A stretch of DNA of 44,314 bases from Candidatus Altiarchaeota archaeon (GTDB lineage: Archaea; Altiarchaeota; Altiarchaeia; IMC4; QMZM01): NCBI GenBank assembly GCA_016931955.1, contig JAFGDV010000043.1, positions 1 through 44,314 of the forward strand, read 5' to 3'. Shown here in pieces: positions 1 through 44,314 of the stretch. How positions within the stretch are numbered: position 1 is the first letter of the stretch; every line of letters starts with the position of its first letter. Made by a program: the position numbers and the translations under genes. The notes beneath the pieces were generated by a model that ran no database searches, had not been told where the DNA came from, and saw only the letters and a program-made list of their open reading frames with translations.

Positions 1-4
1 ACGT

Positions 5-44
5 CGCAATTCCTCCGTGGACTAAAGTCCACGGTATCCTTGCG
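5..44. mobile_element. Hairpin resembling an IS200/IS605-family element end
   Basis: CGCAA-TTCCT-CCGTGGAC-TAAA-GTCCACGG-TATCC-TTGCG: perfect 8-bp stem with TAAA loop (15-34) plus outer CGCAA/TTGCG pairing; at the window edge; no transposase in window. Confidence 0.5.
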
Positions 45-52
45 AGTTTGTA

Positions 53-934
53 ATGAAACACATAACAATTGCATTAATCACGTCACTGTTGCTGCTCAGC
101 GGATGCACACAGGAAACACCGGAAAATACGACAACACAGACAAAGTACTGCGACGCACAAACACCCTGCACAGAGGGAGACTGCATCCAATTCGAAGAAA
201 TGAGTTACGCATACTGCTACACAGGAGACCCCTGCCAAAAATGCCCCACAAAAAAATGCAACATCATAGAAACAAACCCAAAACAGATAACATGCACCAC
301 AGAATACTGCACAGAAAAAACACTGGAAAACTGTGACACAAAAAAAGTAAACATAACAGGAGAAATCAAACCCAGCAAAACACTATTCCTATGCAACATA
401 GAAAACAAAACAATAAAATACACGTGGCTAGGAAACTGCATACAAATCACCAACCCAGAAAACATACCACCCGAGACGATAAACAAAAAAGCAGAAATCA
501 TCGGCACAATCAACGCCTCCAAAGGAGAAATCTGCGGCGCCACACGAGTCGAACAATGCGCAGGAAAATACCACCCAACAAAGATAAAAATAGAAAAAAT
601 CAAAGTCAAAGAAGAAACGACGACTACCATGACGACCACGACAACCATGACGACGACAATAGGCTGCCCACCAATAACAACGCCAAGCCAATGCACAGAC
701 ACCGACAGAGGAATAGACACACAACAAAAAGGAACAATCACAGGATTCATCGGAATGCCCAGCGCAAGCTACAACCACACAGACACCTGCCTAAACCAGA
801 CAACAATAAAAGAATACTACTGCAATAGAACCTGCAACTGCCGCGGAGAATGCATAATCAGAGAGGCCAGCAAAGAAATAAAGTGCCCAGAAGGCTACTA
901 TTGTGCTGACGGAGAATGCAAGAAAAACATGTGA
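53..934 (+). CDS. Cys-rich surface lipoprotein with Thr-rich linker and C-terminal CxDTDxG...KG...DTC module
   Basis: Signal peptide with LSGC lipobox; many Cys; TTTTMTTTTTMTTT linker. Confidence 0.8.
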   Translation: MKHITIALITSLLLLSGCTQETPENTTTQTKYCDAQTPCTEGDCIQFEEMSYAYCYTGDPCQKCPTKKCNIIETNPKQITCTTEYCTEKTLENCDTKKVNITGEIKPSKTLFLCNIENKTIKYTWLGNCIQITNPENIPPETINKKAEIIGTINASKGEICGATRVEQCAGKYHPTKIKIEKIKVKEETTTTMTTTTTMTTTIGCPPITTPSQCTDTDRGIDTQQKGTITGFIGMPSASYNHTDTCLNQTTIKEYYCNRTCNCRGECIIREASKEIKCPEGYYCADGECKKNM

Positions 935-952
935 CCACAAAAAAGAAGACGA

Positions 953-1909
953 CTAAGAGAAGTCGTCCTCGTAGGCGGTCACCAGGATAATCCAATCCCA
1001 GTCAGGGAAATAAGAGAAAGCCGCAACCTTCCTCTCCGCCTCAGAATCCCAACTATCCTTCCAAGTGTAATAATACACGCCAGTCTCCCAATCACGCAAG
1101 TACTCAGCCCTATCAATAATGTCCTGGATGAATAAAGTACCATTCGACATCCTAAAATGTCTGATATTCTCCCCATCCCTCCGCCTCTCGTATGAGAGAA
1201 CATAGTCCCCATCTGAATCAATAATCCAAAAATAGCCCCGATCCCCAGTAGATACCTTAGCAAGGTTATTCTTCACTGTCTCCTGGTACTCATTCTCAGG
1301 AACCCCGACAGCTAATACTCCGATGACCTTATTATTATCATCCCTGATAGGCTCATAGGCAGTCAAATAGTATCCATTAACCATAAATGCCCTACCATAA
1401 TAAGTCTGACCCTTCATCACCGTCTCATAAACCACGGAATCAGAAGGGATATAAGTGCCGACAGCGCGCGAACCATCCAGATTAAGAACATTAGTGGAGA
1501 CCCTCAACAAACCATTAGGGATGACCTGAAAAATAGTGGCAGTACCGCCAACCATAGACTGGACGTCGTCAACGACCTCATAGTTATAGGCGACGTCCCT
1601 GCCATTGATCTGAAAAGCCGAAACAGATATATCCTGACGCGCCCCAGTGACCTGATTAACCACTGTAAAATCCATCTCCTTCGAAAAATTAAGATATGGT
1701 TTGCCCTCAGAATAAAGAACACTCCGAGCAACATTCAAGTCAGAGTTAACCTTGCTCTGAGCAATCTCATAGACGTTCTCAGCATACTTCGAGGCAAGCA
1801 AGGCTTCCTCACTCAACCGATCCTCCAAAACAGAAGAATCCCTCCCCTCACCAACACAGCCAACAAACAAAAACAACAACAAAAACGAAAACAAAACACG
1901 AAAATCCAT
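953..1909 (-). CDS. Stand-alone Cache (Cache_3/Cache_2 fusion-like) ligand-binding lipoprotein
   Basis: FVGC lipobox; GGTATIFQ...RVSTNV...GSRAVGT...YYGRAF...YLTAYEPI...IGVLAVG and a second YFWIIDSDG...FPDWDWII subdomain; no second TM or output domain. Confidence 0.8.
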   Translation of the reverse strand: MDFRVLFSFLLLFLFVGCVGEGRDSSVLEDRLSEEALLASKYAENVYEIAQSKVNSDLNVARSVLYSEGKPYLNFSKEMDFTVVNQVTGARQDISVSAFQINGRDVAYNYEVVDDVQSMVGGTATIFQVIPNGLLRVSTNVLNLDGSRAVGTYIPSDSVVYETVMKGQTYYGRAFMVNGYYLTAYEPIRDDNNKVIGVLAVGVPENEYQETVKNNLAKVSTGDRGYFWIIDSDGDYVLSYERRRDGENIRHFRMSNGTLFIQDIIDRAEYLRDWETGVYYYTWKDSWDSEAERKVAAFSYFPDWDWIILVTAYEDDFS

Positions 1910-1973
1910 AAAAAACTATTACAACAAACAACAATAAAAAGATTAAATACTGGGAGAAGTAAATAGTAGTGAG

Positions 1974-2729
1974 ATGAAAGCAGACCTGAAGACACTACAA
2001 ATACTAACAACAACACTAATACTGCTATGTGGATGCACCATAGAAGAAACAGAAGACACGACGACGAGGATAAAAGTGAGAACAGTGCCCGAGACAACGA
2101 CGACCACAACGACAACGACGACAACAACAACCATACCGCCAGGATACTGCATAGACTCAGACAACGGAGAAAACCCCTTCCAAAAAGGAACAACCGAAGA
2201 ATACGGCGGAGCCACCAGAGAAGACACCTGCACAGACGAAAAAACACTAATAGAATGGGTCTGCGAAAACAACAAAGCAAAAAACATAACACACCACTGC
2301 CTACAAGGATGCACAGAAGGAAGATGCCAACTAACAAGCACGACAACGACAACAACAATGACCACTACAACCAAGAAAACGACGACTAGCAGCACAACGA
2401 CCAGCACAACAACGACAACCACAACGAGCAGTACGACGACTAGTACTACCACGACGACAACAAGCACAACGACTACGACGACTACAACAACTACAACCTC
2501 GACGACTACGACGATACCCTACAGGCCGCCGCCGTGCGGCAACTACGGAGACATAGACGATGACGGATACGTGACAGAAGAAGACGTAGAAGAAATAACC
2601 CAAAACATGGAAACCACGCCACTGAACAGAGGAGACGTCAACGCAAACGGGATAATAGACCCCACAGACATCGCACTAATAATACAATACGTCAACCGAC
2701 AAACAGACACCTTCACAGCATGCAGATAA
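1974..2729 (+). CDS. Thr-stalked surface lipoprotein with Cys-rich module and C-terminal type I dockerin-like domain
   Basis: LCGC lipobox; CIDSDNG...KG...DTC module; long Thr/Ser stalk; duplicated Ca-loops GDIDDDGYVTEED and GDVNANGIIDPTDIALI. Confidence 0.85.
   Translation: MKADLKTLQILTTTLILLCGCTIEETEDTTTRIKVRTVPETTTTTTTTTTTTTIPPGYCIDSDNGENPFQKGTTEEYGGATREDTCTDEKTLIEWVCENNKAKNITHHCLQGCTEGRCQLTSTTTTTTMTTTTKKTTTSSTTTSTTTTTTTSSTTTSTTTTTTSTTTTTTTTTTTSTTTTIPYRPPPCGNYGDIDDDGYVTEEDVEEITQNMETTPLNRGDVNANGIIDPTDIALIIQYVNRQTDTFTACR
2334..2513 (+). repeat. Low-complexity ACN/AGY codon run encoding a Thr/Ser stalk
   Basis: Imperfect ACG/ACA/ACT/ACC triplets; similar runs at about 617-660, 2093-2132, 26536-26676, 29035-29090 (minus strand) and 41088-41180. 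Confidence 0.85.
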
Positions 2730-2736
2730 AAAAAAG

Positions 2737-3177
2737 ATGAAGTACACACCCATAGGACGAATACACACACCCTACCGACTGGGAGACGAAGTGCCGAGAC
2801 AAGCAGCACTATCCGAGACAGAAGGACTCATAGAAGTATACCCAGAATACGCTGAAGGATTGAAGGACTTGGAAGGATTCACACACATCATAGTACTATA
2901 CCTATTCGACAAAATAAGGGGATACGATCTAACAGTCACAACACCCTGGGACGAAAAACAGAGAGGACTATTCGCAACCAGAGCACCGAGAAGACCCAAC
3001 CCCATAGGAATATCAACAGTAGAAATAAAAGAGATAAAAGAAAACAAGATAAAAATCAAAGGAGTCGACATGCTAGACCAAACACCCCTCCTAGACATAA
3101 AACCCTACATACCAGAAATAGACGAAAGAAAAAACACAAAAACAGGATGGATAGAAGACAAAATACAGAAAAAATGA
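2737..3177 (+). CDS. tsaA: tRNA (N6-threonylcarbamoyladenosine37-N6)-methyltransferase, TrmO/TsaA family (single domain)
   Basis: PIGRIHTPY, PRQA, GLFATRAPRRPNPIGIS, GVDMLDQTPLLDIKPY. Confidence 0.9.
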   Translation: MKYTPIGRIHTPYRLGDEVPRQAALSETEGLIEVYPEYAEGLKDLEGFTHIIVLYLFDKIRGYDLTVTTPWDEKQRGLFATRAPRRPNPIGISTVEIKEIKENKIKIKGVDMLDQTPLLDIKPYIPEIDERKNTKTGWIEDKIQKK

Positions 3178-3620
3178 AAACACTGATAGCATATTATTCA
3201 AGGACCGGTAACAACAAAAAAATAGCTGAAAAATTAAGGGAAAAACTAGGATGCGACATAGACGAGATACAAGAAGAAGGAAAACCCGGGCTACTGAAGG
3301 CCGGACTAAGCGCCCTACTGAAGAAAAAAACAAAGATCAAGACAGAAAAAAATCCAGAAAACTATGATTTAACAGTGGTGGTTTCACCGATATGGGGTGG
3401 CGTGATAACCCCCGCAGCAAGAACCTACCTACAAGAGAACAGTGACAAAATAAAGGAGGTAGCGTTTCTCTCAGTGTCGGGAAGCGGGGAAGAAAACAAG
3501 AAAGCATTAGAAGACTTCGAGAAGACGATAGGAAAAAAGACAAAGGCTGCACTTCTATTGAAGGACAAAGAAGAACAAGAAAAAAAACTGGAAAAATTCG
3601 CTGAAGGCCTAAAAGACTAA
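3174..3620 (+). CDS. Flavodoxin-like protein
   Basis: MKTLIAYYSRTGNN FMN loop, SPIWGG; ATG 3174 overlaps the tsaA stop (ATGA). Confidence 0.8.
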   Translation: MKTLIAYYSRTGNNKKIAEKLREKLGCDIDEIQEEGKPGLLKAGLSALLKKKTKIKTEKNPENYDLTVVVSPIWGGVITPAARTYLQENSDKIKEVAFLSVSGSGEENKKALEDFEKTIGKKTKAALLLKDKEEQEKKLEKFAEGLKD

Positions 3621-4060
3621 CCCAGTTCGCCTACGTCCTCATTCCACAGAGGGGGATTCAAGGCGATAAAGTCACGCATCAACTGAATGCATTCCTTATC
3701 GTTTAAGACGACGACCTCCACGCCCCTACTCCTCAGATAATCCTCAGGGCCCTGGAAGTTAACGTTCTCGCCGACAACCACCTTAGGGATCTTGTACAAT
3801 AGAATGGCGCCACTGCACATGTCGCAGGGCGAGAGAGTGGAGTACAGGATACAACGACGATATTCCTCTGCAGTAAGTCGGCCAGCGTTCTCCAAACAAT
3901 CCATCTCAGCGTGAAGAGTAGGGCTATTATTCTGAACCCGCCTATTACGGCCCCTTCCGACGATCCTACCATCCAAGACGAGAACCGAGCCAATAGGGAT
4001 GCCACCCTCATCCAAGCCCTTCCTGGCCTCAACAACAGCCTCACTCAAGAACTCGTCCAT
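3617..4060 (-). CDS. Zinc-dependent nucleobase deaminase (fungal-type cytosine deaminase/TadA fold)
   Basis: EGGIPIGSVL, HAEMDCL, YSTLSPCDMCSGAI, C-terminal WNED. Confidence 0.88.
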   Translation of the reverse strand: MDEFLSEAVVEARKGLDEGGIPIGSVLVLDGRIVGRGRNRRVQNNSPTLHAEMDCLENAGRLTAEEYRRCILYSTLSPCDMCSGAILLYKIPKVVVGENVNFQGPEDYLRSRGVEVVVLNDKECIQLMRDFIALNPPLWNEDVGELG

Positions 4061-5280
4061 TTTTCAAGGGCAGCCTTCAATTCAGGATGAGAGCCGGCAT
4101 ATTCCTGCAAGGAGATGTTCTCCATGACTGCGTCAACGGCCTGACGCATGGCTACTGCACCATTCCGCGTCCCCTGAGGATGACCGTGGACGCCGCCGCC
4201 AGCCTGAATGATAACGTCACAGCCCATCAACTCAACCAACGGAGGAACCAATCCAGGATGCAGGCCGCCGGAGCTGACAGGGAAAACAGGTTTAAGGTCG
4301 AAGAAAGAGCCAACGATGGCGTCACGGATCCCCAGGACCTCCTGCCTGGGACCCTCCATCTTACCCACACCAGTGCCGATATGCAGCTGATCCACGCCGA
4401 CAAGACGAGAAAGCTTGGCGAGAACCAACATGGAGATACCATGCTTCTTATTTCTGGTGAAGGCCGCATGCATCGCCCTATGACCATGGATCACAAGACC
4501 AAGATCGGCTTTGATAAGAGCCTGAAGACCGGAAAAACCAACAGTGACTATGTCGACCATCACATACCTACCCCCATGATCGCGGACAAACTCAGCTCGA
4601 CGAAGCATCTCCCCAGTCTCAGAAGAGACATTAGGCATATACACCTTCCCCTCACCAGACTCCTCCTCGGCGCGATCACGAGCCTCCAAGGTTTTAAGGA
4701 CACGCTCCTCAAAGGGATTAAACCTCTGACTGGTGAGGTTCTCATCATCCTTGACGATGTCACAGCCACCCACCCAAGATTCATAGGCTACCTCAGCATG
4801 TCTGCCGGAAGGCAAACCAAGCTTCGGCTTGATGATGGTGCCCACAAGAGGCCTCTTCCTCACCCCAAGAAGACCCCTCACGCCATATATGCCAAACTCA
4901 GGACCAGGGAAAGACCTGGCAAGCTTCTTCGGGAAAAAAACGTCGACGAGGCGAAGGTTCTCGACCGCCTTCATGCCGAAGATATTGCCAGCAACACTGC
5001 TCAAGATGCAGGGCATGTTCTCGGCCTCGAACAAATCAGAGGGATAGGCTATGGAAACCATTCCTTTGTCTATCTCAAAGACATGAGGACCCAGCTTTTC
5101 CCCGATACCAGAGTCCATGGTAGAGATGTCAGTCCAAGTACCGATAGAAGACTCCGCCGCAATATCCTCGCACGCCGATTCGATAGAAGAACCTGGGGAA
5201 GGCTCCACAAAAAACCTGCAGACCAGGTCACTACTGGAAGGCCTATAGTTGAGGTCAATGAAAGACATCTTAGATATCAC
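4045..5280 (-). CDS. rbcL: Form III ribulose-1,5-bisphosphate carboxylase
   Basis: AAESSIGTW, GNIFGMK, IIKPKLG, KDDENL carbamylation motif, HGHRAMH, loop 6 GVGKMEG, SGGLHPG, QAGGGVHGHP; start GTG 5280 or ATG 5268. Confidence 0.95.
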   Translation of the reverse strand: MISKMSFIDLNYRPSSSDLVCRFFVEPSPGSSIESACEDIAAESSIGTWTDISTMDSGIGEKLGPHVFEIDKGMVSIAYPSDLFEAENMPCILSSVAGNIFGMKAVENLRLVDVFFPKKLARSFPGPEFGIYGVRGLLGVRKRPLVGTIIKPKLGLPSGRHAEVAYESWVGGCDIVKDDENLTSQRFNPFEERVLKTLEARDRAEEESGEGKVYMPNVSSETGEMLRRAEFVRDHGGRYVMVDIVTVGFSGLQALIKADLGLVIHGHRAMHAAFTRNKKHGISMLVLAKLSRLVGVDQLHIGTGVGKMEGPRQEVLGIRDAIVGSFFDLKPVFPVSSGGLHPGLVPPLVELMGCDVIIQAGGGVHGHPQGTRNGAVAMRQAVDAVMENISLQEYAGSHPELKAALEKWTSS

Positions 5281-5861
5281 AGAACACCCTTCGTAGAGGG
5301 AGTGTCTCCATGGATCACGCGAGAGGCCTCATAGAGTGCCTTAGCTAACGCCTTAAAGCAGGCTTCGACCTTGTGATGGTCGTTGACGCCGTCAACGGTG
5401 ATGTGTAGGTTAAGTTTACCATTAGAGGTGAAGGAATCGAAGAAGTGGGGGAGAGCCTCCTTAGAGACATCCCCGAGCTTCGCTTCCTTGAACTCTGAGA
5501 AAGGGATATCGACCCGAGCATAGGCCCTGCCAGAAAGGTCAAGGGCGACATGCGCCAAAGCATCATCCATGGGAACACAACAAGAACCCATCCGTGCAAT
5601 GCCCTTCTTGTCATCAAGAGCCTTATCAAGGGCCTGACCCAAGCATATGCCAAGGTCCTCAACAAGATGATGGTCGTCGACTTCAACGTCCCCTGAGGCG
5701 TTAATCTTCAAGTCAAAACGAGAATGCTTAGAAAAATTCTCCAACATGTGATTCATGAACTTGAGGGGAGTCTTTATCTCGGATCTACCCACGCCGTCGA
5801 GGTTCAATTCAAGGCTTATCTGGGTCTCCTCCGTCTTTCTCACAACATTTGAGGTTCTCAT
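5277..5861 (-). CDS. hisB: Imidazoleglycerol-phosphate dehydratase
   Basis: RKTEETQI, DDHHLVED, PMDDAL, NDHHKVEACFKA, PSTKGVL. Confidence 0.97.
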   Translation of the reverse strand: MRTSNVVRKTEETQISLELNLDGVGRSEIKTPLKFMNHMLENFSKHSRFDLKINASGDVEVDDHHLVEDLGICLGQALDKALDDKKGIARMGSCCVPMDDALAHVALDLSGRAYARVDIPFSEFKEAKLGDVSKEALPHFFDSFTSNGKLNLHITVDGVNDHHKVEACFKALAKALYEASRVIHGDTPSTKGVL

Positions 5862-5937
5862 CTTCGCTCAGTAAATATTAAGAACAATATAATTAATACG
5901 TTAATTGTATATAGTTATTACACGAATGTGATGATAA
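5862..5937. promoter_or_regulatory. Divergent AT-rich promoter region hisB / livG
   Basis: 76-bp AT-rich spacer with imperfect inverted repeat ATATAATTAA-TACG-TTAATTGTAT (5887-5910). Confidence 0.5.
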
Positions 5938-6666
5938 ATGCTTTCCGTACAAAACGTAAGCAAACACTTTGACGGCATAACAGCAATAAAAGACGTAAGC
6001 TTCAAGATAGAGAAAGGGGAGATAGTGGGGTTGGTGGGGCCGAACGGTGCGGGAAAATCAACGCTGCTGAACGTTATAAGCGGGGTCTATCTGCCAGACC
6101 AGGGAAAGATCATATTCGATGGAATGGATATAACAGACCACAGCCCAGACAAGGTATGCAAGCTCGGCATAGCGAAGACATTCCAGCTCGTGCAATCCTT
6201 CCCGGAGCTGACCGCGTTACAGAACGTGACAGTGGGAGCACTATTCGGGAACTCAGGCAAGATAGGGATGAAAGAAGCCAAAGAAAAAGCGGAGAAAAAA
6301 CTGGAATACGTAGGCTACCCGATGGAGAAAAAAGACCACCAAGTGAAAAACCTGAACGTCGTCGAACTCAAGAGGATACAGCTTGCAAGGGCCCTGGCAA
6401 CCGACCCGAAGCTGATCCTATTGGATGAAGTAACCACTGGATTGAACCCGAAGGAAAGCAATGATGCTGTCTCCTTGATACAGAAGATCAGGGGAGAAGG
6501 GATAACGATACTGATGGTAGAGCACGTGATGAGGATCATAATGAATGTCTCGGACAAGATAGTGGTACTACACCACGGAGAAAAGATGGCTGAAGGAACA
6601 CCCAAGGAGATAGCAAAAGACGACAAGGTCATAAACTCCTACCTTGGGGAAAAAACCTACATGTGA
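5938..6666 (+). CDS. livG: HAAT (Liv-type) ABC transporter ATP-binding subunit
   Basis: GPNGAGKS, KTFQ, ILLDE, LMVEHVM, AEGTPKEI...YLG. Confidence 0.92.
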   Translation: MLSVQNVSKHFDGITAIKDVSFKIEKGEIVGLVGPNGAGKSTLLNVISGVYLPDQGKIIFDGMDITDHSPDKVCKLGIAKTFQLVQSFPELTALQNVTVGALFGNSGKIGMKEAKEKAEKKLEYVGYPMEKKDHQVKNLNVVELKRIQLARALATDPKLILLDEVTTGLNPKESNDAVSLIQKIRGEGITILMVEHVMRIIMNVSDKIVVLHHGEKMAEGTPKEIAKDDKVINSYLGEKTYM

Positions 6667-6670
6667 CAAA

Positions 6671-7375
6671 ATGCTCGAAGTAAAAGAACTGAGTGTATTC
6701 TACGGAAAGGTGCAGGTGATCTGGGACACAACATTCAAGGTAAAAGAAGGAGAGGTTGTGACATTGCTGGGCTCCAACGGAGCGGGGAAGACAACGACAG
6801 TAAAAACCATACAGGGACTGCTCAAACCGAAAACAGGGACAATAAAATTCAACGACAAAAAAATAGGGGGGCTGCCGGCGTACAAGATAGTTGAGGAAGG
6901 GATCGCTTTGGTCCCTGAGGGAAGGGAGATCTTCCCTAAGATGACTGTGCAAGAAAACCTTGCACTGGGGGCGTATGTTTCAAGGGCGAAGGAAAAGATA
7001 GGTGAAAACCTCGGATGGGTATTCTGTCTCTTCCCGAAGCTGGAGGAGAGGAAAAAACAATTGGCTGGAACCATGAGCGGCGGAGAACAGCAGATGCTCG
7101 CCATAGCCCGCGCATTGATGTCGAAGCCACGGCTGCTGATGCTGGACGAGCCCTCACTGGGGCTTGCGCCGATGATAGTATTACAGGTCTTTTGCATAAT
7201 CGAAAAACTTAAAGAAGAAGGGGTTACGATCCTGCTCGTAGAGCAGAACATACACCATGCCCTCGAGATCTCAGACAGAGCCTACGTCATGGAGAAAGGA
7301 AAGATCATATTGGAAGGAAAAGGTGTAGAACTGCTGAAAGACAAATACGTGAAAAAAGCCTACCTAGGAGCCTGA
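6671..7375 (+). CDS. livF: HAAT ABC transporter ATP-binding subunit
   Basis: GSNGAGKT, VPEGREIF, MSGGEQQM, LDEPSLGLAP, VEQN; ATG at 6671 (MLEVKEL). Confidence 0.93.
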   Translation: MLEVKELSVFYGKVQVIWDTTFKVKEGEVVTLLGSNGAGKTTTVKTIQGLLKPKTGTIKFNDKKIGGLPAYKIVEEGIALVPEGREIFPKMTVQENLALGAYVSRAKEKIGENLGWVFCLFPKLEERKKQLAGTMSGGEQQMLAIARALMSKPRLLMLDEPSLGLAPMIVLQVFCIIEKLKEEGVTILLVEQNIHHALEISDRAYVMEKGKIILEGKGVELLKDKYVKKAYLGA

Positions 7376-8392
7376 CCTGAAACGTGACCTGATTTTTCCT
7401 GGAATAGAAACGAATCCCCTGGGTAGGAATATTATCGTCAAAATCAGTATCAAACCGATGATGACTAAGTGCTCGTAGACCAGGCCGAAGGATTTAAGAC
7501 CATCCCAGATAACCGTTATAATGAAGGTGCCTATTATCGGTCCTTCCACCGTGAAAAGCCCTCCGCTGATGCAGTAGATAATCGGCCTGAATGAGTTCTC
7601 AACGCTGTATATCTCAGGGGTGAGATAGCCAGTGTGGTGAATCATCAATGCACCAGCAACCCCCGTGAAAAAGGCGCTCAAAGCAAAGCCGATGAGCTTA
7701 TACTTCACTGTATTTATTCCCATGACCTTCGCCTCCAATTCATTCTCCCGGATCGCCTCAAAGGCCAGACCAACCTTGGACTTCAACACCCTATCGATCA
7801 CGTAGATGACAAACAAGGCAAATACGAGGATCACATAATACTCTATCTGGTATCTCATCAGAGTTTTCACAAATGGATCCGTTATCTGGGAATCCGTTAT
7901 GGACACAAGATGTTTCGTCGGCAGCCCATCATGCCCGCCAGTGATTTCTTTCAATTCCAGTGTCACCGTATGGATTATCACAGCAAAACCAAATGTGACC
8001 ATCGCAAGAAACCACTCCCTAAGGCGGACACAAGTCAAACCGATGAACACACCCACCACAGCCGCAAACAATCCGCCGACAAAGACAGTCAATATAGTTG
8101 ACTGAATCAATACTAAACTGCCTCCGACGTTGATCGCCCAAAGCCCGGACAGATTCAGGAACTTAGCGGTTAACACAGAAGAATACGCTCCAAGACCGAG
8201 AAATGCCGCATGCCCCAGTGAGCCCTGCCCGGAGTAGGTGAGGAGATTCCATGCGGAAGAGTACATTATAAAGACGCACATGATGATCAGTATCTCAAGC
8301 ATCGCGCTGTTGATCCGAAGAACCAGGGGAAGAGAGAAGGCTGCGACAACTACAAGGAAGGCCAGGACCGATCTAATTAGGCTCATTTTCAT
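7364..8392 (-). CDS. livM: HAAT ABC transporter permease
   Basis: GQGSLGHAAFLGLGAY, FLAMVTFGF, TGGHDG, AIRENELEAKVMGIN. Confidence 0.92.
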   Translation of the reverse strand: MKMSLIRSVLAFLVVVAAFSLPLVLRINSAMLEILIIMCVFIMYSSAWNLLTYSGQGSLGHAAFLGLGAYSSVLTAKFLNLSGLWAINVGGSLVLIQSTILTVFVGGLFAAVVGVFIGLTCVRLREWFLAMVTFGFAVIIHTVTLELKEITGGHDGLPTKHLVSITDSQITDPFVKTLMRYQIEYYVILVFALFVIYVIDRVLKSKVGLAFEAIRENELEAKVMGINTVKYKLIGFALSAFFTGVAGALMIHHTGYLTPEIYSVENSFRPIIYCISGGLFTVEGPIIGTFIITVIWDGLKSFGLVYEHLVIIGLILILTIIFLPRGFVSIPGKIRSRFRSGS

Positions 8393-9327
8393 TCACCCCT
8401 CTCCCCGAACAGACCCTGAGGCCTAAGTATCAAAACAATGATCAGGATAAGGAATGACACTGAATTCTGCCAGGACAGGAATGAGATGTCTGCGGGCAGG
8501 TTCAGGAAGGTTAAAGTGTTGGCTGTTTCCGTCCACAGAGCATTCAGTAACACAAGCAGGGGGTTTTCAGCCAGCCCGAGAAGCAGTCCGGCTAAGATGG
8601 CTCCTTGGATGCTCCCCAGACCGCCTATGATTATCACAGCGAACGCTTTTATAGCAGGCGCCGAGCCGATGTATGGATTGAAGTTTATGCCTGATATGCA
8701 CCACAGGGCGCCAGCAGCAGCTGCTAACGCAGAACCAAGACCGAAGCTTATCATGTCCATGCGCTCCACGTTTATACCCATCAGCATCGCAGCCTCCCTG
8801 TTCTGGCTCGTAGCCCTCATGGCCCTCCCAAGGGTTGTCTTCTTAAGGAAGACCTGCAAAAGAACTAATAACACCATAGTTATGCCTATGATTATTAGGT
8901 AATCCAGTGGGATCTGCCTTGAACCAAGGCTTATCGAATCAAATTCAAATGGACTCCGTATCGTCCTAGAACCGGTTCCCCAGATAAGCGCCACAGCGTT
9001 CTGCAGCAGATATATGAGGCCGAGGCTGAGGAATATCTCATTCAGCTTGCCGGTACCCATGATCGGCCTAAACCCCAGCCGCTCAATAAGGATTCCGACA
9101 AAAGCCATCAAAAAAACTGATATTGGGATCACAAGGTAAGGGTTCAAGTCAAAGAATTCATGTATGAAGAAGGTGAAATACATCGACAGCATAAGAAGCT
9201 CGCCGTGAGCGAAGTTCACAACCTTCATGACGCCAAAGATCAGGTTCAACCCGATCGCTAAGAGGATGTAGATACAGCCAGCCAACAGCCCCCAGATGGT
9301 TATCTGAACCAAGCTACCCAGATCCAT
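8389..9327 (-). CDS. livH: HAAT ABC transporter permease
   Basis: GLNLIFGVMKVVNFAHGE, GRAMRATSQNREAAMLMGIN, IIGGLGS, RPQGLFG. Confidence 0.93.
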   Translation of the reverse strand: MDLGSLVQITIWGLLAGCIYILLAIGLNLIFGVMKVVNFAHGELLMLSMYFTFFIHEFFDLNPYLVIPISVFLMAFVGILIERLGFRPIMGTGKLNEIFLSLGLIYLLQNAVALIWGTGSRTIRSPFEFDSISLGSRQIPLDYLIIIGITMVLLVLLQVFLKKTTLGRAMRATSQNREAAMLMGINVERMDMISFGLGSALAAAAGALWCISGINFNPYIGSAPAIKAFAVIIIGGLGSIQGAILAGLLLGLAENPLLVLLNALWTETANTLTFLNLPADISFLSWQNSVSFLILIIVLILRPQGLFGERGE

Positions 9328-9399
9328 TTAGCATATGCCCTAATAAGAATAGGAATAGGTAAATAAAGTAAAAAAAAGAAAAAGGGTTATGAAACAGGC

Positions 9400-10719
9400 C
9401 TACTGACCCGGCTCATACCAATCAGGCAATACAAAATCAGCCTCCTTCAGATGGGCGGGCCACACAATAACCGGCCGTGTCTCGCCCAGGGACTCATTCC
9501 ATCTCAACTGCTCCATGTAGAACAGGAATTTGCTTTCCCTGTAGTCGTCAGAGAAGCTTATTACGCCGCCTTCCATGGCCTCGATGAACTCAGGCATCTC
9601 TAACGCATCTAATTCATCCCTGACCGCTGCCTTATCCAGTGTGCCTGCGTTCTCGATCGCCTGGGCTGCTATGTACACTCCCTCATACGTTGAAGCACCC
9701 ATCATGCTCGGAAAACTGCCGAACCTGGCTTTGAAGTCGTCCTTGAACTTCATGGCGGCCTTATATACCGGCCTGTCCGGAACAGCGTAGGGCCCGAATC
9801 TGCTCTCCTGTATCGAATAATCACCCCACTTTCCAACACCAGTATAGTAGTCAGGGTCATCGTTGCACTCAATCGATAGGAAGAGCGAGTTCATGCCAAC
9901 ATCCCTCCTGCCCTGAAGAACCAACGGGGATTGCTCGTTAAGGACCGCCCCAGGATATATTATATCCGGCTTAGCGTCCTTCAACACAGTCAGAACCGTT
10001 TGATAGGCTGTTTCACCCGTCTTGAACTTCTCGGCAGCCACGATCTCCATGTTGAGGTTGTTTCTCTCTATCGCGTTCTGCGCCCCACTGTAAACGCCTT
10101 CACCGAACTTGCTGTCCTCATAGGCGATCCCGATCAGGATCTTCCTGTTAGAGGGCAGATTGAAGCGCTGGTATATTAAAGGCTTCACAACAGCGTCCAC
10201 GAAAAGCAGTGTTGCTTCTGCATAGTCATCCGTGGTAGGGCAGTGATGGAAGAAATAGGATGTGTCAATATCCGTCCTCCTCGTGATAACAGAAGAGGAT
10301 GCGCCAGTTATTATGAAGGGCACTTTGTTTTCTGATGCAACCACCGAATCAGCGTATGTTGTTCCGCTGGAGAAACCACCAACAAGTATATCAACGTTGT
10401 CCTCGGTGATAAGCTTCGTTACCGCCTTGACCCCCTCTTGAGGATCCGACTGCACATCGCCCTTAACTAATTTGATCTGCATCATAACGCCGTTGACGTT
10501 AACGCCGCCCTGGGCGTTTATCTCATCCGCGGCAAGGGTAGCAGCCTGCCACATGTCGTTGCCGGTAGTGCTCATCCCACCAGTCAAGGGAGCCACAATA
10601 CCAATTTTTATCTCATTCCTCTCCACAGCACCGCCGCCGGTATCAGTCGACTGCTGCGTACAACCCAAAAAAAACAAAACAAAAACACACAAAGCCGTTA
10701 AAAAAAATCTCCTATCCAA
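9400..10719 (-). CDS. HAAT ABC transporter substrate-binding lipoprotein (LivK-like)
   Basis: FLGC lipobox, IKIGIVAPLTG, DEINAQGG; AGGAGGTG RBS favours the TTG start at 10719 over GTG 10731. Confidence 0.88.
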   Translation of the reverse strand: MDRRFFLTALCVFVLFFLGCTQQSTDTGGGAVERNEIKIGIVAPLTGGMSTTGNDMWQAATLAADEINAQGGVNVNGVMMQIKLVKGDVQSDPQEGVKAVTKLITEDNVDILVGGFSSGTTYADSVVASENKVPFIITGASSSVITRRTDIDTSYFFHHCPTTDDYAEATLLFVDAVVKPLIYQRFNLPSNRKILIGIAYEDSKFGEGVYSGAQNAIERNNLNMEIVAAEKFKTGETAYQTVLTVLKDAKPDIIYPGAVLNEQSPLVLQGRRDVGMNSLFLSIECNDDPDYYTGVGKWGDYSIQESRFGPYAVPDRPVYKAAMKFKDDFKARFGSFPSMMGASTYEGVYIAAQAIENAGTLDKAAVRDELDALEMPEFIEAMEGGVISFSDDYRESKFLFYMEQLRWNESLGETRPVIVWPAHLKEADFVLPDWYEPGQ

Positions 10720-10770
10720 TTTAGATAACACCTCCTTATCTATTGAAATAGATGTTTTATAAAGCAGATT

Positions 10771-12060
10771 TCAGACCTCCCTCAGATCAACAACCCGCTT
10801 AGCTTTGCCTTCGCTGCGCTGGATGCTCTTAGGCTCCACCAATTCCACAACGGCAGAAACACACAATCCCTCCCTTAGTTCACGCTCAAGCCTATTCTTC
10901 AAGTCTCGGAGAGCTACCTCACTCCCCCTAAAGATCTCCTCCGTTACCTCCACCCTGAAGTTGAGGGAATCCATGGAAGCCTTCCGGTCCACGATGATCT
11001 GATAGCTGTCCCCGATCCCGGGGAAACCCAAGGCAATGTCCTCGAACTGCGAAGGAAAGACGTTAACGCCCCTGATGATCAACATATCATCAGTCCTGCC
11101 CCTAATCCTTGAGATCCGACCATGGGTCCTGCCGCAGGAACACTCTTCATCTACGAAAGCGGTAAGGTCGCCTGTCCGATACCTAAGCAAGGGAAGACCC
11201 TCCCTCGTCAGGGTTGAAAGGACAAGCTCGCCTTTCTCCACAGCATTGCCCTCAGAGTCAACGACCTCCGGGAGGAAGTGATCACGCCACAGATGCATTC
11301 CGCTTTTCTCCTCACACTCTATGCAGACACCGGGACCGCACATCTCAGAGAGGCCATAATTGTCAAATGCATCAATACCGAAACCGAATTCGATCTTCTT
11401 CCGCATGGACTCAGACCAGGGCTCGGCGCCGAAGACACCAATGCGCAGACTAAGATCATCCCCCCTCAAACCCATCTCCTCCATGACCTCCGCCATGTGC
11501 AAGGCATAACTCGGAGTAGAGCTGAACACGGTCGTCTTCAGATCCAGCATCGTTGTAAGCTGCCGCTTCGTGTTGCCTGCGCCGGCAGGGATGACCATAG
11601 AGCCAATACGCTCAGCCCCCTGCTGAAAACCGAAGCCACCGGTAAAGAACGCAAAGTTATAGATCAACTGTACGACGTCCTGCTTAGTGACGCCGACCAT
11701 ATACAGTTCACGAGCCATCAACTCAGACCAATTATCGAGGTCATTCCTCGTATAAGGGAAGATCTTCGGCTTACCCGTGGTGCCGGAAGAAGCATGGATC
11801 CTGACAATCTCTTCAAGAGGGACAGCGGCCAAACCAAAGGGATAATTATCCAATAGATCCTGCCGGGTGGTGAAAGGCAACTTAGAGATATCCTCCAAGG
11901 ATTTGATGTCGTCGGGTTTAATACCCAGGTCATCGAATCTACGGCGATAAAAGGGGACCCTGGAATAGCATATCTTCGCTGTTTTCCTGAGCCTTTTCAA
12001 CTGGAGGGCCTCCAGTTTCTCATGATGCAGGGTCTCCGTCTTTTTGTCCCAGAACGGCAT
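10771..12060 (-). CDS. paaK: Phenylacetate/aryl-acetate-CoA ligase, paralog 1
   Basis: HASSGTTGKP, GAEPWSE, NYGLSE, RYRTGD, GRTDDMLIIRGVNVFPSQ, RSEGKAKR. Confidence 0.93.
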   Translation of the reverse strand: MPFWDKKTETLHHEKLEALQLKRLRKTAKICYSRVPFYRRRFDDLGIKPDDIKSLEDISKLPFTTRQDLLDNYPFGLAAVPLEEIVRIHASSGTTGKPKIFPYTRNDLDNWSELMARELYMVGVTKQDVVQLIYNFAFFTGGFGFQQGAERIGSMVIPAGAGNTKRQLTTMLDLKTTVFSSTPSYALHMAEVMEEMGLRGDDLSLRIGVFGAEPWSESMRKKIEFGFGIDAFDNYGLSEMCGPGVCIECEEKSGMHLWRDHFLPEVVDSEGNAVEKGELVLSTLTREGLPLLRYRTGDLTAFVDEECSCGRTHGRISRIRGRTDDMLIIRGVNVFPSQFEDIALGFPGIGDSYQIIVDRKASMDSLNFRVEVTEEIFRGSEVALRDLKNRLERELREGLCVSAVVELVEPKSIQRSEGKAKRVVDLREV

Positions 12061-12112
12061 ATTATAATAAATACTCTACAATAAATATATCGGAAAAAAA
12101 CGGGGTGGAAAA
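12061..12112. promoter_or_regulatory. Bidirectional promoter between the two paaK paralogs
   Basis: 52-bp AT-rich spacer with TATA-like ATAAATA/TTTATTAT tracts; GGGGTGG RBS before 12113. Confidence 0.5.
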
Positions 12113-13417
12113 ATGTACTGGAACAAGGAGGCTGAGACCCTTAAACCGGACGAACTAAAGAGGCTGCAGGGGAAGAGACTGAGGAAACTGGTAAAATACG
12201 TATACGACAGATCCGCATTATATAGAAACAAATTCAAGGAAGCAGGGATAAAGCCAGCTGATATAAAAGAGATCTCAGACATAACAAAGCTGCCCTACAC
12301 GACGAAGCAGGATTTACGGGACAACTACCCATTCAACATGTTCTGCGTCCCAATGGAGGAGATCGTGAGAATACACGCATCCTCCGGGACAACAGGGAAA
12401 CCAACAGTCGTAGGCTACACGAGGAACGACATAGACATGTGGACTGAGGCGATGGCGAGAACAATAGTGGCGCCAGGAGGCTCAAAGAAGGACATACTGC
12501 ATAATGCGTACGGCTACGGTCTGTTCACCGGCGGCCTGGGATTCCACTACGGCGGAGAACGAGTAGGTTGCGCAGTTATCCCAGTCTCCGGAGGGAACAC
12601 CAAAAGACAGCTATTACTGCTGAAAGACTTCGGGGGAACTATTCTTTCATGCACGCCATCATACTCAATATACCTAGCCGAGGCCGCAGTCAACGAAGGC
12701 ATGGACCCCAAAGAAGACTTCAAGCTGAGGGTAGGAATATTCGGGGCAGAACCATGGTCCAACGCTATGAGAAAGAGGATAGAGGACGCACTGGACATTA
12801 AGGCGACAGACGTTTATGGATTGTCGGAGATATGCGGGCCAGGTGTTGCACAAGAATGCGAAGAACAGGCTGGCGCACACATCTGGTCAGACCACTTCTA
12901 TCCAGAGGTGATCGATCCAAATACAGGGGAACAGGTTGGTGAAGGAGAACAAGGAGAACTGGTATTCACGACACTGACAAAGGAAGGCATCCCATTGATA
13001 AGGTACAGAACCAGGGATCTCACGGTGTTAGACCACGAAAAATGCGCGTGCGGAAGATACCATCCAAGGATGCTGCGTATCAGGGGAAGATCAGACGACA
13101 TGTTGATCATTAGGGGAGTGAACGTTTTCCCCTCACAGATAGAGCATGTCTTGATGAAGTTCTCAGACTTCGCAGCACACTACCTGCTGGTGCTTGGAAA
13201 AAAGGGTCCCTTGGACACCCTAACGGTGAAGGCCGAAGTCACACCCGAAGTGATCAGCGACAAAGTCAAGGACATGATGAAGCTAAAGGCCGCACTGAAA
13301 TCCGAGCTAGAGCAGGCGTTGGGCATCTCCATCGACGTAGAATTAGTGGAACCTGGAACCATACCAAGGAGCGAAGGAAAAGCCGTCAGAATAAAAGACG
13401 AAAGAGGTGATTTATGA
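12113..13417 (+). CDS. paaK: Phenylacetate/aryl-acetate-CoA ligase, paralog 2
   Basis: HASSGTTGKP, YGYGLFTGGLG, VYGLSE, RYRTRD, GRSDDMLIIRGVNVFPSQ. Confidence 0.95.
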   Translation: MYWNKEAETLKPDELKRLQGKRLRKLVKYVYDRSALYRNKFKEAGIKPADIKEISDITKLPYTTKQDLRDNYPFNMFCVPMEEIVRIHASSGTTGKPTVVGYTRNDIDMWTEAMARTIVAPGGSKKDILHNAYGYGLFTGGLGFHYGGERVGCAVIPVSGGNTKRQLLLLKDFGGTILSCTPSYSIYLAEAAVNEGMDPKEDFKLRVGIFGAEPWSNAMRKRIEDALDIKATDVYGLSEICGPGVAQECEEQAGAHIWSDHFYPEVIDPNTGEQVGEGEQGELVFTTLTKEGIPLIRYRTRDLTVLDHEKCACGRYHPRMLRIRGRSDDMLIIRGVNVFPSQIEHVLMKFSDFAAHYLLVLGKKGPLDTLTVKAEVTPEVISDKVKDMMKLKAALKSELEQALGISIDVELVEPGTIPRSEGKAVRIKDERGDL

Positions 13418-13845
13418 TGATAAAACAGATCTCTATCTTCATGAAAAACGAGCCAGGAAGGCTGCTGAAGGTTACCAAGATACTTGCTGATTCAGGAATA
13501 GACATCAGGGCATTGACTGTCGCAGAGACAGCAGACTTCGGAATACTGAGGCTGATAGTCAACGAACCAGACAAAGCCTATAGAGTATTGAAGGAGAAAG
13601 AAATCGCGGTAGTAGAACACGACGTCTTAGGCGTGGAAGTAAACGACAGACCAGGCGGTCTCGCAAGGATAGCTGAAATACTCAACAACGAAGGGATCAA
13701 TATAGAATACATGTATGCGTTCGTCACCAAAAGCCACGAAAAAGCCTACGTAGTCTTAAGATTGGATGACCTCGAAAAGGGGAAAAAGATACTGGAGAAA
13801 AAAGGCATCAGACTGGTGACAACAGAAGAACTGAGCGAAATCTAG
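13414..13845 (+). CDS. Tandem ACT-domain protein (typical paaK neighbour)
   Basis: KQISIFMKNEPGRL, ADFGILRLIV, DRPGGLA, INIEYMYAF. Confidence 0.9.
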   Translation: MMIKQISIFMKNEPGRLLKVTKILADSGIDIRALTVAETADFGILRLIVNEPDKAYRVLKEKEIAVVEHDVLGVEVNDRPGGLARIAEILNNEGINIEYMYAFVTKSHEKAYVVLRLDDLEKGKKILEKKGIRLVTTEELSEI

Positions 13846-14648
13846 ACCAGGAGTGACAGATATTGACGAGGATTATCTGATAGGATCTTCACAGCATCCT
13901 CTCCGAGAATCCTCTCCAACTCTTTTCTCTCCCTTCCAGGATCGGTCCAGGGGAAATCTGTTCCAAATATTACTCGCTCCAAGCCGATCTCATCGACAAC
14001 AGAAAGAAAATCCTTATCTGGAAGATTCCTGGGACAGAAGGCAGTATCATACCACACATTCCTGTAACCGGTAACGCAATGGAGGGAATCCCAGGTCTTA
14101 TAGCCGCCAAGATGAGCCAGCTGAATCACAAGATCAGGGAAGGACTCCAAGACTTGGGTGAAGTGCATGGGGTGAGCATACATGGGCTCGAAATGCAATA
14201 CCTCATCACCGCAGTGGAACGCCAAGCCAAGATCAAGCTCAGATAATCTCTCATAGATCGGGAAAAAACGTTCATCATCTGGATAAAAACGGTGAGCATT
14301 AGGCTGCAACTTTATACCGAAAAGACCCAGTTCTTTGATGCGCTCCAATTCATCTAAGGGATTCTCAAAGGTGGGATGCAGGCCGCCGAAGAATAAAAGG
14401 TGGGGATTAGATCTCTGGGTTTCCGCGCACCAATCATTGAAGGAAACAACATGCTCGGGACGGTTTATCGACGAAAGAATCAAGGATTTGTCTATTCCAC
14501 CAGAGTCCATCGCCGAGAGGATGCCTTCCACTGTTGCGGGATGCGCCGCCTTCGCTCCATAGACCTCCTCTATTCTTGGAACGACTTTGGCTGCGACCTC
14601 GTCAGGGTATATGTGGGCGTGACAGTCCACTATAAAGGCTTCAACCAT
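13842..14648 (-). CDS. Amidohydrolase_2 family metallo-hydrolase
   Basis: IVDCHAH, GIKLQP, FHCG, LAHLGG, YDTA, FGTDFPW. Confidence 0.88.
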   Translation of the reverse strand: MVEAFIVDCHAHIYPDEVAAKVVPRIEEVYGAKAAHPATVEGILSAMDSGGIDKSLILSSINRPEHVVSFNDWCAETQRSNPHLLFFGGLHPTFENPLDELERIKELGLFGIKLQPNAHRFYPDDERFFPIYERLSELDLGLAFHCGDEVLHFEPMYAHPMHFTQVLESFPDLVIQLAHLGGYKTWDSLHCVTGYRNVWYDTAFCPRNLPDKDFLSVVDEIGLERVIFGTDFPWTDPGRERKELERILGEDAVKILSDNPRQYLSLLV

Positions 14649-14686
14649 AATAGGACTAAAGATTACGTAGATAAAAAAAAAGGTCG

Positions 14687-14738
14687 GTTTCAGTTTCTGT
14701 TACAGTTGTTTCAGTCTAGGATATAGCGTGTTTCATCG
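14687..14738 (+). promoter_or_regulatory. Four-box GTT(T/A)CA direct-repeat promoter, copy 1
   Basis: GTTTCA 14687, GTTACA 14699, GTTTCA 14708, TATA 14722, GTTTCATCG 14730; GAGGTGA RBS downstream. Confidence 0.75.
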
Positions 14739-14769
14739 AAGTAATCAAAAAAAAAAGAGGTGAAATTGG

Positions 14770-15213
14770 ATGGAAAAAAAGTTTCTGGTTGCCGGCTTCG
14801 CAGCCCTCCTCATAGCAGGATTTGTGGTTGCTGGGGCTACGATGCGCGGCGGAAGACCGGGTCTTCCAGGGGCTCCTGGAGATCATACAGCCATGCTGCA
14901 AGACCTCGGTTTATCCGAGAACTCAACCCCTGAGGAAGTAAGAGAAGCCATGTTTAACAGGAGACTGGAGGAACTAGGCCTGACGGAGGACTCCACAATA
15001 AAGGAGCTGAGGGAGGCTATGGAAGCAAAGAGTCAGACCATGGGGGAGGAAAGACTGATGGACTTAAAGGAAAGGCTTGGCCTATCAGAGGACGCAACCG
15101 AGGAAGACATAGAGGAAGCCCTCAAAGAAAAACAGGGAGACTGTAAGGTATTTGGCCGCGGGAGAGGACCACATGACAGGGGAATGGGACTCTCCATCTA
15201 CGACATCATTTGA
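14770..15213 (+). CDS. Secreted acidic helical protein with three LGL(S/T)E repeats
   Basis: Signal peptide; LGLSENSTPEEVREA / LGLTEDSTIKELREA / LGLSEDATEEDIEEA; Gly/Arg/Met-rich termini. Confidence 0.8.
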   Translation: MEKKFLVAGFAALLIAGFVVAGATMRGGRPGLPGAPGDHTAMLQDLGLSENSTPEEVREAMFNRRLEELGLTEDSTIKELREAMEAKSQTMGEERLMDLKERLGLSEDATEEDIEEALKEKQGDCKVFGRGRGPHDRGMGLSIYDII

Positions 15214-15262
15214 GGACAAACCCGCACACAAGATGTGCAGCGTGTCCTCTTCTTTTATTTTT
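15212..15262 (+). terminator. Stem-loop plus T-tract
   Basis: GAGGACA/TGTCCTC outer stem, GCACA/TGTGC inner stem, then TTCTTTTATTTTT. Confidence 0.55.
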
Positions 15263-15296
15263 CTAAACCGATATAGTAAGGTGTGAGGTGAAACAG

Positions 15297-15566
15297 GTGA
15301 GTACAACAACAACACTCTTCAATCGTACCGCAAGAGAGTTAATGGATCGAGGTCGAGCACCCTTCTTCGGGCCTGAATTATTCGGCATACCGACCTTCTA
15401 CCTATGGAATCTGTTGGTGGTATTGATCATCGCGTTGATCTTCTACTGGCTCCTAAGAAGCTCAAGAATACATGAAACCCCGATGGATGTCTTAAAGAAG
15501 AGATACGTTCGAGGAGAAATAGACAAAGAAACCTTTGAGGCCATGAAAAAGGACATAACGGATTGA
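15297..15566 (+). CDS. Single-TM SHOCT-domain protein
   Basis: One TM followed by PMDVLKKRYVRGEIDKETFEAMKKDI; GAGGTGA RBS before GTG 15297 (ATG 15342 is an alternative). Confidence 0.85.
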   Translation: MSTTTTLFNRTARELMDRGRAPFFGPELFGIPTFYLWNLLVVLIIALIFYWLLRSSRIHETPMDVLKKRYVRGEIDKETFEAMKKDITD

Positions 15567-15568
15567 AG

Positions 15569-15979
15569 ATGGAAGTCTCCGAGAAGCGGCTTGCTGTGGC
15601 AATAATCGCGGTATTCTGTCTGGGCGTGATGCTCTCCATAATAAACGGATACTACATAGAGGATACCGGGTCCTCGATACCCTTGACGGTCTACGCCATG
15701 ACCGCCGTCGCAATGGTTGTTGGGGCGTTAATCGTCCTATTGTTCCAGTGGAAGATCAGCCAGAAACAGATGCAACGACTACTGAAAGCACTGCCAGAGG
15801 ACGAACACAAGATAGTTGAATTGCTACTGAACGACGGGAAGATGGAGCAAACATATATTGTGGCGGAAAGCGGCCTCTCGAAGGTGAAGGTTTCAAGGAT
15901 CCTGGCGAAACTGGAGCAGAGGAAGGTAATAGAGAAGAAACCCTTAGGGAACACCAATTTGATAAAGCTAAGGATATGA
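15569..15979 (+). CDS. Membrane-anchored (2 TM) winged-HTH transcriptional regulator
   Basis: Two TM helices then LPEDEHKIVELL...MEQTYIVAESGLSKVKVSRILAKLEQRKVIEKKPLGNTNLI. Confidence 0.85.
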   Translation: MEVSEKRLAVAIIAVFCLGVMLSIINGYYIEDTGSSIPLTVYAMTAVAMVVGALIVLLFQWKISQKQMQRLLKALPEDEHKIVELLLNDGKMEQTYIVAESGLSKVKVSRILAKLEQRKVIEKKPLGNTNLIKLRI

Positions 15980-15991
15980 CACTGCAAGGCT

Positions 15992-16043
15992 GTTTCATTT
16001 TATGTTACAGGAGTTTCAGTGCAGGTTATAGGTAGTTTCATCG
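15992..16043 (+). promoter_or_regulatory. Four-box GTT(T/A)CA direct-repeat promoter, copy 2
   Basis: GTTTCA 15992, GTTACA 16004, GTTTCA 16013, TATA 16027, GTTTCATCG 16035; offsets identical to copy 1. Confidence 0.75.
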
Positions 16044-16070
16044 TTCTACTTGCATAGGTGAGGGAAAAAC

Positions 16071-16427
16071 ATGGAGAAGACATGCACAATACTATGTATC
16101 CTCATCATATGCTGCGGATGCCTGAGCAGCCAGGAAACGGTTCAAGAGGAAGAACGGGAAATACCCCAAGGAGGGTATGGTGGGAGAAAACCCCCAGGCA
16201 ATATGACACCAGATATGAGGCCTCCTGGCAATATGACTCATGGTATGAGAGGACTGGGCTTGGATATGACAGAACACGATCTAGATGGTGACGGCCTTCT
16301 CAGTGAGGAAGAAATGATCGCTGCCCGAGAAGCCATGATGGATAATCCTCGATTCATCGAGAGAATCGACTCAGACGGAGACGGCATATTAAACGAAGAA
16401 GAAAAAAACAAAAAACCAACTCAATAA
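16071..16427 (+). CDS. Small lipoprotein with two EF-hand loops and PPGNMT repeats
   Basis: CCGC lipobox; DLDGDGLLSEEE and DSDGDGILNEEE; 30-nt tandem duplication. Confidence 0.8.
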   Translation: MEKTCTILCILIICCGCLSSQETVQEEEREIPQGGYGGRKPPGNMTPDMRPPGNMTHGMRGLGLDMTEHDLDGDGLLSEEEMIAAREAMMDNPRFIERIDSDGDGILNEEEKNKKPTQ

Positions 16428-16440
16428 AGGTGATAAAAAA

Positions 16441-18108
16441 ATGGGAAAAACAACAACGTATGGGATTATTGTGTTGTTCCTATTCGCTGTAGGGGCATGC
16501 GCTGTCAGCGCATATGATGCGACGAATGTGGTAGTAGACTTCGACAAAACAGAGGCTGATGAAAGCCTGCTAGCAGGCGAAAGCGGCGTCCTGAATCTGG
16601 TCATAAAAAATACTGGAGACTATGACGCAGAAGACGTTGAAGTATGGATTCAAAGTAATGCAAAAATAACCTCAAGTAAGAGGCTCTACGTAGGGGTGAT
16701 AGAAGGCGGAGAGTCTAAAACCCTGCTTTTAACGCTGAAGGTAAATGACGACGCAGCCACGGGGCTCGCAGTCATACCAGTAGAGATAAGCTACGACGGA
16801 TACGATAAATACGAGAGACGGAAATATGACCAGCACACGAGCTGGCAGATCCCTCTTAGGATAGAAGGCGACCCGCTGTTTCAGGTAAAACCAGCTAAGA
16901 CGACATTCTACAGAGACAACGTGGATGAGCTGATTCTACAAGTAAAAACAGAGAACTCTGTGAGGAACCTGCAGGCAACCCTGACATCAGAATGCCTGAC
17001 CATAATAGGCTCGTCTAGGGCGTATATTGGAGACATCAACACTGGGAAAGAATTCAACATAACATATGATATAAAGCCGACCGAGGAAGGGGCGTGCACC
17101 GCAGATCTGACGCTAAGCTATTCAGATTCCTTCGGCAGCAAGACAAGCGACGAAATAAACATCGGATTAAACATCGAGGAAGCCGGAGTAGATTTCAGGA
17201 TAACGAACATCAGTTATGATGCGACGGGTCCGGGCCAGACCATGAAACTAAGGCTTTCAGTGAAGAACGTAGGAGAAGCAGATGCAAAGGACACAACCCT
17301 CTCCCTGTCGCTCTCAGACCCCTTCACGACAGCGGACACAACGGAGAAATATGTTGGAAGAGTGAATGCGGGAGAAACAGTGGACGCAGAATTCAATCTT
17401 GCGGTCTCATGGGACGCTGAAACAAAGGTATACTCTGTCCCACTGAACATAGGATACAAGGTCGGCGGTACATCATACACTGCCAAGAAAGACGTTGGAG
17501 TGGACGTTGGTGGACAGGTCAGGTTGGAGATAATCAATGTAGAATCCAGCAGGGGCTCGCTGCAGGTCGACGTAGCCAACGTAGGCACCAGGACCGCGGA
17601 GAGCATTAAGGCGACATTAGTTGTCGGGGATGGAGCAAGATTTGTGAGCTCTTCCACCGCAAGCCAGACAACACGCCAGACCGGCGGCGGCTTAGGAATA
17701 ATACCTGGAATGGGTCGCAGCAGACCCACTACTTCAGGGGATACTGGAAACACCGACCAAACACCCCAAGCTATGGAAGCAACGAACACGTCAGGTCAAC
17801 CCCAGACCTACGTCGCCTATAAGTCGGACATCAAGCCGACAAAGCAGACCACGTTCACATTCGACGCCAGCATCTCAGGGACAGCAACCCTGGTCTTCGA
17901 ATACACTGGAGCCAACAACGAGAGGATAACTCAGAGAGAACAGATAAGCCTGGGTGGAACGAACTCTATGACTGGAGTGACTGGATTCACTGCGGCAACA
18001 GGCTCCAGGGGCAGCACCGGAATAACAACATATCTCATCTACGGAGTGGCTGTTTTGGTGGTTGTTTTCGTCGCATATAAGTTGTATAGGAAACGAAAGA
18101 ATAAGTGA
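16441..18108 (+). CDS. COG1361 S-layer-domain (Ig-like/CARDB repeat) protein with C-terminal TM anchor
   Basis: Signal peptide; repeated KNTG/KNVG/ANVG beta modules; TM plus basic tail; directly upstream of a MacB-type ABC. Confidence 0.85.
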   Translation: MGKTTTYGIIVLFLFAVGACAVSAYDATNVVVDFDKTEADESLLAGESGVLNLVIKNTGDYDAEDVEVWIQSNAKITSSKRLYVGVIEGGESKTLLLTLKVNDDAATGLAVIPVEISYDGYDKYERRKYDQHTSWQIPLRIEGDPLFQVKPAKTTFYRDNVDELILQVKTENSVRNLQATLTSECLTIIGSSRAYIGDINTGKEFNITYDIKPTEEGACTADLTLSYSDSFGSKTSDEINIGLNIEEAGVDFRITNISYDATGPGQTMKLRLSVKNVGEADAKDTTLSLSLSDPFTTADTTEKYVGRVNAGETVDAEFNLAVSWDAETKVYSVPLNIGYKVGGTSYTAKKDVGVDVGGQVRLEIINVESSRGSLQVDVANVGTRTAESIKATLVVGDGARFVSSSTASQTTRQTGGGLGIIPGMGRSRPTTSGDTGNTDQTPQAMEATNTSGQPQTYVAYKSDIKPTKQTTFTFDASISGTATLVFEYTGANNERITQREQISLGGTNSMTGVTGFTAATGSRGSTGITTYLIYGVAVLVVVFVAYKLYRKRKNK

Positions 18109-19289
18109 AGATGATAGACGTAGCCTTAAAGAACGTATTCCGGCAGAGGGTGAGAAGCGGCCTCACCATACTGGGGATAGCGATAGGTATAGGCTTGATC
18201 CTGGCATTAGGCGCCATCGGCGAAGGACTGAACAAACAGATCAGGGAATCATTCGGCGACATAGCAGGAGTCATAGACGTCAGAGCCGATTTTGAAAACG
18301 ATGAAGGCATCAGCGACGACGTGATCGAAGGAATAAAGAAGATCGATGGTGTGACCAGCGTCGTACCTGTCGGAGAATACCAGATCAGAAGAGGAAGCCG
18401 AGGAATGGGCGGCATGATGTTCAGGTTCGGGGGAGTTGGGGGAGCATCTATGACCTTCACCGGCATATTCCCAGAAGACCAGGACTACCTCATAGGGGAG
18501 CATATCATAGCGGAGGAAGGCAGGAAGCTCGACGAATCAGATGATAGAGAATACGTTGTTGTCTTAGGTAGCACTACTGCAGAAAACCAGTACCTCAACC
18601 TAGGGGATGAGATCGAGTATGAGAGGAGAGAGGATGGAGAAGACGAAGAAATAGAGAGCTACTACTTTGAGGTGATAGGTATCCTGGAAGAAACCGGAGA
18701 CAGCAGCATAGACGAAGCCGCTTTTGTACTATTAAGGACGATGCAGGAACTCGAAGACGACGAAACAATAACCAGCCTTAAGGTCAGGATCAGCGACGTC
18801 GAATTGGTCGAGACCATCACGGAAGACATAAATTACTACTCCGATGAAGTGATGGCGTCCTCACCTCTGTCGATGGTCAGGAACATGGAGTCGACGCTTT
18901 CGACGCTGCAGATGGCAGTCTACGGGATCGCTGCAATATCCCTCCTAGTCGGCGGCATCGGGGTCATGAACACGATGATCATGTCGGTTATGGAGCGCAG
19001 ACGAGAGATAGGGGTGATGAAAGCCATCGGGGCGACAACGACGACCATACTTATTCAGGTACTTGAGGAGTCAGCTTTTCTGAGCGGAATAGGCGGATTA
19101 ACAGGTCTTATGCTCGGCTACGCCTCAACAGGGATCATAACACAGTACACGACCTTTACAACTATACTGACGCCGGAACTCATCTCCTTAGGCCTGGGGT
19201 TTTCAGTGATACTTGGCATGGGTGCTGGATTATATCCCGCATGGAGTGCTTCCCAATTGGATCCAATAGAGGTGCTGCGATATGAATAA
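18105..19289 (+). CDS. MacB/FtsX-family ABC permease
   Basis: RSGLTILGIAIG, ISLLVGGIGVMNTMIMSVMERRREIGVMKAIGA, YPAWSASQLDPIEVLRYE. Confidence 0.93.
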   Translation: MKMIDVALKNVFRQRVRSGLTILGIAIGIGLILALGAIGEGLNKQIRESFGDIAGVIDVRADFENDEGISDDVIEGIKKIDGVTSVVPVGEYQIRRGSRGMGGMMFRFGGVGGASMTFTGIFPEDQDYLIGEHIIAEEGRKLDESDDREYVVVLGSTTAENQYLNLGDEIEYERREDGEDEEIESYYFEVIGILEETGDSSIDEAAFVLLRTMQELEDDETITSLKVRISDVELVETITEDINYYSDEVMASSPLSMVRNMESTLSTLQMAVYGIAAISLLVGGIGVMNTMIMSVMERRREIGVMKAIGATTTTILIQVLEESAFLSGIGGLTGLMLGYASTGIITQYTTFTTILTPELISLGLGFSVILGMGAGLYPAWSASQLDPIEVLRYE

Positions 19290-19959
19290 TGGAGAAATAG
19301 TCTGCACGGGCCTGGTTAAGACCTACAATGTGGGACAACCTAATGAATTCAAGGCACTTAGGGGCTTGGACTTAACACTATCCGAAGGCGAATGTGCAAG
19401 CATCATCGGGCCCTCAGGTTCTGGGAAATCAACGCTCCTGAACTTGATGAGCTGCCTTGACACGCCAACAGAAGGCGAAGTCTACATAGAGGGTATTGAC
19501 ATCAATTCATTGAACGGCTTCGAGAAGGCCCGGCTTAGAAGAGAGAAACTGGGATTCATCTTCCAGCAGTTCAACCTCATAAGGGGGATGACATCCTATG
19601 AGAACATCGAGCTACCCATGAGATTCAAGGGTCTGCCCCCCAAGGAGAGGAAGAAGCGAGTCACCGAATTATTAGATCTCTTCGGCTTGGAGGGAAAGGA
19701 AAGAAACAAACCCACCGAATTATCTGGAGGAGAACAACAGAGGGTCGCGATCGCAAGGGCACTGGCTAACAACCCAAAGATCATCCTAGCAGATGAACCA
19801 ACCGGAAACCTTGACACAAAAACAGGGGAAAAAATAATGGACCTGCTCCTGAGACTTAACCAAGAGGAAAAGAAAACACTCGTCATCGTAACCCACGATC
19901 AGAGGATAGCACAGCAAACATGCAAGGTGGTAGAGATACAAGACGGCAGAATAAAATAG
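19282..19959 (+). CDS. LolD/MacB-type ABC ATP-binding protein
   Basis: GPSGSGKST, LGFIFQQFNL, LSGGEQQRVAIARAL, ADEPTGNLD, VTHD. Confidence 0.94.
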   Translation: MNNGEIVCTGLVKTYNVGQPNEFKALRGLDLTLSEGECASIIGPSGSGKSTLLNLMSCLDTPTEGEVYIEGIDINSLNGFEKARLRREKLGFIFQQFNLIRGMTSYENIELPMRFKGLPPKERKKRVTELLDLFGLEGKERNKPTELSGGEQQRVAIARALANNPKIILADEPTGNLDTKTGEKIMDLLLRLNQEEKKTLVIVTHDQRIAQQTCKVVEIQDGRIK

Positions 19960-19966
19960 GGACAAA

Positions 19967-21208
19967 TCAACCCGCAGTCGGATCGCTGACCCTCCCCAGG
20001 AACAGGATATTCCCAGAGGACTTCTGCTGGATAATAAAGATGAAGGGGTGATCTGCGTTAAAGATTATCCTCTCCTGTGGTTCTGGCGTGGCACTCAAAG
20101 TCATTATCACCGCCGTAGCCGCAGCAGCCTCCGTGCCCTCCTCATTAACCCCGACGAAGGCCTGATGGATGACGCTGCTTATATAGAGGTCGCGTTTCCC
20201 ATCCATCCCAGAGAAATCCGCCTCATATGAGAATGCAGTCAGCATGCCCATCGCCTTTAAGGTTTCGGCCATAAAATACTTGGTCTCGAACTTGAATCGG
20301 GGCAGATAGAGTTCATCTATCTTCTCCTCCCTGAGGGCCTTCCGCCACGCTGAGAGCTTCTCTGCGGAGAGAGACTCCTCCAAGGAAGTTATGTCGTCGT
20401 CTTTAGGTAGGAGTATCAGCATCGACAGTTCACCGCCGGAATAAGGCAATTCCAGGATCTGCGCATCAGCAGTTTCAGTGTAGTTGAAGTCTTCCATGAA
20501 CATGGACATCATATCAACTTTGACTGTTTTCTCTCCACCCACCCTAAAGTCGCGTTCCTCAGTCAGCGATTCATTAAACTGCTTAACCCAGGTGCCTTTA
20601 AAGTATATCGCATTGGTGAGGACCAGACGCGTCAAAGGAGTGATAGCTCCAGACGGGATCAGATCCTTTATCTTGTCGTTCGTGTGCTCTTCAACCCAAC
20701 TATTTATTGTCATGCGAGACTTCTCTGTTTCCAAGACAAAGTCCAAGTTCGTCGCTTTTCCACTATAGTATTCTTCTACGACTTTGAAGTATTCTGGAAG
20801 GAACACAAAGTCTCTCTGCGCCCACAAGGCGTTCGCAGTGCTCAGTGCATACGCCTTTCCTTCTCTGTTGATCTCTGCGTTGGCTGCGGAGAAACCTTGC
20901 CTGCGCCCAGAATCATTCTCCGGGAAATGGAAGACTGCCTGGATCTCCTCCGCCGTCTCTCCTCGAGCACCCTCATAGGTCATAGCCAGAGCAGATGAGA
21001 TACTATAAGGCGAAAAAAAGACGTTACCTTCCTGCGACTTATATTCTGAGTAGAGTTCGAAGGCGAACCGGTTGTTGGCTTCCACGACGCCGGATGCGGA
21101 GCTAGATGTTGTATTATCCCTATTTTCCTGCGTATCGATGCAGCCGCATAGGAAGACATCCAATACGAGCGCTGCAATAGTCAATGAGATCATAATCTTC
21201 AAATCCAT
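19967..21208 (-). CDS. Serpin, lipoprotein-anchored, with inhibitory-type hinge
   Basis: NVFFSPYSI, INSWVEEHTNDKI, NAIYFKGTW, EEGTEAAAATAV hinge, FNADHPFIF; LCGC lipobox. Confidence 0.95.
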   Translation of the reverse strand: MDLKIMISLTIAALVLDVFLCGCIDTQENRDNTTSSSASGVVEANNRFAFELYSEYKSQEGNVFFSPYSISSALAMTYEGARGETAEEIQAVFHFPENDSGRRQGFSAANAEINREGKAYALSTANALWAQRDFVFLPEYFKVVEEYYSGKATNLDFVLETEKSRMTINSWVEEHTNDKIKDLIPSGAITPLTRLVLTNAIYFKGTWVKQFNESLTEERDFRVGGEKTVKVDMMSMFMEDFNYTETADAQILELPYSGGELSMLILLPKDDDITSLEESLSAEKLSAWRKALREEKIDELYLPRFKFETKYFMAETLKAMGMLTAFSYEADFSGMDGKRDLYISSVIHQAFVGVNEEGTEAAAATAVIMTLSATPEPQERIIFNADHPFIFIIQQKSSGNILFLGRVSDPTAG

Positions 21209-21278
21209 GTTATGATATTATTCGCCCAATTATAAAGATTTTTCGGTTTATTTCGGCTTAGACCTCAAGATATTATTG

Positions 21279-21770
21279 ATGGAATATGATGATGGGATAC
21301 TGAAGGAATATTACCGCAGATCGTATTTCGCAGTAGACGGGCTCTGGTTCATGAAGGTTGAAGAGGATTCTTCGTTCGAGAAAGCCCTGGAGTTGGACGA
21401 AAAGGTCTGGCGTGTTCTGCCGAAGATACAGGCGAGGAAGGTGAAGGAGCTCCTGGGGATAGATGGAGATTCAGTAAGAGATCTGATAAAGGCGCTGGAG
21501 TTGAAGTGGACGGCTGAAGACTACGGCTTCAAGGTGGTTAAGAGGGGGAAAGATCACGCTGAAATACACCTAAAGAAATGCCCATGGTACGAGCTGATGA
21601 AGAAATCCGGGAGAAAGCATCTGGCTGAGCAGATCGGGGGACTGATATGTACGACCGAATACGGTGCTTGGGCGAAGGAATTCGATCAGAGAATAGAATT
21701 CAAGCTAGAGAATATGCTCTGCCGAGACGATAAACCATGCAGGCTGACATTTAAGTTAGGAGACGAATAA
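21279..21770 (+). CDS. DUF6125-like (V4R/ATC-hydrolase-like) Cys-containing protein
   Basis: AVDGLWF, CPW, IC..EY, C...C pattern; 7 nt upstream of iorA. Confidence 0.65.
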   Translation: MEYDDGILKEYYRRSYFAVDGLWFMKVEEDSSFEKALELDEKVWRVLPKIQARKVKELLGIDGDSVRDLIKALELKWTAEDYGFKVVKRGKDHAEIHLKKCPWYELMKKSGRKHLAEQIGGLICTTEYGAWAKEFDQRIEFKLENMLCRDDKPCRLTFKLGDE

Positions 21771-21777
21771 GATAACG

Positions 21778-23340
21778 ATGACTGAAAGAAGACTGCTGTC
21801 TGGGAATGAGGCGATAGCAAGAGGCGCTATAGATGCGGGAATTTCGATCGCGACATCCTATCCTGGAACGCCTTCAACAGAGATCCTGGAATACATAGCA
21901 GCAAACGCTGACGGAATACACGCTGAGTGGTCGGTTAACGAGAAGGTGGCGCTGGAGACAGCCATCGGAGCATCATATTCAGGAGTTAGGGCAATATGCT
22001 CGATGAAGCACGTTGGGGTGAATGTGGCAGCAGACCCCCTGATGACCCTAGCATACACTGGAGTCAAAGGCGGTTTAGTGTTGGTTGCAGCCGATGATCC
22101 AGGAATGCATTCATCACAGAACGAGCAGGACTCACGGCACTACGTGAAGGCGGCGAAGATACTCTGCCTCGAACCATGTGACTCACAGGAGGCCTACGAT
22201 ATGAGCAAGGAGGCCTTCAACATCTCAGAGGAGACCAAGCTGCCCATAATGCTGAGGACGATGACTAGGATATCACATACTAGCTCTCCTGTGAACGTGG
22301 AGAAAGCGGAGAAGAAAAAGAAGCCCTCCTTAGAGATAGATGCCAGAGAATGGGTCATGGTCCCAGCAAATGCGCGTGTAAGACATAAGGTGTTGAATGA
22401 AAAACAGCCCCTTCTGAGGGAGTTGTCTGAAGGATCAAGGTTCAACAAGGTAGTGAAGAAAGGAAACGAAAAAAAAGGCATCATCGCGTTCGGTTCAGCA
22501 TACAACTATGTTGGAGAATTCTACGATGGAAGGTCTGCGCTGCTGAGGGTGTCAACGTATCCGTTCCCTATGAAGATGATCAATGAATTCTTGGAGGATC
22601 TGGAGAAGGTCATTGTCTTAGAGGAAGGAGACCCGCTGCTGGAGGAAGCTGTAAGGTGTCTCCACTCCAACGTGCATGGGAGATTAAACGGAGAAGTACC
22701 CCTGGAGGGAGAGCTCACGCCAGAGATAGCGGCAAAGGTCTTAGGTAAGGGCACTCCAGGAGAGAAAAAACCAGGGATAGATCTGCCTCCAAGGCCGCCG
22801 CGTCTATGCCCAGGATGCCCCCACCAGAGCCTATACAATGCACTGAAGAAGGTGGAGACCTCAATCATCACAGGGGATATTGGATGCTATACTCTAGGGG
22901 TGAGGTTTGGAACACTGCATACTTGTCTGTGCATGGGCGCCGGCATAAGCCAGGCAGCTGGAATATCCCACACAGGAATAGGGAAGGTAGCAGCAGTAAT
23001 AGGAGAGTCAACGTTCCTCCACTCAGGAATAACGGCATTGATGAATGCGGTCTACAATAAGGCGAATATGTTGGTGATAATAATGGACAACAGCGCAGTA
23101 GCTATGACAGGACACCAGCCGACACCTCTAACAGGGGTCACGGCGACAGGGGATATGGGAGGAAAGATCACGCTAGAGGAAATAGTGAAGTCATGTAATG
23201 TCGCCTCCGTGGATGTGGTAGACCCATACAAGGAGGTCGAAGTCGAGAAATTGCTCAGAAAGAGACTGGATGAAAAAGGAGTTAAGGTAGTCATCTCACG
23301 CGGACCATGCATCATCATCAAGAAGAGGATGACGAAATGA
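21778..23340 (+). CDS. iorA: Indolepyruvate:ferredoxin oxidoreductase alpha subunit (short form)
   Basis: SGNEAIARG, YPGTPSTE, NEKVALE, MKHVG, SSQNEQDSR, LCPGCPH, GDIGCY, DNSAVAMTGHQP. Confidence 0.95.
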   Translation: MTERRLLSGNEAIARGAIDAGISIATSYPGTPSTEILEYIAANADGIHAEWSVNEKVALETAIGASYSGVRAICSMKHVGVNVAADPLMTLAYTGVKGGLVLVAADDPGMHSSQNEQDSRHYVKAAKILCLEPCDSQEAYDMSKEAFNISEETKLPIMLRTMTRISHTSSPVNVEKAEKKKKPSLEIDAREWVMVPANARVRHKVLNEKQPLLRELSEGSRFNKVVKKGNEKKGIIAFGSAYNYVGEFYDGRSALLRVSTYPFPMKMINEFLEDLEKVIVLEEGDPLLEEAVRCLHSNVHGRLNGEVPLEGELTPEIAAKVLGKGTPGEKKPGIDLPPRPPRLCPGCPHQSLYNALKKVETSIITGDIGCYTLGVRFGTLHTCLCMGAGISQAAGISHTGIGKVAAVIGESTFLHSGITALMNAVYNKANMLVIIMDNSAVAMTGHQPTPLTGVTATGDMGGKITLEEIVKSCNVASVDVVDPYKEVEVEKLLRKRLDEKGVKVVISRGPCIIIKKRMTK

Positions 23341-23891
23341 AGTACAACATGCTCATAGTCGGAGTGGGCGGGCAGGGAATACTGCTGGTTTCTGAGATAA
23401 TCTCAAAGGCGGCGATGAAAAGCGGGTTTTACGTGAAGAAATCCGAGACCCATGGAATGGCTCAACGCGGGGGCTCAGTTATGACGCACATAAGGTTCGC
23501 TGACGAAGAAGTCCACAGCCCATTGATTCCAAAGGGTTCATTGGATATGCTGCTAGCATTCGAACCACTGGAGGCTCTAAGGTACCTCAGCTACCTCGGA
23601 GAAGACTCCAAACTCATAGTGAACAGCAACCCAGTGAATGTGGAAAACTATCCACCAATCGAGGAAGTCCTCAAAGAGATCAGAAAACAGGAGAACTCAC
23701 TCCTAGTTGATGCGAAAAAGCTTGCAATAGAAGCAGGACACCCGCTTACACAGAACACCGTGATGCTGGGAGCAGCAAGCAAGCGCCTGCCGATAAAGAA
23801 AGAAGTCCTTGAAGAAAATATAAGAAAGGGTGTGAAGCGGGCGCTAGAGGAAAACCTGAAGGCATTCAAGCTAGGATCGGCGAGCACATGA
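23337..23891 (+). CDS. iorB: Indolepyruvate:ferredoxin oxidoreductase beta subunit
   Basis: GVGGQG, ETHGMAQRGGSV, SPLI, EPLEALR; ATGA overlap with iorA. Confidence 0.95.
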   Translation: MKYNMLIVGVGGQGILLVSEIISKAAMKSGFYVKKSETHGMAQRGGSVMTHIRFADEEVHSPLIPKGSLDMLLAFEPLEALRYLSYLGEDSKLIVNSNPVNVENYPPIEEVLKEIRKQENSLLVDAKKLAIEAGHPLTQNTVMLGAASKRLPIKKEVLEENIRKGVKRALEENLKAFKLGSAST

Positions 23892-23893
23892 AC

Positions 23894-24055
23894 CTATTCG
23901 CGCCCGAAACCATTGCACTTCTTGCATTTAATCTTTCCGCTGCCCAAACAATTTTTGCAAGTCTCGATGTCGCCCATGGGCTTGGAATTGTAACCTTTCC
24001 CATCACATTTCTTGCACTTAACCAAACCTAAGCCGTTGCATTTAGGACAAAGCAT
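23894..24055 (-). CDS. 53-aa stand-alone DnaJ-type zinc-finger protein (not in ORF track)
   Basis: Manual translation MLCPKCNGLGLVKCKKCDGKGYNSKPMGDIETCKNCLGSGKIKCKKCNGFGRE*, four CxxCxGxG motifs; AAGGAGGTG RBS; overlaps the stop of the upstream gene. Confidence 0.88.
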   Translation of the reverse strand: MLCPKCNGLGLVKCKKCDGKGYNSKPMGDIETCKNCLGSGKIKCKKCNGFGRE

Positions 24056-25097
24056 CTTTAACACCTCCTTTAGCTCTGTTGAATCCTTTAACAGCGACTG
24101 CTGTATTTTTCAGCAGCTGGAATGCGCTCTCCTGGTCAGGCCAGCCGCCTAGGCCGCAATCCGGTCCCGCATACATTATGCGTTCACCGAAGATTCTATA
24201 CGCTCTATCAAGCCTCCTACTGATCACTTCAGTAGACTCCGACAAGGACACCGCATCAACAGGATTTTTAGGTGAAGATTCCTTCTTCCCCCTATAATCC
24301 GCCACGATGCCGTAGATGTTGGTGCGGGAGACGCCGACACGGAGAAACTTGTCATATGACTCCAGATCCCTTAGATCGATTTCCCCAAGCGCCTTAGGGT
24401 CTTCGGCGGATTCTATGCCAATGACATCAATACCGTCGACCTCATACACTAAGTCTACACTGTTAGGGGAATGTATGTGGATCTGAACATCCAAGTCAAC
24501 GCCACCCACAGCAGTCTCCAGGGCAGATATCAAGTCGTCTCTATCAGCTACTATGTTGGGGTTCAATCCCAGAGAAGGCTCATCGATGCACACCGTCTTG
24601 GTCTTCAGATGCTTTTTATCCAGGATAGAGTTTTCGATAAATCGGGATACTGAATGGGCAAGATTCTGCAAAAGATCGCCTTGGACCTGCAATCCCGCCT
24701 TCGCCAGATAGAGCTCTAAAGGACCAGTAACACAAACGCGCAGCTCCAATGGGGTGCCGCCTTCTTTAAAGTGTTTTCTTGCGACGCCGTCCAAGGCAGA
24801 GACCTCAGGTATTACTGCATATTTTTTCCTTACAACCCAAGGCTCCTCAGGCTCACAGAAATCTTCTATGATTTCGGAAAAGCTGGAGATCATGTCCATC
24901 ACCTGAGGAAAATTAGGCCTCACAATGCCTGAATCGATCTTCTCCCGCATCATCTCGGAGACCACTTCATTAAATTGTTTTTTCCCAGAATCGGATGCTT
25001 CACCTCGGACCATTGCTAAACCAATGCCCTGAAGCCTTTTTTTATCAACATCCGCTGGGAGGGGGAAGCTCCCGATGTCATCTGATAGTATACTCAT
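24042..25097 (-). CDS. Core (folate-independent) methionine synthase, MesC-like
   Basis: Single MetE C-terminal barrel: DDIGSFPLP, TGPLELY, IDEPSLG, Zn ligands HIH / E / GPDCGLG. Confidence 0.8.
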   Translation of the reverse strand: MSILSDDIGSFPLPADVDKKRLQGIGLAMVRGEASDSGKKQFNEVVSEMMREKIDSGIVRPNFPQVMDMISSFSEIIEDFCEPEEPWVVRKKYAVIPEVSALDGVARKHFKEGGTPLELRVCVTGPLELYLAKAGLQVQGDLLQNLAHSVSRFIENSILDKKHLKTKTVCIDEPSLGLNPNIVADRDDLISALETAVGGVDLDVQIHIHSPNSVDLVYEVDGIDVIGIESAEDPKALGEIDLRDLESYDKFLRVGVSRTNIYGIVADYRGKKESSPKNPVDAVSLSESTEVISRRLDRAYRIFGERIMYAGPDCGLGGWPDQESAFQLLKNTAVAVKGFNRAKGGVKDALS

Positions 25098-25185
25098 GTT
25101 GTTTATCTATTGATGTGGTAGGTTAAATCCCATCGTTGGCTATTTTATCCAACAGTATTTATAGAAAAACGCAGAATTATTAAAC

Positions 25186-25719
25186 ATGAAAGGATTCAAT
25201 CCAGGGATCCTGTCAGGCAGCATCCTGGCTATCGCAGGTTTAAGGCTGATGATGGCACCCTACCCCAACATAGAACCCATAATGTTCTTTGTGTTAACAA
25301 CAGCATTAGTCTTCGGTCCACTGGCTGGATTCCTGCTCGGCCTGGGGACGATGATAGTGTCAGACTTCTACATAGGCCTCTTGGGTCCGTGGACATTGTA
25401 TACATCATTCACCTACGGCATGGTTGGGCTGGCGGCTGGATTCATCGGCTTGAAAAAGAAGGAATGGAACCGCACAGGATTAACTTTGTTGGCCTTCGCG
25501 TTGACAGTATTCTATGACATGGTGACGGCGACATTCTGGGCCCTGCAGACCCTACAGCCACTGACGATAGTATACGCACTACAGATTCCATTCACTTTGC
25601 TGCACCTGAGTAACTGCGTTTTCGTCTGCATTTTCGCTCCATACATGATGAAGGCCTTCGAGACTGTGAAGGATTTTTCGATCACAGGCTGCTTTAAGAG
25701 GTTTTGGTCATATGTCTGA
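25186..25719 (+). CDS. ECF transporter S component, CbrT-like (probably cobalamin)
   Basis: About 6 TM, 177 aa, PNIEP, SDFYIG..GPWT motifs. Confidence 0.75.
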   Translation: MKGFNPGILSGSILAIAGLRLMMAPYPNIEPIMFFVLTTALVFGPLAGFLLGLGTMIVSDFYIGLLGPWTLYTSFTYGMVGLAAGFIGLKKKEWNRTGLTLLAFALTVFYDMVTATFWALQTLQPLTIVYALQIPFTLLHLSNCVFVCIFAPYMMKAFETVKDFSITGCFKRFWSYV

Positions 25720-25788
25720 TGGTTTTGGTTTTTAAGGTTGATGGGGTAATAATTTAACAGGGTTGGATAAATTATCCAACTTGAGAGG

Positions 25789-26790
25789 ATGGATGGAAAA
25801 ACACTGATAACAGGCGTGGCATTGATACTCTTAATATCAAGCGTCAGCGCGATCAAAGTCGGTGTCATAGTAGAGTACCCAAATGGGGGAATACACAAGG
25901 AATGCATCACTGTGCAAGCATACGAGAATGGATACCAGGTAATGGAAAAAACCAGTCTAAGCCTAGACTGGAGCTTCCATGAACTATGGGGGCACAGCCT
26001 GTGCTCAATCAACGAAGTCGGCTGCCCATCAGAGAACTGCTGGTGCAACCCAGAATACTGGGGCTTCTACATAATGCACACCGGAGAAAACGAATGGACG
26101 TACTCACCAACAGGATTCGACGGAGGCTCATCCTGCGCGGAACACTACTGCGCACATGAAGGAGATTTGATAGGTTTAGCATACGGGGAATGGGGGACAA
26201 AACCTGAGACATTCATATTCAACGAAGTCTGCCCCACCTTATACAAGAGGGTAAGGGATCAGGTATTTAACATATCCATAGAGCCTGATGAGGCATACGC
26301 GACAGAGCCGGTAACGGTAACCGTTCTAGACAAAGACGAAGAACCCATACCAGAGGCCACAGTGGAGGTCTACGCCGGCAGGGCAGGAATATCAAAGCAC
26401 GTCTTTTCTGGGAAAACAGACGAAAACGGAGAAATAACATTCACCCTCCAAGAGGAAGGCGACTACGAAGTCAGAGTCAACGCAGCAGACTACCATCCAC
26501 CGCAAAAGTATGTGAGCCTGAAAGTCATGAGATTATCTACCACAACTACTACGACGACTATGACAACCTCGACAAGCACAACGACTACGACAACAAGAAC
26601 GACCACAAGCACAACAACGACCTCTACAAGCATTACTACAACATCAACTACAACGACGACAAGCACGACCACGACAATACAGAAGCCAGAGATCACCGGG
26701 AAGGCTATATCCAGTAGTGGATACGGCACATTGGTTGTGGCCCTCCTAGTCGTTGTCGCAATCTATGCAATATACGCTAAACAAATTTAA
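25789..26790 (+). CDS. Surface protein: DUF4430/transcobalamin-beta-like domain, Ig-like domain, Thr stalk, TM anchor
   Basis: GHSLCSINEVGC...YWGFY...WTYSPTG...EGDLIGLAYG; GKTDENGEITF; C-terminal TM. Confidence 0.7.
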   Translation: MDGKTLITGVALILLISSVSAIKVGVIVEYPNGGIHKECITVQAYENGYQVMEKTSLSLDWSFHELWGHSLCSINEVGCPSENCWCNPEYWGFYIMHTGENEWTYSPTGFDGGSSCAEHYCAHEGDLIGLAYGEWGTKPETFIFNEVCPTLYKRVRDQVFNISIEPDEAYATEPVTVTVLDKDEEPIPEATVEVYAGRAGISKHVFSGKTDENGEITFTLQEEGDYEVRVNAADYHPPQKYVSLKVMRLSTTTTTTTMTTSTSTTTTTTRTTTSTTTTSTSITTTSTTTTTSTTTTIQKPEITGKAISSSGYGTLVVALLVVVAIYAIYAKQI

Positions 26791-26819
26791 TAGGGCGAAC
26801 CTGCATAGTATATAACATT

Positions 26820-27401
26820 ATGGCCCACAGGATCCCCCTACTTGTGATACTTTTTCTCGTCGCGGCTTCGGCGGATGCTGCCAGGGTGGGCGTCGTCGTC
26901 GAATTCCCCAACGGCGGAGTGTTCATGAAATGCGTTGACGTGGATGGGGGAGAGAACGCTTACAGGGTGATGCAGGAGACCGAGCTACCGATCACTTGGA
27001 CAGAACACGAAAACGGCCACAGCCTGTGCGCAATCCTGGACACCGGCTGCCTGGATACGGGATGCGTGTGCAAGACAAAATACTGGAACTTCTACGTGAA
27101 CCATGGGAGAGGATGGACTCACTCAAGCGTAGGATTAGATGGAGGCCCCTCATGCGAAGAACACTACTGCGCAAGAGACAGAGACATGATAGGCTTCACA
27201 TACGACGCATACGATAAAAAGCCTCCAGGGATAGGATACAGAGAAGTCTGCCCAGAGGAAAAAACTGAAGAGATGGAAGAGCCTGACATCATGGGTAGGG
27301 TCATCTCGTACCCTACGGAGAACGCCGGCTACATCACAGCAATAATCCTGCTGCTCCTCTTGACGGCGTACTTCATCTATAAGCCTTGGAACTATATTTA
27401 G
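26820..27401 (+). CDS. Short paralog of the upstream DUF4430-like surface protein
   Basis: VGVVVEFPNG, GHSLCAIL, YWNFY, DGGPSCEEHYCARDRDMIG align with the upstream gene; signal peptide and C-terminal TM. Confidence 0.75.
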   Translation: MAHRIPLLVILFLVAASADAARVGVVVEFPNGGVFMKCVDVDGGENAYRVMQETELPITWTEHENGHSLCAILDTGCLDTGCVCKTKYWNFYVNHGRGWTHSSVGLDGGPSCEEHYCARDRDMIGFTYDAYDKKPPGIGYREVCPEEKTEEMEEPDIMGRVISYPTENAGYITAIILLLLLTAYFIYKPWNYI

Positions 27402-27431
27402 TCTGCCTCTTAAATCATATACGGTGAGAAA

Positions 27432-28841
27432 ATGGTGGAAAGGGTAGGCATATTAGTCATCAGCTACGGTTCACGGGCCGCCTCAATGATAGACGCATTC
27501 TCTAGGAGCGAAAAATACGAAGTAGAATTGTACATAGCAGACAAACAAAAGAATCCATTCAACCTGGAAAAAGCAACAGTGCATAAGGTCATACCCGATC
27601 TAGACATTGAAAAGATCATCGAATTCACTAAAAGACATAAAGACTGCATAGACTTCGGAATATGCGGGCCAGAGGGGCCGATAATAGAAGGCATCAGAGA
27701 CAGGATAGAGGGGGAATTCAATATCCCGTTAATCTGCCCGACCAAGGAGTACGCCCTCGAAGTAAGCAAGGTCGCCCAAAGACACCTCCTAGAGGAAAGC
27801 TGCCCGGAAACCAATCCCAGATTCAAGGTCTTCGAGAAATCAGGGTACAAGAACGAGAAAGAGGTAAAAAAAGCGGTCTGGAAGTGGCTGGATGAGCTCA
27901 AAAACCAGGCGGCTGTGAAACCAGACAGGCCAGGATACGGTAAAGGCGTCGGCGTCTGGGGAGACCACTTCAGGTGCAGGAGGGAGCTCTTCGACCACTT
28001 CATGTCAATATACGAGCACGACGCAGTGATAATAGAGGAGAAAATAGATGGAGAAGAATCATCCTTCCAGTGCTTCTGCGACGGAAAAAATATTGTTCCT
28101 TTACCTGACACCAGAGACTACAAGAGGGCGTTCGAAGGAGACCTGGGACCGAACACCGGCGGCATGGGCTGCTACAAAGACTACGGAGACTACCTGCCCT
28201 TCATGACCAAGAAAGACAGGGAAGACGAACTTGATGCAGTAAACAAGATATTCAAGAAGATGAAGGCTGAAGGGGCAGGAGACGGTCTAAGGGGGATACC
28301 ATTCTATGTTGCATTCATCCACTCAAAGGAGGGAGCGAAGATCCTCGAAATAAACTCGAGAGGCGGAGACCCGGAAATAGCCGCATTAATGCCTCTGCTA
28401 GAAGACGACTTCATAGACGTCTGTTATTCAATGATCGAAGGAAAACTGAAGAAAGTCAACGTTGACCCAAGGGCGGTGGTATTAACCTACAAGGTGCCCC
28501 CAAGCTACGGCGGATTCATGAGTAGATTCCACGAAGAAGTGGATGAGGGGGAGGTTGGGATTGCCGCGGACCTCACTCCAGCGTACAGGCTGAGGGAAAA
28601 ATACGGAGACGATCTAAGGGTCTACCCCGGTTCCATGGAGCTCCGAGACGGACAGACCTTTCCGGGGAAATCAAGGGCAGTATGCTGTGTAGGGATAGCT
28701 GAGAGCATAGAGAAGGCCAGATTCATCTCACAGGAGGGCATAAGATCCATAAAGGGGGGAGCCCTCTGGTTCAGAGACGACGTAGCCTCCTCAGAACACA
28801 TCAACAAGAGCATAACACATATGAAGGAGTTAAGGGCTTAA
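27432..28841 (+). CDS. purD: Phosphoribosylamine-glycine ligase
   Basis: GPEGP, GKGV, IEEKIDGEESS, DYKRAFEGDLGPNTGGMG, EINSRGGDPE. Confidence 0.92.
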   Translation: MVERVGILVISYGSRAASMIDAFSRSEKYEVELYIADKQKNPFNLEKATVHKVIPDLDIEKIIEFTKRHKDCIDFGICGPEGPIIEGIRDRIEGEFNIPLICPTKEYALEVSKVAQRHLLEESCPETNPRFKVFEKSGYKNEKEVKKAVWKWLDELKNQAAVKPDRPGYGKGVGVWGDHFRCRRELFDHFMSIYEHDAVIIEEKIDGEESSFQCFCDGKNIVPLPDTRDYKRAFEGDLGPNTGGMGCYKDYGDYLPFMTKKDREDELDAVNKIFKKMKAEGAGDGLRGIPFYVAFIHSKEGAKILEINSRGGDPEIAALMPLLEDDFIDVCYSMIEGKLKKVNVDPRAVVLTYKVPPSYGGFMSRFHEEVDEGEVGIAADLTPAYRLREKYGDDLRVYPGSMELRDGQTFPGKSRAVCCVGIAESIEKARFISQEGIRSIKGGALWFRDDVASSEHINKSITHMKELRA

Positions 28842-29452
28842 GGCTTACAGACACCACACGGAACATAGCCTTCGCTTTCGGCATCTTCTCTGGAAGAAAA
28901 ACAGACAATGTTCTCGGGCTTGATCTTCTTAGCATAGCGACAGTCGCAGTTGTGATATTTATCCGATGATAAGCTGCCGACAAAATTTGTTCCAGGAGGA
29001 CAGCTGAGAGCAGAGCAAGAATCATTGGGCTGCGTCGAGGTAGTAGTTGTTGTGGTGGAAGTCGTAGTTGTGGTAGTGGTGGAGGTGCAGGCCGACATCC
29101 TTGTCGTTGTAATCCAGTCCAGGGTAGATGTTGTTGTCGTATCTGCTGGTTGGGGGCACTTCTGGGATTCATTTACTATGGAGCCGTCATAACATACGTA
29201 TCTCAGAACCTTCACCAATTGAGGCTCTACTCTGGGGCATTCCTCAGGACTTCCTTCAATGGTTCCGCCGGGGCACACGTAGTTTATAACATCAACCTTC
29301 TCCGGCTTCTCTATCTCACACCTCCCAGGATCAGATACTATGCTCCTGTCAGGGCACACGTAGTTCACAACAGAAGAGGTTCTGGTTTTCTCGGTGACGC
29401 AGGCTGCTAGGAGGGCTAATATCAAGAGGAATGGGATGGCTCTGATCTCCAT
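28838..29452 (-). CDS. Lipoprotein with three YVC repeats, Thr stalk and C-terminal Ada-like Zn-binding domain
   Basis: LAAC lipobox; YVCPDRSIV / YVCPGGTIE / YVCYDGSIV; FVGS..SDKYH..DC...IKPEN..F.S...A...GYVPCGVCKP. Confidence 0.8.
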   Translation of the reverse strand: MEIRAIPFLLILALLAACVTEKTRTSSVVNYVCPDRSIVSDPGRCEIEKPEKVDVINYVCPGGTIEGSPEECPRVEPQLVKVLRYVCYDGSIVNESQKCPQPADTTTTSTLDWITTTRMSACTSTTTTTTTSTTTTTTSTQPNDSCSALSCPPGTNFVGSLSSDKYHNCDCRYAKKIKPENIVCFSSREDAESEGYVPCGVCKP

Positions 29453-29468
29453 ATAATACTTTATATTT

Positions 29469-30215
29469 CTAAATAAAAATATCAAGATAATTCCCTACAA
29501 AGGCTGCTGCCAGACCACCCGCAGTCGTCGCGATAAAATTCGTCAAATGCTTGTCTAATCTCTTCCTCTCCACAGTAGCACCAATAAAGCTGTCCACATT
29601 ACAACCAAGAAAACCGGCGAAAGCACCAATAAAGAGCACCCCCAAATGTCTACCAAACAACAAGGGAATAGAGGATATCAATGCTGCACCGACCAAGGCA
29701 GCAATTAATCCATAAATAGAAACAGCGCCGCTCCTGCCGACCTCCACCCTCTTCCAGGAGGTTATAAGCCAAGGACGCTTCTCATGGGCCTGACCCACCT
29801 CGGTCGCGAAGGTGTCAGCCATCGCCGTAGCCATGGAACCGACAACGGCGAAGAGCAAAGCAGGCAGACCAGTGAAAAAGAACAAGATAGAGAATATGGT
29901 GGCTGCGCCACCGTTACCGAACACGTTACGGAAGGATCTGACCCCCTCAGCAACCCGATACCCCTCCTTAACCGAGTACTTATATTTGGTGACAAGGTTG
30001 CCAAAAACAAAAAACCCTATCACAAGATATAGGAGAGGCCAATCCTCCAGCAGAGAAAATATGACGACCAAGCCAACAAATCCTGAAGCAATCAAAGCAG
30101 AGAAGTCAATCTTCCCCATCCAATAAGCCGACACAATAACTAAGATAGAAAGAAACACAGTCAACAAAAAATAAGGGTCAAGGTAATCCATCCTAAGTTT
30201 AAGATAGGGATTCAT
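29469..30215 (-). CDS. DUF92/TMEM19-family membrane protein
   Basis: RNVFGNG, ADTFATEVG, GRSGAVS..G, DSFIGATVE, TNF. Confidence 0.88.
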   Translation of the reverse strand: MNPYLKLRMDYLDPYFLLTVFLSILVIVSAYWMGKIDFSALIASGFVGLVVIFSLLEDWPLLYLVIGFFVFGNLVTKYKYSVKEGYRVAEGVRSFRNVFGNGGAATIFSILFFFTGLPALLFAVVGSMATAMADTFATEVGQAHEKRPWLITSWKRVEVGRSGAVSIYGLIAALVGAALISSIPLLFGRHLGVLFIGAFAGFLGCNVDSFIGATVERKRLDKHLTNFIATTAGGLAAAFVGNYLDIFI

Positions 30216-30258
30216 AGGTTAAAACAAGCCCTCATCCTGAACATAGTTCTTCCCCCAG

Positions 30259-30317
30259 CAAACTTTTCTTAAAAGTTTGATCAAAACAGGCACAGCACAT
30301 GCTTCGCTTGGCTGCGC
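30259..30317 (-). repeat. Dispersed two-hairpin palindromic repeat, copy A
   Basis: Minus strand GCGCAGCCAAGC...GCTGTGC-CTGTTTTGATCAAACTTTTAAGAAAAGTTTG; aligns with 37846-37900. Confidence 0.7.
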
Positions 30318-30356
30318 TACCTCTTTTTTCTGGCACGACTTTATAATAAAAAAAAC

Positions 30357-31883
30357 CTAAAACAGGTCCTCGTCTTGAACATAGTTTTTGCCGGTTCTGA
30401 GGGCTATCTCCGCCTTCTCCAGTTCCCTGCCTAAGTAGGCTGCATGATAGAGGCTTTTCACCAAGCCCCTGAATATGATCTCCTTGTAGATTTGTTCTGC
30501 CCTATGTCCAGTGAATTTCAGTCTGGGTTCATCGTCTCTGTAAAAGACTACCTCGATGTTGCCAGAGATATATATGCTAAAAGAACATTCCTCCAGACCA
30601 TAATCGCTGACGGAGGCGGCCTCGATGGCCTTCAAAGCAGCCTCGCCAGGATTCCGTAAAATCCCAGGACTTCTCTTATCTTTAAGGGAGAGCAGGTCAA
30701 TGCCGAGATCCTTCGGCGCTTGCCCTCTTTTCTTTGAGAGATACATCATCTTAGCAGCCTTAGAAAGCTCCCCAACGGCGCCCTTCGTCTTACAGCTTGC
30801 TTCGGTCGAGAAAAGCAAGTCAACACCTAGCTCAGATGCAATGGATGCCAGCAGGGCATTAACGCCGAGTGAGTCAGCATCCAGCAACTCGGTGACGTTG
30901 CCACAACCCATCATCATAGGAATCTTTGAGTGTTTAGCCCTGAATTCATGGAATATCTGCAGTGAGTTCACCAAGCCGAGGTTCGGAGGATCCAACACTA
31001 AGTCTACTATGTATTTCCTGAAGCCAATATCCTCGAGCCTCTGGATTAAAGACTCGACAAGGGAGATCCTCTCACTGACTCCCTGGGGAACGCCTTTACT
31101 GTCCCTTGGTATGACTACCGCTGGGATATCCATGGAAGCCGCTACCTCATAGTTCGTCTGATCAAGGCTTAGGACTAGGTCAATACCGGAATCGACTGCA
31201 GACACTATCTCATTCGGATTAAGGGAGTCGATGCTTACCGGAACATCAACGACGGATTTAACGGCATCAACCAACCTGGGAACCTCCTTAGAGTAGTCCG
31301 CTCCATAGACCATCCCCAAATCCAATACTGAGGCGCCGGAGCCAACATAATAGGCGGCGGCCTTCTCCACTTCAGGATCGCTCAACTTAGGGGCGTTGGG
31401 GATCTCAGCAATAACATGCATCACCCCAGTTCCGAGAAAGACTGGCTTTCTGTCCCCAATACGCAGAACAGAGCCATCGGTTGAGGAATAGGCCCTTATG
31501 AGTTCTGATTCGATGCTAGCTCTAAGCTCCTTCCTTAACAGCTCGTCTGCGGGCGTCTCCTCAGAAAGCCTCAGATCAGTTTTGGATAACAGAGCAAGAA
31601 CCTGAGGCAGATCAGAGAAGTGCTTAGGTCCCTTGACACAGGGAATACGGAAGGCTTTACTAAGCTCGGAAAGACCTCCTACAACAGAACCGGGCACTAT
31701 GATCAGAGACACATCATCCAAATCCAGACCAGAAAGCTCATCCAAGACAAGCTCGGGAGACAAAAAAGAGGCAACATCTGTGTTGCATACGTGAACCTTC
31801 ACAGGGAGAGGGGCTGAGTCCGCGGCTTCTTTAACCGCCGACGAAGCATCCCGCCCAGTCAAGAGGAGAATGTGCTTTTTCAT
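30357..31883 (-). CDS. Dihydropteroate synthase-like protein (TIGR00284/MJ0107 type) with DUF4346-like C-terminus
   Basis: LLTG, DVASF, KGPKH..DLP, VIAEI, VSIDS, GNVTELLDADS.G.N, HAAYLGRELEKAEIAL..GKNYVQD. Confidence 0.88.
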   Translation of the reverse strand: MKKHILLLTGRDASSAVKEAADSAPLPVKVHVCNTDVASFLSPELVLDELSGLDLDDVSLIIVPGSVVGGLSELSKAFRIPCVKGPKHFSDLPQVLALLSKTDLRLSEETPADELLRKELRASIESELIRAYSSTDGSVLRIGDRKPVFLGTGVMHVIAEIPNAPKLSDPEVEKAAAYYVGSGASVLDLGMVYGADYSKEVPRLVDAVKSVVDVPVSIDSLNPNEIVSAVDSGIDLVLSLDQTNYEVAASMDIPAVVIPRDSKGVPQGVSERISLVESLIQRLEDIGFRKYIVDLVLDPPNLGLVNSLQIFHEFRAKHSKIPMMMGCGNVTELLDADSLGVNALLASIASELGVDLLFSTEASCKTKGAVGELSKAAKMMYLSKKRGQAPKDLGIDLLSLKDKRSPGILRNPGEAALKAIEAASVSDYGLEECSFSIYISGNIEVVFYRDDEPRLKFTGHRAEQIYKEIIFRGLVKSLYHAAYLGRELEKAEIALRTGKNYVQDEDLF

Positions 31884-31931
31884 TTACCTGCGGTTAATTA
31901 TTTTTGTCTGCTGGTAAATAATTAAGAGAAA

Positions 31932-32180
31932 ATGGATTACAAAGTCGAGGTAAGGATCGAACTAAAGCAGGGAGTAATCGACGCAGAAGGGGAGACAATC
32001 CAGAAATCGCTGAAGCTGCTGGGCTACCCCATCGAGAAGGTAAGCAGCGTAAAAGTCTACATAATAGAAGTAAAAGCAATCTCCAAGGAGGACGCAGAAA
32101 AAAAGATCAACGAAGCCTGCAGAAGACTTCTCGCAAACCCAGTAATACAGAACTATTCTCTAAGTGTGAAAAATGCCTGA
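31932..32180 (+). CDS. purS: FGAM synthase subunit PurS
   Basis: LKQGVIDAEG, CRRLLANPVIQNY. Confidence 0.95.
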   Translation: MDYKVEVRIELKQGVIDAEGETIQKSLKLLGYPIEKVSSVKVYIIEVKAISKEDAEKKINEACRRLLANPVIQNYSLSVKNA

Positions 32181-34476
32181 ACCATACCGGAAGATCCTAG
32201 ACAACGTGTATGAGATCGATCTCTTAGAGGCGGATGACTCTGATTTTGAGAGGATAAGCAAGGAGAAGTCCCTTGGATTAAGCCTGGAGGAGCTGAAAAA
32301 GATCAGGGACTACTTTAAGCGAGAGAGAAGGAATCCAACTGATGTGGAATTGGAGGCCTTCGCACAGTCCTGGAGCGAACACTGTTGCTATAAGAGCTCA
32401 AAACCCATACTCAAGAGAACCGTTTTCACGATAAAGGCGCCGCAGAACATCTGCGTCATAGCGGAGGACGCCGGCGTGGTGGACTTCAACAAAGAATACG
32501 CATACGTCGTAGCACTCGAAAGCCACAACCATCCATCAGCATTAGACCCATACGGCGGAGCAGCCACCGGAATAGGAGGAATACTGAGGGACGTCGTATG
32601 CATGGGAGCGCAGCCTATCGCATTAATCGATCCATTATTCTTCGGCCCACTCAACTATAAGGAAAAACTACCTAAGGGGACGAAGCATCCACAGTATTTG
32701 TTCAAAGGAGTGGTTTCAGGGATAGCAGATTACGGGAACCGCGTCGGAATACCAACCATAGCGGGGATGGTAGAGTTCCACGAATCCTATATAAGCAACT
32801 GTTTAGTGAATGTGGGCTGCATCGGCATCATAAGAAAAGACGAAGTAGTGCACAGCAGAGTGGGCAATGTCGGAGACGTCTACATCATGGCAGGCGGAAA
32901 GACAGGAAGAGACGGCATACATGGAGTAAGCTTCGCCTCAGCCGAGCTCGGCGAAGAAAGCGAGAAAAAAGACATACCTGCAGTACAACTAGGTTACGCC
33001 ATAATGAAGGAGCCACTGATGCACGCATGCCTTGAAGCGAACAAAAAAAAGCTGTTGACTGGGATGAAAGACTTTGGGGGAGGAGGTTTATCCTGCGTAT
33101 CAAGCGAGATGGCGTACGCAGGAAACAAGGGTGCTGTGATAGAACTAGACAACGTTCCATTAAAGCAGGAAGGCATGGCTCCATGGGAGATCTGGGTCTC
33201 TGAAAGCCAGGAGCGGATGATGATGTCAGTCAGGCCGGAAAACGTCAAGAAAGTACTGAAGATATTTGAATTCTGGGACGTCCCCGCAACCGTAGTCGGC
33301 AGAGCAGACGACACAAAGAGGATCAAAGCAGTGTATAAAGGAAAGACCGTGTTAGACCTGGACCTCGACTTCCTCCTCAAGGGGGTTGTATACGACCGGC
33401 CTGCAAAGTATGTCGCACGAGATGAGGCCGACCCAGGATTCAAGATGCCAGACTTAGAGGATACAGCATTAAGGATGCTGAACTCTCCTCGCGTCGGCAG
33501 CAGAGAATCAATAATACGCAGATACGACCACGAAGTCCGCGGAAACACCATACTCAAACCGATGCAAGGCAAGATAAACCATCAAACTCATGGAGACGCC
33601 GCAGTCATAAAGCCTCTAGTAGACAGCTTCCAAGGCTTAGCGATTACTGCTGACGTGAATCCCATATTCTGTAAACAAGACCCATACTGGGGAGCTGCCT
33701 CCGCAGTAGACGAAGCAGTAAGAAACCTGGTTTCAGTAAACTCCAGACCCCATTCCATGGCCGATTGCTTGAACTTCGGCAACCCCGAAAAAGAAGACAG
33801 GATGGCAGATCTAATAAAAGCATGCGAGGGACTATATTTTGCCGCGAACGCATTCGAAACCCCTTTTGTCTCAGGCAACGTCTCCCTCTACAACGAAGGC
33901 GTCAAGGGACCGATAGCTCCGACGCCGACGCTGCTTGGAATAGGCATAGTCAAAGACGTCAGAAAGACGGTCTCCTCAGACCTGAAGGAAACAGGCAACA
34001 TCCTCTACTTAGTCGGGAAAACCGGACAGGAAATGGGCGGCTCAGAATACTATCGGATGCTCGGCTTAAAGGGGGGCCTGGTTCCAAGGGTCTACCCAGA
34101 GAAGACAAAGAAGAGCATGAACTGCATACTGAAAGCCATGGATAAAAAACTGGTGAGGAGCTGCCACGATCTCTCAACCGGAGGATTATTGGTTGCAGCT
34201 GCAGAGATGGCATTCGGCGGCGACTTAGGCGTTGAATTAGACATAAGCGAAGGCAACATGAGAACAGACTACAAGCTCTTCAGTGAATCAAACGGCAGAT
34301 GGCTGATAGAGGTCAGAAAAAAAGACGCTGAAAGATTCGAGTCCGTGGTGGATGCTAAGAAGATAGGGAGAACGACAAAAGATGGGAAGTTGAAGATAAA
34401 AGACGGAAAAATAGATCTTGAACTACCTCTAGAGGAGCTGCGAGACAAATGGGATGCCGCATTGGAGAAGGAATGA
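32173..34476 (+). CDS. purL: FGAM synthase subunit PurL
   Basis: WSEHCCYKSS, ESHNHPS, GAATGIGGILRD, SESQERM, GNVSLYN. Confidence 0.97.
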   Translation: MPEPYRKILDNVYEIDLLEADDSDFERISKEKSLGLSLEELKKIRDYFKRERRNPTDVELEAFAQSWSEHCCYKSSKPILKRTVFTIKAPQNICVIAEDAGVVDFNKEYAYVVALESHNHPSALDPYGGAATGIGGILRDVVCMGAQPIALIDPLFFGPLNYKEKLPKGTKHPQYLFKGVVSGIADYGNRVGIPTIAGMVEFHESYISNCLVNVGCIGIIRKDEVVHSRVGNVGDVYIMAGGKTGRDGIHGVSFASAELGEESEKKDIPAVQLGYAIMKEPLMHACLEANKKKLLTGMKDFGGGGLSCVSSEMAYAGNKGAVIELDNVPLKQEGMAPWEIWVSESQERMMMSVRPENVKKVLKIFEFWDVPATVVGRADDTKRIKAVYKGKTVLDLDLDFLLKGVVYDRPAKYVARDEADPGFKMPDLEDTALRMLNSPRVGSRESIIRRYDHEVRGNTILKPMQGKINHQTHGDAAVIKPLVDSFQGLAITADVNPIFCKQDPYWGAASAVDEAVRNLVSVNSRPHSMADCLNFGNPEKEDRMADLIKACEGLYFAANAFETPFVSGNVSLYNEGVKGPIAPTPTLLGIGIVKDVRKTVSSDLKETGNILYLVGKTGQEMGGSEYYRMLGLKGGLVPRVYPEKTKKSMNCILKAMDKKLVRSCHDLSTGGLLVAAAEMAFGGDLGVELDISEGNMRTDYKLFSESNGRWLIEVRKKDAERFESVVDAKKIGRTTKDGKLKIKDGKIDLELPLEELRDKWDAALEKE

Positions 34477-35285
34477 AGATGAGAGTGTGTGTTCTTTTCA
34501 TGGAGGGGACGAACTGTGAGGATGAAACAAGGAGGGCATTCGAGCAGATTGGCTTGGAGGCAGAACTGGTACACTTGAAGCAGCTTACTGGGGATGTTAT
34601 CCCCGAGTTGAGGAGAAACCTTGGAGACTACAGTGTCCTGATGATCCCTGGAGGGTGGAGCGCAGGCGACTACGTCCGGGCTGGAGCTATATTCGCTGCC
34701 AGGATAAAGAGCAAGCTCAGGGAGGACATCAAGGACTTCATAGAAGACGGGAAACTCGTGCTCGGAGTCTGCAACGGATTCCAGGTTCTGACAGAGCTTG
34801 GACTATTGCCGGCCTTTGAAGGAATATCTGAGACACCAGAGGCGGCGTTGACGAACAACGCCAACGGCAGATTCCAGTGCCGACCCGTCTATCTGAAACA
34901 TACTGGAAAATGCAGGTTCACTGAAAAGATCGGAGAAGATAATGTGCTGCAGATCCCGGTTGCACACGCTGAAGGCAGATTCACCTTCGGGGAAAATGAC
35001 GAAAAATATCTGGAGAAGCTGATAGAGAACGAGCAGATAGTCTTCAGGTACTGTAGAGCTGACGGCTCCGATGCTTTGGGGGAGTTCCCATGGAACCCCA
35101 ACGGCAGCCTCTACGATATAGCAGGCATCTGCAACCCAGAAAAGAATGTTCTTGGGATGATGCCACACCCTGAGCGAGTGGTGGACGGAATACAACAAGC
35201 CGACTGGACTAGAAAGAAAAAAGGAAGAGGAGACGGTAGAATATTCTTTGAAAGCATTAGAGAATGTCTAAAGAGGGGGTTCTGA
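34473..35285 (+). CDS. purQ: FGAM synthase glutaminase subunit PurQ
   Basis: GTNCE, PGGWSAGDY, GVCNGFQ, AHAEG, MMPHPER; ATGA overlap with purL. Confidence 0.97.
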   Translation: MKMRVCVLFMEGTNCEDETRRAFEQIGLEAELVHLKQLTGDVIPELRRNLGDYSVLMIPGGWSAGDYVRAGAIFAARIKSKLREDIKDFIEDGKLVLGVCNGFQVLTELGLLPAFEGISETPEAALTNNANGRFQCRPVYLKHTGKCRFTEKIGEDNVLQIPVAHAEGRFTFGENDEKYLEKLIENEQIVFRYCRADGSDALGEFPWNPNGSLYDIAGICNPEKNVLGMMPHPERVVDGIQQADWTRKKKGRGDGRIFFESIRECLKRGF

Positions 35286-35402
35286 ATGGAAAAGAAAAAA
35301 GAAAAGGAAAAAGAACTCACAGAAGAAGAAAGGAAGGAATTGAGAAAGAAGAGGAGAAAGGAGAGGAAACTGCAGAAGGCGTGGCTTTACAATCCTAGGT
35401 AG
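35286..35402 (+). CDS. Possible 38-aa highly charged microprotein (not in ORF track)
   Basis: ATG abuts the purQ stop (TGAATG); MEKKKEKEKELTEEERKELRKKRRKERKLQKAWLYNPR*; fills the gap to pcn. Confidence 0.5.
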   Translation: MEKKKEKEKELTEEERKELRKKRRKERKLQKAWLYNPR

Positions 35403-36129
35403 ACTCTATCCTCGGCGCGAGAAAATACACCACCCTGCCATCGCCTATTGAATACTCCACCCTCAACGGAGCATCCGTTCTTATCTTCAGTGAGATTATG
35501 CTACCCTGATCTGAGGCCTTCAATAGGTTGTTAAGCTGATCCAGAGAGAAAACGGCCCGAGATTTCTCCTTCACCTTAAAGTCCATGAGGTTCTCCTCCT
35601 TCAGCTTTATCTCGGCTGAGCCTGTATCGCCCTGAGCCGTAATAGTGAAGCCTTCATCAACCACCAAAGCGACGTGGTTGCTTACGAGTTCAGCATCCTT
35701 CAAAGCCTCCTTAAGTATGTTCGCCCCCACCTTGATTTCTGAAGTGAACTCAACGCTGGGCTCCTTCGGCGGAGAAGTAGTTGATTCTATTATCGACATA
35801 TTAAAGCGCCTGTTCGCTTCTCCTTCGAAGACCATCTTAAGACGGTTGTCTTTCAGTGAAAACTCTATCTTATCCTCGGGCTTAGATCTGCGCGTGATCT
35901 TAGAAAGCTCGGCGAAGTCGACGGTTATGTTAGAAGGAGCATCGACTTTGTATTCGTCAAAGGCAGACGCTGGAAGCACGAAATCGACCAAAGCAATCTG
36001 CGACGGATCCATTGCACGCAGTTTCAGACCCTCCTTGGTTATCTGCAATGTGCCCTCATCTATCAAAGCAGCGATGGCTTCTATGCTGTTACGCCACGCC
36101 TTGGTATCAGAGATTAATGCCTTGAACAT
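35395..36129 (-). CDS. pcn: DNA polymerase sliding clamp PCNA
   Basis: AMDPSQIALVD, C-terminal FLAPRIE, 244 aa. Confidence 0.96.
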   Translation of the reverse strand: MFKALISDTKAWRNSIEAIAALIDEGTLQITKEGLKLRAMDPSQIALVDFVLPASAFDEYKVDAPSNITVDFAELSKITRRSKPEDKIEFSLKDNRLKMVFEGEANRRFNMSIIESTTSPPKEPSVEFTSEIKVGANILKEALKDAELVSNHVALVVDEGFTITAQGDTGSAEIKLKEENLMDFKVKEKSRAVFSLDQLNNLLKASDQGSIISLKIRTDAPLRVEYSIGDGRVVYFLAPRIEST

Positions 36130-36171
36130 TTTAGCTCTAAATATATTATAATCCAGGCAATAAAAAGAGGG

Positions 36172-37713
36172 TTATAGAGTGAACCTCTCCCGGATGAAGT
36201 CCTTGTCGAGGGACAATATAAAGCTTGCAGCCTTAGGACCCTTCCTCCGACCTATCAAGACCAGATAAACCGCCTCAAACATCTCAGGCGGCTTCAATCC
36301 GATCTCGCGCGAAATCTCATACATCCTCTTATGGAGCGCCTCAGGCTTCCATTCACGGCCGAGTTCATCCGCCAGCTTACCTAACGCAGCAGACTGCTTC
36401 TCGCTGAGCCCCCCCCTGATTTTTCGAAAACCAGAGTCGTCAAGGAGCGTGAACTGCAGATAATCCGGTCCATACCTAGTATTCCATTCCCTTGCAAATC
36501 TGATCCTGCGCTCAAGCCTCTGGGGGTCGAAGCCACCATAGCCGTGACGCCTAAGCCTCCCTTCCATCACCTCTAAGTCAAGATCTGGAACAACCTGGGC
36601 TAATACAGCGCATAGAGTGAACGGTATCTGCAACATCCTGGGCTCGTTGACTTGGGAAAGCAGGTAATGCCTCTTCACGTCTTCATCACCCTCGGTAAGT
36701 CCAAAGTAGACCTTCTCTGCTTCATCGTATTCATCTACCATGTTCGTCAGAGCGCCTAGGTTTATGTCCCTCTGCTTCTGCAGACGCTTATACATGAAAA
36801 ACTTCAAGACCTCTGGCTCACAGATCTGAAGCCAATCAGACAACGTGATAACATTACCTCTGGAGGATGAAATCTTCTCCCCGTTCAAGGTGAAGAACTC
36901 ATAGACCAACGGCAGAGGAGGCTCCCAGCCAAAGACTTCCTTGGATATGATCCTCGAGGTCCAATAGGAGCCGCCAGCGCTTGCATGCTCTTTTCCAAGA
37001 GGCTCACAGGTCACCTTAAAGTGACGCCAACGAGCAGCCCACTCCACCCGCCAAGGCAGCTTACCACGCCCTTCTCTGACGTCCGCTTCGCCCCTGAAGC
37101 CGCAGCCCTTAACCAGGCCACCGGCTAACTCAGCATCCTCGCATACGTAATCAATAATGTCGCCGTTTCTGCCAACAGCCTTCGCAGTAGATATCCTGCC
37201 GCAGCCCTCACAGACCGGATTCCAGGGAATGAAATCCTCAGATAGAGGATCCTTCCGGAATTCATTAAGTATTGCAACAATCTTCTCTGAATTATCTAAG
37301 GCAGTCCTTATCTCTTCATACAGGGCACCTGAGCGATAAAGTTCCGTCCCAGAATATGTCTTAGGCTTAACGCCAAAGGCTTCAAGATCAGATAGAAAAG
37401 GCTCAACGAAGTGTTCAACAAAGCTTTTATGGCAGTTGAATGGATCAATGATGTCGTGGACCGGAAAACCCAGATAGTCTTTAACAGCCTCCAAGCCCTT
37501 GGGGATTTTCCTCAACGGATCAGAGTCGTCTGCGACCCAGATAAATCCCGACGTTACTCCCTTATCGGCTAACGCCTTACGAACAGCATCACCTCTTATA
37601 ACGTCAGAGGCATTGCCCACATGAGGGATCCCAGAGATAGAGGTCCCAGTCTCAATAACATGCTCTTTACCACGACCAAGCAACTCATCAGCCACACTAT
37701 CAGCCCAATGCAT
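36172..37713 (-). CDS. lysS: Class I lysyl-tRNA synthetase
   Basis: MHWAD, SGIPHVGN, GKLPWRVEWAARW, GKEH, KISSSRGN, GPK. Confidence 0.97.
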   Translation of the reverse strand: MHWADSVADELLGRGKEHVIETGTSISGIPHVGNASDVIRGDAVRKALADKGVTSGFIWVADDSDPLRKIPKGLEAVKDYLGFPVHDIIDPFNCHKSFVEHFVEPFLSDLEAFGVKPKTYSGTELYRSGALYEEIRTALDNSEKIVAILNEFRKDPLSEDFIPWNPVCEGCGRISTAKAVGRNGDIIDYVCEDAELAGGLVKGCGFRGEADVREGRGKLPWRVEWAARWRHFKVTCEPLGKEHASAGGSYWTSRIISKEVFGWEPPLPLVYEFFTLNGEKISSSRGNVITLSDWLQICEPEVLKFFMYKRLQKQRDINLGALTNMVDEYDEAEKVYFGLTEGDEDVKRHYLLSQVNEPRMLQIPFTLCAVLAQVVPDLDLEVMEGRLRRHGYGGFDPQRLERRIRFAREWNTRYGPDYLQFTLLDDSGFRKIRGGLSEKQSAALGKLADELGREWKPEALHKRMYEISREIGLKPPEMFEAVYLVLIGRRKGPKAASFILSLDKDFIRERFTL

Positions 37714-37748
37714 AAATATAGATTAAGCATACAGAAATAAAACGCCGG

Positions 37749-37827
37749 ACCACTGAACACGTGATGACTGATGCTGTCGTTTCCCTCCAGCCTTACTCGC
37801 ATAAGCTCGCCAATGGGCGGGCTGACT
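37749..37827 (+). ncRNA. Interrupted or partial second copy of the box C/D sRNA
   Basis: ACCACTGA-ACAC-GTGATGA-CTGATG-[about 40 nt]-ATGGGCGGGCTGACT, matching the 3-prime half of 37943-38006. Confidence 0.45.
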
Positions 37828-37845
37828 ACTTAAGTAGAGTCGTCC

Positions 37846-37900
37846 GTGCAGCCAAGCAATAGCGCGCGCTGCACCTTTAATCAACCTTTAATAGAGGTTG
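37846..37900 (+). repeat. Dispersed two-hairpin palindromic repeat, copy B
   Basis: GTGCAGCCAAGC...GCTGCAC-CTTTAATCAACCTTTAATAGAGGTTG. Confidence 0.7.
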
Positions 37901-37942
37901 GGTGCTAGCTCTGATTTATTCTACTGAAACTCCTAATACTAA

Positions 37943-38006
37943 GTGGCAGTGTGATGACACGAACAACCACTGAGCTATGATGACTGATGGGCGAGCTGAC
38001 TGCCAC
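37943..38006 (+). ncRNA. Box C/D 2-O-methylation guide sRNA
   Basis: 7-bp terminal stem GTGGCAG/CTGCCAC; box C GTGATGA 37951, 12-nt guide, D-prime CTGA 37970, C-prime ATGATGA 37977, 12-nt guide, box D CTGA 37996. Confidence 0.92.
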
Positions 38007-38024
38007 AGAATCAAAATAATCCAA

Positions 38025-38166
38025 AGCCACCTGCTAAGCGCATATGTGGCTCGTTTCGCCAGCCTTTTTCTAAAAGGCTGTGATGCAACCCTTTTCTTTT
38101 CAGCGAAAAGCAATCGAATTTGCCGAAGGCAAATTCCTTTTGATCAACCTTTTATGAAAAGGTTGA
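38025..38166. repeat. Cluster of hairpins including further copies of the repeat family
   Basis: CAGCCTTTT-TCT-AAAAGGCTG (38060-80), GAATTTGCC-GAA-GGCAAATTC (38116-36), TTTTGA then TCAACCTTTT-ATG-AAAAGGTTGA (38144-66). Confidence 0.7.
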
Positions 38167-38168
38167 GG

Positions 38169-39830
38169 TTAGGTCTTCCCTGATTTCATCTTGAAAGCAG
38201 CTATCAGCATCTCCAGGCTTGCTGTTAGTTCCGCTACCTCGTCGTTTCCTTTCACCTCAGGCAACGGGGTGTCAAAGTCGCCGCTTGTCACCTTATCTGC
38301 CGCGTCCTTGAGTTTTGTTATCGGGTCGCTTATGCTCTTCGCAAACAAAAAGCTTGTTACTGCCACAACAAATATCGTCGCAAGCGTTATCAGAAAGATC
38401 GTGTTCTGTGTGCCAAGATCCTCCGTCCGCGTTCTTATCCTCTCCTCTGTCTTCTCTATAGACTCCTTGATAACAGAAGCCTGAACGTTAGTCTTCACTT
38501 CGATTTTTTCTGCAATCTTCGTCGCCGCCCCATGGAAGTCAGGCATGTTCGCACCCATACCCACAAAGCCGAATCCTGCCCTAGAGTCAAGGTTCACCAC
38601 GTTATCGCCATACTCTCTGCCGTACATTATAGTTGACATGGCAACGAATTTTGTCTTACCCTCCCACACATAGATGTTGGAGCCATGCTCCCCCTTAAGG
38701 TTCATGAACACAAGGTAGGGGAATCCAGGGCCTGTTGAAAACGTAAGCCATGCCCCATACAAGGGGATGAAGCCTTTTTGTTTCTGTTCTAAGGAGTGGG
38801 CTTTCTGCCTCTCCAGTTCCTCCTGAGTCGGATTCAAGAAGCGGTCCTCAAGTTCCAACAACTCCTCCTCGGTCACCTTATCGGCAAGATCGGGTGAAGG
38901 CGCTCCACCGTAGCCTTCCGCGAGTGTGCCGTCGGATAGGAAACCCCTTATGTAGAAGTCATTAGGGTGCTGAGACACCCAACTATCATGGGCTATTATG
39001 TATGCGTAGTTGCCTGTTGATGCTGGATTAGCCCACTTGTATGACCCCATGGGGTCTATGTTGTCCACGAACTGATTGATGTGCTCCTGATCCATTGCAA
39101 GCATCAGGTAACCGACTTTTTTGTCTCCGTCGTATACTGGCGTCAGCCAACGATATATTCCCTCATACCTCTCCCCGTCTGGCTTATCCTGTCCCTTGAA
39201 TGCCTCATTAACGGAGACCGACCAACCAAGCAGGTCGGAGAGGTAAACCTCTCCATTGCTGAGTTTCTGCGCTTCACTGAAGCAGGTCTCTGTCTTGTAT
39301 TCAGTGTTGGATGGAATGCTTACGTCAACAAGGTCTTGGGATGAGATGAATCTTCTCACGGAAGAGTCGTAGACCACCTTCAATGCTTCGATGCCATCGA
39401 GGTTAATAAAGGTCATCCCTGAGTAGATCGGTCGGTCTGTTTTTTTGTCCGGGGTCTCCCAGACTTCCTTAGACTTTGTCTCCAAGAATCTTGTATAGCT
39501 TTCTGCGTCCCTCTCCAATGAGGCCGCATAGAGCACGTCATTTTCCCTCTCCCTCAGGAATTCAGCGATTCTTTGGGCTGTTTCATAGGCTCTTAACTCG
39601 ATCGCTTTAATGGATTTATCGTCGAGGGCTTCCATGGAGTCCGCAATCGAGATGTTGCCTATGTCTGTCGCAGCCTGCAGATTCAATTCGCCCAACATCC
39701 TAGCGTCTTCTGCCGCGCTCAAGCCGAGGCTCTTCGAGTCTTCTAATGCAAAAAAACCCAAGACCGCTAAAGGTATGATCGTGATCGTTAACATCATCAC
39801 CAGGAGTTTTTTTAGTATTGTGGTTTTCAT
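38169..39830 (-). CDS. Membrane sensor: TM1, large Cache-like extracellular domain, TM2, HAMP; no output domain
   Basis: Start at MKTTILKK after AAAGGAGG RBS; TPVYDG.KKVG and GNYAYII..D....HP Cache motifs; ISDPITKL...GDFD...NDEVAEL HAMP, then stop. Confidence 0.85.
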   Translation of the reverse strand: MKTTILKKLLVMMLTITIIPLAVLGFFALEDSKSLGLSAAEDARMLGELNLQAATDIGNISIADSMEALDDKSIKAIELRAYETAQRIAEFLRERENDVLYAASLERDAESYTRFLETKSKEVWETPDKKTDRPIYSGMTFINLDGIEALKVVYDSSVRRFISSQDLVDVSIPSNTEYKTETCFSEAQKLSNGEVYLSDLLGWSVSVNEAFKGQDKPDGERYEGIYRWLTPVYDGDKKVGYLMLAMDQEHINQFVDNIDPMGSYKWANPASTGNYAYIIAHDSWVSQHPNDFYIRGFLSDGTLAEGYGGAPSPDLADKVTEEELLELEDRFLNPTQEELERQKAHSLEQKQKGFIPLYGAWLTFSTGPGFPYLVFMNLKGEHGSNIYVWEGKTKFVAMSTIMYGREYGDNVVNLDSRAGFGFVGMGANMPDFHGAATKIAEKIEVKTNVQASVIKESIEKTEERIRTRTEDLGTQNTIFLITLATIFVVAVTSFLFAKSISDPITKLKDAADKVTSGDFDTPLPEVKGNDEVAELTASLEMLIAAFKMKSGKT

Positions 39831-39843
39831 GACATCGCCTCCT

Positions 39844-40014
39844 TTATTTAATAGAATCAAATAGTTTCGCTTTATCTTCTCCAAGCAGCACAGCAACCTT
39901 CTGCCTGCATTTTCTAACACAATCCTCTTCACTCATCAAATCAACAAGCTTCGAATTAGCCGGGCCGAAGAATCTAAGCATCAATTCCTTGCATTTCTCC
40001 TTCTTCCTTGACAT
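39844..40014 (-). CDS. 56-aa helical protein co-transcribed with the Cache-HAMP sensor
   Basis: GGTGA RBS before ATG 40014; MSRKKEKCKELMLRFFGPANSKLVDLMSEEDCVRKCRQKVAVLLGEDKAKLFDSIK; stop adjoins the RBS of the next gene. Confidence 0.75.
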   Translation of the reverse strand: MSRKKEKCKELMLRFFGPANSKLVDLMSEEDCVRKCRQKVAVLLGEDKAKLFDSIK

Positions 40015-40134
40015 AAAATCACCTGCCATAAATTGTCTTTTATTATGTTGTATGTTGTTCTTTGTTTATATGCTTTTCGGTTGAAAAGAAATCGGTTGGA
40101 TTTATTTCCCTGGTTTTCTTAATCTTTGACTGAC

Positions 40135-41019
40135 ATGGAAGAGGATGTTAAGCGTTGCTTGGAACATATGCTGGAGACCAACAGCATCAGGAGAACGTTC
40201 TGGCACATGGATGAGAAAGTCAGTGATCTATGGTTTGGGATACAGCAAGGCGACGACTCAGTCATCGTGGGAGACGTGATCGTTAACATGGAGGGGCCCT
40301 ATCCATTGAAGACCGGCAGAAAGACGGGGTTGATACATACTTGCTCTGATATCGTGGTCATGGGCGGAAAACCATTGTTTGCGTTGAATGCAATGCAGGT
40401 CAGCAGCTTCCAGGAGGCGGAGGAAGTCGCTGAAGACCTGAAAAAACAGAGCATCGGCTTAGAGGTGCCAATCATCGGAGGAAACACGCAGATGGAAGAC
40501 AATCTAAAGCCATGCGTATCCTTCACAGTCTTCGGCAGACTGATAGGGAAACCAATACCAGACGCTGGAGCGAAGAAAGGCGACCGCGTCTTCATGCTAG
40601 GGGAAGTAGTTGAGGGAGAGATAGGTGAAAGAGTGCATAGAGCGAAGGTCAAGTTTAAGGCGTTCATGGACATGGTAGAACAAGGAGTAGAAATACATGC
40701 GTCAAAGGACGCGTCCAGGGGAGGATGGTTCGGGAACCTCGCCGAGATGCTTGTAAAATCCAAGAAAGGGGTCAGGGTTACAAGCATCCCCTATCCAAGG
40801 ATAAGCAGGTATATGGGAACCTATCTGATATCGGTTCCAAAGAAAGAAATAAGAAAGATCGTGGAAATATCAGCTAAACACAGATGCCCCATCATCGAAG
40901 TCGGCACAATAACCGAAGAAAAAAAGATAACAATAGGCGACAAAGCACTGGTAGAAGAAGAAAAAATGCAGCAACTCATAAGAGAGTTCCCATACAAGAA
41001 GGCGAGGCTTCCAAGATGA
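40135..41019 (+). CDS. AIR-synthase-related (PurM/ThiL/HypE superfamily) protein of unknown function
   Basis: GDDS, SDIVVMGGKP, PIIGGNT, GAKKGD, KDASRGG. Confidence 0.8.
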   Translation: MEEDVKRCLEHMLETNSIRRTFWHMDEKVSDLWFGIQQGDDSVIVGDVIVNMEGPYPLKTGRKTGLIHTCSDIVVMGGKPLFALNAMQVSSFQEAEEVAEDLKKQSIGLEVPIIGGNTQMEDNLKPCVSFTVFGRLIGKPIPDAGAKKGDRVFMLGEVVEGEIGERVHRAKVKFKAFMDMVEQGVEIHASKDASRGGWFGNLAEMLVKSKKGVRVTSIPYPRISRYMGTYLISVPKKEIRKIVEISAKHRCPIIEVGTITEEKKITIGDKALVEEEKMQQLIREFPYKKARLPR

Positions 41020-41411
41020 AGAAGACACTATATATTTTAGCATGCCTTATCCTGGTCACGGGATGCATCCAAGAAAAGATTGAAGAAACCACGACAACAA
41101 CGACGACGATAACGACGACAACAAGCACGACAACAACCTCGACAACAACTACGACGACTACCTCGACAACAATGACGACGGTGCCGGAAAAAGACGCCTT
41201 ATGCCATCAATACTGCATCGAAAACGGCTTCCTTGGGGGAACCTGCAGAAAAGCAAGGTTTGAATGCGACGTCAGACTGGAAAAAAAGATAGACAGAGAA
41301 AAACTATGCCTGGATAGAGTAATAAACGCGTGCTGCTGTAAAACAAACGAGTCAGTAGAGAAAAACGTGACCATAAGATACTCACTAAACAACGATAACC
41401 TGGATCCATAG
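41016..41411 (+). CDS. Thr-stalked lipoprotein with small Cys-rich C-terminal domain
   Basis: ATG 41016 (ATGA overlap); VTGC lipobox; Thr run; CHQYC...GGTC...C...C...CCC. Confidence 0.8.
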   Translation: MKKTLYILACLILVTGCIQEKIEETTTTTTTITTTTSTTTTSTTTTTTTSTTMTTVPEKDALCHQYCIENGFLGGTCRKARFECDVRLEKKIDREKLCLDRVINACCCKTNESVEKNVTIRYSLNNDNLDP

Positions 41412-41453
41412 AAAAATCTTGTGGATTATATCCCAGCTCTCTAAAATAGTACT

Positions 41454-41957
41454 ATGCCTTTAACGCCTTTCCATCTGGGTCCTGCAATATTCCTAGGTCT
41501 GCTGCTGCTCAGATACATAAACCTGCCAACTTTCTTAGTCGCCAGCACCATCGTCGACTTGGAGCCCTTCATTGTCTTGCTTTTAGGCTTAGACCACCCA
41601 CTACATGGATTCTTCCACTCATTCCTAGGAGGCTCTATTGTCGCAGTTACGCTCTCGCTGATCATGGTAAGATTAGGTGACAGAATCCAGAAGCTGATGT
41701 CTCATCTAAGGCTCGAGCAGAATACAACAAAGAAAAGCATCTGGCTGGCATCTTTCACTGGCATCTATTTGCACATACTATTGGACAGCCCACTCTACGG
41801 AGACATCAGGCCATTCTATCCAATGAGGAATAACCCATTATACAGCAACAGCATGTTCATTGGATTGGAAATACATGGACTATGTGTGCTGACTTTTCTA
41901 GCAGGAGCTATATTGTACGGATACCTGCTGGTAAAGAAAAGCAGACATGTGCGATAG
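41454..41957 (+). CDS. Membrane metal-dependent hydrolase-like protein (DUF4184/YdjM-like)
   Basis: MPLTPFH, DLEP, HGFFHS, HILLD, P.YP; 4-5 TM. Confidence 0.75.
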   Translation: MPLTPFHLGPAIFLGLLLLRYINLPTFLVASTIVDLEPFIVLLLGLDHPLHGFFHSFLGGSIVAVTLSLIMVRLGDRIQKLMSHLRLEQNTTKKSIWLASFTGIYLHILLDSPLYGDIRPFYPMRNNPLYSNSMFIGLEIHGLCVLTFLAGAILYGYLLVKKSRHVR

Positions 41958-41993
41958 ATTATCTGGTTGAGGATACGTTTTGCCGCACATAAC

Positions 41994-42962
41994 CTATTTC
42001 TTTTGGGGTTGACATCTCTCCGCCAACAGCGTAGTCAGACGTTCAGCGATATCGCAGACGATAACGTCGGGGACACCATCGGCGGCCTTAGACTGCAGAC
42101 GCAGATCAAGCTGATCGTTGACATAATCCACGACAACAAAAAGACCCTCTGGGGTTAACGCGATTTCAGTTGAAAACAATTGAAGCCTGCAGATGCGAGC
42201 AATAGACGCAGTTATATCACGCAAAGAGGTGAGACTGTAGTAGTTTTCCTCCTCGGATGTGACGGCAGTGTAAACTCTAGTACGCGTATCCCACCAACAA
42301 GGATACACCTGACCAGCACAATAGATCACACGAAACCAAGCCGGACGAGGGCCGCGCTGAACTGGGACAATATAGGCCTGCACCAGATACTTGTCTTCAG
42401 GAAACTGCTTACGTGCTTCAACCACCTGATTCCATGAAGTAGCTTCGATAACCACACCCTCGCCACCGCCACCATGCGCTGGCTTTATAGTGAACCTCTC
42501 ACCTAAAGGGCTTATATCCACTAGCTGAAGATCAGGCTGCTCTCTATAGGAAGGCAAGACTATGGTATAAGGAGTGTATATGCCTGCGCCGATAAGGGCC
42601 AAATGCATGGAAGCCTTATCATCCGCACGAAAAGCGAATTCATCCGGGTCAATACGATAAACATCATGATCACGAGCCCACCGAACTACTGGAATAAAGC
42701 GCTCGTCGTCGACAGAAGCTCGATCAAATAAGGCACAAAAGCTCAGCTCCTTATTTTTAAGAGACAACAGCATATACTCAATATTATCGGGCCTTATCTG
42801 CAGCAGAGACAGCCCACGAGACTGACATGCTTTGTCAAATAAAGCAACAAAGTCGGCATCATACTCCCAATTCCATGCAAGACAAACGTCATATGTAACC
42901 ATGTCATCCATCATCAGCGTCGACATTAGGTTATTGGATGAAAAGATATATATATCTACCAC
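41994..42962 (-). CDS. ATP-grasp fold ligase of unknown substrate (true start may be an ATG at 42926 or later)
   Basis: DDKASMH, IKPAHGGGGEGV, YLVQAYI, FRVIY, FSTEIA, VDYVND. Confidence 0.8.
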   Translation of the reverse strand: MVDIYIFSSNNLMSTLMMDDMVTYDVCLAWNWEYDADFVALFDKACQSRGLSLLQIRPDNIEYMLLSLKNKELSFCALFDRASVDDERFIPVVRWARDHDVYRIDPDEFAFRADDKASMHLALIGAGIYTPYTIVLPSYREQPDLQLVDISPLGERFTIKPAHGGGGEGVVIEATSWNQVVEARKQFPEDKYLVQAYIVPVQRGPRPAWFRVIYCAGQVYPCWWDTRTRVYTAVTSEEENYYSLTSLRDITASIARICRLQLFSTEIALTPEGLFVVVDYVNDQLDLRLQSKAADGVPDVIVCDIAERLTTLLAERCQPQKK

Positions 42963-42963
42963 A

Positions 42964-43806
42964 TTAGTCCCCTGAAATAACGGACCCCATAAACCCCGGC
43001 AGAACGAAAGACGCCCTATGAATCTCAGAAGTATAATACATCAGACCAGGAATCTTCTTGTCCTTCAAGTCACTCAACGGGTCATATTTCTTCGAACAAA
43101 AAGAAAAACCAATGGTGCCTGAAGGATAGGTTGGTACGAGAGTGAGATAATAATAAACCTTTGAGTATATGCCCTTATTGAACCTGAACAGGGAACTTAT
43201 CAAATCACGGTAGTCAAACATGCTCTCCGATTGAGTCACTACGACACCATCCTCCCTCAAAGCAGCGTGCATGTCTCTGTAGAAGTCCTCCCTAAAGAGA
43301 GACTCACCAGGACCTATGGGATCGGTTGAATCAACTATTATGACATCATAAAGGCCTTTCTTCTCTTTTATGAAGAGGGCTGCGTCTTCATAGAAGACCT
43401 CCACGCGGTCGTCATCGAAACCACATGCTAGAGCTGGTAAATGCCTCCTGCAAACCTCCACGACTTCCTCGTCGATCTCGCAAACATGCACCTCCTTGAC
43501 ATCCGAATGCTTGACTACTTCCCTAGCGGCGCCGCCATCTCCGCCGCCAACGATGAGAACCCTCTCAGGTTCAGGGTGAACAGATAACGGCACGTGGACT
43601 ATCATCTCATGGTAGGCGAATTCATCCGCTTCACTGAGCATTATTATATCATCAATCAAGAGGACCTTCCCGAAATGGACTGTATCATATACCTCTATTT
43701 TCTGGAACTTCGACTGCTTTAACTCCAACAAGCCCTTTGATCGGAGTTTTACGCATCTACCCTTCAACATGTCGTTTTTGTCGGATACAATCCATCCACT
43801 CTCCAT
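42964..43806 (-). CDS. speE: Polyamine aminopropyltransferase (spermidine synthase)
   Basis: SKFQKI, DEFAYHEM, VGGGDGG, CEID, DVIIVDSTDPIGP, PTYPSG. Confidence 0.96.
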   Translation of the reverse strand: MESGWIVSDKNDMLKGRCVKLRSKGLLELKQSKFQKIEVYDTVHFGKVLLIDDIIMLSEADEFAYHEMIVHVPLSVHPEPERVLIVGGGDGGAAREVVKHSDVKEVHVCEIDEEVVEVCRRHLPALACGFDDDRVEVFYEDAALFIKEKKGLYDVIIVDSTDPIGPGESLFREDFYRDMHAALREDGVVVTQSESMFDYRDLISSLFRFNKGIYSKVYYYLTLVPTYPSGTIGFSFCSKKYDPLSDLKDKKIPGLMYYTSEIHRASFVLPGFMGSVISGD

Positions 43807-43808
43807 CC

Positions 43809-44195
43809 TCAGTCCCCAGGCTTGTACCTGATCTTCTCTATCGGGAGATTCAGAACACCGCGCTTCATCTCGATGACGGAAATAGATTTCGCGCCAAGCT
43901 CCTTTTCAAGGTACTTCAAAGCCTTCTTGTTTTTTATCTGCCCCCCGCAGGTGAATATGTCAAGAGCACAATAGCCGTATTCAGGCCAAGTATGAACCGA
44001 AAAATGAGACTCTGCGATCACGACCACACCACTCACTCCATGAGGATTGAATTTATGGAAAACCGGCTTAATGATAGTAGCATCCGAAAGCTCCGCCGCC
44101 CTAACAAGCATTTTCTCCACCTTCTCAACATCATTCAACACAGCCTTGTCGCAATCATACAACTCAACCAAAAGATGAATACCGAGAGACTTCAT
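43809..44195 (-). CDS. speD: S-adenosylmethionine decarboxylase proenzyme (pyruvoyl-dependent)
   Basis: GIHLLVE, F.PHGVSGVVVIAE/SHFSVHTWPEY, DIFTCG; adjacent to speE. Confidence 0.95.
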   Translation of the reverse strand: MKSLGIHLLVELYDCDKAVLNDVEKVEKMLVRAAELSDATIIKPVFHKFNPHGVSGVVVIAESHFSVHTWPEYGYCALDIFTCGGQIKNKKALKYLEKELGAKSISVIEMKRGVLNLPIEKIRYKPGD

Positions 44196-44234
44196 TTTAG
44201 CTTACTAATAATATAAACCATTAAAATAAAAAAA

Positions 44235-44314
44235 ATCAACAACCACACCCTAAAGGGTGTGGTATGAACTTACAAAGTCGGCAAGTATGAGGCATTCATC
44301 TGCGACTTCAAAGT
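44235..44314. mobile_element. Small hairpin element resembling IS200/IS605-derived ends, truncated by the window edge
   Basis: ATCAACA-ACCACACCC-TAAA-GGGTGTGGT (9-bp stem 44242-44263), then GCATTCATC-TGCGACTTCAAAGT, apparently the start of a second hairpin. Confidence 0.5.

Follow-up and report, generated by a model that had tools for sequence, protein, structure and literature searches.

A candidate autoregulated envelope regulon in Altiarchaeota, with a four-box promoter array and a membrane-anchored DUF7343 winged-helix regulator

Within the window, a 44,314-nucleotide stretch of Candidatus Altiarchaeota DNA, a compact forward-strand cluster contains two copies of the same promoter array, P1 (14686..14738) and P2 (15991..16043), each heading a gene unit. 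The P1 unit comprises hel147, a SHOCT protein and a winged-helix regulator. Hel147 (14770..15213) is an acidic protein of 147 aa, secreted or N-terminally anchored, with three repeats of the form LGL(S/T)E(D/N)(A/S)T-x-EE; family searches assigned it to no named family, and in relatives it is a core regulon member. The original prediction had placed this secreted repeat protein downstream of promoter 2; the protein exists, but as the first gene after promoter 1. The single-pass membrane protein that follows (15288..15566) carries a C-terminal SHOCT domain (PF09851; residues 65-90, 33.9 bits against a cut-off of 27), and its gene likely starts at the GTG at 15297, which is preceded by AGGTGA. 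The domain is conserved in 14 aligned sequences (that of the window and 13 orthologs), and at Altiarchaeota array loci the SHOCT gene always lies directly upstream of the regulator gene. The two had been proposed to be translationally coupled: they are indeed adjacent, but with the relatives' ATG at 15569, which gives the 136-aa form of the regulator (15569..15979), SHOCT stop and regulator start are separated by 2 nt rather than overlapping.

The P2 unit opens with a small secreted protein, probably lipid-anchored (16071..16427), in whose translation two canonical 12-residue EF-hand loops (DxDGDG...E) can be read, DLDGDGLLSEEE and DSDGDGILNEEE. At 27.6 bits against a cut-off of 25.4 it belongs to the predicted calcium-binding family EF-hand_1; it is lineage-specific, and other genomes feature different small secreted proteins in the same slot. 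It is followed by a 555-aa CARDB-domain surface protein that begins with a signal sequence and is anchored in the membrane at its C-terminus (16441..18108; 45.3 bits against a Pfam cut-off of 22.7), by an ABC permease (18105..19289) whose start overlaps the CARDB stop, and by an ABC ATPase of the MacB/LolD type (19282..19959), which overlaps the permease stop and ends the operon. With 100.9 bits for MacB_PCD, 74.3 bits for FtsX and 130.7 bits for ABC_tran the transporter is of the MacB type, while the NCBIfam MacB and LolCDE matches fall under their equivalog cut-offs; we therefore do not consider it an ortholog of MacB or LolCDE. Pfam upholds the gene calls made from the letters of the sequence (SHOCT, winged helix, EF-hand_1, CARDB, MacB_PCD with FtsX, and ABC_tran), and it detected no kinase or receiver domain in the nine cluster proteins scanned.

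The regulator holds the sole DNA-binding domain in the conserved cluster. According to Pfam, an alignment of relatives and a structure model (mean pLDDT 79), it consists of a transmembrane (TM) hairpin (residues 8-26 and 41-59) with an outer loop of 14 residues, followed at the C-terminus by a DUF7343 winged helix (PF24034; residues 78-136, scoring 56.1 bits where the cut-off is 27.6). Its recognition helix, GLSKVKVSR, and its wing, KKPLGNTNL, are invariant in 29 aligned relatives of the 142 found. The folds nearest to the model belong to MarR, ArsR/SmtB and BlaI/MecI proteins, and many of these entries are repressors by title; with such a fold and a DUF7343 assignment, the comparison with OmpR/ToxR winged helices made originally is an analogy only. 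Nor is the protein a member of the MarR family: MarR and MarR_2 score below cut-off (20.9 bits against 24.6 and 24.1 bits against 27), and in the model, where only a short helix accompanies the TM hairpin and the winged helix, there is no MarR dimerisation helix pair. The fold resemblance is confined to the winged-helix core.

Both arrays, recognized by reading the boxes and by pattern and weight-matrix scans, follow the layout GTTTCA-N6-GTTACA-N3-GTTTCA-N16-GTTTCATCG, with a TATA-like element inside the N16 spacer. In P1, box 1 occupies 14687-14692, box 2 (GTTACA) begins at 14699, box 3 at 14708 and box 4 (GTTTCATCG) at 14730, and the TATA-like heptamer GATATAG lies at 14720-14726; boxes 1, 3 and 4 are of the TGTTTCA type. 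The corresponding positions in P2 are 15992-15997, 16004, 16013 and 16035, with GTTATAG at 16025-16031. Transcription would be expected to start near 14749 and 16054; among the RNA runs listed, none contains this DNA. The predicted sharing of architecture at matching offsets is real: over 52 bp, 42 positions are alike, with the boxes identical at 27 of 27 positions and the spacers at 15 of 25, and the copies lie only 1.3 kb apart. The box 1-3 pattern (18 bases, up to two mismatches) occurs in the window at P1 and P2 only, against none in 100 shuffles, and nowhere else in the genome of 1,550,521 bases; a genome-wide weight-matrix scan likewise returned only P1 (64.3 bits) and P2 (55.5 bits) above 8 bits. 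On its own, the hexamer GTTTCA shows no enrichment within the window (27 observed, 25 expected). Our literature search found no paper describing this array.

Across 49 genomes, all from one order and hence not independent samples, the box 1/3/4 pattern gave 62 matches in 32 genomes and the box 1-3 pattern 49 matches in 28, compared with 0 and 5 matches for the reversed controls. Among 42 unique instances chosen by boxes 1-3 alone, exact GTTTCA is found at +43 in 37, a count that is unbiased, while the invariance of the other boxes in this set is partly due to the search pattern. Positions left free by the search are conserved as well: T at +7 to +9 (37-41 of 42), T at +11 (41 of 42), G at +18 (36 of 42) and WTWW at +34 to +37, with adjacent spacer positions at about 0 bits. 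Box 2 is variable (GCAACA 17/56, GTTACA 11/56, GTTACG 5/56, others scattered), and the TATA-like element is poorly kept in this short-loop class (GATATA 8/56, CTTATC 5/56, GTTATC 4/56). Every array is directed into a SHOCT-regulator pair, a hel147-type secreted repeat protein or a CARDB-MacB-ABC module, at a fixed orientation and distance to the gene start, and four genomes feature three separate promoters with the operator. The first open reading frame (ORF) usually starts at +59 to +94, which fits a transcription start near +62 as suggested by the TATA centre at +36. Absence from orthologous loci had been named as a refuting outcome, but the array occurs at each of the 20 retrieved loci that encode an ortholog of the two-TM DUF7343 regulator. 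Kept in four families of the order although its spacers were randomized, it is, judged by this pattern, a conserved cis-element under selection and neither a fresh duplication nor a mobile repeat.

But does the array follow the regulator or the transporter? All 22 genomes with a regulator ortholog give array matches. Among the 19 genomes without one, a real array is found in two, both incomplete assemblies, and two more yield chance-looking matches only; in one of the two incomplete assemblies (locus L028) the contig breaks off within SHOCT. In one 60%-complete genome with the array, neither the regulator nor traces of its operon were seen. Seven genomes retain an ortholog of the ABC operon (55-65% identity, tblastn), but in them the array is missing together with SHOCT and this regulator. 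These seven feature a divergent, long-loop DUF7343 paralogue (27.7-50.8 bits) and a GTTTCA array of different spacing, whose boxes tightly flank good TTTATA boxes and are not wholly phased on one helix face. Together, this supports the view that the array is inherited along with the regulator gene and not with the ABC operon; part of this relation is inherent, as one array adjoins the regulator gene itself. The original interpretation is supported as far as a selected cis-element confined to the cluster and co-inherited with the winged helix is concerned.

Based on these patterns, we consider it probable that the cluster is an autoregulated envelope regulon under a membrane-bound one-component regulator, whose array brackets the TATA box. 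The regulator would be held in the membrane by its N-terminal helical hairpin, with the winged helix directly beneath, and presumably binds the array: several copies could dock on the TGTTTCA direct repeats, whose spacing of 21-22 bp, or two helical turns, would place the sites on roughly the same side of the DNA. The boxes of the long-loop class, not all on one face, weaken this docking idea. Box 2, of the form GYWACR, sits between the first two TGTTTCA repeats, and the last two bracket the TATA element, box 3 just upstream of the expected BRE and box 4 at about -20 to -14. As the same array precedes both units, the regulator would control its own level together with that of the regulon products, which appear to be exclusively extracytoplasmic or membrane proteins. 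It is the nature of these products that suggests envelope stress as a signal. Such a signal would be perceived within or at the membrane; candidate routes are the hairpin with its loop, both strongly conserved, the SHOCT protein as an obligatory partner, and the transporter.

What would binding do to the promoter? Proteins bound between the TATA box and the start usually act as repressors in archaea by blocking polymerase. Occupancy of boxes 3 and 4 would most likely block TFB or RNA polymerase, giving a resting repression that the signal releases; we lean only slightly toward repression over activation as the sign. A possible alternative, to which we give clearly less credence than to the autoregulated regulon as a whole, is that the regulator activates: boxes 1-3, upstream of a weak BRE/TATA, would recruit TBP/TFB, and box 4 would tune the response or be cleared on signal, yielding an inducible module with positive feedback, comparable to BcrR-bcrAB or ArnR-arlB. 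Boxes 1-3 do lie directly upstream of the BRE position, where archaeal activators bind, the TATA-like element of the short-loop class is poorly conserved, and BcrR and ArnR/ArnR1 are described as activators. That the membrane-integrated ToxR, CadC, BcrR and ArnR are all activators also counts against repression, our preferred sign. Activation fits less well with box 4, which is conserved as well as boxes 1 and 3 between TATA and the predicted start, with the good, tightly flanked TTTATA boxes of the long-loop loci, and with the many fold neighbours titled repressors.

The remaining explanations are far weaker. It is unlikely that another, unlinked transcription factor binds the array, leaving the membrane-anchored winged helix as, for example, a DNA anchor or an adaptor of the transporter that does not bind DNA. 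The genome does encode other winged-helix proteins, including a second weak match on contig C37, but the array is restricted to genomes with the regulator or traces of the operon, apart from the 60%-complete genome; it is gone where the regulator was replaced and the ABC operon retained; two further branches of the family also adjoin GTTTCA arrays; and recognition helix and wing do not vary. An action of the repeats in RNA, as a 5' leader or a protein-binding element, is very improbable: a TATA-like element sits within the array at a fixed offset, ORFs starting from +59 leave no room for a leader containing the array if transcription begins past the TATA box, direct repeats do not pair with each other, and an Rfam search of the region matched no family at E values up to 1. 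Least credible of all is that the twin copies are remnants of a recent local promoter duplication or of a mobile repeat with unselected boxes. Their identity and proximity would suit such an origin, but a repeat strewn genome-wide, which had been named as a refuting outcome, does not agree with just two sites in 1.55 Mb, and across the four families and contigs titled as other lineages the boxes persist amid randomized spacers, with orientation and gene-start distance fixed.

We would also like to place the preferred reading, an autoregulated membrane-bound one-component regulator, into the context of known membrane-integrated regulators, of which ArnR, BcrR and ToxR would be analogues and not relatives. 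ArnR and ArnR1 of Sulfolobus acidocaldarius, the only membrane-bound archaeal regulator pair described as characterized in the literature found, are one-component regulators that, as described, oligomerise and bind promoters of cell-surface structure genes; ArnR is an activator of archaellum and pili genes under Ser/Thr phosphorylation control (PMC6396743, PMC13286277). Like them, the regulator described here is archaeal, membrane-bound, one-component and tied to surface or envelope genes, whereas no kinase is linked at this cluster and the predicted target is an ABC exporter. By its description ArnR has an N-terminal HTH followed by membrane segments, the reverse of the order found here, which sets the two apart. 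BcrR of Enterococcus faecalis is described as a transmembrane one-component regulator that has no obvious extracellular domain and whose gene adjoins the ABC transporter operon BcrAB that it controls (PMC3968067). The regulator gene beside a transporter operon is shared with the present locus, and the action of a membrane-bound protein at its promoter is open in both. BcrR features an N-terminal XRE-type HTH and then four TM helices; it is bacterial and acts as an activator on bacitracin, and its operator is not built of phased direct repeats around a TATA box.

The proteobacterial ToxR/ToxS, TcpP/TcpH and CadC systems are membrane-integrated and bind direct repeats, and some have a small co-transcribed membrane partner, which the SHOCT protein resembles. 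The ToxR/CadC type combines an N-terminal OmpR-type winged helix, a single TM helix and a periplasmic sensor domain, whereas the present regulator has two N-terminal TM helices, a C-terminal winged helix and no OmpR-type (Trans_reg_C) Pfam match. The BceRS-BceAB modules of Firmicutes combine an ABC transporter of the MacB/FtsX family with a sensor that has two TM helices and next to no outer loop, and signal delivery is for this reason ascribed to the transporter. The sensors in question are histidine kinases paired with a separate response regulator, and the lack of kinase and receiver domains in the scanned proteins sets the cluster apart from such two-component modules; the Bce parallel is a hypothesis on sensing, not on membership. 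Along these lines we offer, as a speculation, a kinase-free archaeal form of transporter-coupled ('flux') sensing: three or four tethered DUF7343 winged helices might clamp the TATA box of the target promoters against the membrane, and contacts inside the membrane, with the MacB-type transporter, SHOCT or both, would release or re-set this clamp. The GTTTCA grammar would be ancient and common to at least three archaeal lineages, and variants in spacing (0/12/21/43 versus 0/10/17/27/50) would keep apart paralogous systems present in the same cell, of which genome G004 is an example.

Since the organism is uncultivated and function is predicted from sequence, the value of the finding lies in a well-posed hypothesis. 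DUF7343, a large unstudied archaeal family for whose name a full-text literature search returned no paper, gains a DNA element, a target set and a natural regulator swap that links both. The locus also provides short reagents, a 77-residue soluble domain and a 53-bp operator, for the open question of how a membrane-fixed protein controls an archaeal TATA/TFB promoter, and it raises the role of archaeal MacB-type exporters with CARDB partners as a further one.

Outside Altiarchaeota, full-length homologs of the regulator (41-44% identity) are found on contigs titled Hydrothermarchaeota, 'archaeon' and Methanosarcinales. All three lie beside MacB-type operons and divergent from them, with GTTTCA-N16-GTTTCA facing the operon (the first box is ATTTCA at one locus, L105), and SHOCT is absent beside each, so the partner is not required for the whole family. 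A DUF7343 profile search returned 1926 representative clusters at E values up to 0.001; the 150 listed include many proteins of about 300 aa that match at the C-terminal end only. In each of four such proteins, three of 311-316 aa and one of 516 aa, a hydrophobic segment at the N-terminus is followed by a long middle region, a single TM helix and then the winged helix. The branch of the Altiarchaeota order differs from them in its N-terminal TM hairpin in place of an ectodomain, and is further marked by an obligatory SHOCT neighbour, the array and its target set. The 516-aa protein extends well past its winged helix.

Two stretches of the window, one upstream of 14770 and the other upstream of 16071, carry the same set of boxes at the same offsets. 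In P1 (14686..14738, + strand) as in P2 (15991..16043, + strand), GTTTCA stands at offset 0 (box 1), GTTACA at +12 (box 2), GTTTCA at +21 (box 3) and GTTTCATCG at +43 (box 4), with a TATA-like heptamer at +33 that reads GATATAG in P1 and GTTATAG in P2. The two copies agree at 42 of 52 positions; a hand count on their alignment gives 27/27 identities in the boxes and 15/25 in the spacers. With up to two mismatches, the pattern of boxes 1-3 matched only P1 and P2 in the window (0 matches in 100 shuffles), and these were also its sole matches in the whole genome (1,550,521 bases, 92% complete). A search for GTTWCA clusters returned four-box clusters at the same two places only, and a weight matrix built from relatives scored them at 64.3 and 55.5 bits, the rest of the genome reaching at most 8 bits. 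The bare hexamer is not enriched, and the array is restricted to two places, so the unit is the array and not the word. The same scan answers the concern that both copies are remnants of a mobile or scattered repeat: this is ruled out because the genome has only two sites. No RNA family matched within 14500-16200 at E up to 1. The shared layout described in the original prediction is thus confirmed.

The array is conserved well beyond this genome. Across 49 genomes of the order, with the reversed pattern as a control, boxes 1-3 gave 49 matches in 28 genomes (control: 5) and boxes 1/3/4 gave 62 matches in 32 genomes (control: 0), three of the 62 being chance-like, with two mismatches and neither box 2 nor a TATA-like element. 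Among 42 unique instances chosen by boxes 1-3, an exact GTTTCA is found at +43 in 37 and GTATCA in one; the other four have unrelated hexamers there and are probably chance matches. Box 2 is looser, reading GCAACA in 17, GTTACA in 11 and GTTACG in 5 of 56 instances chosen by boxes 1/3/4, with the remainder scattered. Positions left free by the search patterns are conserved too (T at +7 to +9, T+11, G+18, T+20, WTWW at +34 to +37, T+42 and C+50), and the positions adjoining them carry about zero information. The fuller consensus, tGTTTCA-nTTTnTG-yw-AC-r-GnTGTTTCA-N7-WTWW-N5-tGTTTCAnC, reads as three TGTTTCA heptamers spaced by 21 and 22 bp plus an auxiliary element. When about 12 kb was fetched around each of 20 regulator orthologs, the weight matrix found at least one site in all 20 loci (degenerate in four genomes), so that the motif is indeed present upstream of the orthologous loci, as the original prediction would have it. 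Each site lies upstream, on the same strand, of a gene for a hel147-type or other small secreted protein, of the SHOCT-wHTH pair, or of the CARDB-MacB-ABC operon. Four genomes (L064, L067, L068, L071) have three operator-bearing promoters apiece, one for each module; in the window's genus, P1 stands before two modules that have merged. Taken as sequence comparison, these data show that an array specific to this cluster is conserved at its promoters, on both sides of a TATA-like element.

Array sites also occur on other contigs of the relatives: L081 (G004:C112, 71 bits), L079 (G028:C106, 32 bits) and L080 (G005:C4, 53 bits). These precede other small secreted or membrane proteins, among them two DUF4405 membrane proteins and Cys/His-rich proteins bearing DxDGDGxCD-type motifs. 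As with the EF-hand protein of the window, envelope proteins that putatively bind metal or calcium thus turn up repeatedly in the regulon.

The products encoded behind the two promoters are wholly extracytoplasmic or membrane-bound. P1 is followed by hel147 (14770..15213), a 147-aa protein of no named family that has a hydrophobic segment at its N-terminus and three LGL(S/T)ExxT-x-EE repeats, then by a single-pass SHOCT protein (15288..15566) and, 2 nt after it, by the regulator (15569..15979), whose 136 residues form two hydrophobic helices, a 14-residue loop without Lys/Arg between them, and a C-terminal winged helix of the Pfam family DUF7343. The regulator's flanks are rich in Lys/Arg, which suggests that both ends are cytoplasmic. 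P2 is followed by a small protein carrying a pair of canonical EF-hand loops (16071..16427), a C-terminally anchored CARDB surface protein (16441..18108), a permease with MacB_PCD and FtsX domains (18105..19289) and, last, an ABC ATPase (19282..19959), with overlapping stops and starts among the last three genes. Downstream of the hel147 stop and before the SHOCT start there is a T-rich run, TTCTTTTATTTTT, at 15250-15262, and GATATAG comes after it at 15270-15276. This stretch may act as a partial terminator, as an internal promoter or as both, and either, if real, would yield much more of the secreted protein than of the regulator.

With which of these genes does the array travel? An ortholog of the regulator (E 1e-48 or better) was found in 22 of 41 genomes searched with the protein, and all 22 have array matches. 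Among the 19 genomes lacking it, a true array occurs in two, both incomplete assemblies (75% and 60%), and in one of them (L028) the contig stops inside SHOCT; another two have chance-looking matches only. Seven genomes retain an orthologous CARDB-MacB-ABC operon (permease identity 55-65% by tblastn) but lack both a short-regulator ortholog and SHOCT, and no site in them exceeds 12 bits. L072-L077, six of the seven, each encode a complete protein of 186-224 aa, transcribed divergently and built of a TM segment, an outer loop of about 60-110 residues, a second TM segment and a DUF7343 winged helix; the seventh (L078) preserves only the N-terminal 99 residues of this long-loop protein, at a contig edge. 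Their intergenic regions have boxes of their own: GTTTCA-N4-GTTACA-T-GTTTCA-N4-GTTTCA-N17(TATA)-GTTTCA in five of the seven (full in three, shortened in two), GTTACA-type boxes on the opposite strand in L075, and GTTTCA boxes with other spacings in L072. By these comparisons, the array follows the regulator and not the transporter, and is co-inherited with one branch of a family of membrane-anchored wHTH proteins.

Both systems coexist in the genome G004, with a separate box spacing for each. Its contigs C112 and C217, with locus L114, hold the short-loop system and a shorter, 163-aa long-loop-class paralogue, the hexamer being common to both, so that the spacing may be what insulates the regulators from one another. 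The two classes have similar recognition helices (short-loop S-K-V-K-V-S-R, long-loop S-R-V-K-V/T-H-R). A search that took one genome from each species yielded 40 loci. Three of these, outside the phylum, have full-length short-loop homologs at 41-44% identity, on contigs titled Hydrothermarchaeota, 'archaeon' and Methanosarcinales. In all three, the gene is divergent from an FtsX-permease/ABC-ATPase operon, the intergenic region contains GTTTCA-N5-TGAAAC, and GTTTCA-N16-GTTTCA lies on the strand of the ABC operon (the first box being ATTTCA in L105), with a TATA-like run within the N16 spacer in two. At the level of sequence, related arrays thus adjoin two other branches of the regulator family. 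One family of the order also has tandem pairs of distant TM-wHTH paralogues (L124-L128, on G033:C5, G027:C15 and C19, G034:C18 and G039:C16). Three proteins of 286-290 aa (P0146, P0148, P0153) contain two matched stretches each, which in P0146 are two TM-wHTH units. Neither a MacB operon nor a GTTWCA cluster was found near the tandem pairs, and the pairs add nothing as further support.

The membrane part of the regulator is more than an anchor, since the hairpin and loop are conserved as strongly as the recognition helix and wing, with N26, G27, T33, G34 and P38 invariant. In the AlphaFold model (29 sequences; mean pLDDT 79.1, pTM 0.48), residues 3-33 and 39-60 are helical, and a short linker leads to a winged helix made of three helices and a two-stranded wing. 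By Foldseek, the C-terminal domain groups with winged helices of the MarR, ArsR/SmtB, BlaI/MecI and TrmBL2 types (E from 1e-4 upward), with a TM-score of about 0.4 over the whole model. The best sequence matches to solved structures, SigF region 4 (E 0.001) and an Lrs14-like protein (E 0.005), indicate no close solved relative. The regulator profile matched 1926 of 1.84 billion representatives at E up to 0.001, with 96 left at 1e-10 and 10 at 1e-30. Among the matches listed, many are proteins of about 300 aa that match TM2 and the winged helix only, at their C-terminal end. The four such proteins examined, three with 311-316 aa and one with 516 aa, all have an N-terminal hydrophobic segment, a long middle, one TM segment and the wHTH, past which the 516-aa protein extends well. 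Immediately upstream of the regulator gene there is a SHOCT match, in the window as in 20/20 ortholog loci, and the gap from SHOCT stop to regulator start is 1-13 nt in the 19 resolvable of these 21 loci, window included; at E up to 0.001, no SHOCT was found in the seven long-loop or the three outside loci. In a paper on PSP systems, SHOCT-like domains are predicted to be intracellular, anchoring other domains to the inner membrane leaflet (PMC11237479), which would fit a sub-membrane partner role.

How might the array work? From the usual archaeal spacing and a TATA-like centre at about +36, transcription would start near +62, giving predicted 5' leaders of about 21 and 17 nt in the window, both with AGGTGA-type ribosome-binding sites. 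The first gene-like ORF begins at +59 to +94 in most of 18 instances from relatives and later in five, distances compatible with both leaderless and short-leader mRNAs. A search for RNA data sets containing this DNA listed none for 14600-20000. Given this predicted start, box 4 would lie at about -20 to -14, and box 3 ends some six bases before the TATA-like element. We propose that the regulator binds the heptamers as an oligomer, at sites roughly in helical phase (0, 21, 43), and that it controls its own operon. Occupied boxes 3 and 4 could interfere with TFB or polymerase and thereby repress; between repression and activation, we lean only slightly towards repression. Perception of the signal would lie in the membrane, with the hairpin, SHOCT or the transporter as candidate routes.

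ToxR and CadC are membrane-bound one-component regulators. So are ArnR/ArnR1 of an archaeon (PMC6396743, PMC13286277) and BcrR of enterococci, beside an ABC operon (PMC3968067). The window's system would work like these, but its architecture departs from that of each. Membrane-bound one-component regulators as such are known; for the array-plus-regulator circuit, no description was found in the literature searched (with most subscription journals outside the search), and a full-text search on the family name DUF7343 returned no paper. The original prediction had the membrane wHTH, possibly modulated by SHOCT, controlling both promoters in envelope stress. Its core is partly borne out in the conserved, cluster-specific array and its co-inheritance with a membrane wHTH branch; "envelope stress" is a label, drawn from product types and bacterial parallels, and not a finding. 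As defined computationally, the locus is a well-footprinted regulon of an unstudied archaeal regulator family. Archaeal SalXY-like ABC loci have been linked to possible antimicrobial-peptide transport (PMC4158269).

The hel147 protein belongs to no Pfam or NCBIfam family. A scan of 23 sequences, hel147 itself and 22 relatives, gave nothing but short-motif matches below threshold (Mu-like_Pro in 20/23, the first helix of DnaJ in 18/23), and a language-model atlas gave a top score of 0.83 and DUF2680 at 0.81, both under the meaningful level. A role as a CpxP/Spy-like periplasmic modulator is unsupported, Metal_resist matching 2/23 sequences with a best E of 0.007. The LGLxxNAT/LNLxxNAT repeat of the relatives often includes an N-x-S/T sequon, and the repeat may be a glycosylated surface module.

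Several neighbours complete the setting. A full-length serpin gene (19967-21208, - strand; Pfam Serpin, E 2.9e-126), encoding a Cys-containing signal sequence and with no array in front, converges on the end of the ABC operon. Translations read by eye suggest two divergent ORFs of about 430 aa resembling phenylacetate-CoA ligase, beside a small ORF, at 10771-13845 and, on the other side of the regulon, two ORFs resembling indolepyruvate oxidoreductase subunits at 21778-23891.
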